Shown: positions 1-50,723 of the stretch, piece after piece
How the letters are laid out: each line of letters begins with the position of its first letter
How positions within the stretch are numbered: the stretch's first letter is position 1
Assembly: GCA_964547585.1 (NCBI GenBank)
Contig: CAZJOI010000004.1
Coordinates: 1-50,723 of the forward strand
DNA length: 50,723 nt
Reading direction: 5' to 3'
DNA from: an uncultured Bdellovibrionales bacterium
Lineage (GTDB): Bacteria; Patescibacteriota; Minisyncoccia; Moranbacterales; UBA2206
Notes under the pieces: generated by a model
The model's database searches: none
Told to the model about the DNA's origin: nothing
The model's input: only the letters and a program-made list of their open reading frames with translations
Translations under genes and position numbers: made by a program

Positions 1-360
1 TTGGCTTATATCTGGCATTAGTGTTCTGTTGTTGGAGTGGGTATTTTCGGTCGGGAAGGTTTTTTGGGGTGGGATTACGGCATCAATGGGGGTTTCTTTT
101 GGGGAAACAAGAGAGTTCGTGATAATTGCACAAGAAACATCCTTAATGTCGCCTTGTACGTTGCGAAGCGCCCGTAAAATATAGAGTTTATACTTATTTT
201 CAAGCCATTCCTTGGCAAAGCCGTTGGGTACGCCAATACAAATGTGCCCATCTTTATTTGATAAAATGCAGGTGTTTTTAAACCAAGTAATAAAGTTAGC
301 CTTTGAAATAGAAATTTCTATTTCTCCGAGGGCTGCCTGCCAAAGTTCGTCATAAAGCAT
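1..360 (-). CDS. dnaA: Chromosomal replication initiator DnaA, N-terminal part (partial; continues beyond the window start)
   Basis: Open-ended ORF, so absent from the ORF track. The reverse complement of 1-360 reads MLYDELWQAALGEIEISISKANFITWFKNTCILSNKDGHICIGVPNGFAKEWLENKYKLYILRALRNV... with no stop. This is the DnaA domain-I pattern. It is divergent from rpmH, as at many origins. Confidence 0.8.
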   Translation of the reverse strand, partial: MLYDELWQAALGEIEISISKANFITWFKNTCILSNKDGHICIGVPNGFAKEWLENKYKLYILRALRNVQGDIKDVSCAIITNSLVSPKETPIDAVIPPQKTFPTENTHSNNRTLMPDISQ

Positions 361-429
361 AGTGGTAAAAAGATTTTTTAGCTGTAGTAAAAAGTATACC
401 AAAAAAAAAAGACAAAGACTAGGGCTCAA

Positions 430-461
430 AGTGGATAAAGATGTTGATAATTTGTTGATAG
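430..461. promoter_or_regulatory. Cluster of three same-orientation DnaA-box-like 9-mers (candidate oriC core) in the dnaA-rpmH spacer
   Basis: AGTGGATAA (430-438), TGTTGATAA (442-450) and TGTTGATAG (453-461), compared with TGTGGATAA (reverse complement of TTATCCACA), show 1, 1 and 2 mismatches. The flanks are AT-rich. Confidence 0.55.
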
Positions 462-593
462 TGTTTTTTGGTGTTAAAGAGAATCAGTATAAACAGGCTC
501 AATGCTAGGAATAATTGACTAGTTGCTTAATAATTGGTAAGCTTTAAATTAGTTAAAGCGAGTTAACAAGGGGATAAATTTTTATTTAAACGT

Positions 594-731
594 ATGAGCC
601 AAACATATAAACCCAAGAGCGGTAAAAGAAAAAAGAAGCATGGCTTTAGAAAAAAAAGTCAAACTAAAAACGGGAAGAATGTCTTAAAGAGAAGAAGGCA
701 AAAAGGCAGAAAAAAACTAACTACCGTCTAG
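594..731 (+). CDS. rpmH: 50S ribosomal protein L34
   Basis: 45-aa ORF, too short for the ORF track: [45 protein letters not shown]. This is the L34 signature (HGFR...KNG..VL.RRR.KGRK.L). It sits directly upstream of rnpA. Confidence 0.9.
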
Positions 732-781
732 TTCCTATAATAGTTTTGGACAAGAATGCTCAAAACTGTTGTTTAAAAGAG

Positions 782-1120
782 ATGTTTTTATTAAAAAACA
801 GACTAAGAAAAAAAGAAGAATTTGAAAATGTTTATAAAAAAGGGAAGTTTTCTTTATATGAAAATATTACTCTTAAGTTTGTTAAAAATAAACTAGGTTA
901 TTCTAGGGTAGGCCTTGTGGTAAGCGGAAAGTTTTCAAAAAAAGCTGTCGAGAGAAATAAGATAAAAAGACAGCTGGGCAATATTTTACAAAAAAATAAA
1001 TCTTTCTTGAGAGCTGGAATAGATATTGCGGTCATTCCGAAAAAAAAAGAAAAACTGACCTACCAAGAATTGCAAAAAAATACAGACGAAGCCCTTAAAA
1101 GAGCCAAAATAATTAGCTAA
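782..1120 (+). CDS. rnpA: Ribonuclease P protein component
   Basis: The sequence LKNRLRKKEEFENVYKKGK...AVERNKIKRQL is the RnpA pattern, in the conserved rpmH-rnpA-yidC order. The first ATG is at 782; the ORF-track start at 746 is a TTG. Confidence 0.85.
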   Translation: MFLLKNRLRKKEEFENVYKKGKFSLYENITLKFVKNKLGYSRVGLVVSGKFSKKAVERNKIKRQLGNILQKNKSFLRAGIDIAVIPKKKEKLTYQELQKNTDEALKRAKIIS

Positions 1121-1130
1121 AAATAAGAAA

Positions 1131-1925
1131 ATGATGGGAATTTTTGATTTATTTGTCTATAATCCTGTTTATAATTTATTGATTTTTGTTTATTCGGTCT
1201 TTTCTTTTCGTGACTTTGGGATAGCGATCGTTATTGTTACCTTGGTAATAAAATTTTTACTGATTCCTCTCAGTAAAAAACAAATTGAATCGCAAAAAAA
1301 GATGCAAGAACTTCAGCCAAAGATAAAAGAAGTTCAAGAAAAATATAAAAATGACAAGGAAAAGCAAAGCCGAACTCTTCTGGAGCTCTATAAGGAAAAC
1401 AAAACAAATCCTTTCTCTGGTTGCCTACCCTTGGTTGTACAATTGATTTTTTTAATTGCTATCTATAGAGTGCTTTTTAATATCTCAAGTGCCGGTCTTA
1501 AGGTTGATCTAGGCGCTTTATATTCTTTTGTCCCAGATCCAGGTCAAATCAATAAAATGTTTTTAGGGATAATTGATCTTTCTTCGACATTAAATATCAG
1601 CAATTTGGCATTTAGGGATGTGCCGCACATAATTCTTGTTTTGTTGGCTGCCGGTTCTCAGTATTTTCAGACCAAAATGCTCATGGTAACTAAAAAAGAA
1701 GAAAATAAAAACAAAAAACAAACCGATGGTAAACCAGATTTTTCAGAGATTATGACCAAGCAAATGCTCTATCTGGGGCCTCTTTTGACGCTTTTTATTG
1801 GGGTAAAGTTTCCGGCTGGGCTGGCCCTGTATTGGTTTATTTCTACGGGTTTTATGATAGCTCAGCAATATTATTTGACTAAAAATACTGAAAAAATCAC
1901 AAAAGTCGCGGATAAAAAAGGGTAA
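1131..1925 (+). CDS. yidC: Membrane protein insertase YidC (short, Gram-positive-like form)
   Basis: Multi-TM protein with LLIPLSKKQIESQKKMQELQPKIKEVQEKYKNDKEK and GCLPLVVQLIFLIAIY motifs. Synteny with rnpA and jag. Confidence 0.9.
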   Translation: MMGIFDLFVYNPVYNLLIFVYSVFSFRDFGIAIVIVTLVIKFLLIPLSKKQIESQKKMQELQPKIKEVQEKYKNDKEKQSRTLLELYKENKTNPFSGCLPLVVQLIFLIAIYRVLFNISSAGLKVDLGALYSFVPDPGQINKMFLGIIDLSSTLNISNLAFRDVPHIILVLLAAGSQYFQTKMLMVTKKEENKNKKQTDGKPDFSEIMTKQMLYLGPLLTLFIGVKFPAGLALYWFISTGFMIAQQYYLTKNTEKITKVADKKG

Positions 1926-1977
1926 CTGTTTAATTTGAACCCCACATCTTTGAAAAAGATAAGGGGCAAGTAATCTC

Positions 1978-2472
1978 ATGAAAACTCAAGAACAAAAAGA
2001 TTTAACTGAAGATGTAATAAAAAAAACCATTCAGTCTCTTGTTGAAAAAATGGGCTTTTCTTGTGAAGCAGAGATAATTGAGGATCAAAATCAAGAAAGT
2101 ATTGAAAAAACCTTAATTTGTAATATAAAAACCAAGGAATCCAACTTTTTAATTGGACAATATGGTATAAACTTGCAATCCCTTCAGCACATTGGCAGAA
2201 TAATGATTAAACAAAAGATTGAGCAAAGAATCAACTTTATTTTAGATGTAAATTCATATCGGCAAGAAAAGAATTCCTCCATAATAAGATTGGCAACTGA
2301 AATGGCCGAGCAGGCTTTGTGCGAGAGAAGATCGGTTGTTCTGCGACCAATGTCTCCCTATGAAAGAAGGATTGTTCATCTGGAGTTAAGTAAAAACGAC
2401 CAGGTTAAGACAGAAAGCGTTGGAGAAGGAGAAAACAGAAAGGTCGTTATTAAGCCAGCCGATTTGGCTTAA
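1978..2472 (+). CDS. jag: Jag/KhpB-like KH + R3H RNA-binding protein
   Basis: C-terminal R3H motif (RPMSPYERRIVHLELSKNDQVKTESVGEGENRKVVIKP). Located downstream of yidC. Confidence 0.85.
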   Translation: MKTQEQKDLTEDVIKKTIQSLVEKMGFSCEAEIIEDQNQESIEKTLICNIKTKESNFLIGQYGINLQSLQHIGRIMIKQKIEQRINFILDVNSYRQEKNSSIIRLATEMAEQALCERRSVVLRPMSPYERRIVHLELSKNDQVKTESVGEGENRKVVIKPADLA

Positions 2473-2495
2473 TTGTCTTTTGATAAAATATACTT

Positions 2496-3938
2496 ATGGC
2501 AGTAGCTAAAAAAATAGCTTATAACGTAGTTGTTAGTAGTGTTTCCAAGGCGCTAGCAACTGTTTTAGCGCTTGTTTCAATTGGATTTATCACGCGCTAC
2601 TTGGGCAAAGAGGGGTTTGGAGACTATGCTACTCTCTTGGCATTCCTGGCCTTTTTTACGGCCATTGCCGATCTGGGACTTTATCATATTTCGACTCGAG
2701 AAATTTCACGGGTTGGGGCTAATGAAGAAAAAGTAATTGGAAATATTTTTTCTTTAAGATTAATTGCGTCTCTTTTTGTGGTGATTATTTCTCCGATAAT
2801 AATTTTCTTTTTGCCATACCCGCTTATAGTTAAGCAGGGTATTTTTATTGTGGCGCTTTCTTTTTTGTTTTCTTCCTCCTACCAAATGCTTAATGGCGTT
2901 TTTCAGAAAAATTTGGCCATGGATAGAGTTGTTTTGGCGGAGCTTATTGGAAAGATTATTCAGGTTATAGTTATTATTATATCGGTTAAGCTTAAGCTGA
3001 GTTTGCTTTGGATTATTTCTTCTCTGCTCTGCTATATGATTGTGAGCTTTTCTATTGTATTTTTTTGGTCGAAAAGATATATTCGATTTAAGCTGCAATT
3101 TGATTTCGATTATTGGAAGGATTTTTTAAAGGAGTCCTTGCCAATGGGCGCGGTGGCCATTATTACTTTTATGTATTTTAAAATGGATACCCTTATGCTT
3201 TCTTTTATGAAGAGCAATGCAGACGTGGGTATTTATAATGCGGCTTATAAGGTTTTGGAAAATATAACCTTTTTTCCGGCTATGGTGGCGGGACTAATGA
3301 TGCCAATTTTTTCCAAAAACATATTTTTAAACAGAAAAGAGTTTGAAATTGTTGCCAACAAAACATTTAAGTTCTTTCTTGTGATTGTCATTCCTCTGAT
3401 TGTCGGTGTTCTTTTTTTGTCAGATGGAGTTATCGGAGTTATTAGTGGGTCGGGTTTTTCGGAATCGGCTAGTGTTCTGCGAATTTTGGTTTTTGCGTTA
3501 GCACTCATATTTTTCGGGCATTTTTTTAATATAATTTTAATTGTAGGAAATTTGCAAAAAAAACTTATGTTGATTTTATCTTTGGCGGCAGTAGTCAATA
3601 TTTCTTTAAATTATTTTTTCATTCCCAAATTTTCTTATCTGGCTTCGGCTTGGACCTCAGTTTTAACAGAACTTATTGTGGTTATTTTTACAGCGATAAT
3701 GGTCTTTATTAAAATTAAATATTTTCCTCGAGTCGAAAAAATTTGGGGGCTTCTTTTGGCGGGCATTTTAATGGGGGTATTTTTAGCAGTTTTTAGAAAC
3801 CTTAACTTCTTTGTGCTTATTTTGAGTAGCACGGCCATATACTTTGTCTTTATTTGGATTTTTGATGTTGTAAAAACTTCTGAAATAATTAGCTTAATTA
3901 GTAAAAAAGGGATACAAGAATATGAAGAGTTGTCCTAA
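2496..3938 (+). CDS. Polysaccharide/oligosaccharide flippase (Wzx/MOP superfamily-like)
   Basis: 480 aa with about 12-14 hydrophobic segments. N-terminal pattern ...VSKALATVLALVSIGFITRYLGKEGFGDY is typical of Wzx-type flippases. Followed by glycosyltransferases. Confidence 0.75.
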   Translation: MAVAKKIAYNVVVSSVSKALATVLALVSIGFITRYLGKEGFGDYATLLAFLAFFTAIADLGLYHISTREISRVGANEEKVIGNIFSLRLIASLFVVIISPIIIFFLPYPLIVKQGIFIVALSFLFSSSYQMLNGVFQKNLAMDRVVLAELIGKIIQVIVIIISVKLKLSLLWIISSLLCYMIVSFSIVFFWSKRYIRFKLQFDFDYWKDFLKESLPMGAVAIITFMYFKMDTLMLSFMKSNADVGIYNAAYKVLENITFFPAMVAGLMMPIFSKNIFLNRKEFEIVANKTFKFFLVIVIPLIVGVLFLSDGVIGVISGSGFSESASVLRILVFALALIFFGHFFNIILIVGNLQKKLMLILSLAAVVNISLNYFFIPKFSYLASAWTSVLTELIVVIFTAIMVFIKIKYFPRVEKIWGLLLAGILMGVFLAVFRNLNFFVLILSSTAIYFVFIWIFDVVKTSEIISLISKKGIQEYEELS

Positions 3939-4797
3939 GGTGTTTATTGTGATTTTAAATTATAATGGCAAGAATGTAATTAAAAAATGTTTGACCAGTG
4001 TTTTTAAGATTGATTATCCTAACTTCGAAGTCGTCATTGTGGATAATAATTCCACAGATGGGTCCTTTGAAATTGCCAAAAGTACTTTTTCCAAGGCAAG
4101 CTTTATCAAAAATGAAGAAAATCTTGGTTTTTCTGCTGGCAATAATAGGGGCATTCGCTTTGCTATTGAAAGAATGGCAGACTACGTGCTTGTTTTAAAC
4201 CCAGATACGGAGGTTGAAAAAGATTTTTTAAAAAAGCTTATAGACGAGGGAGAAAAAAATAGCCAAACGGGCATCTTAAGCCCTGTAATTTTTAAAGGAG
4301 AAACGAAAGAAGTCTGGTTTTCTGGAGGGACAATAAGTTGGCTAAGAATGAAATCCATACACGAAAAGGACATAAAGAAAAAAGAAAGCTACGAAACAGA
4401 ATTTCTAACTGGTTGTGCAATGCTGATTAAGGCAGAGGTTTTTAAAAAAAACGGTCTTTTCGATGAAAACTTCTTTCTTTATTGGGAGGATGCTGATTTT
4501 AGTCGAAGAGCTTGGAATACTGGATTTAAAAACGTAGTTGTGTCCACTAGCTGGATTTATCATTCCGAAGAAAGCGAAAAAAATAATAAAAACAAAGTTT
4601 ATTGGTTAGTTTTTTCTGGGCTACTTTTTTTTAGAAAAAACACTCCTTCCTTTTTGCGATTGTGGATATCCGTTTTTGTTTTTTTGCGAAAGATTAAAAA
4701 CAAAAGCGACATTTTAAGAAGAAAAGGAAATCAGGAGGTTTCTAGGATGGTGCAAAGTGCTTATGTTGATTTTGATAAAGCAAAAGACGGTTTTTAG
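3922..4797 (+). CDS. Family 2 glycosyltransferase
   Basis: VFIVILNYNGK...VVIVDNNSTDGS...NLGFSAGNNRG...LNPDTEV...GCAMLIK...FFLYWEDADFSRR are GT2 signatures. Confidence 0.9.
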   Translation: MKSCPKVFIVILNYNGKNVIKKCLTSVFKIDYPNFEVVIVDNNSTDGSFEIAKSTFSKASFIKNEENLGFSAGNNRGIRFAIERMADYVLVLNPDTEVEKDFLKKLIDEGEKNSQTGILSPVIFKGETKEVWFSGGTISWLRMKSIHEKDIKKKESYETEFLTGCAMLIKAEVFKKNGLFDENFFLYWEDADFSRRAWNTGFKNVVVSTSWIYHSEESEKNNKNKVYWLVFSGLLFFRKNTPSFLRLWISVFVFLRKIKNKSDILRRKGNQEVSRMVQSAYVDFDKAKDGF

Positions 4798-4876
4798 GAC
4801 ATTACTTTCTCGGGATACAGGATGATTTTTTGGCAAGTAGTAATGTTTAGAAATAAAACTAGAAAAAACTCTTTTT

Positions 4877-5665
4877 ATGGCTGAAAAAATATCTATCATC
4901 GTTATAAATTATAAAAGCAAAAAAAATCTTTTGCTGTGCCTTAAGTCTTTGGAGAAGTTTTTAATAGGGCTTAGCTATGAAATTATTATAGTTAATAATG
5001 ATAAGGAGGAATCTTTAGGCGAAATCAGGGAAAGTTTTTCCGAAGTTAAAATAATAGAACAAAATAAAAACATTGGCTTTGGTTGTGCGGTCAATGCGGG
5101 AGCTAAAATAGCTGAAGGAGAGATTCTTTTTTTTCTAAATCCAGATACAGAGATGGTTGCAGGTAAATTACAGGACATTGGGAATCAATTTATTGACAAT
5201 GAAAACGCAGGTATTTTGGGTTGCCGGATAGTTGACGCAAGAGGCCAAACTCAACCCTGGATCTCTGGAGTGAAAAAAGATTTTTGGGATCTTTTGAAAA
5301 ATAATTTAGGACTGAGAAAAAGTCAAAAAATATGGGAGGCTCGGAAAAAAATCGAAGCTGACTGGGTGGCTGCGACAGCTATGTTTATAAAGAAAGATTT
5401 GTTTGATAGACTAGGGGGCTTTGATGAAAATATTTTTATATACTTTGAGGATGTAGATCTTTGCGAAAGAGCTCGAGGTCTGGGCAAAAAAGTGATCTAC
5501 TTTCCTGAGTTCGTGGTCAAGCACATAAGCGGCGCAAGCTTCGAAAACAAAAAAAATCAAAAAAGATATTATCATATTTCTCAAGAATATTTTTTTCAAA
5601 AGCATTGTCAAAAATGGGAAGCAACTATTATTAAACTGATTGGCAAAATATTCTATGCTCTATAA
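4877..5665 (+). CDS. Family 2 glycosyltransferase
   Basis: ISIIVINYKSK...IIIVNNDK...NIGFGCAVNAG...LNPDTEM...FIYFEDVDLCERA are GT2 signatures. Confidence 0.9.
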   Translation: MAEKISIIVINYKSKKNLLLCLKSLEKFLIGLSYEIIIVNNDKEESLGEIRESFSEVKIIEQNKNIGFGCAVNAGAKIAEGEILFFLNPDTEMVAGKLQDIGNQFIDNENAGILGCRIVDARGQTQPWISGVKKDFWDLLKNNLGLRKSQKIWEARKKIEADWVAATAMFIKKDLFDRLGGFDENIFIYFEDVDLCERARGLGKKVIYFPEFVVKHISGASFENKKNQKRYYHISQEYFFQKHCQKWEATIIKLIGKIFYAL

Positions 5666-6914
5666 ACTTTTTTTAATTCTTTGCATCTTACTTCCTTTTC
5701 AGATAGCGCTTAATCCGACAGAGGGAGTTGACTTAGCTTCTGTTAGAATTTTTGTTTTATTGCTTTTCTTTTCCTGTTTGGCAGAAGGATTAAAAAACAA
5801 AAAACTAAAAATTCCATTTAACATTAGAACTGGACTAATTTTTTCCTTTCTTTTTTTGAACACATTTTCAGTTTTTGTAGCCAGAAACAGTGATTGGTCA
5901 ATTCGAAAGTTAATGTTTCTTTTTTCCATTTTTCCTATTTATTTTGTGGCAGTATATTTAATAAACAGCAAAAAAAGATTGGTTACTGCTACCAAGTGGA
6001 TTGTTTCTGGTGGAACGCTGGTGGCCTTTTTAGGTATAGCTCAGTTTTTAGCACAGTTTGTTTTTGGTCTAGAGCGTGTTTATAAATTCTGGGCGGACCA
6101 CATAATCGTGCCCTTTTTGGGAAAGACGTTTGCCCTAGCAGTTTTGCAAAATCCTAGCTGGTTAGTCAATATTTCAGGGAAGACTTATTTGCGGTCCACA
6201 GCTACCTTCCCAGACCCTCATATGCTGTCTTTTTTTCTGGGAATTATTTTATCTTTGGCTCTGACTCTTTTTTTAGTAGAGAAGAAAAAATTTTTTTATG
6301 GTTCTATTTCTCTTGTTTTAGTAATTGCGGATATGTTAACTTTTTCGAGGGGTGGATATTTAGGAATAGCCATTGGCATAATTTTTTTGGTAGTTTTTTT
6401 CTGGAAAAGAATTGATTTGCGAATGAGAATAATCTTTATTGCCATTTGTTTTTTGGTCGGGTTGATCTCGACAATTCCTAATCCGATTTCTGGAAGATAT
6501 GCTTCTATTTTTAATCTTAGGGAAGGTTCGAATATGGGGCGAATCGAGATTTGGCAAAAAACACTTAGTATAATCGAAAATAAGCCCTGGCTAGGTGTTG
6601 GCATTGGTAATTATTCTCTTGAAATAAAGCCTACAGCGGCCTACAGGGAGCCTTTCTATGCCCACAACACATATTTGGACATAGCAGCCGAAACGGGTGT
6701 AGGTAACGCATTTGTTTGGATTGGCATTCTCTTTCTTTTTTGGCGAGCTTTTAAAAGAAAAGCTCAAAAAGAAGTGTTCTTTTTGGGTCCAGCACTAGCC
6801 ATTGTTATTTTTGCTACACACTCATTGGTTGAAACAGCCATATATTCCTCCACCGTCCTAGTTTTGTTTTTGATTGTTCTTAGTTTTAGTAATATTAAAT
6901 CAGATGAAGCTTAG
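5655..6914 (+). CDS. O-antigen ligase / polymerase-like (Wzy_C-type) polytopic membrane protein
   Basis: About 10 TM segments. The FSRGGYLGIAIG motif and a periplasmic loop ...GVGIGNY...YAHNTYLDIAAETG are typical of the O-antigen ligase family. The first ATG is at 5655, overlapping the upstream stop by 11 nt. Confidence 0.75.
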   Translation: MLYKLFLILCILLPFQIALNPTEGVDLASVRIFVLLLFFSCLAEGLKNKKLKIPFNIRTGLIFSFLFLNTFSVFVARNSDWSIRKLMFLFSIFPIYFVAVYLINSKKRLVTATKWIVSGGTLVAFLGIAQFLAQFVFGLERVYKFWADHIIVPFLGKTFALAVLQNPSWLVNISGKTYLRSTATFPDPHMLSFFLGIILSLALTLFLVEKKKFFYGSISLVLVIADMLTFSRGGYLGIAIGIIFLVVFFWKRIDLRMRIIFIAICFLVGLISTIPNPISGRYASIFNLREGSNMGRIEIWQKTLSIIENKPWLGVGIGNYSLEIKPTAAYREPFYAHNTYLDIAAETGVGNAFVWIGILFLFWRAFKRKAQKEVFFLGPALAIVIFATHSLVETAIYSSTVLVLFLIVLSFSNIKSDEA

Positions 6915-8097
6915 TGTAATTAAAAAAAATTATTTAGAAAGAGTTAATTTGGAAAATTGGCTATGCCTTTCTATTTTTTTGTTGCCAACTTATCTGATAA
7001 AGGTGGATATTTTTATTTTTCCAACAAATATTTTAGAAATTATAATAGCCGTCGGATTTTTTTGGTGGTTTTTAGATAGAAAGCACACCTTCTCTTTCAG
7101 AACTGCGCAGATAAAGTATACAAAATATCTGCTGCCACTGGGATTAATTTTCTTTGGGTTAATCACAGGGACTATTTTAAGTGGAAATTATCGTGTGGGC
7201 CTGGGCATAATTAAAGGCTGGTTTATTTTTCCTCTTTTGTTTTTGTTCGTTTCCTCGGAGATTCTAGATAGCCAAAAATTGAAAAGGCTTTTCCAATGGT
7301 TTTATTTTTCAGCTCTAACAATTGCCTTGGTCTCCGTTGGCTATTGGTTTTTTGGCCAAATGACATTTGATGCCAGGCTCAAGGCTGTTTTTAATTCTCC
7401 TAATTACTTGGCAATGTATTTGTCGCCAGCTATAGCCATTGGGTTGGTCTTATTTCGAGAAAATAAAAAATTCTATTTTGCGTCGCTGGGCTTGATTTTT
7501 TTAGTCATTTTTTTTACTTATTCTTTTTCTGCTTGGATAGCAGTTGCCGCTTCTTCCATAGTGACCATTTTTTTGACTAAGGGAGTCAGCAAAAGAACTT
7601 TATGTGGGTTAGCTGGTATTATTTTATTTATTTTAATTTCATTTTTTGTTTTTGAATTAAAAAATAAAAAAGTGCAAGATGTTGTTTCTTTTTCTGAACG
7701 ATCTTCTGTGTCTTCACGATTAATGATATGGAGGACGGCCGAAAAATTGATTCAAGATAATGTTTTTTGGGGAATTGGCCCCGGAAACTTCCAAAATAAA
7801 TATTTGGAATATCAAAAATTTTACCCACCCTATTTGGAGTGGGCGGTTCCGCACCCGCACAATATATTTTTGGCTTTTTGGCTCTATTCTGGGATAACTG
7901 GGCTTTTTGGTTTTTTGTTTTTGTTGAGCATCTTCTTCAGAGAATTTTTTAAAGAACAAAAAAACGCCCTAAAGTTTATGGCGTTGGGTATGATGATTAT
8001 TTTTCTTGTCCAAGGTCTTGCGGATACGACTTACTTTAAAAATGATTTGGCAATAATTTTTTGGTTAGCTTGCTTGGGGATGATGAAAAAACTATAG
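6904..8097 (+). CDS. Second O-antigen ligase-like (Wzy_C-type) membrane protein
   Basis: Polytopic. YSFSAWIAVAASS...WGIGPGNF...HPHNIFLAFWLYSGITG matches the same family pattern. The ATG at 6904 overlaps the upstream stop by 11 nt. Confidence 0.7.
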   Translation: MKLSVIKKNYLERVNLENWLCLSIFLLPTYLIKVDIFIFPTNILEIIIAVGFFWWFLDRKHTFSFRTAQIKYTKYLLPLGLIFFGLITGTILSGNYRVGLGIIKGWFIFPLLFLFVSSEILDSQKLKRLFQWFYFSALTIALVSVGYWFFGQMTFDARLKAVFNSPNYLAMYLSPAIAIGLVLFRENKKFYFASLGLIFLVIFFTYSFSAWIAVAASSIVTIFLTKGVSKRTLCGLAGIILFILISFFVFELKNKKVQDVVSFSERSSVSSRLMIWRTAEKLIQDNVFWGIGPGNFQNKYLEYQKFYPPYLEWAVPHPHNIFLAFWLYSGITGLFGFLFLLSIFFREFFKEQKNALKFMALGMMIIFLVQGLADTTYFKNDLAIIFWLACLGMMKKL

Positions 8098-9219
8098 GCT
8101 CATTTTGTAAAGCCGATTGTCAATACGATTCACAAAGAAAAGAAAACTTTCATTGGAGTTGAGAAAAAGACTAGTAACATCAAGCTGGCCTTTTATTTTA
8201 TCTAAATCCACTAATCTTGTTTTTTCTCCAGTGGTTATGTCGACTCTCCAAAAAGTATCGGTGGTGGATATCTTCCCGTTTATGTAGTCATTAGGCAAGA
8301 TAGAATTATCCGGAATAGATCCGGGCAAGGCATAGTAAATTGTTTTGTTGTCCTTAGACCAAATGCATTTTGAGGCAAACGTCGGAATATTAAGGGCTCG
8401 GTAATCTTTCCCTTGGTTATTCAAGAGGTAGAGAGAATTTTTCGTTCCACCCTTTTTATCAGAACTGCTAAATAAAACATAATTACCGTCATTGCTCCAG
8501 AGATAGTCAGTTCCAAAATTTCCACTAAAGAGAGTTTTAGTTTCCCCTCCGAGAATAGAGACTGTTCCTAGGATCGTCTCCGTGTTTGCGTCAGGTGAAT
8601 TCCAAACGGAAAGTAATCCCGATTTGGGTATGGGGGTCATGGAAATATACTTTGTGTTTATGGGTGTTAACTTGGTCCAATTTTTCCCATTGGGATCGGA
8701 AATATTTAGAGATCCGCTTTTTGTCGTAGAGTCAAAATATTTATAGATTATTCTAGAATCACTTTGCCAAGTAACTGCATCAATATTTCCGCTCAGTAAA
8801 GATCCGGTCGAAGTACTGTAGTCATAAAAACCAAACTGAGAGTAACCGCTTAAAAACTTAGTCTTGGTTATAACCTTGTTTTTGTCGGGAGACCAGAGAA
8901 CACTTTCGAGCCCCGGCAATGTTTTTTCAGAGAGAGTTTTTTTATTATTGCCATCTAAGTCTGTTTGATAGGCTTTGCCGTCATTTTTTGAATAATATTT
9001 AACATTGGATCCGTCGCCTGTGAGGGTTGGGGCTAAAACAGGACCATCGGAAATGGCAGTTATCAAAGAGTTACTTTTATTTACATTAACGGCGGCACTT
9101 TGTGTTGACTGAATTGGCAGGGAATCTTTTTTAAAAGCAAAAAGATAGATCCCTCCAAAAAAAAGGATAACCAAAAGCAAAGAGGAGGATATAATAAATA
9201 TTTTTTTAAGAAGAGACAT
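8092..9219 (-). CDS. N-terminally anchored beta-propeller protein with PD40/TolB-like repeats
   Basis: One N-terminal TM segment. Repeated W-S-P/N/K-D motifs (WSPDKNKV, WNSPDANT, WSNDGNYVLFSS, WSKDNKTIYY) resemble TolB/PD40 blades. Confidence 0.65.
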   Translation of the reverse strand: MSLLKKIFIISSSLLLVILFFGGIYLFAFKKDSLPIQSTQSAAVNVNKSNSLITAISDGPVLAPTLTGDGSNVKYYSKNDGKAYQTDLDGNNKKTLSEKTLPGLESVLWSPDKNKVITKTKFLSGYSQFGFYDYSTSTGSLLSGNIDAVTWQSDSRIIYKYFDSTTKSGSLNISDPNGKNWTKLTPINTKYISMTPIPKSGLLSVWNSPDANTETILGTVSILGGETKTLFSGNFGTDYLWSNDGNYVLFSSSDKKGGTKNSLYLLNNQGKDYRALNIPTFASKCIWSKDNKTIYYALPGSIPDNSILPNDYINGKISTTDTFWRVDITTGEKTRLVDLDKIKGQLDVTSLFLNSNESFLFFVNRIDNRLYKMSL

Positions 9220-9223
9220 AAAT

Positions 9224-9715
9224 TTATTTAGATAGGGGCAATGCGAGGCTATTTGAGCAGAAACTCAGGCCATAATTTTTAGCAGCAGATTCTTCGATGG
9301 TGTTTGATACGGTTAGAGAAACATCGAGCAGACAGGCCTGCTCTTTGGTTATACCTAATTTTTTAAGAAAAGAGTCCTCGGCGTTTTTTCGGCTCGTAAC
9401 TAGTGCGGCGGCATTCTTTAGGTAGATTAGAAAACTTTTTTTATTGTTATAATTATATGCAAGTATATCAAAATTTTCATTCGTCTCCATGAGAACGTCT
9501 TTCTCGCTAAGAATAGTAGAAGATGTGTCTTTGTAGTAATTATTTACAGGAATGTTGCTCTTTTCTGTCGGTATTATTATTTGTGTGTTTGTCAAGACAT
9601 TGTCTGATGGTATTGGCACAACAGAATTTTGTTTATTTTTAAAAAATAAAACAATAAACAGCGAAATGGCCAAGATGACAAGGACGGCAAATGAAATCAA
9701 AATCCATTTTTTCAT
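9224..9715 (-). CDS. Hypothetical membrane-anchored protein
   Basis: 163-aa ORF with an N-terminal TM segment (WILISFAVLVILAISLFIVLFF). Tightly packed in the operon. Confidence 0.6.
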   Translation of the reverse strand: MKKWILISFAVLVILAISLFIVLFFKNKQNSVVPIPSDNVLTNTQIIIPTEKSNIPVNNYYKDTSSTILSEKDVLMETNENFDILAYNYNNKKSFLIYLKNAAALVTSRKNAEDSFLKKLGITKEQACLLDVSLTVSNTIEESAAKNYGLSFCSNSLALPLSK

Positions 9716-9740
9716 ATTTTTAAATTAAAAAAGGTATTAA

Positions 9741-10715
9741 TTATATGCCACATATATTAGCAGATGTTTCCCAGTGTTTGTATTTGCCATTTGAAAATAG
9801 CACAGAGGCGGCTTGAATATTTGTAGTGCCGTTCATTAATTTTGTTTTGCAGTTGGCGTAGGTCGCTTCTTGTCCAGCTTTTACCTTGCATTTTCTGTGT
9901 GCACAGTACCTAACGCCACTGCTATTTGTTGTATAGTCATTGCAGTCATAGCTACTCGATCTGGATCCGGTTCCTTCGAATATTGAGCTGCCGTCACAAC
10001 CAATTGAATTGGCGCTAGTCATTATGTTTATTTGATAAAGACCAATTGAAAATGAGTTGCCATCCATACAGAGGTCGGTACTGCTTGCCAAAGCTGCATT
10101 CCCGCGGCTTTCTTTGTTGCATATCATGGACATTTTTTTTGCGTCGTCTGAAAAAGTGCTTTTGAGATTTTCAACAGAACATGGGCCAGAAGAAAGCACC
10201 TCACATTTGCCATTTCCTGTGCCAGATGAACTTATCGTTGTCGACGCTTTTTCTGCGGTAGTTAATGCGGGATTTATGTTTATCCTCTTTATTTTTACCA
10301 AATCAGGATTAATGATGTAAAGAATTAAATAAGATGAAAAAGCCAGAAGCAAGCCAACAATGGCATCGGTAATAACTCCCTTGGCTTTTTCCATCGAAGC
10401 GTTGTTGCCAGCTGAAGTTATATACATATATCCGCCAATAATGATCATGAGTAGGGCACAGATGCCAATAGCACCAATACCAAACTTATAAATAGCACTA
10501 ATGTAATCATAGAAGTTGCTGGGCTTTCCAAGTCCTGGGATTTCTTCCATGGGAGTGTAGGTCATCGATCCTGTAGCCGAAGCTCTTTCCCCTTCAGATT
10601 TATAGACGGTTGTAGCTGCCAAAGAAATATCTTTTTGGCTCACAATTAAAACAGGCGCGACTAAAATTACCGCAAAGAGGAGAACTTTAAATGTTGTTGT
10701 TATTTTTTTAATCAT
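9741..10715 (-). CDS. T4SS-type (VirB2/TrbC-like) pilin domain fused to a Cys-rich lysozyme/lytic-transglycosylase-like domain
   Basis: Signal peptide, then IPGLGKPSNFYDYISAIYKFGIGAIGICALLMIIIGGYMYITSAGNNASMEKAKGVITDAIVGLLLAFSSYLILYIINP, a two-TM pilin pattern common in CPR. The C-terminus has ...CNKESRGNAALASS...DGNSFSIGLYQIN..., a catalytic-Glu plus GLxQIN pattern. Confidence 0.7.
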   Translation of the reverse strand: MIKKITTTFKVLLFAVILVAPVLIVSQKDISLAATTVYKSEGERASATGSMTYTPMEEIPGLGKPSNFYDYISAIYKFGIGAIGICALLMIIIGGYMYITSAGNNASMEKAKGVITDAIVGLLLAFSSYLILYIINPDLVKIKRININPALTTAEKASTTISSSGTGNGKCEVLSSGPCSVENLKSTFSDDAKKMSMICNKESRGNAALASSTDLCMDGNSFSIGLYQINIMTSANSIGCDGSSIFEGTGSRSSSYDCNDYTTNSSGVRYCAHRKCKVKAGQEATYANCKTKLMNGTTNIQAASVLFSNGKYKHWETSANICGI

Positions 10716-12145
10716 TTTTTTGTTTTTGGAAAAAGAGAAAAAATAAAATAACTAGAAAAAAGGAGCACGAAACTTATTAAAACAATTTTTATTAGAAAGA
10801 GTAATTGAGAAGGGGCGCTTGCGAGCAGAGCGGCTAGGGTTGTATTTTTTTTGCTTTCTGGCAATGTGCTTATCTCGTCTGATGATTCCAAATATTCAAC
10901 TACGTTAATTTTAATTGTAGCATCAATTAGTTTTTCATAAAAATCATTTAGTCCAACCCCCCAATATTTATTGAGGGCTTTTTTCGTAGCTTTGTTTGGA
11001 GTGTAAAGGGTTGAGAAAGTTACATCATAAGAATAGCCAACTTCTGTGTCTGAGGGAAAAGAGATGGAACCGTCATCATTTATTACTATTCCATATTCCC
11101 TTCCGTTTATTACTAGTCCGTATTGTTCAGCCGTTTGTTTTGTTACAGAAGCAATATCAATGGTCCAAGAAATATCGTCTATGTTTTGTACTTTAAAATT
11201 AGGATTAAGCTTAACAGTAGATCCGGCAATGGCTTCAAATTCGCTTTTGCTGTAGTCTGGAGTGAGATTGTCATCTAGGTCCTTGAAATAACCCAAAAGA
11301 ATCGGGGCACAAGTTGTTTTGTCTTCGGATTCTATGAAAGCAGAAGGTTCCGTTACAATAAAATATTGTTTAAAATAGACCATTTTCCCTGTTTCCTTGA
11401 TATTAGCCGACACTTCCACCTCGTATTTCTCCTGGGCATCTTTTAGCACAGGAAAAACAGCCTCATTGGAATCGCAATCACTCAAAGGACACTGGTTATA
11501 CTCAAAAGGATCGCCGTCTATTTTCCAAGTAAAATTAGTTAATTCAGAGGAGTCTACTCTTAGCCCAATTATTTCGTTCTTAATTACGGTGCAAGGAGAA
11601 TCTTCATTTGCGCCTAGGCATATTTGATCTTTAAACGCGATGCCAGAATCTGTTGCAGAAACAGAATAAGCTGACATTTCATTGGAAATTGAGTTAAGAG
11701 GTATAATGATATCTCCCGTACCCTTATTAATATTCCCCAAGGAGGTTGTTTCCTCAACGTCTAGTTTAACTCGAATGAACGTCAAGTCCTTATCAAAAGC
11801 CAATTTAAACCTAAGCTCATCTACTCCAAAGCCGGACATTTTAGTGACTTCAATAAGATCTTTTTTTAGTATCTCTTCCCAGTCTCCAGGATTGTTTTTC
11901 TTGGTGCTGCCATAAACTATCCAAGTATAATCCACTTCATTAGCTGGATTTTTGCCGGCAACACGGGCAGAAATACTTATTTCGGTTGGGTTTGCCGGAT
12001 TATTTATGGGAGATTCAGGCAGGTAAGATAAGGAGACATTAATTTTGTCATCCCAAAAGTCTTCAGTGGCCTGCGTTTTTGAGACGTGAGCAAAAGAAAC
12101 AAAAAGCAGAGAAACAAACAAAAGAGTTGGAAAAAACTTTTTCAT
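10712..12145 (-). CDS. Large secreted protein with C-terminal membrane anchor, unknown function
   Basis: Signal peptide (MKKFFPTLLFVSLLFVSFAHVSKTQA) and a C-terminal TM segment (LLFLIKIVLISFVLLFSSYFIFSLF). 4-nt start/stop overlap with the downstream gene. Confidence 0.65.
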   Translation of the reverse strand: MKKFFPTLLFVSLLFVSFAHVSKTQATEDFWDDKINVSLSYLPESPINNPANPTEISISARVAGKNPANEVDYTWIVYGSTKKNNPGDWEEILKKDLIEVTKMSGFGVDELRFKLAFDKDLTFIRVKLDVEETTSLGNINKGTGDIIIPLNSISNEMSAYSVSATDSGIAFKDQICLGANEDSPCTVIKNEIIGLRVDSSELTNFTWKIDGDPFEYNQCPLSDCDSNEAVFPVLKDAQEKYEVEVSANIKETGKMVYFKQYFIVTEPSAFIESEDKTTCAPILLGYFKDLDDNLTPDYSKSEFEAIAGSTVKLNPNFKVQNIDDISWTIDIASVTKQTAEQYGLVINGREYGIVINDDGSISFPSDTEVGYSYDVTFSTLYTPNKATKKALNKYWGVGLNDFYEKLIDATIKINVVEYLESSDEISTLPESKKNTTLAALLASAPSQLLFLIKIVLISFVLLFSSYFIFSLFPKTKK

Positions 12146-12150
12146 ATTAT

Positions 12151-12810
12151 TTATTTTGAAATAAAAATTAAAAACGAATCAAGTAAAATGACAGAAAGCA
12201 AGCTTATTGCATAGGCTAGCCAGATAGACCTGTTTTTATAGACCAACCAAGATCCAATGAAAGAAAAAATGATAAGGGGAGCCATTTGCCAAATAAAAGA
12301 TTTTTCAATAAAAAGAACAAAGCAGTAAAGCAGGGCTGTAATTAAAATTGACCAAAGTTTGAATTTTTGGGAAAAGGAGTGTAATACAAAACCTTTGAAA
12401 AAAATCTCTTGAGATAGAAATAAAAAATTAAAAGTAATGAGTTCAAAAAACAAAAATGCTCCAAAGCTATTTTGAATAACTCTGGCAATGTGATAGTTTC
12501 CCTTAAAATCAGTAAATCTGAACAGAAGGAAAAATATTACCAAGTAAGCCAGCAGAACTCCTCCAGCCCAAAGAAAATCTGATTTTTTATTTGGGCAACC
12601 AAAACCAAATTCTTGTAATTTTTTTTTGAGAATTACTTTAATGTAAAAAAGTGGGACAACCACAAGAAAAGCCAAGCCCTTACAGGTTTCTTGAAAGAAA
12701 TTATCCGCGGGTATCTTTAGGAAAAGAATTAAACACGCCAAAGCCACTAGCAGGTTGACCAGCATCTCTCTCCAAGTTAATTCTTTTTTTATTGAATCAA
12801 ATTCAAGCAT
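12151..12810 (-). CDS. CPBP (CAAX protease)-like polytopic membrane protein with degenerate catalytic motifs
   Basis: SQEIFFKGFVLHSF aligns to the CPBP motif 1 (EExxFRG) but has Q and K in place of E and R. The expected His motifs are not evident. Confidence 0.5.
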   Translation of the reverse strand: MLEFDSIKKELTWREMLVNLLVALACLILFLKIPADNFFQETCKGLAFLVVVPLFYIKVILKKKLQEFGFGCPNKKSDFLWAGGVLLAYLVIFFLLFRFTDFKGNYHIARVIQNSFGAFLFFELITFNFLFLSQEIFFKGFVLHSFSQKFKLWSILITALLYCFVLFIEKSFIWQMAPLIIFSFIGSWLVYKNRSIWLAYAISLLSVILLDSFLIFISK

Positions 12811-13279
12811 AGGCTTGTTGTGTTTTTTCTTGTTTTTGTGATTCTTTTTGCTTATTTTCTTCAGCCTTTTCCTTACGTTCTTTGAGAATCATAAAAAATG
12901 TGATAATAACGACAGCTGTTTCAATGGGAAAAAAACTTATGAGTGGCACAGTGTCAATTAGTGTTCCGACAAAAATTATAACTAAACGCTTGGCTAATTT
13001 TTTGTTGGCACCCGCTCCTAAAAAAAACATAATCAGAAAAATAAAGATGGCGCAAAAAACAGAAATAAACAGAGAAAAAGCAAGACCAATAATGGGGATA
13101 AGGCTAATGAACATATCGGCCAGATCTTTGAGGAGTGCAAATATTAAGACAAAAACAAAAAGCATATCAAAAAGTTCAACGTAGGCCAAAAGTGAGGCCA
13201 AGTTTGCGGGGGAGATGCTTTTTATCGATTTTTTTAAATCGATAAAAGATTTTGGTTTAGGGGTTGATTCTGCGGACAT
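12803..13279 (-). CDS. Small polytopic membrane protein, unknown function
   Basis: 158 aa with 3-4 hydrophobic segments and a charged Lys/Glu tail. Operon-packed, overlapping its neighbour by 8 nt. Confidence 0.6.
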   Translation of the reverse strand: MSAESTPKPKSFIDLKKSIKSISPANLASLLAYVELFDMLFVFVLIFALLKDLADMFISLIPIIGLAFSLFISVFCAIFIFLIMFFLGAGANKKLAKRLVIIFVGTLIDTVPLISFFPIETAVVIITFFMILKERKEKAEENKQKESQKQEKTQQAYA

Positions 13280-13291
13280 AGAAATAGTTTA

Positions 13292-15091
13292 TTATTCCTC
13301 GGCTAATTCTTTTTTGGCCCGATCTATTTCCAGCAATTGAGATGGGTCAGTAGTAATAATTTGATCTTCACTATAAGAAGCGACAACTTTAATGGCAACG
13401 TGCTTTGTACCTGCGAAAAATATTCCTTCTCCGACGTTACTTTCCAATAATAAAAATTTTTCTTGATCAGTTAGATAAAATGTTTCCATAATAGTTTCAA
13501 TAGCAGCAGGAGATTGTTTCAGCAGAAGCTGAATGGAGGAGTTGGTTACGATCGGTTTTCCATAGCGAGAAGATAAAAAGTCATTGACATCCTGAGTGAT
13601 TGTAGTGAGACCAGTAAAATATTTTCGACATCTTTTGGCAATTCCAAAAAGAAAAGAAGCGGCATCGTCGTATTTCATCATAATCCAAGCTTCATCCACC
13701 AGAACAATTCTTTTTTTCATATTAGTTCTCATTTCAGCCCAAATAAATTGCAATACGACATACATTGCTATTGGACGTAAATCTTCTTCCATATCGCGAA
13801 TGTTGAAAACTACCATTTGATTGTCAGCTTTAATGTTGGTTGGATTATTGAGAAATCCAGCAAAAATTCCCTCAGTATATTTTTCCAATCGAGTGGCCAA
13901 ATCTTTAGCTCCATCCATATTACGTAAAACATTGTACAGATCAGACATAGTTGGGAAGGCTTCCTTTCCAATATTATTAAAATTCGTTTTAGCAGAAATG
14001 TCTCGGATGGCATAGGTTTCATGCAAAGCTCTGTCCAAAATAGAATCTTCTTCTGGAGTGATGCTACCAAGCATCAAATGCAAAAGACCAATTAGGTTGG
14101 CAATATTGTTGCGCAAAACATCTTCTGGATCTTCATCTTCCTGGATTTTTGGTAAATCAAAAGGATTAAGGTGGTTAGATGAGTTAAGCGAGATCTTAAT
14201 AAAAGTTCCTCCAACTGTTTCACATAAATGTTTATATTCATTTTCTGGATCAATAATAATTACATCCGTGCCTATCATCAAAGAACGCAAAACCTCCAAT
14301 TTAACGGTATAGCTTTTTCCAGCTCCGGATTTGGCAAAAACAACCATATTGCCGTTTTCCATTTTAAAACGGTCGAAAATTATCAAACTGTTATTGTGTC
14401 TGTTTATTCCATAGAGAATGCCTTCGTTGCTGGAAAGAGTTGAAGAAACAAAAGGAAAGGTAGTGGAAAGCGGTCCGCTATTCATATTGGTGCCAATGTC
14501 CAGTTCATCGTTAGCCAATGGTAGTGTTGAGTTGAAGCCTTGTTCTGTCTTGAAAACAGCCGGTTTTACATAGACTAATTGAGCTTCCAAGATGGAGGTT
14601 ATGAATTTGTATTGTTTGTCTAGCTCCTTCTCATCTTCTCCATAAACAGTGACATATAGTCCGAAGCGAAAGAATTTTTCTGTGCCTTGTTGCAACTTAT
14701 CTCTCAACTCCTCAATGTCTTGCATAGCAGTTTCCAAGGCGGGATCACGCACTAAGCCTTTTTGTTGTTCAATGTGGACCTGAGATTGAATTTGAGTAGC
14801 GCTACGGCGAAGAGTTTTCAGGAGAGAGGCTGTTTCAATTGGGTGAATGAACATGGAAATGTCCATTGGCATATCAATGTTGATGATGGGGGAAAACCAG
14901 GTGCTATGCAAATATCTCGGATAAGAAATGACAAAAAGAGTTTGGGCGTATGACTCCCCAATCTGAATATATTTGGGTGCAATTTTTATCGCCGAAGGTG
15001 CAATTAAATCAAAAAGTTTTGAAATTCCTTCTTGATAAATTTTTTCAGCTGAAATTGTCTCATCAGTGTTGGGTTTTTTTCTAAATAGCAT
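13292..15091 (-). CDS. virB4: VirB4/TraC/TrbE-family type IV secretion ATPase
   Basis: Walker A FAKSGAGKSY and Walker B RIVLVDEAW. The upstream region IAPSAIKIAPKYIQIGESYAQTLFVISYPRYL...ISMFIHP is typical of Gram-positive-type VirB4. Confidence 0.88.
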   Translation of the reverse strand: MLFRKKPNTDETISAEKIYQEGISKLFDLIAPSAIKIAPKYIQIGESYAQTLFVISYPRYLHSTWFSPIINIDMPMDISMFIHPIETASLLKTLRRSATQIQSQVHIEQQKGLVRDPALETAMQDIEELRDKLQQGTEKFFRFGLYVTVYGEDEKELDKQYKFITSILEAQLVYVKPAVFKTEQGFNSTLPLANDELDIGTNMNSGPLSTTFPFVSSTLSSNEGILYGINRHNNSLIIFDRFKMENGNMVVFAKSGAGKSYTVKLEVLRSLMIGTDVIIIDPENEYKHLCETVGGTFIKISLNSSNHLNPFDLPKIQEDEDPEDVLRNNIANLIGLLHLMLGSITPEEDSILDRALHETYAIRDISAKTNFNNIGKEAFPTMSDLYNVLRNMDGAKDLATRLEKYTEGIFAGFLNNPTNIKADNQMVVFNIRDMEEDLRPIAMYVVLQFIWAEMRTNMKKRIVLVDEAWIMMKYDDAASFLFGIAKRCRKYFTGLTTITQDVNDFLSSRYGKPIVTNSSIQLLLKQSPAAIETIMETFYLTDQEKFLLLESNVGEGIFFAGTKHVAIKVVASYSEDQIITTDPSQLLEIDRAKKELAEE

Positions 15092-15183
15092 AAATTTTTT
15101 TAATATCCTGATCTTCAGGTTTTTATTTTATTGAGTTTGTTTTTTAACTTTTTTCGAGATTCAGACGCACTGCAGAAAACAAG

Positions 15184-15870
15184 TTATTGAAGATCAATTT
15201 GCTCGACATCTCCCAGTGAATCTGAATTGAAAATATTTGAATTGTAGGCGTTGTACATCAGTTCTATTATTTCCTGAGTTCTTAGAGGTGTTACGCGAAC
15301 ACCCAGTCCCGAAAGTCCGGCGGCAATATGGTCCATTCTTTGAAAAAGCTGAGTTTTGTATGTTTCAAAATTTTCTTTTTTTTGAGCAATATCATTTTTA
15401 GCACTGAAGATACTAAAAATATTGCCAAAAAACCCTTTATTTTTATTTTCAATCGGTGAAAAAGGCAGGATGATGTAAAAGTTTTTATCCATAATGTTGG
15501 AAACGGAAACCAGTTGTTGGATGAAATTTCGATATTCGGCGGTTTGAATTCGCAGTAGTTCACTGGTTTGATATTTTTCTTTATTGTCGAGAAATTCAAG
15601 GTAAGAACTGATGTTGAGCTTTCTGGAATTTATCAAAACTTGGATTGGAAAGTCCAGAGAATTGAGAAAATTTTGATACTGGTTAATGATGGCATCTTGT
15701 TCCTCAGATGACTTAAGATCATAATTTATTGAAGAAACAGCCAGAATTCCTCTAAACGATCCGTTTTTTAGGACAATGACATCTTCTTTTATCTCAGAAA
15801 TATCTAGAAATTGTTGAGTGGCAATTTGAGATGAGGTTTTGGTTATTTTTTTTGAATGTAATTTTTCCAT
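15184..15870 (-). CDS. Hypothetical T4SS-associated protein; possibly a separately encoded VirB4 N-terminal-like domain
   Basis: 228 aa. FLDISEIKEDVIVLKNGSFRGILAVSSINYDLKSSEEQDAIINQYQNFLNSLDFPIQVLINSRKLNI resembles, from memory, the extreme N-terminal region of long Gram-positive VirB4 proteins. Confidence 0.6.
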   Translation of the reverse strand: MEKLHSKKITKTSSQIATQQFLDISEIKEDVIVLKNGSFRGILAVSSINYDLKSSEEQDAIINQYQNFLNSLDFPIQVLINSRKLNISSYLEFLDNKEKYQTSELLRIQTAEYRNFIQQLVSVSNIMDKNFYIILPFSPIENKNKGFFGNIFSIFSAKNDIAQKKENFETYKTQLFQRMDHIAAGLSGLGVRVTPLRTQEIIELMYNAYNSNIFNSDSLGDVEQIDLQ

Positions 15871-15902
15871 GGAGTTGTTATGACAATAAACTAAAAATCA
15901 AT

Positions 15903-16313
15903 TTAATAATTATCCAGTATTTTTGATATTTCTTCTATTTTATTTTCAGAGATTGTTTTTTTGGTTATTTTTTCTTCTGTTTTTTTTGTGGTAGTTTTTT
16001 TGAAAGGAGTTTTTGTTCCAAAAGCATTCTTAATGGGGACTCTTTTCCAGAGATAAAATTTGGGTTTAGCAGCGAAACTAAAAAGAGAGAGAAGAAAAGA
16101 TAGGAAGGTTTGGTTATAGGGACGGTAAAAAGCAAATGCTCCAACAATACCAGCAACAACGATGGCGGCTAAAATAAATCCAGAAAAATCTAGCAAGTTC
16201 CATAGGACCAAGAGGATGGCTCCCCCACCAAACATCCAGCCTAGTTGCTTGGCAGTAAAGGGTCCGACGATCTTATCTTCCTTATCAATAAATTGTGGAA
16301 TATTAAATTGCAT
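15903..16313 (-). CDS. PrgI-family / VirB3-like small membrane protein
   Basis: IPQFIDKEDKIVGPFTAKQLGWMFGGGAILLVLW followed by a second TM segment is the PrgI-family pattern. Positioned upstream of VirB4. Confidence 0.7.
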   Translation of the reverse strand: MQFNIPQFIDKEDKIVGPFTAKQLGWMFGGGAILLVLWNLLDFSGFILAAIVVAGIVGAFAFYRPYNQTFLSFLLSLFSFAAKPKFYLWKRVPIKNAFGTKTPFKKTTTKKTEEKITKKTISENKIEEISKILDNY

Positions 16314-16322
16314 AAACTTAAA

Positions 16323-16350
16323 AATGACGAATGACGAATGACGAATGACG
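16323..16350. repeat. Perfect 4x tandem heptamer AATGACG, followed by degenerate AATGACT/AATGACA copies to about 16376
   Basis: Read directly: aatgacg aatgacg aatgacg aatgacg aatt...aaatgactaaatgaca. It starts 10 nt upstream of the PrgI-like start codon, counted on the minus strand. Confidence 0.9.
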
Positions 16351-16433
16351 AATTAAATCTAAATGACTAAATGACAAAAATTTGAGTTTTAGGTTTTGAC
16401 ATTGATTTATCATTGGGAATTTGTTATTTGACA

Positions 16434-17360
16434 TTACTCTTTAAGATTTACTACATTTGGTCCTAAATTGATTTTTGGTTCTGGCTTGGGAATGATGATT
16501 GGTGGTGAGGTTCTTTGCGTGACAGATTTCTGCGGGTAGGAAAATTGAACTGATTGGATGTTATTTTTGGGTTCAACTGGTGATGGAGAGGGTTTTTCGA
16601 ATGCAGGGATGCTGGTTTCCTGTAATTGCGGAAATATCACTTGTTTTGTGTTTTTGTTTATGGTTATGGGAGTATTTTCATCTAGAGACTTGAGAATAAA
16701 GGCCAGTTTATGTCGATCAGAAGAGGAAAGATTTTTGCCATTTTCGCTCTGGAAAAGATAGCTGCTTCTTTTGACGGCATTGCGGTCTTCGCGTCCGGTA
16801 ATCATAACGTAATCTGCCAACCAATTCTTGAGGGATGGTCGCGCTGGTTCGGGAAAATTTTTAACTCGGATCCTATTTTCGGTAATGAGTTGTTCGCCCA
16901 GATCAGGATATTGCCGCAGGGCTTCAGGAATGAGCAATTTTTCCAGATTGGCTTGGTAGGCCTTCTCCTGCGAATCGTCATTGATTATTTTGGTAATTAC
17001 GATTTGAGTGATTTCCTTGGCTTTAGTCAGGTCAATATTCATTTCTTTGGCCAGAGCGAATGGCATATCATCTAATTTCAATTCACCAAAATAGTAGCTA
17101 CGAATAGCACGAGCAATATCTGAAATTTTAACTAAATCTAGGTTATAATTTTTTCCAATAGTTTGAATTTTACTGGAAGTTTCTGGCGCGGCCAACTTAT
17201 TTTTAGTTATTTCATCCAAAGCAATAAAACGATCATGGGTAACAATAAATTGTTCCTCTGTTTCATTGTCCGGATTTTTTGTAACTGAAACCAGCATTGG
17301 TGATGTGTCAGCTAGAAACTGAAAATCTTTGTCAAATAATTTAAATCTTTCCCTTTTCAT
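16434..17360 (-). CDS. Hypothetical protein (no TM segment evident; Pro-rich C-terminus)
   Basis: 308-aa ORF in the cluster. No recognisable motif. Confidence 0.6.
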   Translation of the reverse strand: MKRERFKLFDKDFQFLADTSPMLVSVTKNPDNETEEQFIVTHDRFIALDEITKNKLAAPETSSKIQTIGKNYNLDLVKISDIARAIRSYYFGELKLDDMPFALAKEMNIDLTKAKEITQIVITKIINDDSQEKAYQANLEKLLIPEALRQYPDLGEQLITENRIRVKNFPEPARPSLKNWLADYVMITGREDRNAVKRSSYLFQSENGKNLSSSDRHKLAFILKSLDENTPITINKNTKQVIFPQLQETSIPAFEKPSPSPVEPKNNIQSVQFSYPQKSVTQRTSPPIIIPKPEPKINLGPNVVNLKE

Positions 17361-17405
17361 AATTATTGATTGAAACTATAAAATAATTTTAAAATCATGC
17401 AAATT

Positions 17406-19151
17406 CTATGTCGTCTTGGCGCCCAAAGCTTCTGAATTTGTACCATTCATTCTTTTGAATGCTTCCACCTTGGCTTCTTTTGATAGTTTTGTAAAAGCTT
17501 TTGAGGCAGCTTCATGTATCGGTTCATTCATAAATTGTTTTGGCAGATCTTGTTGTTTTGCCCAGTCTTCTGCTTTCATTTCTCCATATTTGCTTGCTGC
17601 TACATCACTAATATCATTCCAATTTTTTGCACTTTTATCTCCATTTCTCTTTTTTGCATCATTCATTTCAAGTCTGTGTCGCAATGTGAGATCCATTCTG
17701 GTGTCACCTACCTTGCTTAACAGAGACTCTCTTGTCTTGGTATCTGTTATGTTTTTCATAGAGTTGGTGAATGTTTCTTCATCAATCTTCCCAGCATTTG
17801 CTAAAGCATAAACTGCAGCTGCATCACCTTTTGTTGCCCAATTTTTTAAATCACTTTCGGATATTTTATCTTTTTCATATTCAGCCGCTCGTGTTTTCAT
17901 GTTTCTTTCTGCAGCTGTTTTATCTCCAAAAAATCCAGCTACCTTGGCTTCTTGGTTTTGGCGGAATCTATCAGATGGTTGAGCTATTTTTTGCTTCCAA
18001 GCTTGTTGAATACCTCCTGGTACACCGGTTTTTTTGGCCCCCCACCAAGCAGCTTTGCCAAACATTTTCGGGGTACCCTTCATAGCTTTTTGCGCGAAGT
18101 CTGTGATGGCACCAGCGCCAGCAATGCTCATTCCCTTAGCTATTCCCATACCCATCCAAAGAATGACAACGGGGATAATGAATGAACAGAGATTAGCAAG
18201 CCAATCTGGTTCGCTGGAATTTTTTGAAGCTAATTTAGAAATTGTTTTTCCTAGTTCAGTTGACATGCTGCCAGCTAAACCTGTTGCAATATAGAGCATA
18301 AAAATCATGATGGGAGCAAAGAAAGAATAATTAAACAGCTCTGTCCACCATTTTGAAGCCTTGTCCTGCAGTCCTGGGATGACGGAGCCAGTAAAAGCGA
18401 CAGGTGAAAAAATAATCAGAATGGCCAGCGCTATAATTCGAATAATAAAAAGCAAGGCCATAACCAAAAAGGTCACTCCAAAAATAAAAAGAAAAATATC
18501 CGCTACAATAAGTGGGGCAAGGTTGGCATTTCCAGGATTGATAATGTCTCCCAGCTTGGAAATTCCGGCAAGACTACCGGAAAGATTATTTATGCCAAGA
18601 GGAAACAAGGAGGATATTAGGGTATAAGTTAAGACATTTGAAACATCAATAATAAAGCGAGCAATGGGAAAACTGAAATTAACCAAAAGCGCCATTAAAA
18701 CTAAATTTAGAAGAGTGCTTTTGTAACTATATTTTTGGATTTGAAAAATAGTACAAAAGGCCGAAAAAAGTAAAAAAAGAATAAAAGCGATATTCAAAAA
18801 ATCTCTAACATTTTTCCAGCCCAAGTAAACGCTGTCACTGCTTATAATGGCAGTCATTCGAGATGGATCAGCTGCCGCCCAGCCAAATAAAGTTACAGAA
18901 AGGGAAACAAAAACAGTTAGGACGCTAAAAAGGGATTGAGCGAGGCAAATGAGAGGAGAGCTAGCCCATCCTATAGCGTCGCAAGAAAATTCGTCAACCT
19001 TCTGAGCATTTGCGGGGACGGATGTAACGGCTTGAGTATAGTCTGCACTTATTCCAAACAAGCCCACAAATAAAAAAACAAAAAGAAAAATCGCCAAAAA
19101 TATTTTGACTGATTTGTTTTTTTTGTTTATTTTCGGCGAAACTATATTCAT
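17406..19151 (-). CDS. VirB6/TrbL-like polytopic membrane protein with a long hydrophilic Lys/Ala-rich C-terminal tail
   Basis: About 7-8 TM segments followed by about 200 hydrophilic residues, the architecture of VirB6/TrbL-type channel proteins. The likely start is MNIVSPKINKK (ATG at 19151). Confidence 0.6.
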   Translation of the reverse strand: MNIVSPKINKKNKSVKIFLAIFLFVFLFVGLFGISADYTQAVTSVPANAQKVDEFSCDAIGWASSPLICLAQSLFSVLTVFVSLSVTLFGWAAADPSRMTAIISSDSVYLGWKNVRDFLNIAFILFLLFSAFCTIFQIQKYSYKSTLLNLVLMALLVNFSFPIARFIIDVSNVLTYTLISSLFPLGINNLSGSLAGISKLGDIINPGNANLAPLIVADIFLFIFGVTFLVMALLFIIRIIALAILIIFSPVAFTGSVIPGLQDKASKWWTELFNYSFFAPIMIFMLYIATGLAGSMSTELGKTISKLASKNSSEPDWLANLCSFIIPVVILWMGMGIAKGMSIAGAGAITDFAQKAMKGTPKMFGKAAWWGAKKTGVPGGIQQAWKQKIAQPSDRFRQNQEAKVAGFFGDKTAAERNMKTRAAEYEKDKISESDLKNWATKGDAAAVYALANAGKIDEETFTNSMKNITDTKTRESLLSKVGDTRMDLTLRHRLEMNDAKKRNGDKSAKNWNDISDVAASKYGEMKAEDWAKQQDLPKQFMNEPIHEAASKAFTKLSKEAKVEAFKRMNGTNSEALGAKTT

Positions 19152-19203
19152 GAAAAATCTGTGATCTAAATTAAAATAATAGTGGTATATGTTCCCATGG
19201 TCC

Positions 19204-20304
19204 CTAGTCACCATTCAGAGTTCTGAAAAGACTTGGCAACAAAAAATCTTCAATGTCCATGCTTCCCATAAGATCAAATTCCTGCGAGTCCCCCATCAAA
19301 TCATCCATCTGGCCTTGCAAGTCATTTTTCTTACTGCTGTTGTCTTTTGTTTCTTGTTTGCTTTCAATCCCGTCCTTGATCGTTCCTGCGGCCATAGTGG
19401 CTATCATAGAAATCATAGCCGTTGGAATGTCTTGGGCATTAGCCAAAACATCATTGCCGACAGTTTTGCTTTTAGAAACAATATCTTTGGTTGTGATGGC
19501 TGGTGTCTTGATATTTCCTTTACTGTCCTTGGTTGGTAAAAATCCTTGTCCGGCGATGTATTCTGTTTTAGCTTGTTCTTTGGCTGTGGCTAATTTTTTT
19601 TCATAAACAGCGGTAGCATTAGACTGAAAGGCCCAAGGATTATTTATGCCGGAAGCATAGGTATTCAGATTTTTAAAATTACCACTTTCAAACATCTTTG
19701 ACGGATCACCGGCATAGGTTACGGCTGGCTCAACCTTGTTGATGGTTGCTTTTTTGGCGTCCTCCACCATCTTATTTAGATAATTTCCAGCGCTTGAGGT
19801 CATACTGCCAGAAGTTGAAGCTGCGCTGGCCGACTCAATGAAGCTTTCAATTTGCGGATTGTTTTTATAGAGACCTATCCTAAATGAATCGGGACCGACT
19901 CCTTCAAAATTGGAAGCATAAGCATTCGCATTCTTACTGTTGATCTGAGCTATGTTGACATAGCTTGATGCGGAGCTTTTGCCTTGGGCGATGCCTTCTT
20001 TTAGGTATTTGTCAAATTCCTTATTAACGGCTTTTGTGGGATCACTTTCTAGAAACTCATTGGTATTTTTAACATATTTAGCAGCGCCGCCCACCGAATC
20101 ACTAATCATGCTAGCTCCTTCTTCCTTCAAAATGGCTAGTAAGGCAGACTTAATCATATCCATAGCTTGTTCAAAAATACCATCACAAGGGATAAACCAA
20201 CAATCAACTGCTTGAGCTGGTTTTTGAGAAGGAAAAAAACCGATTATGGCAAATAAAAAAATGAAAACTAAAACTTTAATTTTTTTATTAATTTTATTTT
20301 TCAT
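19204..20304 (-). CDS. Secreted protein, unknown function
   Basis: Signal peptide (KVLVFIFLFAIIGFFPSQKPAQA). 366 aa, Ala/Ser/Lys-rich. Confidence 0.6.
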   Translation of the reverse strand: MKNKINKKIKVLVFIFLFAIIGFFPSQKPAQAVDCWFIPCDGIFEQAMDMIKSALLAILKEEGASMISDSVGGAAKYVKNTNEFLESDPTKAVNKEFDKYLKEGIAQGKSSASSYVNIAQINSKNANAYASNFEGVGPDSFRIGLYKNNPQIESFIESASAASTSGSMTSSAGNYLNKMVEDAKKATINKVEPAVTYAGDPSKMFESGNFKNLNTYASGINNPWAFQSNATAVYEKKLATAKEQAKTEYIAGQGFLPTKDSKGNIKTPAITTKDIVSKSKTVGNDVLANAQDIPTAMISMIATMAAGTIKDGIESKQETKDNSSKKNDLQGQMDDLMGDSQEFDLMGSMDIEDFLLPSLFRTLNGD

Positions 20305-20334
20305 TCTTTTTAGCTTAGAGAATATTTTTTACAA

Positions 20335-21372
20335 TTAAGAATCCGAGGTATCAATGCCTAATTTTTCCAATTCATTTTTAATATAGTCGTTGTCCAATTC
20401 GTACTGGTTGCTTTTGGCTCGAAATTCCGCGAGAGCCTCTTGAAAAACATCCAGAAAACTATTTATTTTCGAAAAATTAATCAGACTTGCAACCGGATCA
20501 CTCGCATCTCTTTGAATAATTAGATCAATAAGTGAAAGACCATAGCCAAATATATTTATCATTTTTGCATGAGTATATTTGAATTCTTCCGGAACCTCTA
20601 CCTCCAGTATTTCCCTAAGAACTTTTTGACCTTTCCCACTCAGATTTCTGAAATAGTTGATATCATTTTCAAGTAGGGCCGTAGCCGACTCACTGAGTAC
20701 CTCAGATAGTGTTCTTTCAAAGTCAGTAGTACCGAGGATTGGCTTTTCAGAATTTAAAGATAGGACATAGAAAACAGAAACAACATAGTCCGTAAAATCC
20801 TGGGCTCTTAGTCTGGTTGCTTCTTCTCCGGAAAGGCCGGAATAATCCTGTTCTTTTATTTGAATATTTCCGACAGTTATGGTGGAATAGACACCCGTGG
20901 TAGATGTTTCATTCAAAAAATCCTGGACTAATGATCGCAGGTTTTCTGTGGTTATTTCTTCAGGAATTGTTTCTGCGTCACCGCCGACGCCCATTTCCAT
21001 CGAAAGCTTTTCGTTTAACTTTTGGGTTAGATTAACTTTCCCTCCTAGAGCGGAAACAATTTCAGGTGTTTTTTTATTAGAAACTGTTTCCAGTTTATCT
21101 CCAGGGGATGGTTTGAGTGGATCATAGCCAGATTTTACTTCTGCCCCATCCGTGTAACCGTCTCTATCAGAGTCAACACTATTTGGGTCAGTTCCATAAA
21201 TTCTTTCTTCTTGATCGGAGAGCCCATCATGATCGCTATCCAGAAAAAGATTGCTCGAATTGTCCTTGTTCTCTGCAAAAGTCAAAAAAGCTTGTCCCAA
21301 AATAAACAAACTGGCGACAAACAATAGCGACAACTTTAAGTCGGTAACTTTTATTTTCACATTAAGTTTCAT
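20335..21372 (-). CDS. Anchored/secreted protein with thrombospondin-type-3-like Ca-binding Asp repeats
   Basis: DSDHDGLSDQEERIYGTDPNSVDSDRDGYTDGAEVKSGYDPLKP follows an N-terminal hydrophobic segment. First gene of the minus-strand cluster. Confidence 0.65.
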   Translation of the reverse strand: MKLNVKIKVTDLKLSLLFVASLFILGQAFLTFAENKDNSSNLFLDSDHDGLSDQEERIYGTDPNSVDSDRDGYTDGAEVKSGYDPLKPSPGDKLETVSNKKTPEIVSALGGKVNLTQKLNEKLSMEMGVGGDAETIPEEITTENLRSLVQDFLNETSTTGVYSTITVGNIQIKEQDYSGLSGEEATRLRAQDFTDYVVSVFYVLSLNSEKPILGTTDFERTLSEVLSESATALLENDINYFRNLSGKGQKVLREILEVEVPEEFKYTHAKMINIFGYGLSLIDLIIQRDASDPVASLINFSKINSFLDVFQEALAEFRAKSNQYELDNDYIKNELEKLGIDTSDS

Positions 21373-21470
21373 TGATAAGATTATAACACAGAAACTGTTT
21401 TTTGTAGAACAGGTTTTTGCCTAGTTATCCACAGGAGAAGGGGTTTTTTATAAGTTAAATTAAATAATAA

Positions 21471-21497
21471 AATACTGACAAAAGTTGTCAGTATTTT
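21471..21497 (-). terminator. Rho-independent terminator downstream of rsmA
   Basis: Perfect 11-bp stem aatactgacaa/ttgtcagtatt with a 3-nt loop. A T-rich tract follows on the minus strand. Confidence 0.55.
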
Positions 21498-21519
21498 ATC
21501 GCCTGATTTTTTGCAAGAA

Positions 21520-22305
21520 CTATAAAGTATCTAAAAAATTTTTCCATTTTTCAACACTCAGTTCTTGAGCACGAACATTTGAAGACAGACCAATTTTTTT
21601 TAGTTTTTCTTCAACCAATTTCTTGTCTATTTTTAAGCTGCTAGTAGTGTTGTTCGCCAAAGTCTTTCTTTTGGCGCAAAAACCTGCTCTGACCAGTCGA
21701 AAGAATTTCTTGGTTTCTTCCAAGCTCGTGTTTTTTTGGCTTATATTAACTATTTTTATGACTGCACTGTCCACTTTGGGAACTGGGCAAAAAGCTTTTT
21801 TGGAAACTTCAAATAATAGCTTGGGTTCGGCATAATATTGCACTGAAACAGCCAAAATACTCATTTTTCCAGGTTTAGCCACTATTCTTTCGGCTACTTC
21901 TTTTTGTACCATTAAAATCATCTCCCTTGGCTTTATTTGAGCCTCAAGAAGCAATCTAATGATTGGAGAAGTTATGTAATAGGGTAAATTGGCGACAACT
22001 TTGTATTTAGTATCTGGTATTTTGTATTTTGCAGCTAAATCTGGTAAGTTTATTCTCAAAATATCAGCCATTATTATCTCAACATTGGGTGTATTTTTAA
22101 ACTTTTCTGCAAGTTTTTTGGCTAAAAATGGGTCAATTTCTATGGCAATAACCTTTTTAGCATATTTGACCAATTCTTCAGTCAAGACACCTTCTCCAGG
22201 CCCAATTTCAATTACAAAATCATTGGGCTGCAAATCAGCCGAATTAATGATTTTTTGGATAACATCAGCATCTCTTAGAAAATTTTGACCTAATTTGGTG
22301 GGCAT
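21520..22305 (-). CDS. rsmA: 16S rRNA (adenine1518/1519-N6)-dimethyltransferase
   Basis: KLGQNFLRD...VIEIGPGEGVLTEEL...VVANLPYYITSPII is the KsgA/RsmA signature. Confidence 0.92.
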   Translation of the reverse strand: MPTKLGQNFLRDADVIQKIINSADLQPNDFVIEIGPGEGVLTEELVKYAKKVIAIEIDPFLAKKLAEKFKNTPNVEIIMADILRINLPDLAAKYKIPDTKYKVVANLPYYITSPIIRLLLEAQIKPREMILMVQKEVAERIVAKPGKMSILAVSVQYYAEPKLLFEVSKKAFCPVPKVDSAVIKIVNISQKNTSLEETKKFFRLVRAGFCAKRKTLANNTTSSLKIDKKLVEEKLKKIGLSSNVRAQELSVEKWKNFLDTL

Positions 22306-22407
22306 ACTATTGGTTTGTAGTTTTTAGTTCTTAGTTTGTAGCTTGTGGAGTTGGTGGTTTGTAGCTAGAGGACTTTTCTAAAAACTACCAACAACTAAAA
22401 CTACTAA

Positions 22408-23367
22408 CTAATTAAGGATTTGTTCGACTTTAACTCCAATGACTCCGGCACCAATGGAAGCAATTTGGGCAAAGGCAACCTTATCAAGATCGATGATGCG
22501 ACCCTTACCCTGAGGACCATAGTCATTAATTTGAACGATAACAGTTTTACCATTGGCTGTGTTGGTAACCTTAACATATTCTCCCTTAGGAATGGAAGTG
22601 CTGGCCGCGAAGAGACCACCTTTCCAAGCATACCACGTTCCCTGTCCTTTGGCGGCTTTGCCGAGTTGCATGTAGGTTCCCTTAACGACAGTCTGCGCCA
22701 CAGGCTTTTGAGTAATATTTTTTTCTAAGACTACGCGAGAAATTTCTTTGCCATTTTGATAAGTTATTTTATATTTTACCTCGCGAATACCTTTTTCCCC
22801 TGGCTCCTGAATTTTTTCTTCTCTCCAACTAAGCTTTGAATCATTTTTATAAATAATTGGAAAATCAATATCTTCGGAAATAATTTTTTCTTCAATATTA
22901 ATACGAGTAACTACTATTTTTAAATTTTGGTTGGGAGGAAAAGTTTTATTCGGCGAAACCTTGTCGAGACGTCCAAGGATTACTTTGTTTTCATGAAGTG
23001 TGTCTTGAATATTATTTTGCAAGGTGTAAGTATTGAGAGTTTTTCCGTCAACCTCAATTTTTATTTTTAGAGCTCTTTTAATTTGCAAATTCATTCCAGA
23101 AAAAATCCTATCTTTTTTGTTGGGAATAATTTCGTCATGTTCCTTCAGAATTATTTTATTTTCATCCAGCCACTCTTCAACTGTTTGACTGTGTGTTTCT
23201 ATAACGAAATTCAGACCGTTGTCGTTAAGATGGACTGTTTTTTGGGCAGTTTCAATACCAGCCAAACTTCTGGAAAAAACTCCAAAATAAGCCAAGAATT
23301 TGTATCCGGAAAATATAAGGATAACAAAAAGAGTAAAATATAAAATTTTTTTATTGAAAAGAAACAT
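22408..23367 (-). CDS. RpfB-like cell-wall protein: two DUF348-like repeats, a G5 domain and an RlpA-like double-psi beta-barrel
   Basis: N-terminal TM segment. Two V.V.DG....T....V.D.L repeats, a G5-like segment (EEKIQEPGEKGIREVKYKITYQNGKE), and a C-terminal GTWYAWKGG...VKVTNTANGKTVIVQINDYGPQGKGRIIDLDKVAF. Confidence 0.8.
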   Translation of the reverse strand: MFLFNKKILYFTLFVILIFSGYKFLAYFGVFSRSLAGIETAQKTVHLNDNGLNFVIETHSQTVEEWLDENKIILKEHDEIIPNKKDRIFSGMNLQIKRALKIKIEVDGKTLNTYTLQNNIQDTLHENKVILGRLDKVSPNKTFPPNQNLKIVVTRINIEEKIISEDIDFPIIYKNDSKLSWREEKIQEPGEKGIREVKYKITYQNGKEISRVVLEKNITQKPVAQTVVKGTYMQLGKAAKGQGTWYAWKGGLFAASTSIPKGEYVKVTNTANGKTVIVQINDYGPQGKGRIIDLDKVAFAQIASIGAGVIGVKVEQILN

Positions 23368-23390
23368 AGATTATAAGGAATTAATTTTTT

Positions 23391-23569
23391 GTCATCCCCG
23401 CGAAGGCGGGGATCTAGGCTCCAGAAATTTTTTATTATATCAAATCGAATTATGAATAATTATAGCTGAATGTTTCTGGAATTTTTGCACGCTTTTATTT
23501 TCCATTAAGTTTGGTGGTAACTGGATTCCCGCCCGCCTTGTTGTCGAGACAGGCCTTCGCGGGAATGAC
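23391..23569. repeat. REP-like element: two inverted GC-rich palindromic units (23391-23417 and 23523-23569) flanking about 105 nt
   Basis: gtcatccccgcgaaggcggggatctag ... ctggattcccgc(N26)gcgggaatgac. The same architecture recurs at 32428-32504. Confidence 0.8.
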
Positions 23570-23644
23570 ACTAGCTGTATATTTGCAATAAGCCTCTAAA
23601 AATACTCTTTCGGTTTAGTTTTCGAAAATATTATGGCAACTTTT

Positions 23645-25171
23645 TTATTCCGTCTTAAATCTATATTGAATTGCTTCAGCAATGTAAGCGGGTTGAATTT
23701 CTGGGGAGCTTTCGAGATCGGCAATGGTTCTGGCAACCTTAATTATTCGATAATATGATCTGGCGCTGAGATAAAATTTGGAAACGGCATTTTTCATGAG
23801 TTCAATGCAAACTGAATTAAGTGAGCAAAATTCTTTGATTTCTTGGCTACTCATTTCACTATTAGTAACTGTTTTGGAATTTTCAAATCTTTCCTTTTGA
23901 ATGTTGCGCGCCCTTTCGACTCTGTCTCGAATTGACTTAGAACTTTCTGCAGCAATGTTTTCTTGGAGTTTTTCAAATTTGATTCTGGGAACTTCTACAT
24001 GCAAATCGATTCTGTCGAGAATTGGTCCAGAAATTTTTCTTTGATATTTGATGATACTGGCTGGGCTGCAAGCGCAGAGTTTTTCTGGATCAGTGGCATT
24101 ACCGCAAGGACAAGGATTCATAGCGGCGACAAGCGTAAAGCGAGCCGGAAATTCCAGTGAACCCTGAGCTCTGGAAATAGTAATTATACCATCTTCCAAT
24201 GGCTGTCTCAAGTTTTCTAAAACGGCACGGGAAAATTCTGGAAATTCATCCAGAAACAAAATTCCTCGATGGGACAGGCTTATTTCTCCTGGACGTGGAA
24301 AAGTTCCTCCGCCGACTAACGAAACTGCACTAGCACTGTGATGAGGCGATCGAAATTGGCGCTTGGTTATCAAAGCTATTTCTTTGGGAAGTTGCCCAGC
24401 TACTGAAAATATTTTTGTAATTTCCAGCGATTCATTTCTGGTTAGTCGTGGCAGAATGGATGGCATAGTTTTGGCTAACATGGTTTTCCCTGATCCTGGG
24501 GGGCCATTCAGCAGAATATTGTGTCCTCCGGCTGCCGCAATCTCCATGGCCCTCTTGGCATGTTCCTGACCACGAATAAAAGACATATCCACCGGGTGAT
24601 CCTCGTTGAGAAATAATTTTTCCAAGTTTGTTTTTTCGGCTGGTTGCAAGATGGTTTTTCCCAGAAGATGCGCAATAAGCGAAAGCAAGTTTTCTACTGG
24701 AAAAACTTTGATATTTTCAATAATTGAAGCTTCAGAAGAATTTAGCTTCGGAACATATATTTCCGAAATGCCTTTTTCTTTGGCCAAAATCGCCATTGGC
24801 AAAACTCCTTTGACAGGGCGTATTTTGCCATCAAGGGATAACTCTCCCAAAAAAAGTTTATTTCTATGATCAAATTCTATTTGTTTGGTAGCTAAAAGAA
24901 AACCCAAGGCTATTGGCAAATCATAAACCGGACCTTCCTTGCGCAGATCGGCTGGAGCCAAATTGACCGTCACTCTCCCGCATTGATGGGGTGAACGAAA
25001 CTGACTATTACGGATAGCCGCGCCAACTCGGTCGCGTGATTCTTTAACAGCGGCATCGGGCAAACCCACAATATTAAACTGATGAAGTCCAGACGAAATT
25101 GTATCCACTTCCACCTCGACTACTTCGCTTTTGAGACCAATTGTTGCTGCCGATAAAATTTTTGAAGACAA
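23645..25171 (-). CDS. comM: YifB/ComM-family Mg-chelatase-like AAA+ ATPase
   Basis: N-terminal Lon-like domain (ATIGLKSEVVEVEVD...GLPDAAVKESRDRV), Walker A LLNGPPGSGKTMLA, and ILFLDEFPEF. Confidence 0.92.
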   Translation of the reverse strand: MSSKILSAATIGLKSEVVEVEVDTISSGLHQFNIVGLPDAAVKESRDRVGAAIRNSQFRSPHQCGRVTVNLAPADLRKEGPVYDLPIALGFLLATKQIEFDHRNKLFLGELSLDGKIRPVKGVLPMAILAKEKGISEIYVPKLNSSEASIIENIKVFPVENLLSLIAHLLGKTILQPAEKTNLEKLFLNEDHPVDMSFIRGQEHAKRAMEIAAAGGHNILLNGPPGSGKTMLAKTMPSILPRLTRNESLEITKIFSVAGQLPKEIALITKRQFRSPHHSASAVSLVGGGTFPRPGEISLSHRGILFLDEFPEFSRAVLENLRQPLEDGIITISRAQGSLEFPARFTLVAAMNPCPCGNATDPEKLCACSPASIIKYQRKISGPILDRIDLHVEVPRIKFEKLQENIAAESSKSIRDRVERARNIQKERFENSKTVTNSEMSSQEIKEFCSLNSVCIELMKNAVSKFYLSARSYYRIIKVARTIADLESSPEIQPAYIAEAIQYRFKTE

Positions 25172-25267
25172 TAGAGTGGAATTTTTTAATTTTGTAATTT
25201 TTAATTTTTAAACGGGCGGTAGTTTATAAATTTTTAAATGTTTAAAAATTAATATTTATTTACAAAA

Positions 25268-25711
25268 TTATAAAATTAAAAATTTTTTAAAAGATATTTT
25301 TTTAAATTTATCAATTAATATTATTGCAGCACCGATTGTGATGAAACTATCAGCCAAATTAAAGATTGGCCAAATTTTGATATTAATGAAATCAATAACG
25401 CAACCAAAGAATATCCTGTCCAGTAAATTTCCAATTGCTCCGGACAAAATTAGCGACAAACTGGCTAAGAGAAAAATATTCAATGATTTTTTTTGAAAAA
25501 TTTCTGAAAAAATTAAATAAATTAGAAAAATAACTATAACTATCCAAAAAAACCAAAACAAAAATGAAGGCAACTTTATTCCCCAAGCCATACCGCTATT
25601 GCACAAATAAAATCCGCTCGAAAAGCGGACTAAGAATTTGGATAACTGATCAAGCAAAACTAAAGAAAGTAGAAAAACTAAACTCAAGACTAAAATTTTT
25701 GTCTTATTCAT
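25268..25711 (-). CDS. lspA: Lipoprotein signal peptidase (signal peptidase II)
   Basis: LDQLSK...GAIGNLLDRIFFGCVIDFI...FNLADSFITIGA is the LspA signature. Four TM segments. Confidence 0.9.
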   Translation of the reverse strand: MNKTKILVLSLVFLLSLVLLDQLSKFLVRFSSGFYLCNSGMAWGIKLPSFLFWFFWIVIVIFLIYLIFSEIFQKKSLNIFLLASLSLILSGAIGNLLDRIFFGCVIDFINIKIWPIFNLADSFITIGAAIILIDKFKKISFKKFLIL

Positions 25712-25715
25712 CAGC

Positions 25716-26072
25716 TTATTTACACTTTATGCAAGTTTTGGCAGAAGGGTTTATTTTTAAACGTTCAATGTCAATTTCTTGTTGGCAATTCTCACAAACT
25801 CCGTAAGTGCCATTTTCCATCTTAGCAAGAGCCTCAATAACATCTTTGAGTTTATTTTCCAGAGCTGTTTCCACCGGCAAATTATCGGCATATTGTTCAA
25901 CTTCAGTGGCATTATCATCCTTATCTTCTCCAATTCTTTCAAAGTTTGTTTCATATTCTCCGTCTCTTTTGTCGATAGGGCGGGCAATCTTTTGTAAGTC
26001 TGTTTCGAGTCTTTCTTTTTCTTCTAGGAGAGACGTCTTTAATTCAGCTAATGTTTTTGGATCTATTGTCAT
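25716..26072 (-). CDS. DksA/TraR-family C4 zinc-finger protein
   Basis: C-terminal CENCQQEIDIERLKINPSAKTCIKC, preceded by an acidic coiled-coil region. Confidence 0.85.
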   Translation of the reverse strand: MTIDPKTLAELKTSLLEEKERLETDLQKIARPIDKRDGEYETNFERIGEDKDDNATEVEQYADNLPVETALENKLKDVIEALAKMENGTYGVCENCQQEIDIERLKINPSAKTCIKCK

Positions 26073-26158
26073 AGGATTTCTTTATTAATTAAAAACTGTT
26101 ATTTTCAGCATTTTGCATTCTTATCTTATCAAATTACGCATAGGTTGTCTATTTTATA

Positions 26159-26536
26159 TTAATAGAAGATGCTTTTTAAGTGTTTGATTTTGGCTCTTCT
26201 GGTTGTGTAATCTAGCCAAACCGAAACAGCATCAAATCGGTAGTTTGCATCTCTCAGATTTTTTTCCTGAAGATAACGGGTGGCTATTTTATTTAGTTTA
26301 TGTAATTTAGATGGAGTAATATTTTCTTCTGGCAAAGCATCTTTATATTGTTGGTATTCTCTGGTTTTTACTTCCACGAAAACCAGCTCGTTCATTTCTT
26401 TGTCTTTGGCGATGATATCAATTTCTCCAATGACGCGACCGGTTATGTTTTTGAAATTCCGATCCAAAATATCGTAGCCTATATTTTTAAGAAAATTAGC
26501 TGCCGCTATTTCTCCATCTCTTCCTATATTATTCAT
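26159..26536 (-). CDS. yraN: YraN-family (UPF0102) endonuclease-like protein
   Basis: GRDGEIAAANFLKNIGYDILDRNF...GEIDIIAKDK..LVFVEVKTR. The probable start is MNNIG (ATG at 26536). Confidence 0.85.
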   Translation of the reverse strand: MNNIGRDGEIAAANFLKNIGYDILDRNFKNITGRVIGEIDIIAKDKEMNELVFVEVKTREYQQYKDALPEENITPSKLHKLNKIATRYLQEKNLRDANYRFDAVSVWLDYTTRRAKIKHLKSIFY

Positions 26537-27213
26537 AAAATTTAAGTAAATTTGAGTACAAAAAAACACCTCTTGTTCTGGTGCCTAGTTAAAGGGATTA
26601 ACCAGGGCGTTCGAAGCCCCAAAATATATAAATTTAGGCTGAACGCCTCTGGCCGTTTGTCATGTATTAACATATAACACGGAAATTTTATAGCGGGTGA
26701 AGGCATCTAAAATTATAGTGTATATGTATTTTATATACATGTTTCTGTGTTTCTCTTACCGTTCTCTGGCTTTCGCCTTTTGAAAGAACATGTTTATTTT
26801 TATTTTTGTTTTGTATAAAAATTTTTTGTTTTTGTTTTAGGGTCCCGGCTCTTTTTTAAAGGGCTGGGCGGTTCAAGTACGTTGACTTAGAACGCTTGAA
26901 CAGCAAGAGAGTTTCAATCGCAAATAGGGGGAAATTGCGATTGAAACCCTATAGCTGTTCATTGAATATTCGATTTTTAATGAAGTATAGTTTCATTATA
27001 GCAGAAAAAAAGCATTGAGTCAAAGGTTGGCTGTATATTTTTCAAAAAAACTCTTATCTGAGCCTTATTTTTTTGAGAAATTAATTTGAGTCCGATTTTT
27101 CCAAAAAATCATTTTTTTGATTTTTTGAAAAGTAATTTTCTTTTTTGAAATATATCCCAGAAATTTATCATTTGCTTTATTTAAAGCAAATGATGCTGTG
27201 GATAACTTGTTTT

Positions 27214-28491
27214 TTATTCTTGGACGCTCTTTTGGGCGGTATCAATTGCTGTCGTATTTTGAATAATTTCTGTTGAAGTTTTGTTTTCGGAAGTTTTAAT
27301 GGATTCTGATACCGATGTTTTGGCGGAAACGGGGGTTAAATAGTCAATAATGGCTCGGGACATGTTTTTGGTAGTTACGATGATAAGTTTTTTCTGAAAA
27401 ACAGCATAATCAATAGATAAATACTCAGGAGAAACAATATTGGCATATCTAATGTTTACATTTTTATAGATATTTTGGGAATATTTTTCTTCTTTAAGTA
27501 GGCCTTTGTTTTCTGGGTTTCTGAGGATTGGCTCTAGGGCGTCAACAAGAATCGATTCTTCTTTGAGTAAAGCAGCCTTAAGATTTATATCATTTGTCGA
27601 ATCAATGGCAACTCCCAATCGATAGTTGCCACTATCATTATAAATAAAGAAGCTGAAGGTATCTTTGAGTGCGGAGAGGGTTTCTTCTGAAAAGCTGATT
27701 CCGACTTTTCCAGCGAAAATTTTAAAAGGAATGGGGTTATTAGAGGAATCAGTGAAGATAAATTCAATCGGAGTAGTTATTTTTATCTCTGCAGCTCTTT
27801 TTAAATAAGTGTCGATATGTTCAATTATGGAATTTTTATCAGCGATTGCAATGTCTATTGAGAAGTAGTTTGGTTTTTCAGTAGAAAATTCAATTATTTT
27901 TTCTGGTTTTATTTGCGCCACAGGCTGACTATCCAATTGTTCATTTGAGACTTGATTATTCTCCGGTTGAACTTTATTTTGTTTGGCTATCCAAAAATAA
28001 TAACCACTGGCTCCGACAACCAAGAGAAAAAAGAAAACTGCAAAAATAAGAATAATTTTATTTAAAGCAAAGTTTTCGGCTGATTTTTTTGGCAGATCTT
28101 TCAGGAGTTTTTTTTGTTGAGAAAAAACAGAAGTTTCTATTTTTTGTGGAGCCTCTCTTTTTATTTCTCTCTGAGGTTCTTTGGCAGGAGAAGGGACGAC
28201 GGGAGAGATGGCAGCTGTTTCAGTATGTGCTGCTGCAGACGGTAGGATAACTTCTTTTGGCTTGTTTTCGGCAATTTTTTGCGGCTTGGCCGCATTAAAG
28301 AAGGGGCTAGTTTTTTGCTCTTCAGAAAGATTGGGAAATGGTTTTGTTGGCTCAGGCGATCCTTTGGATATTTCTTTTTTAGGATTTTTTATTTCTGCCA
28401 AATCATTTTTCATCAGGTGGATTGGGGACATTGGCACCAGAGAAGAATTAAAATCAGTCTGCTTATTATTTGTGTTTTTATCCTGAAACAT
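27214..28491 (-). CDS. Hypothetical single-pass membrane protein (disordered Pro/Lys-rich N-terminus)
   Basis: 425-aa ORF with a central TM segment (IILIFAVFFFLLVVGASGYYFWIA). No recognisable domain. Confidence 0.6.
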   Translation of the reverse strand: MFQDKNTNNKQTDFNSSLVPMSPIHLMKNDLAEIKNPKKEISKGSPEPTKPFPNLSEEQKTSPFFNAAKPQKIAENKPKEVILPSAAAHTETAAISPVVPSPAKEPQREIKREAPQKIETSVFSQQKKLLKDLPKKSAENFALNKIILIFAVFFFLLVVGASGYYFWIAKQNKVQPENNQVSNEQLDSQPVAQIKPEKIIEFSTEKPNYFSIDIAIADKNSIIEHIDTYLKRAAEIKITTPIEFIFTDSSNNPIPFKIFAGKVGISFSEETLSALKDTFSFFIYNDSGNYRLGVAIDSTNDINLKAALLKEESILVDALEPILRNPENKGLLKEEKYSQNIYKNVNIRYANIVSPEYLSIDYAVFQKKLIIVTTKNMSRAIIDYLTPVSAKTSVSESIKTSENKTSTEIIQNTTAIDTAQKSVQE

Positions 28492-28545
28492 TTTTTTGTT
28501 TTTTTAACGTTTTTATTAAAAAGTATTTTTATTTAAATAAAATAA

Positions 28546-28574
28546 AAATAGGAACGATTTTCTCATTCCTATTT
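28546..28574 (-). terminator. Rho-independent terminator downstream of pnp
   Basis: 9-bp stem aaataggaa/ttcctattt. On the minus strand it is followed by TTTTTATTTT. Confidence 0.55.
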
Positions 28575-28596
28575 TACAACAAAACCTAATTTTTGG

Positions 28597-30702
28597 CTAG
28601 ACTTGTTTAGGCACAGCCTTGGCGGATAAATTTATACGGCCCTGATTATCAATTTCAATTACTTTAACCGGAACAATATCGCCAACTTTTACCAAATCTT
28701 CAACTTTTTCGACTCGATGATCGGCTAAAGCGGAAATATGGATCAAACCTTCTTGTCCAGGGAGAATTTCAGCAAAAGCACCAAAGTTCATGATGCGGGT
28801 TACGCGAGCATTGAAAATTTCTCCAGCCTTAACTTCATGAGTCAAATTCTCAATCCACTTTTGAGCCTTAGCAGCGGAATCTCCATCAGGAGAGGTAATG
28901 AAAATTGAGCCATCATCTTCAATATCAATTTGAACTCCGGTTTCATCGATAATCTCATTAATGATTTTACCACCAGAGCCAATAACATTACGAATTTTTT
29001 CTGGATTGATTTTCATGACAATAATGCGAGGAGCGTATTGTGACATTTCAGTTCGAGGAGTGGAAATGGCTGCGACAATTTTTTGCAAAATTTCCAAACG
29101 ATTACCCTTTGATTGCAAAAGGACTGCTTTTAGCATTTCTAAAGTTACGCCATCAACTTTCACATCCATTTGAAGAGCTGTAATACCATTTTCCGTACCA
29201 GCTGCTTTGAAATCCATATCGCCATAGTGATCTTCCAAACCTTGAATATCAGTCAAAACTTTGAATTTTTCATCTTTACCAACAATGATTCCCATGGCAA
29301 TGCCGCTCACAGGTCTCTTGATGGGAACTCCAGCGTCCATTAAGGATAAGGTTGATCCGCAAGTAGAGGCCATTGAAGAAGAACCGTTTGATTCCAAAAC
29401 TTCTGAAACCAAAAGAATGGTATATGGAAATTCTTCCTTGGAAGGCAGAACTGGAACCAAGGCTTTTTCAGCCAAAGCACCATGACCAATTTCACGTCGG
29501 CCAGGTCCACGCATCGGTTTGATTTCTCCAACTGAATATGGAGGAAAGTTGTAGTGATGAATATATCTTTTTTTCATATCCACTTCCATGGTGTCGATAA
29601 TTTGTTCATCTCCAGGAGAACCCAGAGTTGTAACAGTCAAAGCCTGAGTTTCACCGCGGGTGAAAAGTCCAGTGCCATGAGTTCTGGGTAAAATTCCAAC
29701 CTTACAATCGATGTGTCTGATCTCACTGAGTTTTCTTCCATCTGGTCTTTGTTCATTCTCTAAAATATTTTTGTGAACGATTTCATCAGAAACTTCTTCG
29801 AAAACTTGTTGAGCAATTTCTTTAAGTTTATCAATATCTTCAGTAAAAGATTCTTTGATGTAGGCTTCCACCTTTTCATTGATAGCTTTGGTTTTTTCTT
29901 CAATAACTTTTTTGCTTGGGTCATACAACGCTTCGGCCAAACCTTCTGAAAGCAAAATTTCTTTAACCTTGGCTTCAAATTCAGGTGTGCCCTGAAGCAA
30001 AGCGGGTTCTGATTTTTCTTTGCCAACTTCTTTGGCAATCTCTTCAATGAAAGTTGCGATTTTAACAATAGCTTCTTGTCCAAAAGCAAAAGCTTCCACA
30101 ATTTCTTCTTCGGGAACTTCTTTGGCTCCAGCTTCAATCATATTGATTTTGTCTTTGGTTCCAGAAATTACCAAATCCAAATTACTTTCGGCAATTTCTC
30201 CATTAACTGGATTTAAAATGAAGCCATCACTAGATTTTCCAACGCGGACAGCGGCTACAGGTCCATTCCAAGGAATGTTGGAAATAGAAAGGGCGGCTGA
30301 AGCGGCGATAACGGCTAGTATTCCTGGGTCATTTTCTCCGTCATAGGAAAGAACAGTACAAATAACTTGTACTTCATTTCTCATGCGACCATTGAAAAGA
30401 GGTCTAACAGTTCGATCAACTACGCGACCGGAAAGGATGGCATCGTCTGAAGGACGACCTTCTCTTTTGATAAATCTGGATCCTTTGATTTTTCCGGCAG
30501 CATAATATCTTTCTTCAAAATCAACCATCAGTGGAAAATATCCACTAATTCTGGAAGCGCCTTTGCTCATCACAGCTGTAGCCAAAACCACCGTGTCGCC
30601 ATAACGGGCGGTGACTGCTCCTCCGGCTTGTTTAGCCAAAAGACCATTTTCAATCTCCAAAATTCTTCCACCAATCTGGAGGGACCATTTTTTATGTTCC
30701 AT
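28597..30702 (-). CDS. pnp: Polyribonucleotide nucleotidyltransferase (PNPase)
   Basis: 701 aa with two RNase PH domains, KH (IRNVIGSGGKIINEI) and S1 (GEIFNARVTRIMNFGAFAEILPGQEGLIHIS). Confidence 0.95.
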   Translation of the reverse strand: MEHKKWSLQIGGRILEIENGLLAKQAGGAVTARYGDTVVLATAVMSKGASRISGYFPLMVDFEERYYAAGKIKGSRFIKREGRPSDDAILSGRVVDRTVRPLFNGRMRNEVQVICTVLSYDGENDPGILAVIAASAALSISNIPWNGPVAAVRVGKSSDGFILNPVNGEIAESNLDLVISGTKDKINMIEAGAKEVPEEEIVEAFAFGQEAIVKIATFIEEIAKEVGKEKSEPALLQGTPEFEAKVKEILLSEGLAEALYDPSKKVIEEKTKAINEKVEAYIKESFTEDIDKLKEIAQQVFEEVSDEIVHKNILENEQRPDGRKLSEIRHIDCKVGILPRTHGTGLFTRGETQALTVTTLGSPGDEQIIDTMEVDMKKRYIHHYNFPPYSVGEIKPMRGPGRREIGHGALAEKALVPVLPSKEEFPYTILLVSEVLESNGSSSMASTCGSTLSLMDAGVPIKRPVSGIAMGIIVGKDEKFKVLTDIQGLEDHYGDMDFKAAGTENGITALQMDVKVDGVTLEMLKAVLLQSKGNRLEILQKIVAAISTPRTEMSQYAPRIIVMKINPEKIRNVIGSGGKIINEIIDETGVQIDIEDDGSIFITSPDGDSAAKAQKWIENLTHEVKAGEIFNARVTRIMNFGAFAEILPGQEGLIHISALADHRVEKVEDLVKVGDIVPVKVIEIDNQGRINLSAKAVPKQV

Positions 30703-31109
30703 ATGAAACGTTTAGCCTTACGCTAATGACGTGAAAGTAAAATCAAAAATGAAGATTCAACTTCTCCCCCTTTGTAAAAGGGGGACTAAGGGGGATTTTT
30801 ATTTTTGCAAAAATAAAATAAATATTTTCGTAAAAATCCCTCTCCAACTCTCCCTTTAGAAAAGGGAGAGAGTTTTTTGAACTCTCGTTTTTGAGCTTAC
30901 CGACGCACTAGAAAAGGCTTATTTAATTAATTTGTTAACACTACTACAATACTTTATTTTAGCGATTTTGTCAAAGTTTTTAGGCTTTGAGAAAATAATC
31001 TTCGTCGCTTTCTTTTTCACTTGAGACTTCGTCGGGTTTTTTTCTTGGCTATACTAGAAAGCGTCTATTTATTATATAATTTAATTGATTTATTATTAAA
31101 CTAAAATTT

Positions 31110-31856
31110 ATGGAAAAAATATTAAAATCAAATGAGAAAAATAAATTGCCAGAAAATAATTTTGCTGGAGCTTTGGGGGGTGAACGTTTAACGTCAATCA
31201 GTTCTCTGATACCACATCAGGAAAAGATGCAAAATTTAGTCGAAGATACATTGCGAATGTATTCGAAAGAGTCATCTCTGAAAGAAATTCAGGCCATTGA
31301 AATTGGCACAGGGACTGGGCTGACTGCCACCAAGATCATTGATGCGGACAAAAGAATAAAACTAAAAAGTGTCGACAATGAACCCAAGATGATTGAGGTT
31401 GCTGGAAGGAATCTTAAGCAATACATTGAAAGCGGAAAAATAGAAATTTTTCAAGGAGATGCGTTAGTATTTTTGCAAAAATTGGCTGATGATTCCGCTG
31501 ATGTCGTGGCTTCAGCGCTTACTTTGCATAATTTTGAAAATCAATATCGAGAAAAAGTCTTGAGGCAGATATTTCGCATTCTAAAAAAGAACGGAATATT
31601 TATAAATGCAGATAAATATTCTCCAGCAGATGAAAATGAAGCAAAAAAAGAATTTGAATGGCAAATGCAACAATTAGAGAGTGCTCCTGACAGCGAAACC
31701 AAAAATGGCTGGATCGAACATTATATTGTTGATAATAAGCCAGAGATAATTATGAAAGAAGGCGAAGCGCTAGAGGTAATGAAAAAAATAGGTTTTTCAA
31801 ACTTGAATATATCCAATCGAGAACACTTGGAAGCCATGCTTACTGCTAGAAAATGA
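31110..31856 (+). CDS. Class I SAM-dependent methyltransferase
   Basis: Motif I AIEIGTGTGLTA and post-I/II patterns (VVASALTLHNF, LKKNGIFINAD). Confidence 0.8.
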   Translation: MEKILKSNEKNKLPENNFAGALGGERLTSISSLIPHQEKMQNLVEDTLRMYSKESSLKEIQAIEIGTGTGLTATKIIDADKRIKLKSVDNEPKMIEVAGRNLKQYIESGKIEIFQGDALVFLQKLADDSADVVASALTLHNFENQYREKVLRQIFRILKKNGIFINADKYSPADENEAKKEFEWQMQQLESAPDSETKNGWIEHYIVDNKPEIIMKEGEALEVMKKIGFSNLNISNREHLEAMLTARK

Positions 31857-31868
31857 GTTACTAAAATA

Positions 31869-31899
31869 AAAAAACAATCTCACGAGTGAAATTGTTTTT
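31869..31899. terminator. Bidirectional hairpin between convergent genes
   Basis: aaaaacaatctcac-ga-gtgaaattgttttt is a roughly 12-bp stem with one mismatch, flanked by an A-run and a T-run. Confidence 0.45.
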
Positions 31900-31913
31900 A
31901 AATTGAGGAATCT

Positions 31914-32414
31914 TTAGATCAAAAACTTCTTTTTGTTATCGGAAAGATTAGTGAAGTCATCCAGAGTTTCAACGAGTTTATTGCTGGTGCTTTCTAGAAA
32001 AGCCATACCTTCTACACGACAACCAGTTGTGCTTTGGATGTATTGTACGAGTGGAATATAATCTCCATCGCCGGAAACCAAAATGATAGCATCCAAACTT
32101 TTAGACATCTTGATAGCATCGACGGCGATACCTACATCCCAATCGCCTTTTTTAGCTCCGCCAGGGAAGATTTGCAAATCTTTGGTCTTGACTTCAAAAC
32201 CTTGTTTTTCCAGAGCTTCAAAGAACTTTTCTTCTTGGCCTTCCAATGTTTTAATGCCATAGGCAATGGCACGAATTAGTTTTCTATCCCCGACACCGGA
32301 TTTCAAAAGTTGTCCGAAGTTAACTTTCTTTTTGTATAGTACTTTGCCCGAGTAGTAGAGATTTTGAATATCTACCAAGACTCCGACGCGTTGATCTTTA
32401 AATGTTGCTGGCAT
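31914..32414 (-). CDS. NYN-domain (LabA/DUF88-like) protein
   Basis: RVGVLVDIQNLYY...IRAIAYG...ILVSGDGDYIPLV. The probable start is MPATF (ATG at 32414). Confidence 0.85.
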   Translation of the reverse strand: MPATFKDQRVGVLVDIQNLYYSGKVLYKKKVNFGQLLKSGVGDRKLIRAIAYGIKTLEGQEEKFFEALEKQGFEVKTKDLQIFPGGAKKGDWDVGIAVDAIKMSKSLDAIILVSGDGDYIPLVQYIQSTTGCRVEGMAFLESTSNKLVETLDDFTNLSDNKKKFLI

Positions 32415-32427
32415 ATTTTTTATTTGT

Positions 32428-32504
32428 GTCATTCCCGGCTTGATCGGGAATCTAGTTATAAAACTAAGTTTATTTCACTGGATTCCCGCTTTCGCGGGAA
32501 TGAC
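32428..32504. repeat. Second copy of the REP-like double palindrome (22-nt spacer)
   Basis: gtcattcccggcttgatcgggaatctag (32428-32455) ... ctggattcccgctttcgcgggaatgac (32478-32504). Confidence 0.8.
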
Positions 32505-32541
32505 AATAATTTTAAGAAAAATAAAACAGGCAGAGCCTGTT

Positions 32542-32808
32542 TTATTTTAAACCCAAGTTTTTGATTAATTTTTTGTAAGCTTTTTCGTTGACTTTTTCCA
32601 AATAGAGCATTAATTTTTTTCTTTTGGAAACCATCTTTAGAAGTCCACGTCTAGAATGAAAATCCTTAGCGTTCTTTTTCAAGTGGGAAGTTAGTTTTTT
32701 AATCTTTTCTGTAAAAAGGGCGATTTGATATTCAGGAGAGCCCGTGTCTTTTTCGTGTCTTTTTATCTCTTTGGTGACACTTTCCTTTTGTCTGCTTGTT
32801 AGAGCCAT
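32542..32808 (-). CDS. rpsO: 30S ribosomal protein S15
   Basis: MALTSRQKESVTKEIKRHEKDTGSPEYQIALFTEKIKKLTSHLKKNAKDFHSRRGLLKMVSKRKKLMLYL is the S15 signature. Confidence 0.93.
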   Translation of the reverse strand: MALTSRQKESVTKEIKRHEKDTGSPEYQIALFTEKIKKLTSHLKKNAKDFHSRRGLLKMVSKRKKLMLYLEKVNEKAYKKLIKNLGLK

Positions 32809-32830
32809 ATTTTTTCGGCGAAACATTCGT

Positions 32831-32898
32831 CTCGTTTATCCCTCACCATTTTTTACAAATTTATTGGATTAATTTTGTGAAAAATGGTGAGGGACGAG
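32831..32898 (-). promoter_or_regulatory. Long hairpin in the rpsO 5' leader (candidate S15 autoregulatory structure)
   Basis: Perfect 14-bp stem ccctcaccattttt/aaaaatggtgaggg (32840-32853 with 32880-32893), extended by ctcgt/acgag. It begins 23 nt upstream of the rpsO ATG. Confidence 0.4.
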
Positions 32899-33068
32899 TC
32901 CGTAGACCAATGTTTGCTATTTATTGATTACTAGAGAAGGATAACATGAAAAAGTTGATTTGTCCAGTGTTTTTATATAAGATGTATTTACCGGAGAGTT
33001 GCCAGACCACCGCTAGAGCGGGGCCCCGCCAGAGGCGGTGGGTGGTTGAGATAAAAATTAATATATTT

Positions 33069-33155
33069 GGAAAGGTGGCCGAGTGGTTGAAGGCACAGCT
33101 TTCGAAAAGCTGCAAGGCAGAAATGTCTTCGTGGGTTCAAATCCCACCCTTTCCG
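33069..33155 (+). tRNA. tRNA-Ser(CGA)
   Basis: Manual cloverleaf: acceptor GGAAAGG/CCTTTCC, anticodon arm CAGCT-TTCGAAA-AGCTG, long variable arm, T arm GTGGG-TTCAAAT-CCCAC. Confidence 0.85.
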
Positions 33156-33387
33156 CCTTCGGTTCGCCGAAGCGAACCTTCGGCGTGACGCAGTCCGCCA
33201 AGGTTTGCGAAGGCAACTATTTTTGCTTTACCCCAACACCAAATTATTTCATATAAACGTAGGTATAAATAAACAAATATTCAGAAGACAATCGACTCTT
33301 TTGACCCAGATTATAAATTTGGTGCGGGGGTTTACATAAAGCAATTTAAGTGTTAGCCTAAGATAAGCAAAAAATATTCCAATTTAT

Positions 33388-33903
33388 ATGTTAAATACGC
33401 AAAATATTATATTTTTTCTACAAAATAATTGGTTAATATTAACCTTGGGATTTTTCTTGGTAACAGAGCTGATTTGGATTATTGTCTTGCAGATAGGCCT
33501 AAGTCGCCTAAAAAAGAAAAAAGGACCGGTAGTAAAGGGCGATCCAGAAGCTTTGGAAGATATTTTGACCAAACAAGGGCAAGCCATTAAAGAATTGGAT
33601 AAGGATATTTTGGAACTTTTCAATATTTCTAACCAAATCAACGAACTGGCTTTTCGCGGCTTGCACAAGACAGGCGTGGTAAGATTTAATCCTTTTAAGG
33701 AAGTTGGCGGAGATCAAAGCTTTGCTATCGCTCTCTTAAATGGAAAAAACAGTGGTATTGTGATTTCTTCTCTTTTTACTCGCGAAGGCACTCGAATCTA
33801 TTCCAAGTCGATTGTTGCGGGAAAATCAGAAAAGCATCCTTTAACTGAGGAAGAAGAACAAGCGATCAAAATAGCCATAGCTAAAGGAAATAAAAAAGTA
33901 TAA
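33388..33903 (+). CDS. DUF4446-like membrane-anchored protein
   Basis: N-terminal TM segment, coiled-coil, then VVRFNPFKEVGGDQSFAIALLNGKNSGIVISSLFTREGTRIY, the pattern I associate with DUF4446. Confidence 0.7.
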   Translation: MLNTQNIIFFLQNNWLILTLGFFLVTELIWIIVLQIGLSRLKKKKGPVVKGDPEALEDILTKQGQAIKELDKDILELFNISNQINELAFRGLHKTGVVRFNPFKEVGGDQSFAIALLNGKNSGIVISSLFTREGTRIYSKSIVAGKSEKHPLTEEEEQAIKIAIAKGNKKV

Positions 33904-33915
33904 ATAAAATTTTAA

Positions 33916-35697
33916 ATGGAAAATGTCATAAAAAAAGCCAAACTTCCCTCAAAAGTCACTGTAAAAAAATTCAGTGAGATTTTAAATTTGCCTGTTGGAA
34001 CAGTTATTTCAGAACTGATGAAAAATGGAATATTGGCCAATATCAACGAACAAGTTGATTTTGAAACAGCCTCGATTGTGGCTCAATATCTGGGTTACGA
34101 GGTGGAAGAGGAAGTTTTGTCTGAAGATGGCCGAATGACTTTGGAAAAACTCTTGGAAATAATCAAAAAAGAAAAAGAATCTGGAGAAACACTGAAATCT
34201 CGACCTCCAGTGGTAACAATTCTGGGACACGTTGATCATGGAAAAACAACTCTTTTGGATACAATCAGAAAAACCAATGTAGCAGACAAAGAATCAGGTG
34301 GAATTACTCAGCATATTAGTGCCTATCAAGTTAAGAAAAAAGGTCAAATCATTACTTTTGTGGATACTCCGGGACACGAAGCTTTCAGTGCGATGCGTGA
34401 ACGTGGCGTGAGTATTGCAGACATTGCCATCTTGGTGGTAGCAGCTGATGATAGCGTAAAGCCACAAACAAAAGAAGTTATCGCCTATCTTTTGGAAAAA
34501 AAGTTGCCGGTTATTGTGGCTATTAACAAAATTGATAAACCAGGAACTAATTTGCAAAGAGTCAAACAAGAGCTAGGAGAAAATGGTATATTGGTTGAAG
34601 ATTGGGGTGGACAAGTTCTTTGCTCGGAAGTAAGTGCTAAAAATAAAATTGGTATCGACGAACTTTTAGATAATGTTTTGCTTCTGATGGAAGTGGAAAA
34701 TTTTGTGGCAGACTATAAAAGAGAGGCCTTGGGGATTGTATTGGAATCTCATCTGGATCCGCAAAAGGGTCCAGTTTCAACAGTTTTAGTCAAAACAGGT
34801 ACGCTTAAAGAAGGACAGGATATTATTGTGGGCGCGGCCTTTGGGAGAGTTCGCAGAATGGAAGATTTTGCCGGCAAGAGACTGGCTGAAGCTGGCCCTT
34901 CAGTTCCCGTGAGTCTCATTGGCATTAACACGACTACTAATACTAATGACATCTTGCAGGTTGTTTCCGGAAAAGCTGGAGCCAAAATTAAACATGATAA
35001 AGCTAATGATTTTGGAAGAAACGTGAGTAACGGTGATGGTTTCAGTGCACAAAAAATTTACAAAAACATTGCTGATGAAAAAATAAAAAAACTGAATGTA
35101 ATTTTGAAATCGGATGTTCAAGGTTCAGTTGAAGCTATTCAGCAAATTCTTTCTGAAATAAAATCAGACGAAGTGGCGGTAAACTATATTGACGCTGCTG
35201 TCGGAAACATTACTGAATCGGATGTAAGGCTAGCGCAAAATGCTTCGGCGATTGTCTATGGATTTAATGTTGAGGCGACTCCAGTAGCCAAAAGAATGGC
35301 CGATGGCAGCAAGGTGGAAATAAAAAACTACAAAATTATTTACGAATTAGTTGAAGATATCAAAAACAAATTGATTGATATGATGGATCCGGAAATCGTG
35401 CGAACTGATTTTGGAAAAATGAAAATCGTGGCAATTTTCAAGACTGGCAAAAAGGATATGATTGTGGGAGGAAAAGTTTCTTCAGGGCACATTGCCAAGG
35501 GATCGCAAATAGAAGTTTTGCGAAATGAAAATATAATTGGCAAAGGTAAACTTCTTAATCTGCAACAAAATAAAATAGATGTTGATGAAGTTAAAGAAGG
35601 CAAAGAATGCGGAATTACTTTTGATGGAGAAACGAAAATAAAAGAAGGAGATATTCTTTTGTCCTATAAAGAAGAAGTGAAGAAAAAAACCCTTTAA
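33916..35697 (+). CDS. infB: Translation initiation factor IF-2
   Basis: GTPase motifs GHVDHGKTTLLD, DTPGHEAF and NKIDK, plus the IF-2 C-terminal domains. Confidence 0.95.
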   Translation: MENVIKKAKLPSKVTVKKFSEILNLPVGTVISELMKNGILANINEQVDFETASIVAQYLGYEVEEEVLSEDGRMTLEKLLEIIKKEKESGETLKSRPPVVTILGHVDHGKTTLLDTIRKTNVADKESGGITQHISAYQVKKKGQIITFVDTPGHEAFSAMRERGVSIADIAILVVAADDSVKPQTKEVIAYLLEKKLPVIVAINKIDKPGTNLQRVKQELGENGILVEDWGGQVLCSEVSAKNKIGIDELLDNVLLLMEVENFVADYKREALGIVLESHLDPQKGPVSTVLVKTGTLKEGQDIIVGAAFGRVRRMEDFAGKRLAEAGPSVPVSLIGINTTTNTNDILQVVSGKAGAKIKHDKANDFGRNVSNGDGFSAQKIYKNIADEKIKKLNVILKSDVQGSVEAIQQILSEIKSDEVAVNYIDAAVGNITESDVRLAQNASAIVYGFNVEATPVAKRMADGSKVEIKNYKIIYELVEDIKNKLIDMMDPEIVRTDFGKMKIVAIFKTGKKDMIVGGKVSSGHIAKGSQIEVLRNENIIGKGKLLNLQQNKIDVDEVKEGKECGITFDGETKIKEGDILLSYKEEVKKKTL

Positions 35698-35708
35698 AAT
35701 TTAGAACT

Positions 35709-36038
35709 ATGAGTCTAAGAATAGAAAAAGTGAATGAGTTAGTAAGGTCCTTGATAGGCGAAATATTAACCCGAGAGCTTAGTCTCAAGCCTGGGGTTTT
35801 TATTACTGTTTCCAGGGTTGACACATCTTCTGATCTTCGCTATACTCGTATATTCCTCAGTATTTTCCCTGAAAAAGATATCGAGTACGTGGAGAAAACT
35901 CTGGAAAAAGAAATCTATAAAATTCAAGGAGAACTCAATAAAAAGCTTTCAATGAAGCCTTTGCCGAAGATTCAATTTAAAACAGATATGACTGAAGCCA
36001 AGGCGGATATTATCGAAAAGCTGCTAAAAGAAATCTAG
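35709..36038 (+). CDS. rbfA: Ribosome-binding factor A
   Basis: RIEKVNELVRSLIGEIL...ITVSRVDTSSDLRYTRIFLS. Follows infB. Confidence 0.9.
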   Translation: MSLRIEKVNELVRSLIGEILTRELSLKPGVFITVSRVDTSSDLRYTRIFLSIFPEKDIEYVEKTLEKEIYKIQGELNKKLSMKPLPKIQFKTDMTEAKADIIEKLLKEI

Positions 36039-36088
36039 ATAAAAAAACAAGAAAATAAATGCGACGGGAGGTCGCATTTTTGGTGGCT

Positions 36089-37048
36089 ATGAAAAAATTT
36101 ACGCAAGAATTCAATACGCTTAAATATGTAATTAATAACTCGGAAAAAGTTTTGCTTTTTGCACACTCTCATCCGGACGGAGATACTATTGGTTCTGTTC
36201 TGGCGCTCAGTGAATATATAAAATCATTGGGCAAAGAAATTGATGTGGCTTGCTTTGATCCATATCCTGAATCGTTTAATGTTTTTTTTCAAGAAACATT
36301 TAAATTTCCGGATCAATTGGACATTAAAAAATATAATTTGATTATTGCTTGCGATAGTGTGGAAAGGGGATTTCACAAAATCAAAGACAGGGTTAGCGAA
36401 AATCAAGTGGTGGCCCTAATCGATCATCATCCGGACATTACAATCAAAGGAGATATTAATATTATTGATGCAGATCTCTCTTCTGTTTGTGAAATTATCT
36501 ATGATTTTTTTGAATTCAATCAGATTAATGTCAGCAGAAAAATTTCTACTTTCTTGATGCTAGGTATTCTGGGTGATACAGGAATGTTTCAACATTCGAA
36601 TACCACTTCCAGAATTATGGAAATTTCTTCTGATTTAATGAAGAAGGGTGCGCTCATTACCAAAATTGTTGAATTTAATTCTGTTAATAAAACTATTTCG
36701 ACTTTAAAGCTTTGGGGCTTGGCTTTTGAAAAAGCTAAAATAAATCAAAACAGCGGAATGATTTCCACAGTTCTAACTAAAAAAGATTTGGATGAATGTG
36801 GAGCCAGTGAAGAAGACATCGCACATATCGTAGGAATACTTAATACTGTTCCTAATACTAAATTTGCTTTGGTTCTTTCGGAACGAGTTGATGGAACAAT
36901 TAAAGGCAGTTTGCGTAGCGAGGAATATAAAGGCGTGGATGTTTCAGCTGTTGCGGCTCAGTTTGGTGGTGGCGGCCATAAGCTAGCCAGTGGTTTCGAG
37001 ATTAAAGGAAAGATAGTCGAGACTGATGAGGGATGGGAAATAATTTAA
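36089..37048 (+). CDS. DHH/DHHA1-family phosphoesterase (NrnA-like)
   Basis: HSHPDGDTIGS, DHH (IDHHPD) and GGGGH motifs. The first ATG-like start MKKFTQEF is at 36089. Confidence 0.85.
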   Translation: MKKFTQEFNTLKYVINNSEKVLLFAHSHPDGDTIGSVLALSEYIKSLGKEIDVACFDPYPESFNVFFQETFKFPDQLDIKKYNLIIACDSVERGFHKIKDRVSENQVVALIDHHPDITIKGDINIIDADLSSVCEIIYDFFEFNQINVSRKISTFLMLGILGDTGMFQHSNTTSRIMEISSDLMKKGALITKIVEFNSVNKTISTLKLWGLAFEKAKINQNSGMISTVLTKKDLDECGASEEDIAHIVGILNTVPNTKFALVLSERVDGTIKGSLRSEEYKGVDVSAVAAQFGGGGHKLASGFEIKGKIVETDEGWEII

Positions 37049-37254
37049 AAATTTCTAATTAAGAATTTCTAATTTCTAATCAAATCCCAATTTATGAATG
37101 ATTAATGACTAAAAAATTTTAGATAATAAACAAGGCGCATTAGATATTTATTAGTAATTAGGTCAATTAGAAATTAGTAATTTGAGCATCTTCATTAATG
37201 GCAATCAGTATATATTATGGTAAAATTAAGCCATAAGGAATAATACTAAATCTT

Positions 37255-38076
37255 ATGAATGTGGGTTGCCACGTTTCCATTGCCGGTGGTGTGCAAAATG
37301 CTCCTGAAAGAGCAGCTAATCTTGGCTGTGAATGTTTTCAGATGTTTACTCGTTCGCCTCAAGGCGGCAAAGCCCCAGAATTAACCCCAGGAATTGTTAA
37401 AGATTTTAAAATACAAAATACTAAATACAAGATACAAAATACTTTTGTACATACCCCGTATTATATTAACTTTGCTTCAGCTAATAATCGCATTCGTTAC
37501 GGCAGCGTCAGTGTCGTGCGTGATGAACTGGAACGTGCAACACTACTTGGTGCCAAATATGTCATGACTCACTTAGGTAGCGGAGGTGAACTTTCGGAAA
37601 ATGATGCGACGGAAAAATGTGCCGAGATGCTCAAAAAAACTTTGGAAGGATATACTGGATCTGCAAAACTTTTGATTGAAAATAGTGCAGGGTCTGGAAA
37701 AATAATTGGCGCAACCTTTTTGCAAATTGCCGAAATAATAAAAAAGACAAACCATCCTGCACTGGTTGGAATTTGCATGGATACTCAACACTCTTTTGCA
37801 TCTGGATATGATTGGCGTGATTTTGAAAACACAATTAAAAAGATAGATTCTGAGATTGAAATTAATAAGATAAAACTCATTCATGCTAATGATTCAATGA
37901 CCGAACTCTCTTCATACAAAGATCGCCATGAACATATCGGCCAAGGAAAAATCGGCTCGGAAGCCTTCAAAAATATTGTTGCTTTTGCTAAAGAAAAAAA
38001 TATCGACATGATCCTCGAAACCGAACATGAAAAAGTCAAAGAAGATATCGAACTTTTGAAATCTTTAAGAAAATAA
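37255..38076 (+). CDS. nfo: Deoxyribonuclease IV (endonuclease IV)
   Basis: GCHVSIAGG...FQMFTRSPQGG...VHTPYYINFAS...THLGS...IENSAG...CMDTQHSFASGYD...HANDS are Nfo metal-site motifs. Confidence 0.92.
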   Translation: MNVGCHVSIAGGVQNAPERAANLGCECFQMFTRSPQGGKAPELTPGIVKDFKIQNTKYKIQNTFVHTPYYINFASANNRIRYGSVSVVRDELERATLLGAKYVMTHLGSGGELSENDATEKCAEMLKKTLEGYTGSAKLLIENSAGSGKIIGATFLQIAEIIKKTNHPALVGICMDTQHSFASGYDWRDFENTIKKIDSEIEINKIKLIHANDSMTELSSYKDRHEHIGQGKIGSEAFKNIVAFAKEKNIDMILETEHEKVKEDIELLKSLRK

Positions 38077-38079
38077 AAA

Positions 38080-38622
38080 ATGCAAATTGCAATTATTTCC
38101 GATGTCCACAATAACGAAGTTAACCTCAAAAAAGTTTTGAGTTATTGCGTGTCCCATAAAATAGAAAAGATAATTTGTTGTGGAGATTTGGCGTCGCTCG
38201 AAACTTTGGATTTTTTGAATGACAATTTTTCAGGAGAAATATTTTTTACTTTTGGAAATATGGACAATGATTTTCTGCGAAATAGTTCACTTGGACATTC
38301 AATGTCCAAGTACAAAAATACCAAGATATTCAAAGAGTTTGGCGAGGCGGAATTCCCGAAGGTTGAGCCTTCGGACGAAGGCTCAACCTTTATTAAGATA
38401 GCCTTTGTACACTTTCCGGAAGTGGCCAAGAAATTGTGCGAGACTGGAAAATACAAATTTGTTTTCTATGGACATACGCATAAGCCTTTCGAAGAAACTA
38501 TAAACAACTGCAAAATGCTGAACCCAGGGAATGTGGCTGGAGATATTTTCCCACCAACATTTGCAATTTGGAATACAGACAATGATGAGTTTGAATTAAT
38601 GAGAGTGCATAATTTAAAATGA
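38080..38622 (+). CDS. YfcE/MJ0936-family metallophosphoesterase
   Basis: IAIISDVHNN...CCGDL...GNMD...FVHFP...YGHTHKP. Confidence 0.85.
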   Translation: MQIAIISDVHNNEVNLKKVLSYCVSHKIEKIICCGDLASLETLDFLNDNFSGEIFFTFGNMDNDFLRNSSLGHSMSKYKNTKIFKEFGEAEFPKVEPSDEGSTFIKIAFVHFPEVAKKLCETGKYKFVFYGHTHKPFEETINNCKMLNPGNVAGDIFPPTFAIWNTDNDEFELMRVHNLK

Positions 38623-38623
38623 T

Positions 38624-39214
38624 ATGGAATCAAAACAAGAACAATTAAATAAGCTAAATGCAGAAATGAAAGCTTGTTCTCAGTGTACCTTGCGAGCTGG
38701 CTGTAATCAGGTTGTTCCCGGTGATGGCAGCGTCGAAGCCAAAATAATGTTTATTGGTGAAGGTCCAGGAAAAAAAGAAGATGAATTGGGAGTTCCATTT
38801 GTGGGAGCGGCGGGAAAATTTTTGGATGAAATGCTTTTATCCATAAAGCTCAAAAGAGAAGATGTCTACATCGCCAACACGGTCAAATGTCGTCCACCAC
38901 AAAATCGGGATCCTTTGCCAGAAGAAAAAGAAATTTGTTGGACATGGCTTTTGAAACAAATAAAAATAATTCAGCCGGAATTGATTGTGACATTGGGGCG
39001 CCACAGTATGGAAATATTTTTACCGAATTATAAAATATCTGAGATTCATGGAAGTGCAATGCGACGTAATTTTCCGGGTATTGGTAAACAGGTCTTTTTT
39101 GCTCTCTATCATCCAGCGGCCGCACTGTATAATGGATCAATGCGTGAAGTGCTTCTGAAAGATTTTAAAAAAATTCCCAAAGTCTTGGAATTAATTGAAA
39201 AAGATAAAAAATAG
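38624..39214 (+). CDS. Family 4 uracil-DNA glycosylase
   Basis: CSQCTLRAGCNQVVPGDG...IMFIGEGPGKKEDELGVPFVGAAGKFLD...NTVKCRPPQNRDP...HPAAALY. Confidence 0.9.
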   Translation: MESKQEQLNKLNAEMKACSQCTLRAGCNQVVPGDGSVEAKIMFIGEGPGKKEDELGVPFVGAAGKFLDEMLLSIKLKREDVYIANTVKCRPPQNRDPLPEEKEICWTWLLKQIKIIQPELIVTLGRHSMEIFLPNYKISEIHGSAMRRNFPGIGKQVFFALYHPAAALYNGSMREVLLKDFKKIPKVLELIEKDKK

Positions 39215-39233
39215 TAGTTGCATTATAAAAAAT

Positions 39234-39258
39234 AAAATCCCCTTTATCGGGGATTTTT
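39234..39258 (+). terminator. Rho-independent terminator after the UDG gene
   Basis: aaaatcccc-tttatc-ggggatttt followed by T(C)T. Perfect 9-bp stem. Confidence 0.6.
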
Positions 39259-39261
39259 CTG

Positions 39262-39345
39262 TGGGCGGAGAGGGACTCGAACCCTCATGCCATAAATGGC
39301 GCGACATTTTAAGTGTCGAATGTATACCAATTTCATCATCCGCCC
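39262..39345 (-). tRNA. tRNA-Leu(TAA)
   Basis: Reverse complement GGGCGGA..CGACA-CTTAAAA-TGTCG..long variable arm..GAGGG-TTCGAGT-CCCTC-TCCGCCC-A. Confidence 0.85.
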
Positions 39346-39349
39346 TTAA

Positions 39350-39823
39350 TTACTTTTTTCTATTTCGTCCTCTGTGTGTTGGCTTAAGACTATGACAGTT
39401 TGGACAAAGTACTCTTAAATTTTCAATTCTATTATCTCTGCTATTTCCGTTGATATGATCCAACTCTAGCGGCAATCTTCCATCTTTTGACTTTTGTTTC
39501 CAACCACATTCTTCGCAGTGCTGTGGCTTCAGTTTTGCTGCAAATAATCTTTTCTTTAATTTATAACTTTGAAAATAGCTATCTTTTTTTAAAATATCTT
39601 TTAATTCAATTCTTGGTTTTCCAATTCCTCGCAAACCCTTATTCCATCCCTGACCAGTAAAATGATTCGTGTTGATTTTATACTCCTTGATGTATTTATT
39701 AATCTGAGTATAATTACCTCCGGCCATTTTCAAATTTAAAAGCTTGAGAACTTGTCGGATACTTTTTGATTTTTTAACAGAAGTTCTGAGTTTGTTCTCA
39801 TCCCAGCTGCGGTTTTTATTCAT
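39350..39823 (-). CDS. Free-standing HNH endonuclease
   Basis: CEECGW...LELDHINGNSRDNRIENLRVLCPNCH is an HNH motif with CxxC pairs. It lies between two tRNA genes. Confidence 0.85.
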   Translation of the reverse strand: MNKNRSWDENKLRTSVKKSKSIRQVLKLLNLKMAGGNYTQINKYIKEYKINTNHFTGQGWNKGLRGIGKPRIELKDILKKDSYFQSYKLKKRLFAAKLKPQHCEECGWKQKSKDGRLPLELDHINGNSRDNRIENLRVLCPNCHSLKPTHRGRNRKK

Positions 39824-39889
39824 AGTGGTATACGCAATAAAATATACTTACTTTATGAGTATACCATTTTTAAACAAAAAGCAACAGTG

Positions 39890-39960
39890 AGGTCCGAAGC
39901 GGAATTGAACCGCTGTACAGGGTTTTGCAGACCCTTGCCTAACCGCTCGGCCATCGGACC
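39890..39960 (-). tRNA. tRNA-Cys(GCA)
   Basis: Reverse complement GGTCCGA..AGGGT-CTGCAAA-ACCCT..AGCGG-TTCAATT-CCGCT-TCGGACC-T. Confidence 0.85.
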
Positions 39961-40023
39961 AAAATATTACTATAACCAAGCTTAACAAAAATAGATTTAC
40001 TGGTCAATAAAATTAAGAAGCAC

Positions 40024-40056
40024 AAAAAAAGACTGCATTTGATTGCAGTCTTTTTT
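40024..40056 (-). terminator. Rho-independent (bidirectional-looking) terminator after the 3D-domain gene
   Basis: agactgca-tttgat-tgcagtct, flanked by an A-run and a T-run. Confidence 0.6.
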
Positions 40057-40058
40057 CT

Positions 40059-40613
40059 TTACTTCACAACTTCCGCTAAAAGAATTTTTCTTCCAAAAGA
40101 GAAGGCTTGTTTTTTGGTTTTCATATAGATATCAAAGTGGTTACCCTTGATCGCACCCCCACGATCTTCGCAGGTATAGGTTCCCATTCCATCGATTTTG
40201 ACCTTGGTTCCAAGGGCAAATTGTGGAGGGCAAGCCAAGGTCCTTTCTTCCATTACTTTGAGACCACTGGCTGTGATACCATCGCTTTTGCCACATTCAT
40301 CGGCAGCAGCGGTATAGGCAGAAGCATTGATTTCAAATTTTCCTTCTGGAAGATTGCCTTTAGCCTTTTTCTTATATCTAGCTAAAGCATCATCTCGAGA
40401 AGGCTTAACCGGCTCATAATCAGCAGATTTGTAGGGAGCACTGGCTAAAAGTATTGAATTTTCATATACTTCTCCATTTAAGATAATCTTATTGTCTTGT
40501 ATGTTTAGGTTTATTTTTGTTTCATCAGTAATGTTTTCAGCTGCCAAGACATTCTGAGGAACTGATAATACCAGCAGAATAGACAGCAATATCATCATAC
40601 CAATGATACGCAT
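40059..40613 (-). CDS. Secreted 3D-domain (MltA-like) cell-wall protein
   Basis: Signal peptide. The C-terminal ASAYTAAADECGKSDGITASG...LGTKVKIDGMGTYTCEDRGGAIKGNHFDIYM is the 3D-domain pattern. Confidence 0.8.
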   Translation of the reverse strand: MRIIGMMILLSILLVLSVPQNVLAAENITDETKINLNIQDNKIILNGEVYENSILLASAPYKSADYEPVKPSRDDALARYKKKAKGNLPEGKFEINASAYTAAADECGKSDGITASGLKVMEERTLACPPQFALGTKVKIDGMGTYTCEDRGGAIKGNHFDIYMKTKKQAFSFGRKILLAEVVK

Positions 40614-40848
40614 AAGTTACTTTTAATTGTTAATTTGCCCTTGTGAAAAGCTTTTTTTCACAATGACTAATTATTGTAGCAGACTTGGGTCGGGTTGTCA
40701 AAGGTAAACACCAAAAAATGGCTAAAACAAGCCATTATAATTTTAGCCGTCAGTGTCCCTTGGCTTAAATAAAGCAAAAAGATGCAAAATGCTAGTCCAA
40801 GTTAAAAAAACAAAAACAGCCCAATCAAAGGCCGTTTTTGCAACTTGG

Positions 40849-40997
40849 AGCTGTTTTTATGCGGAAGCTCGAACTTTTTTTGAAAAGAATTTTTGATTTT
40901 ACGCTCGGGCGGGCAAAAAGGGAAAGGGTCTGGGAAAAGGAATTTTTGCCCGCCCTCGCTTTCCGATTCCGATTTTTCCGCCGCCGCCGAATTTCGT
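40849..40997 (+). repeat. Island-terminal 149-nt repeat (A' arm), inverted copy at 43556-43704
   Basis: Hand alignment to the reverse complement of 43556-43704 gives 141/149 identical. It contains a 13-bp hairpin gggcgggcaaaaa/tttttgcccgccc (40907-40919 with 40943-40955). Confidence 0.9.
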
Positions 40998-41039
40998 GCC
41001 AATTTCATTGGCGCGCCGCCTAAAATTTATGCAAAAACA

Positions 41040-42218
41040 CTAGGCGTTTTTTTGGTTACAAATATTTTCTATAAAAATAATGAATTTTTGACTAATACTA
41101 AAACTTTCTTCAACTTCTTTCCTTTCAAATATTTTTCCTTCATGAGCGACATCATTTCTTCTTTTCCGGGCTATCTCACGCCATCTCTTGCATTCATCGC
41201 TCTCTTTTAGAAAACCTTCTTTCTTCGCTTTTAATGCATTTGTAATCAAACATTTTTCCAATTGGATAACCCTCTTATTTGTTGTTGAATATTCACTTTT
41301 ATAATCTTCAAATAAATCTGTAATCTCTTGATCATTTTTTCCATCATCTTTAAGAAATTTTCTAAGATGGAAACTAACAGTCATATCAACAGCTGTATCA
41401 AAATCTACTATTGCTGCTTGATAATCGGCACTCAAACTAATTCTTTCAAGTCCTGAAAGTAACATTCTTCTATACGGTCTTATTTCTGATCCAGAAAGGC
41501 ATTTAAGAAAAGATTCGTATTTTGAAATATCAATCATAGGCTCTTTAATATCAGTTTTAGATACCGAAGCATATCTTCCACGAAAAAGAGGGCTATCGTC
41601 TTTTTCGCTTTTATCACCTCTCATTGGATAAGAGATGAATTTACGCCGCTCCTTTTGAAGTTTAAATAAATTTTCCGTTGGATTATTTTTTTCAGTTTCA
41701 GAAAATTCACTTATGTAACACAATGTATAAAGTGAAAAATCATCCTCTATCGACAAGAATCTATTTCTTACGCTACCAATTTGTCTATATGCGGATAAAA
41801 ATTTATTAAAAAATGAATACATGCGATTGAATGCTTTATTGCACGCGCTATCATCATGTAGGCAAAATATATCATCTGTTACAAAAACAATCTCTATTTC
41901 AGAAAAAAACCAAGGATAAATTACATGACCACCTTCGCCAGCCACGATCTGCGTGACACCTCCGTTTTCTAAGACTAATTTAAGGTAAGCACTCTTATCT
42001 GAAAAGTGTAATTTTTCTAGAAATGAACTCTCGCCAGTTCTTTCTCTTTGAACATACCTTTTATCAAAAGATTGAATGCCTTCTTTACGAAAAATCTTAA
42101 CCAAAGCAACATCTTTTTTTGGGAAAAGTGTTACTGGATAATAAAAATTGGATGAAACTCCCAAATCGAAAGGATAATCAAAAACAAATTTAATTAATCC
42201 TGAGGTTTTTTTATCCAT
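41040..42218 (-). CDS. Hypothetical protein with a C-terminal HEPN-like Rx4H motif (candidate RNase/abortive-infection effector)
   Basis: C-terminal helical region ...YQAAIVDFDTAVDMTVSFHLRKFL...RWREIARKRRNDVAHEGKIFERKEV... contains R-N-D-V-A-H, the Rx4-6H motif in the RNxxxH form typical of HEPN. The first ATG is at 42218 (MDKKTSG); the ORF-track start is a TTG. Confidence 0.6.
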   Translation of the reverse strand: MDKKTSGLIKFVFDYPFDLGVSSNFYYPVTLFPKKDVALVKIFRKEGIQSFDKRYVQRERTGESSFLEKLHFSDKSAYLKLVLENGGVTQIVAGEGGHVIYPWFFSEIEIVFVTDDIFCLHDDSACNKAFNRMYSFFNKFLSAYRQIGSVRNRFLSIEDDFSLYTLCYISEFSETEKNNPTENLFKLQKERRKFISYPMRGDKSEKDDSPLFRGRYASVSKTDIKEPMIDISKYESFLKCLSGSEIRPYRRMLLSGLERISLSADYQAAIVDFDTAVDMTVSFHLRKFLKDDGKNDQEITDLFEDYKSEYSTTNKRVIQLEKCLITNALKAKKEGFLKESDECKRWREIARKRRNDVAHEGKIFERKEVEESFSISQKFIIFIENICNQKNA

Positions 42219-42228
42219 GTAAGAAAGC

Positions 42229-42540
42229 TTAGACAAGTAATAAAACAAAAAAGAATTTGGTTGCAAAGAAAGTTATAATAACGCTCAAAACGGTAATCAA
42301 AATGGAAATACTGGGAAATAATCGCTTTAGAATAAATAATGGCATCGCAATTAAAATGCTAGTAAGAAACAATCCTCCTATTAAAAATAAAGTTGCCCAT
42401 ATCCAACCACCAACATCACCGCTCACAGTAAATACCATATAAACATATGAAATAAAAAAGACCGCCATAATTAATTTGCTAAAAGAATTGGCTTTTGCAT
42501 TATAGTCTGGCTGGCTAGATATTTGTTGTAATTTATTCAT
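42229..42540 (-). CDS. Small 3-TM membrane protein
   Basis: 103 aa with three hydrophobic segments. It ends 10 nt upstream of the next gene. Confidence 0.6.
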   Translation of the reverse strand: MNKLQQISSQPDYNAKANSFSKLIMAVFFISYVYMVFTVSGDVGGWIWATLFLIGGLFLTSILIAMPLFILKRLFPSISILITVLSVIITFFATKFFFVLLLV

Positions 42541-42568
42541 ATTTTTTAGTTTTAGTAAAAATTGATCC

Positions 42569-43153
42569 TTATTTTATTCCGTCAATAGTGTCCGTCTGAT
42601 CCTTTTCAGCCAGAAGAACAGCGAGTTCATCAAATAATTGACGGTCTGTGTTAAGTAATTGATGCATGCTATTCATATTTTTTTCCACAATAGAAGCTAA
42701 AAAATAACGAAGAGGAGCAACTCCTTTTGTTACCTCTAACAAAATTCGCATTAAATCAAGGTTATTATATATATCTACATTATGCGCATAAAACTTATTG
42801 AATCCCCATGTGTATGGAAATGACTGGCAAAGAAACATTTTTGCATAACGACTTTCTTTTTCCCCCATTGATGGTATGAGAGCAACATAAGCATTACCTA
42901 TTAGTGCTAAGGGAACTCCAATAATTGAAGATAGTGGTCTTAAGATTTTTATTTTTTCATAAACATAAGATAGTCCAAGGAGTGGTCCTAAAAATATTAT
43001 TGTCCACACCGAGCTCATTAGCAAAAGTAAAAGTACTCCGATAATAGGTATGGAAACGAATAATCCTAAAATTAAAGTTGTCAGCATCTGAACAGGAACA
43101 ACAATAATTCCTGTAGCCCCCACGAGTATTCTTAAAATTTTGTTTGTAACCAT
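42569..43153 (-). CDS. Membrane protein (3-4 N-terminal TM segments plus a soluble C-terminal domain)
   Basis: 194-aa ORF starting 14 nt downstream of the XRE gene stop. Confidence 0.6.
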   Translation of the reverse strand: MVTNKILRILVGATGIIVVPVQMLTTLILGLFVSIPIIGVLLLLLMSSVWTIIFLGPLLGLSYVYEKIKILRPLSSIIGVPLALIGNAYVALIPSMGEKESRYAKMFLCQSFPYTWGFNKFYAHNVDIYNNLDLMRILLEVTKGVAPLRYFLASIVEKNMNSMHQLLNTDRQLFDELAVLLAEKDQTDTIDGIK

Positions 43154-43167
43154 GGCTTTTTAAAAAA

Positions 43168-43365
43168 TTATTTAATCAATTCATCAACACTAACTTCAAG
43201 CGCTTTGGAAATTTTTTTAAGCGTATCAAGTGTTGGATTTTGATTTTTTCCAGCTTCAATCTTGATAATTGTATTATTGGCAACATCGGCTAATCTTGCC
43301 AGTTTTTCTTGAGATAATCCTTTGGCTTCTCTAAGTTTCCTAAGTGTTTTTTGAATGTTTGACAT
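43168..43365 (-). CDS. XRE-family helix-turn-helix transcriptional regulator
   Basis: LRKLREAKGLSQEKLARLADVANNTIIKIEAGKNQNPTLDTLKKISKALEVSVDELI is the HTH_3 pattern. Confidence 0.9.
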   Translation of the reverse strand: MSNIQKTLRKLREAKGLSQEKLARLADVANNTIIKIEAGKNQNPTLDTLKKISKALEVSVDELIK

Positions 43366-43409
43366 ACTTATATTATAGTAGTAGAATTATATTATTAGTA
43401 CTATTTCCT

Positions 43410-43431
43410 TTCAGCTACTTTTCAGCTACTT
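43410..43431. promoter_or_regulatory. Perfect tandem 2 x 11-nt repeat (tcagctacttt) upstream of the XRE operon; candidate operator
   Basis: Read directly. On the minus strand a TATAAT lies 7 nt upstream of the XRE ATG (ACTACTATAATATAAGTATG), which suggests a leaderless or near-leaderless transcript. Confidence 0.4.
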
Positions 43432-43555
43432 TAATGCTACACCAAAAATCAAAAATAGCAAATACAAAAGGGAGTTATTTTGCGTTGTGTGCGCAAGGGC
43501 GGGCGGGGCAAACACAACCACATATGCCTTGGTGGCGCTTTTCGCAAAGCGAAAA

Positions 43556-43704
43556 ACGAAATTTGGCGGCGGCGGAAAAATCAGAATTTGAAAGCGAGGG
43601 CGGGCAAAAATTCCTTTTCCCAGACCCTTTCCCTTTTTGCCCGCCCGAGCGCAAAATCAAAAATCCTTTTCAAAAAAAGTTCGAGCTTCTGAATAAAAAC
43701 AGCT
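43556..43704 (-). repeat. Inverted internal copy of the island-terminal repeat (A' arm)
   Basis: See 40849-40997: about 95 % identity in reverse complement. Confidence 0.9.
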
Positions 43705-43878
43705 CATTTCGGAAAATCGCATTTTTGAAAGCGCGATTTTCCATTAGTTTAGGGCTTGAAAACTCACGATTTTGTTTTGGAGAGTCCAATTCATTTGAGC
43801 GAAGCTCAAATTTGAATAAAATTCAACAGCCGATTTTTTGCATTTTCGCCAAAGGCGAAATTTCCAAATTTTCAGAGT
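43702..43878 (-). pseudogene. Fossil of a serine-recombinase 3' end (inverted copy of 45261-45402)
   Basis: The reverse complement aligns to the live recombinase 3' end: the first 86 nt are 82/86 identical, then a 36-nt indel, then patchy identity. Translation gives SENLE..KIG..NWTLQNKIVSFQALN*WKIALSKMRFSEMS with in-frame stops. Confidence 0.7.
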
Positions 43879-43932
43879 AAAAAAAGCGCCAATTTTTGTC
43901 CAAAAGCAATTTTAATAATCAAAATAAATAAT

Positions 43933-50723: not shown

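What the first reader, a model, noticed from the sequence alone, without database searches (positions are those of the whole stretch)
41040..43365. XRE regulator, two small membrane proteins and an Rx4H (HEPN-like) protein: candidate undescribed defence/abortive-infection operon carried as island cargo
Four tightly spaced co-directional genes (gaps of 10-28 nt) form the entire cargo of the serine-recombinase island. They are a 65-aa XRE HTH repressor-type protein, a 194-aa protein with 3-4 TM segments plus a soluble tail, a 103-aa 3-TM protein and a 392-aa protein. The last ends in a helical region containing RKRRNDVAHEG. R-N-x-x-x-H is the classical HEPN (Rx4-6H) RNase active-site signature, found in Abi-type toxins, Cas13, Csm6 and toxin-antitoxin systems. 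Its N-terminal 250 residues match nothing I recognise. An HEPN effector paired with small membrane proteins, under an XRE switch and on a mobile island, fits a phage-defence or addiction module. I know of no named system with this exact composition, and defence systems in CPR-like bacteria are sparsely described.
Basis: partly seen in the sequence, partly recalled or inferred. Interest (0 to 1): 0.78.

Follow-up and report, generated by a model that had tools for sequence, protein, structure and literature searches.

The report
HEPN nuclease on small mobile island
A 4.5-kb mobile island inserted in a glycine tRNA gene carries a regulator, two swappable membrane-protein genes and an unclassified HEPN-type predicted RNA-cutting protein; relatives of that protein sit inside restriction-modification operons, so it is probably a new anti-phage nuclease rather than a fixed four-gene system.

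Summary
The four co-directional genes exist as described, on the minus strand. Together with a 491-aa large serine recombinase they fill an island at 40848-45402, inserted in the 3' end of tRNA-Gly(GCC).

The 392-aa protein belongs to a small family with no Pfam, NCBIfam or PADLOC match. R354-N355-x3-H359 is invariant in 16 relatives and at least 90% conserved in 58. Remote relatives give repeated weak hits only to HEPN families. The C-terminal 145 aa model as a confident helical bundle. The N-terminal domain has no detectable structural analogue.

Distant family members lie directly after two unrelated hsdS genes, between type III mod and res, and beside Panacea and Fic genes. These are typical defence contexts.

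The four-gene unit is not conserved. Close relatives keep recombinase, XRE and HEPN. The slot between XRE and HEPN holds at least six different mixes of unrelated membrane or secreted proteins. The 194-aa family also occurs elsewhere without the HEPN gene.

Verdict: a new HEPN subfamily, probably a self-contained abortive-infection RNase, on a mini-island. The membrane genes are interchangeable cargo or optional partners. The island also carries an inverted internal copy of its own joined ends, which remains unexplained.

The parts
41040..42218 (-). 392-aa two-domain protein. It has a novel beta-rich N-terminal domain with a long FNKFLxxYR helix, and a C-terminal HEPN-like domain. This is the conserved payload.
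   Evidence: The family has 16 members in 5.8e9 proteins and 92 clusters in the 1.8e9 representatives. AF2 gives pLDDT 90.7 and pTM 0.88. There is no Pfam, NCBIfam or PADLOC hit.
41046..41477 (-). C-terminal HEPN-like helical domain, residues 248-391.
   Evidence: Modelled helices are 248-263, 266-291, 296-304, 313-326, 341-360 and 366-391. Translation was checked. Remote relatives hit HEPN_RiboL-PSP (13 of 72), HEPN, Swt1, Apea and MAE_28990. They also hit Csm6/Csx1, CARF_HEPN, Cas13a and AbiD models.
41136..41168 (-). RKRRNDVAHEG, the predicted catalytic R-N-x3-H motif (R354, N355, H359).
   Evidence: Translation. The motif is invariant in alignment A1. R354 and H359 are at least 90% conserved in A3.
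42229..42540 (-). 103-aa protein with about three hydrophobic segments. It occupies the variable slot.
   Evidence: Hydropathy. Homologues at 64-67% identity lie directly upstream of the HEPN gene in L020, L021, L022 and L029 only. It has no family match.
42569..43153 (-). 194-aa membrane protein with an N-terminal hydrophobic region and a polar tail of about 100 aa. It occupies the variable slot.
   Evidence: Hydropathy. It has 33 homologues. None is next to a HEPN homologue. They occur in other contexts.
43168..43365 (-). 65-aa XRE/Cro-C1 HTH regulator, first gene of the operon.
   Evidence: HTH_3 E 3.6e-18. It is 95-98% identical in L004, L005, L014 and L039.
43386..43414 (-). Promoter-like site (CTGAAA-17-TATAAT) about 20 nt upstream of the XRE start.
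   Evidence: Consensus scan only, 10 of 12 matches. The count of such sites in the region is not above shuffles, so the evidence is weak.
43933..45408 (+). 491-aa large serine recombinase. Its last two codons and its stop lie in tRNA-side sequence.
   Evidence: Resolvase, Recombinase and Zn_ribbon_recom domains. phrog_95 integrase E 1.7e-78. The sequence is shown.
40848..40997 (.). Island left end ('A'), ending in the core GAGC. It is one arm of the 150-nt inverted repeat.
   Evidence: Inverted repeat I1, 95% complementary. The junction was read. The same 152-nt repeat is 99% complementary in L004.
43556..43792 (.). Internal inverted copy of the joined island ends, the reverse complement of B'-GAGC-A. 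It includes a duplicate of the last 30 codons of the recombinase.
   Evidence: Inverted repeats I1 and I2. tblastn finds recombinase residues 461-490 at 43791-43702. The junction is shown.
45312..45402 (.). Island right end ('B''), abutting tRNA-Gly. It is one arm of the 91-nt inverted repeat.
   Evidence: Inverted repeat I2, 95% complementary. It is 100% complementary in L004, L005 and L014.
45399..45471 (-). tRNA-Gly(GCC), the integration target. Joining the two chromosomal flanks rebuilds ...ACCCGCTCCA followed by a terminator.
   Evidence: ARAGORN and Rfam. The rebuilt site was compared with the uninterrupted tRNA-Gly in L030.
40810..40841 (-). Terminator-like hairpin just outside the island. 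It is the original terminator downstream of tRNA-Gly.
   Evidence: 13-pair stem followed by a T run.

Best explanation
Window 40848-45402 is a 4.55-kb integrative mini-island. A large serine recombinase placed it in the 3' end of tRNA-Gly(GCC). Its leftward operon is XRE, then two membrane-protein genes, then a 392-aa protein.

The conserved functional payload is the 392-aa protein. It has a novel N-terminal domain joined to a C-terminal HEPN-superfamily domain with an R-N-x3-H active-site motif.

Inferred mechanism, by analogy with characterised HEPN nucleases: the protein is a metal-independent endoRNase. Its own N-terminal domain keeps it inactive, because it persists without any fixed partner. 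A phage-associated cue switches it on. It then cleaves cellular or phage RNA and stops translation, which is abortive infection. In distant relatives it plays this role as an add-on to type I and type III restriction-modification operons.

XRE is the island's transcriptional regulator. The two membrane proteins occupy a shuffling cargo slot. They are not obligate components of the nuclease system.

What is shown: the gene anatomy, the island borders, the motif conservation, the family contexts and the variability of the slot. What is inferred: RNase activity, autoinhibition, the trigger and the defence role.
For: HEPN assignment:
- R351, R354, N355 and H359 are invariant in 16 homologues. R354 and H359 are at least 90% conserved in 58 sequences.
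- The residue after R is N, and conserved acidic residues lie upstream (E258 invariant, D/E278). These are the features listed for HEPN in PMC3710099.
- A family profile finds 92 clusters. hhalign between the close and remote sets gives 100% probability, E 6e-40, over the full length.
- Of 72 remote members, 13 hit Pfam HEPN_RiboL-PSP. Others hit HEPN, Swt1, Apea and MAE_28990.
- The leading PADLOC hits of the remote members are to HEPN-containing families, apart from DzbB (5 members): Csx1/Csm6, CARF_HEPN, Cas13a, AbiD and Cas13-ApeA. Single hits to other families also occur.
- The C-terminal 145 aa form a confident helical bundle. The first, lower-confidence model matched the HEPN structure 2hsb with probability 1.0 and TM 0.68.

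Defence context:
- Relatives lie directly after hsdS in a type I operon, hsdR-hsdM-AAA-x-x-hsdS-[HEPN]-DUF4268.
- A 94%-identical copy follows a different hsdS that is only 33% identical.
- Other relatives lie between type III mod and res, next to SocA/Panacea with MazG and HNH, and next to Fic.

Self-sufficiency:
- The neighbours differ in every context.
- XRE is truncated in L002 with an intact HEPN gene, and absent in L030.

Island:
- The att logic is consistent, and the same tRNA-Gly target is used in a different chromosomal neighbourhood in L004.
Against: - The window protein has no direct hit to any curated HEPN model, even at E up to 1.
- All HEPN hits of the remote relatives are below Pfam gathering scores.
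- The high-confidence model found no significant PDB or BFVD match. The 2hsb hit did not recur among the 50 best matches listed.
- There is no R-M system on this island, so the 'R-M back-up' logic does not transfer directly.
- Nearly every slot gene among close relatives encodes a membrane or secreted protein. Only 23 of 57 ORFs window-wide, about 40%, have such a segment. This hints at a functional link that this explanation leaves open.
- Nothing here is experimental.
Confidence: 0.6

Rival explanations
1. This is a membrane-coupled multi-gene defence system. The small membrane proteins are genuine partners of the HEPN RNase, either as phage sensors at the envelope or as pore-forming co-effectors. 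The relationship would resemble Csx28 with Cas13b. The slot varies because it is under diversifying selection.
For: - The genes are spaced 10-28 nt apart and co-directional.
- In all six slot variants among close relatives, nearly every gene encodes a protein with TM segments or a signal anchor. The variants are window; L014; L005/L039; L030; L029; L038.
- Window-wide, only 23 of 57 ORFs have such a segment.
- A TM protein also follows the distant relative in L015.
- The Cas13b-Csx27/Csx28 precedent is from my own knowledge and was not checked here.
Against: - The slot proteins are unrelated in sequence (BLASTP). A specific protein-protein partnership with a 75-87% conserved HEPN protein is therefore hard to maintain.
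- The 194-aa family occurs without HEPN.
- Distant HEPN relatives in R-M operons, and in L010 and L013, have no adjacent membrane protein.
Confidence: 0.15
2. This is an addiction (toxin-antitoxin-like) module that stabilises the mini-island. The HEPN protein is a toxin, and XRE or a membrane protein neutralises it. Its role would be element maintenance rather than phage defence.
For: - HEPN domains are common TA toxins, and the XRE fold is common in antitoxins. XRE here gives sub-cutoff NCBIfam matches to HipB- and MqsA-type antitoxin models.
- Among close relatives, HEPN and XRE are the conserved non-recombinase genes of the island.
- The HEPN gene persists at the same locus after the recombinase is lost (L002, L030).
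Against: - L002 keeps an intact HEPN gene with XRE reduced to residues 29-65. L030 has no XRE.
- Distant relatives have no XRE and no constant neighbour.
- XRE is separated from HEPN by one to six genes rather than being translationally coupled.
- There is no MNT partner.
Confidence: 0.12
3. The C-terminal domain is a non-catalytic or non-HEPN helical domain. The protein has another role, for example RNA or DNA binding for the mobile element, or a housekeeping function specific to CPR-type bacteria.
For: - There is no direct curated-profile hit.
- The best model has no significant fold match.
- Some HEPN families are non-catalytic (PMC3710099).
Against: - The full catalytic signature is invariant: R, a polar N, then H.
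- The weak hits of the remote relatives concentrate on HEPN families far beyond chance. At E below 0.01, fewer than one false hit is expected in 72 searches, yet 13 hit one family.
- The family is embedded in R-M operons.
- It is absent from most genomes, with only 3 hits among 185,579 species representatives. That argues against a housekeeping role.
Confidence: 0.1

Closest known systems
Abi-type stand-alone HEPN proteins of the Abi2 (AbiD/AbiF) and RiboL-PSP-HEPN clade (Pfam PF18735; Anantharaman et al. 2013, PMC3710099)
   Same: - The C-terminal helical domain has a conserved R-N-x3-H and upstream acidic residues.
- Remote relatives give their most frequent weak hit to PF18735, and one hits AbiD.
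- The family is embedded in R-M operons, as the paper describes for these clades.
   Different: - The window protein has no direct match to either model, and the relatives' hits are below gathering score.
- The N-terminal beta-rich domain of about 245 aa, with its FDYPF and FNKFLxxYR motifs, has no counterpart and no structural analogue.
- There is no L-PSP fusion.
PrrC / RloC anticodon nucleases (HEPN RNases linked to type I R-M)
   Same: - Distant family members occupy a PrrC-like position inside hsdR-hsdM-hsdS operons.
- The logic of a latent RNase held in check until phage attack would fit.
   Different: - There is no ABC-ATPase N-terminal domain (no Pfam hit).
- The window copy is not next to any R-M genes.
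- The RNA target is unknown.
Type VI-B CRISPR Cas13b with small membrane accessory proteins Csx27/Csx28 (from my own knowledge)
   Same: A HEPN RNase is encoded beside small multi-TM proteins.
   Different: - No Cas13, no CRISPR array and no PADLOC Cas hit for the window proteins.
- The membrane partners here are interchangeable and unrelated to one another.
Large-serine-recombinase integrative elements (phiC31-type integrases, SCCmec Ccr, XisF-type excision elements)
   Same: - Resolvase, Recombinase and Zn-ribbon architecture.
- Weak matches to CcrB, XisF and CcrA.
- The recombinase sits at the element end, the crossover core is short, and integration is site-specific into one conserved target.
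   Different: - The element is very small, at 4.55 kb.
- It carries an internal inverted duplicate of its own joined ends, 237 nt long. I do not know this feature from described LSR elements.

Membership tests
HEPN superfamily | Conserved Rx4-6H motif with a polar residue (N/D/H) right after R | tested here: met
   R354-N355-D-V-A-H359 is invariant in 16 homologues. R and H are at least 90% conserved in 58 sequences. The definition is from PMC3710099.
HEPN superfamily | Second conserved acidic residue upstream of the motif | tested here: met
   E258 is invariant, and D/E278 lies in the conserved FDTAV(D/E)M motif. The equivalent E is at least 90% conserved in the remote set. The strict Ex3[KR] form is not seen.
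HEPN superfamily | All-alpha up-down helical bundle fold matching solved HEPN structures | tested here: inconclusive
Residues 248-391 are confidently helical. The better full-length model gave no significant PDB hit.
HEPN superfamily | Significant profile match to a curated HEPN family | tested here: inconclusive
   The direct test gave none at E up to 1. Indirectly, the family profile reaches remote full-length relatives. Of 72 of these, 13 hit HEPN_RiboL-PSP, with a best E of 6.9e-6. Others hit HEPN, Swt1, Apea, MAE_28990, Csm6, Cas13a and AbiD. All are below the curated cut-offs.
HEPN superfamily | Metal-independent endoRNase activity | not testable with these tools
   This needs biochemistry.
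RiboL-PSP-HEPN (PF18735) | Score above the Pfam gathering threshold of 28.4 bits | tested here: not met
   The window protein has no hit. In the ten relatives scanned one by one, hits score 15.7-20 bits. It is the nearest family, but the protein is not a member.
PrrC/RloC anticodon nucleases | N-terminal ABC-type ATPase fused to HEPN | tested here: not met
   No ATPase domain was found in Pfam, NCBIfam or PADLOC. The N-terminal domain is beta-rich.
HEPN-MNT toxin-antitoxin | Adjacent minimal nucleotidyltransferase antitoxin gene | tested here: not met
   None of the island genes has an NTase domain.
Named or candidate defence systems in PADLOC-DB v2 | Match of the effector or partner proteins to a system model | tested here: not met
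   The 392-aa and 103-aa proteins have no hit. The 194-aa protein has only a 0.052 hit to a generic '4TM effector'. XRE hits generic HTH, capH and control-protein models.
   No other locus has all four. The 194-aa family is never next to HEPN. The slot content differs in L014, L005, L029, L030, L038 and L039.
Large serine recombinase integrative element | Resolvase catalytic domain, recombinase domain and zinc ribbon, plus site-specific insertion with a short core | tested here: met
   The core GAGC/GCTC is shared by both ends and the internal site. The flanks rebuild the tRNA-Gly CCA end. The same target is used in L004, L005 and L014. Recombination itself was not tested.

The most novel reading that the evidence does not exclude
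The XRE-[membrane slot]-HEPN operon is a modular, membrane-coupled abortive-infection system. Interchangeable envelope proteins would act as phage sensors or pore co-effectors for a new two-domain HEPN RNase. The system would ride on a mini-element whose circular form has two inverted attP-bearing repeats, like the yeast 2-micron plasmid. That could allow flip-flop inversion, or amplification driven by a serine recombinase.
Probability: 0.12. Interest if true: 0.75.

Novelty: new variant of a known kind. Interest (0 to 1): 0.5.

Why it matters
- It adds a HEPN subfamily that no curated model captures. The subfamily has an N-terminal domain with no detectable structural analogue, and that domain is a candidate sensor.
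- The family recurs inside type I and type III R-M operons, so it is a reasonable candidate for a new single-gene anti-phage effector.
- It shows that genomes related to Parcubacteria-type (CPR) bacteria carry such effectors on a very small serine-recombinase island targeted to a tRNA gene.
- The island's shuffling slot of envelope proteins and its inverted duplicate of the attachment junction are unusual. They could be informative about how minimal mobile elements diversify cargo.
- Practically, it corrects the unit of analysis. The protein to test is the 392-aa protein, not a four-gene system.

Tried and rejected
- Direct family searches of the 392-, 194- and 103-aa proteins in Pfam, NCBIfam, PHROGs and PADLOC found nothing meaningful.
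- Sequence searches against PDB chains with the close and remote profiles gave only spurious helical-repeat or GST hits.
- Foldseek with the pLDDT-90 model found no significant match in PDB or BFVD.
- tblastn of the 392-aa protein against PLSDB plasmids and INPHARED phages found nothing. A pattern scan of IMG/VR found no relative.
- The profile search of the 5.8e9 database with the broad alignment added nothing new.
- Rfam on the island found only the tRNAs. The repeat 'A' is not unusually structured as RNA, with a z-score of -0.78.
- I looked for conserved recombination sites at the slot borders, comparable to integron attC sites. Homology simply stops after the XRE stop codon and resumes at the HEPN start.
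- I considered XRE as an antitoxin and rejected it, because XRE is lost where the HEPN gene is kept.
- I considered the inverted repeats as an assembly artefact and rejected that. The copies differ by 5% in the window, and the same layout occurs in independent assemblies.
- Most literature searches timed out. The two that ran found no description of this family.
Full report
**1. What is there**

The region holds four co-directional minus-strand ORFs:
- XRE, 43168-43365, 65 aa
- a 194-aa protein, 42569-43153
- a 103-aa protein, 42229-42540
- a 392-aa protein, 41040-42218

The gaps between them are 14, 28 and 10 nt. The ATG at 42218 is the supported start of the last gene, because all homologues begin at the equivalent MDKK...GLIKFVFDYPF.

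XRE is a clear Cro/C1-type HTH (HTH_3 E 3.6e-18). A simple hydropathy scan shows hydrophobic stretches at about 1-62 and 74-96 in the 194-aa protein, followed by a polar tail. It shows about three hydrophobic segments in the 103-aa protein. RKRRNDVAHEG is encoded at 41136-41168.

**2. The island and its borders**

A 491-aa large serine recombinase lies at 43933-45408 on the plus strand. It has Resolvase, Recombinase and Zn_ribbon_recom domains and matches the phrog_95 integrase at E 1.7e-78. It abuts tRNA-Gly(GCC) at 45399-45471.

The repeat search found two inverted-repeat pairs:
- 40848-40997 against 43556-43705, 150 nt, 95% complementary
- 43702-43792 against 45312-45402, 91 nt, 95% complementary

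Reading the junctions gives three sites that share a core GAGC (GCTC on the tRNA strand):
- Next to the tRNA: ...ACCCGCTC|ATTTCGG.
- At the far end: ...AAAAACAGCTC|CAAGTTGC.
- Internally: the exact reverse complement of AAAAACAGCTC|ATTTCGG. This is the two island ends joined together.

Joining the two chromosomal flanks rebuilds ...ACCCGCTCCA followed by a terminator-like hairpin at 40841-40810. That is a tRNA-Gly 3' end with CCA, as seen in the uninterrupted tRNA-Gly of L030.

The island therefore spans 40848-45402, or 4.55 kb. It contains only the recombinase and the four genes.

The same layout and the same tRNA-Gly target occur in L004/L005 and in L014. L004 sits in a different chromosomal neighbourhood.

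**3. The 392-aa protein**

It has no hit in Pfam, NCBIfam or PADLOC. The family is small:
- 16 proteins in a 5.8e9-protein database
- 92 clusters at E below 1e-3 in 1.8e9 representatives
- 3 loci among 185,579 species-representative genomes: one Parcubacteria MAG, one Doudnabacteria MAG (a pseudogene) and one Gastranaerophilales MAG
- none in IMG/VR, PLSDB or INPHARED

In the 16-sequence alignment, which goes down to 36% identity, R351, R354, N355 and H359 are invariant. So are E258, the FDTAV(D/E)M block and W346. In a 58-sequence alignment reaching 13-20% identity, R354, H359, W346 and Y144 stay at least 90% conserved.

Profile-profile comparison shows that the remote relatives share the whole two-domain architecture (100% probability, E 6e-40).

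The published HEPN definition (PMC3710099) lists three features: Rx4-6H, a polar residue after the R, and a conserved acidic residue upstream. All three are met.

There is no direct profile evidence for HEPN. The indirect evidence is consistent:
- 13 of 72 remote relatives hit HEPN_RiboL-PSP. Others hit HEPN, Swt1, Apea and MAE_28990.
- Their leading PADLOC hits fall on Csx1/Csm6, CARF_HEPN, Cas13a, AbiD and Cas13-ApeA, all HEPN-containing, plus DzbB; single hits to other families also occur.
- Each hit is below the curated cut-off. Fewer than one false hit is expected across 72 searches at E below 0.01.

With the deeper alignment, AlphaFold2 gives pLDDT 90.7 and pTM 0.88. The model has a beta-rich N-terminal domain with a long helix at 123-147 that carries FNKFLSAYR. 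Residues 248-391 form a helical C-terminal domain, with the motif on helix 341-360.

Foldseek results are mixed. The first, poorer model matched the HEPN structure 2hsb (probability 1.0, TM 0.68). The better full-length model matched nothing significant in PDB or BFVD.

I rate the HEPN assignment at about 0.85. The N-terminal domain is novel as far as these tools can see.

**4. Context of relatives**

Distant family members (34-46% identity) sit in classic defence settings:
- Directly after hsdS in hsdR-hsdM-AAA_15/21-x-x-hsdS-[HEPN]-DUF4268 (L006-L009).
- A 94%-identical copy after a different hsdS, only 33% identical, with a PIN-like gene upstream (L015).
- Immediately after a type III mod gene, and upstream of a type III res gene (L026, L028).
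- Between MazG/HNH and a SocA/Panacea gene (L012).
- Beside Fic (L010).

PMC3710099 describes this pattern for Abi-type HEPN families. It is the strongest argument for a defence role. It also shows that the gene moves and functions as a single-gene module.

**5. The four-gene unit is not conserved**

Among close relatives (74-87% identity), XRE (95-98% identical), the HEPN gene and, where the contig reaches far enough, the recombinase are kept. The genes between XRE and HEPN differ:
- Window: 194 aa and 103 aa.
- L014: 72 aa and 84 aa, each with two TM segments.
- L005, L002 and L039: one protein of 355-373 aa with an N-terminal anchor and an HELTH motif.
- L030: 210 aa, 56 aa and 69 aa.
- L029: six genes, including a homologue of the 103-aa protein.
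- L038: 340 aa, 82 aa and 77 aa.

The slot proteins are unrelated by BLASTP except for shared modules that reappear in different combinations.

The 194-aa family has 33 homologues. None is next to a HEPN gene. They occur beside a TIR protein and among housekeeping genes.

XRE is truncated in L002 and absent in L030, while the HEPN gene remains. This argues against XRE being an essential antitoxin.

Nearly all slot proteins are membrane-anchored or secreted, against 23 of 57 ORFs window-wide. A functional link between envelope proteins and the HEPN protein therefore cannot be dismissed, and I keep it as the main rival.

**6. Mechanism**

My best-supported reading, at confidence 0.6, has four parts:
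- The island is a serine-recombinase mini-element at tRNA-Gly.
- XRE controls its operon. A promoter-like site lies at 43414-43386, but the evidence is weak.
- The 392-aa protein is a latent HEPN endoRNase, autoinhibited or triggered through its N-terminal domain, that acts in abortive infection.
- The membrane genes are exchangeable cargo.

The anatomy, conservation, contexts and slot variability are shown. Catalysis, regulation and the biological role are inferred from knowledge of HEPN families (PrrC, RloC, RNase LS and the Abi proteins).

**7. The inverted internal junction**

In its circular form the island would carry two inverted repeats of about 240 nt. Each would contain the joined ends and the last 30 codons of the recombinase. 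They would separate a 2.56-kb cargo segment from a 1.52-kb recombinase segment.

The repeat arms are 95-100% identical within each element. The 91-nt arm is only 71-79% identical between elements. This means the two copies evolve in concert.

Two independent assemblies have 10-N scaffold gaps at or within about 10 nt of the inner edge of the repeat. Several contigs also end just after the HEPN gene. I could not test for inversion isomers. This feature remains unexplained.

**8. Comparison and verdict**

The closest known proteins are the Abi2 (AbiD/AbiF) and RiboL-PSP-HEPN clade. The closest conceptual parallel is PrrC. The protein fails membership of each specific family: there is no direct profile match, no ABC ATPase domain and no MNT partner. 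It meets the sequence-level definition of the HEPN superfamily.

It is a new variant of a known kind. It is not a new four-gene system. I score interest at 0.5.

Noticed in passing
window 40848-40997, 43556-43792, 45312-45402; also L004 6690-6780, 8300-8536, 11202-11353: The island carries an internal inverted copy of its own joined ends (B'-GAGC-A). A circular form would have two inverted repeats of about 240 nt splitting it into a cargo segment and a recombinase segment, as in the yeast 2-micron plasmid. The arms are 95-100% identical within an element. The 91-nt arm is only 71-79% identical between elements, which indicates concerted evolution.
   Followed up: partly
window 45403-45408 and 43556-43705 (minus strand): The last two codons and the stop of the recombinase ORF come from tRNA-side sequence. 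Across the joined-end junction, as in the internal copy, the same frame would run about 14 codons further (...EMSCFYSEARTFFEKDF). The excised and integrated forms would therefore encode slightly different C-termini.
   Followed up: no
L005 3080-3089; L014 1957-1966: Two independent metagenome assemblies have a 10-N scaffold gap at or within about 10 nt of the inner edge of the 150-nt inverted repeat. Several contigs (L001, L003, L005, L014) end within about 75 nt after the HEPN gene, where the other repeat arm begins. This fits repeat-induced assembly breaks, and possibly mixed orientations.
   Followed up: partly
L005 3480-4547; L002 3390-4466; L039 375-1496: In some relatives the slot is filled by one protein of 355-373 aa with an N-terminal membrane anchor and an HELTH (HExxH-like) motif, directly after XRE. 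An XRE regulator next to a putative metalloprotease recalls ImmR/ImmA- or CapH/CapP-type pairs. No Pfam hit is on record for this protein.
   Followed up: no
L006 8886-11245 versus L015 1934-4380: HEPN-family genes 94% identical to each other lie directly after hsdS genes that are only 33% identical, with different neighbours on both sides. The gene appears to move between R-M loci as a single-gene cassette.
   Followed up: partly
L004 6687-8159; L005 1233-2705: The recombinase of this element copy aligns over all 491 residues but is split into 419-aa and 63-aa ORFs by an in-frame stop. This suggests a decaying copy, even though its repeats are 99-100% identical.
   Followed up: no
window 45684-45728 and 45761-45805: A 45-nt stretch, 96% identical to part of tRNA-Leu(GAG), is repeated directly just downstream of that tRNA. 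ARAGORN does not call the copy as a tRNA. It may be the scar of an older integration at the neighbouring tRNA.
   Followed up: no
window 39350-39823 (minus strand): A free-standing 157-aa HNH endonuclease gene (Pfam HNH E 6.5e-8) sits between tRNA-Leu(TAA) and tRNA-Cys. GIY-YIG genes occupy comparable spots between tRNAs in the related ACD_15 contig (L002). These look like homing-endonuclease-type insertions in tRNA clusters.
   Followed up: no
L031 4273-7204; L032; L033: Homologues of the 194-aa membrane protein lie in a conserved run of 211 aa, 173 aa, 264 aa and a TIR-domain protein, near a BrnA-type antitoxin and an HNH/AP2 gene. This may be another variable or defence-like region.
   Followed up: no

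Follow-up and report, generated by a model that had tools for sequence, protein, structure and literature searches.

An inverted second attachment site is a standard component of a family of serine-integrase islands at tRNA genes

The window (the whole stretch of 50,723 nucleotides analysed here) carries, directly at the 3' end of a tRNA-Gly gene, a small island with three cargo reading frames and a helix-turn-helix (HTH) gene on the minus strand and a large serine integrase gene on the plus strand. The features of the island and of its flanks, in window positions, are the following:

40810-40841, minus strand: intrinsic-terminator-like hairpin of the tRNA operon (terminator scan), which is the native chromosomal flank and left half of attB adjoining the island, and which follows directly after tRNA-Gly in the empty site of the relative L165
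40848-40851, plus strand: core GAGC at attL, the crossover region common to the three sites (three-way junction comparison, empty site)
40848-40997, plus strand: left arm L, the P' half of attP, now in attL (repeat search, alignment), with a T-loop mimic, GCTCGAAC, at +16..+23 and a GC-rich hairpin of 13 bp
41040-42266, minus strand: cargo gene, 408 aa, without family match
42229-42540, minus strand: cargo ORF, 103 aa, without family match
42569-43153, minus strand: cargo ORF, 194 aa, without family match
43168-43365, minus strand: Xre-type HTH gene, 65 aa (Pfam HTH_3, 3.6e-18; clustering)
43359-43414, both strands: overlapping divergent sigma-70-like promoters (consensus matches only), the plus strand candidate TTGACA-17-TAGAAT (43359-43387) facing the internal site and the integrase gene, the minus strand candidate CTGAAA-17-TATAAT facing the HTH operon
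43556-43705, minus strand: L', the inverted internal copy of L and part of the internal attP (142/150 against 40848-40997)
43702-43792, minus strand: R' block 1, the inverted internal copy of the integrase 3' end (86/91 against 45312-45402), which together with L' forms a complete inverted attP
43793-43827: 34 nt inserted in the internal copy as compared with the gene (alignment), with two small palindromes and a weak promoter-like TTGAGC-16-TAAAAT at 43795-43822 on the plus strand
43828-43876, minus strand: R' block 2, a weak outer extension (collinear with 45265-45310, score 17)
43933-45408, plus strand: large serine recombinase (integrase), 491 aa (Pfam Resolvase, Recombinase and Zn_ribbon_recom)
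45312-45402, plus strand: right arm R, made up of the last 30 integrase codons, the P half of attP, now in attR
45399-45471, minus strand: tRNA-Gly(GCC), the target (ARAGORN, Rfam, motif positions)

The three integrase domains score above the curated Pfam cut-offs (PF00239, 1.1e-22; PF07508, 6.2e-17; PF13408, 6.3e-07), and the protein matches the integrase family PHROG 95 (1.7e-78); a candidate coiled-coil segment can be read from the protein sequence, and a look-up of the exact sequence returned no match. The final codons of the gene run into the 3' end of the oppositely oriented tRNA-Gly(GCC) gene, with the stop codon coming from the tRNA-side sequence, and the 3' end of the tRNA in turn overlaps the core, its T-loop motif CGAAC lying at +14 from there. 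In the search for defence functions in the cargo of the window, PADLOC and PHROGs matched the HTH gene only, apart from a single weak PHROG match of the 408-aa cargo protein, to a family of unknown function. R' block 1 holds a palindrome with a 10-bp stem, with fold z-scores of -3.2 and -2.7 on the two strands, and a search of Rfam at E <= 1 found tRNAs only and no other RNA family.

The borders of the island are given by a contig from a close relative without it (L165), in which the tRNA-Gly gene is joined directly to the left flank at GAGC (...ctGAGCgggtaacggg...). This contig carries the gene for ribosomal protein L19, the same tRNA cluster, the terminator of the tRNA operon and the 3D gene; its flanking 3D-domain protein is 97% identical to that of the window, and the DNA flanks are 92-99% identical. 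It follows that the island (40852-45402) measures 4.55 kb and was inserted at GAGC, in the 3' end of tRNA-Gly, with attL at 40848 and attR at 45402. The host resembles Moranbacteria, which belong to the Patescibacteria. The discrete insertion relative to a related empty attB, and the few core bases that are shared, are those of a large serine integrase.

Two pairs of inverted repeats were found within the island by repeat search, local alignment and blastn alike (blastn E-values from 1e-35 to 1e-63). The first, 40848-40997 against 43556-43705, has 142 identical positions over 150 nt and encloses the cargo, and the second, 43702-43792 against 45312-45402, has 86 identical positions over 91 nt and encloses the recombinase gene. 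The internal arms of the two pairs share exactly 4 nt, GAGC/GCTC, and on the minus strand the stretch from 43792 to 43702 runs on into that from 43705 to 43556, so that the end of the recombinase gene is joined at GAGC to a copy of the left end of the island, as in the predicted junction of the circular form. An extension of the second pair to 43876/45265 is weak, with a score of 17 against a mean of 10.7 in shuffled sequences (sd 1.7, maximum 19); it is collinear, and the alignment is broken by the 34-nt insertion in the internal copy. The earlier note on this DNA had described the same anatomy, an inverted copy of the attP junction with one repeat pair enclosing the cargo and another the recombinase gene, and it was right in this, the pairs lying side by side; its figures (141/149, 82/86 and 140-175 nt) are essentially those re-measured here, together with the weak extension. 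It had also allowed that the repeat might turn out to be a multicopy MITE, for which there is no sign in the window, as blastn detects no third copy of either arm within the 50.7 kb. When the internal copy is translated in the frame of the recombinase, an in-frame stop appears, which is irrelevant because the internal copy is not a gene.

The 5% mismatch between the internal copy and the ends had been read as degradation. However, comparison with a relative whose integrase is 98% identical (L163) points to a different origin. Between 44260 and 45408 (1,149 nt, including the right arm) there is not a single difference between the window and L163, whereas from the internal site up to 44259 the two differ by 6-14%; moreover, the left arm of the window is 98% identical to the internal L' of L163, as against about 94% for the internal copy of the window itself. 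From the abrupt end of the differences at 44260, the element in the window is a recombinant with a breakpoint near 44260 in the integrase gene, whose outer ends and internal site stem from two lineages, and this explains the 5% mismatch of the arms. Decay of the internal copy in situ was rejected on account of the same abrupt stop.

A protein search with the integrase returned thousands of homologues (roughly 7,000), mostly from Patescibacteria. For the survey of homologous islands that had been called for in the earlier note, I used 160 loci from metagenomes and genomes in which the integrase is 50-90% identical to that of the window. An inverted repeat of about 78-147 nt surrounds the integrase gene in 146 of the 160 loci, one arm being the last part of the gene and the other lying 20-450 nt upstream of its start. 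Within a locus the two arms are mostly 98-100% identical; the identity is perfect in 52 of 120 distinct pairs, and most of the remaining pairs are at least 97% identical. The 3' arm adjoins a tRNA gene in 108 of 137 loci with such a repeat, the tRNAs being Gly, Gln, Ser, Trp, Asn or Val. The repeat around the cargo is present in all 37 loci in which the left end is visible, with a length of 49-409 nt (at least 105 nt in all but one), and in each of these 37 its internal arm adjoins the upstream integrase arm with an overlap of 3-21 nt. This overlap, the core, is complementary to the tRNA at its 3' end, in the discriminator and CCA region. The layout is uniform throughout: the left site consists of flank, core and L, the internal site, read on the minus strand, of R, core and L, and the right site of R, core and tRNA, the chromosomal left half-site being unconserved across the family. 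The arms vary greatly between elements and agree within each element, from which it follows that the copies evolve in concert. The internal site is thus a standard component of this element family and not a scar, and the term fossil, which had been applied to it, does not suit a site that recurs in 146 of 160 relatives with arms that are usually 98-100% identical.

Some integrated elements with an intact integrase have poorly matched internal arms (71% identity in L138 and 77% in L036), and in three others, likewise integrated and with intact integrase genes (L113, L151 and L088), internal arms were not detected, so that the site is dispensable for persistence. On the cargo side, the HTH gene is the only gene that is conserved family-wide (cluster c0, present in 24 of 37 elements, 65-75 aa), and in 23 of these 24 it adjoins the internal site and is divergent from the integrase. 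No conserved gene for a directionality factor was identified in the family, the Xre-type HTH gene being the only conserved companion of the integrase. A stop-free frame of 118-247 codons on the plus strand spans the internal site in most loci and is annotated as an ORF by gene callers; a coding gene across the site was rejected, as substitutions between relatives fall on codon positions 1, 2 and 3 in the proportion 228:196:209.

In serine integrases, the motif bound by the zinc ribbon is shifted by 5 bp between the half-sites of attP and attB, lying nearer to the centre in attB (PMC3783163). The same shift is found here. The T-loop motif CGAAC lies at +19 from the core in L, both at attL and in the internal site, as compared to +14 in the tRNA. 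Among the survey loci, 90 distinct ones have CGRAY at +19 in the L half of the internal site, the offset relative to the tRNA is exactly 5 in 94, and the motif is in place in 102 of 119 distinct internal sites. No comparable motif was found in the left half-sites (flank and R), and the 5-bp rule holds for the right half-sites only. From the sequence and the published model I infer that the internal site is, by this offset, a binding-competent attP, in which L is predicted to mimic the acceptor and T-arm of the tRNA. A palindromic crossover dinucleotide, which would make the polarity of the sites ambiguous, was rejected, since one locus (L062) narrows the shared core to GCT, and in this register GA or AG is left in the window; dyad scans were weak (15/26).

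The elements have moved recently. Integrase genes that are 99.8-100% identical occur in the isolate Schleiferia thermophila DSM 21410, in a Thermodesulfovibrio MAG and in a Patescibacteria MAG. The flanks differ among these three hosts, and so in part does the cargo, which indicates recent mobility. L163, too, lies at a tRNA-Gly gene in another genomic context, with restriction-modification genes as cargo. The junction of R and L, which was not seen for the element of the window itself, occurs in relatives, some of which may be tandem arrays. One contig (L157) is circular, with 4,585 bp and a terminal overlap of 51 nt; its integrase ORF reads through R, TGGCGG and L in succession, with CGAAC at +19, and it has an assembly gap where the internal site is expected. 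The 3' end of the integrase is joined to an L-type arm in L161, L162 and L002 as well, and these junctions probably come from arrays or from recombinants between elements, while a fragment of R to the left of the left arm in L126 indicates that this element is part of an array. A phage origin was rejected, the collection of viral contigs giving a single distant match (45% identity). Swapping of cargo at the arms or cores was also rejected: between near-identical elements with different cargo, the homology stops within the cargo arc, on the left some 80 nt inside the arm and on the right past the HTH gene.

The account that I favour, and that I consider reasonably probable as a whole, is that of an inverted attP that is standard in the family, is kept matched to the ends by recombination and serves as a regulatory binding site for the integrase. 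Every element consists of two arcs, the cargo and the integrase gene, split by two inverted copies of attP. The first copy, the junction of R and L, is divided by integration into attL (flank joined to L) and attR (R joined to tRNA), and the second stays whole, inverted, between the cargo and the integrase gene. The two copies co-vary over their full extent. Mismatches between the arms are spread evenly along their length, and the extra conservation near the core that is expected under selection for binding only was not seen, which suggests that the copies would be kept matched by homologous exchange or gene conversion, or by selection for matching, and not by binding alone. Occasional inversions of the cargo would follow from exchange between the copies. 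It should be mentioned that binding by itself needs no 90-400 nt of perfect identity, an observation that goes against the favoured account, as do the integrated elements with poorly matched or undetected internal arms, the single orientation of the insertions, and the co-varying block of one subfamily described below.

With respect to what the internal site might do, its position is suggestive. It lies between the HTH operon and the start of the integrase in 23 of the 24 elements with an HTH gene, and strong promoter-like sites on the plus strand are found on its cargo side in 10 of the 12 loci having one. The site may be a retained full-affinity binding site for the integrase that survives integration and allows feedback on the expression of the integrase and of the repressor. 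In Tn3, res is a recombinase-binding site in the control region of the recombinase gene and serves for negative autoregulation. The overlap of attL and intS in prophage KplE1 is a further precedent for an autoregulatory recombination site (PMC2951348). A regulatory role, argued from position and precedent only, is the most likely role of the internal site and at the same time the least certain part of the account. Secondarily, the site could be a substrate for recombination; it would not act as a flip switch balanced between an on and an off state of the integrase gene.

That either segment could flip had been proposed earlier, and this is supported for the cargo and not for the integrase segment. 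Among the 37 elements in which the orientation of the cargo was assessed, the cargo arc is inverted in L085 relative to L002 and in L126 relative to L142, the alignments showing homology at either end of the cargo, and gene order alone suggests a third inversion in L124. The integrase arc is flipped relative to the tRNA at its 3' end in none of 108 loci, as judged from consensus assemblies, in which minority orientations are invisible. A programmed inversion switch, in which the integrase or RecA would flip the cargo arc, the integrase arc or both and so set the timing of excision, is an unlikely explanation. The geometry as such, a segment between inverted repeats with a recombinase nearby, is that of an inverton, and it fits invertible segments as well as the two-arc layout of the 2-micron plasmid or of class E herpesvirus genomes. 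The arms are near-perfect over their full length, and cargo arcs are indeed inverted between relatives. A flip would provide the integrase with another promoter, either its own in the cargo arc or read-through from the tRNA operon, and with a new C-terminal tail: the promoter candidate that suits the integrase best is located in the cargo arc and would be uncoupled from the gene if the cargo inverted, and a flipped integrase gene would be co-directional with the tRNA operon and gain a tail of 14 codons encoded by L. However, the integrase arc keeps one orientation in every one of the 108 loci that have a tRNA beside the 3' arm, 23 of the 24 elements with the HTH marker carry it in the usual orientation, and the two flipped-cargo elements with decayed arms (about 86%) look more like a dead end than like a state of a switch. 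Furthermore, the site pairs are not substrates of canonical serine integrases, which do not recombine attP with attL, attR or another attP (PMC3783163), so that inversions and arrays would need homologous recombination or an atypically permissive enzyme.

In the Ser-type subfamily there is a separate block of 26-28 nt with GGCTCGAAC, about 20 nt to the cargo side of L', which co-varies with a partner inside the integrase gene across a non-homologous gap. Gene conversion accounts poorly for this co-variation, which would be explained if the internal site acted as RNA. Its transcript, in the 5' leader of the integrase, would be an antisense RNA for the final 90-135 nt of the integrase mRNA and would match both arms, P and P', by complementarity, and it could control the stability or translation of the mRNA by means of a long duplex. 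Selection for base pairing would also explain the identity over whole arms and the uniform spread of mismatches, and the strong promoter-like sites that precede the internal site in 10 of 12 loci would suit such a transcript. Nevertheless I consider this improbable, as only R' is needed for it, leaving unexplained both the abutment of L' and R' at the exact core and the presence of L around the cargo; in addition, a continuous helix would require the second block of the Ser-type elements to lie on the other side of L', and there is no Rfam match.

Just as improbable is a second working attP, by which the circle would integrate via either of its sites, or via both into two tRNA genes (a natural exchange of cassettes, or an inversion of the chromosome), and by which an integrated copy would also recombine with a further tRNA gene. 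The full attP signature of the internal site speaks for it, as do four loci (L009/L147, L045 and L132) with a tRNA instead of L' at the upstream arm, since an integrase gene between two inverted tRNA genes is the expected product of the internal attP and a second attB, and the pTN3 integrase inverts DNA between tRNA-linked sites, though this is a tyrosine integrase (PMC5495485). However, such products are rare (4 of 160 loci), and other histories fit them, L045 having unrelated R arms and a broken integrase gene and L009 arms that are only 85% identical. Integration by the internal site would reverse the orientation of the element, which was not seen, and the benefit to the element is not evident. 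A fully active internal attP predicts half of the insertions to be in opposite orientation, and none was.

Very improbable is that the internal site, as DNA or as leader RNA, acts as a splint that joins or unlocks attL and attR and thereby as a device for directionality. The site is the complement of both arms that belong to the element, P at attR and P' at attL, and not of the chromosomal ones. If true, a two-gene element would excise without a conventional directionality factor, and this would be the first nucleic-acid-assisted step in recombination by a serine integrase.

A scar of tandem or nested integration followed by inversion, as had been proposed earlier, a dispersed MITE and an assembly artefact are hardly credible any more and effectively refuted by the family survey: element arrays do exist (L002, L126, L161 and L162) and the internal copy of the window does differ by 5% from the ends, but the latter is accounted for by the recombination breakpoint, and the site recurs in 146 of the 160 loci, which stem from a large number of assemblies made with various assemblers and include the genome of an isolate, with the same position, orientation and exact junction throughout, without extra copies in the window and in loci that do not form one recent clone (integrase identity 50-90%).

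To return to the favoured account of an inverted attP standard in the family, both the enzyme and the chemistry of insertion fit known serine integrases, and the persistent, intact and inverted second attP does not. The integrases of phiC31, Bxb1, A118/LI and SPbeta (SprA) have the same resolvase, recombinase and zinc-ribbon domains. Large serine integrases of phages and ICEs likewise have a short core without long direct repeats, an attP beside the integrase gene and a motif that lies 5 bp farther out in the attP half-site than in that of attB (PMC3783163). Unlike in these, the crossover in the present family falls within the final integrase codons, insertion is directed to tRNA genes at their 3' end, recognised via the T-arm with only one attB half-site conserved, and a second complete inverted attP is kept after integration. 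No description of an internal inverted attP was found in the literature searched. A recombinase site in the control region between divergent genes is known from res of Tn3/gamma-delta and from attL-PintS of KplE1 (for the latter, PMC2951348). There, however, the regulatory site is the working recombination site, whereas here it would be an additional copy that integration leaves intact.

The two-arc layout with matched inverted repeats resembles, by a comparison from general knowledge, that of two replicating systems. The yeast 2-micron plasmid has two inverted repeats and two unique arcs, one of which encodes the recombinase, and in the class E genome of herpes simplex virus the termini, as joined to each other, are repeated internally in inverted form. 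In both, which are replicating episomes or viruses, the repeat copies evolve in concert and all isomers are abundant. The present elements differ from them as integrative elements of 3.5-7 kb with no conserved replication gene and with a strong bias in orientation. Hin, Gin, Cin and Pin are small invertases that act on sites of 26-34 bp with a Fis-dependent enhancer, both orientations being common. As in these switches, the serine recombinase gene is found inside (Hin) or beside a segment with inverted sites, but the present enzyme is a large integrase with sites of the att type, and one orientation dominates. With tycheposons the family shares the organisation as small cargo islands at tRNA genes. 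According to the preprint that describes them, tycheposons are small cargo elements at tRNA genes, sometimes in arrays and with variable defence or niche cargo, a minority of which have a large serine recombinase, while most have tyrosine integrases and tRNA-derived direct repeats (bioRxiv 10.1101/2020.12.28.424599); the passages searched in that preprint, in contrast to what is found here, make no mention of an internal inverted attachment site.

Serine integrases are a main tool for the insertion of large DNA, and their sites are viewed as an attP and an attB of 40-50 bp, with one attP per element. The family described here is set apart in that it is abundant and recently mobile across phyla, reads the universal T-arm of tRNAs and has a second, inverted attP that stays intact through integration. 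Should the internal site control the expression or the directionality of the integrase, this would be a new regulatory layout for integrases, and should it be recombinationally active, it would be a source of chromosomal inversions from tRNA to tRNA and of rapid exchange of cargo. As a practical matter, short-read assemblies break at these loci on account of the perfect repeats, and spurious ORFs are annotated across the site by gene callers. In one locus (L020) a perfect terminal inverted repeat of 2.1 kb was set aside as a probable fold-back artefact of assembly at the identical arms.

Near-identical integrases (large serine recombinases) of the family are found in different surroundings. 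Five related loci (L120, L121, L122, L053 and L056) hold essentially one element, with integrase genes that are 99.8-100% identical at the nucleotide level and flanks that differ, and the hosts comprise a Bacteroidota isolate, a Thermodesulfovibrio MAG and a Patescibacteria MAG. These elements reflect either very recent transfer across phyla or, for the MAGs, mis-binning. The isolate provides an experimental system for the integrase element. In L163 (1098-5245), the integrase is 98% identical to that of the window and is accompanied by a different cargo.

L120, NZ_QPJS01000004.1: locus of the cultured Bacteroidota isolate Schleiferia thermophila DSM 21410
L163, 1098-5245: cargo of an Eco57I-like enzyme, a DNA methylase, an Alw26I-family endonuclease and an HTH protein
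L163, 442-1068: S24 peptidase gene, further left than the other cargo genes

Turnover of the integrase is much slower than that of the cargo. Within the integrase gene itself, the comparison of the window with L163 shows a sharp recombination breakpoint at 44260: the 1,149 nt on its right side match at 100%, whereas identity on its left side is 86-94%.

Two kinds of candidate accessory sites are observed in or near the attachment arms. An isolated block of 26-28 nt, AAAAAATRTCGGCTCGAACTTYATTT, forms an inverted repeat about 20 nt from the internal copy of the left-end arm, on the cargo side. Its other copy lies in the integrase gene, where it encodes the GSN motif, and the cargo-side block co-varies with this gene copy; the block is possibly an accessory integrase-binding site. 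Furthermore, the arms formed by the integrase 3' end (R arms) carry, in most subfamilies, short GC-rich hairpins or palindromes at a fixed distance of about 40 nt from the core crossover bases, within the region coding for the integrase C-terminus. Their stems vary from subfamily to subfamily (e.g. GCGTCGC-ttt-GCGACGC and GGGGC-gaa-GCCCC), and they are candidate operators or accessory sites.

L071, 2500-2525 and 4146-4171: pair of 26-28-nt blocks, also found in L050, L053, L072, L120 and L146
Window, 45361-45392: equivalent of the R-arm hairpin, GGAAAATCGC-N12-GCGATTTTCC, 9 nt from the core

In many family integrases (P0012, P0020, P0022, P0023, P0026 and P0028), the reading frame meets no stop codon where island and tRNA join and continues through the antisense tRNA into a T-arm-derived tail (..ESNP.. 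or similar); the C-terminal tails therefore differ between the integrated and circular forms. In the circular form, the P' half-site encodes an extra C-terminal stretch of about 14 residues (CFY..FF..N.). On the tRNA side, the inserted island leaves the tRNA-Gly of the window without an encoded CCA after the discriminator (junction GCTC/ATTT), which the bases next to the core (40848-40851) in the left flank would restore (GCTC/CAAG), in a comparison that included the empty site of the relative L165. Elsewhere in the family, TGG comes from the R arm and the encoded CCA is retained.

Across the internal inverted attP copy, most loci have a reading frame of 118-247 codons without a stop; the comparison covered the window (43344-43880, + strand) and the corresponding region of 36 related loci, and the genomes are AT-rich. 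Gene callers pick this frame up as an ORF, for instance at L161 34-465. However, I reject it as a protein-coding gene, because substitutions show no bias towards any codon position (228:196:209).

Short-read assemblies break at these repeats, as many contigs begin 95-140 nt upstream of the internal R-arm copy or stop at the R arm. Contig L020 carries a perfect terminal inverted repeat of 2.1 kb (1-2115 and 6480-8594), with one cargo between two head-out integrase modules; this structure is probably artificial, a fold-back in the assembly that arose from the identical arms.

Beyond the right end of the island, the 3' half of tRNA-Leu(GAG) has a second copy, 77 nt away from the full gene.

45684-45728 and 45761-45805: tRNA-Leu(GAG) 3'-half repeat pair, 45 nt, 96% identical
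45733-45752 and 45842-45861: inverted repeat bracketing the full gene, 20 nt, 95%

A small tandem duplication could account for the partial copy and the inverted repeat, as could an attachment site left behind by another element.
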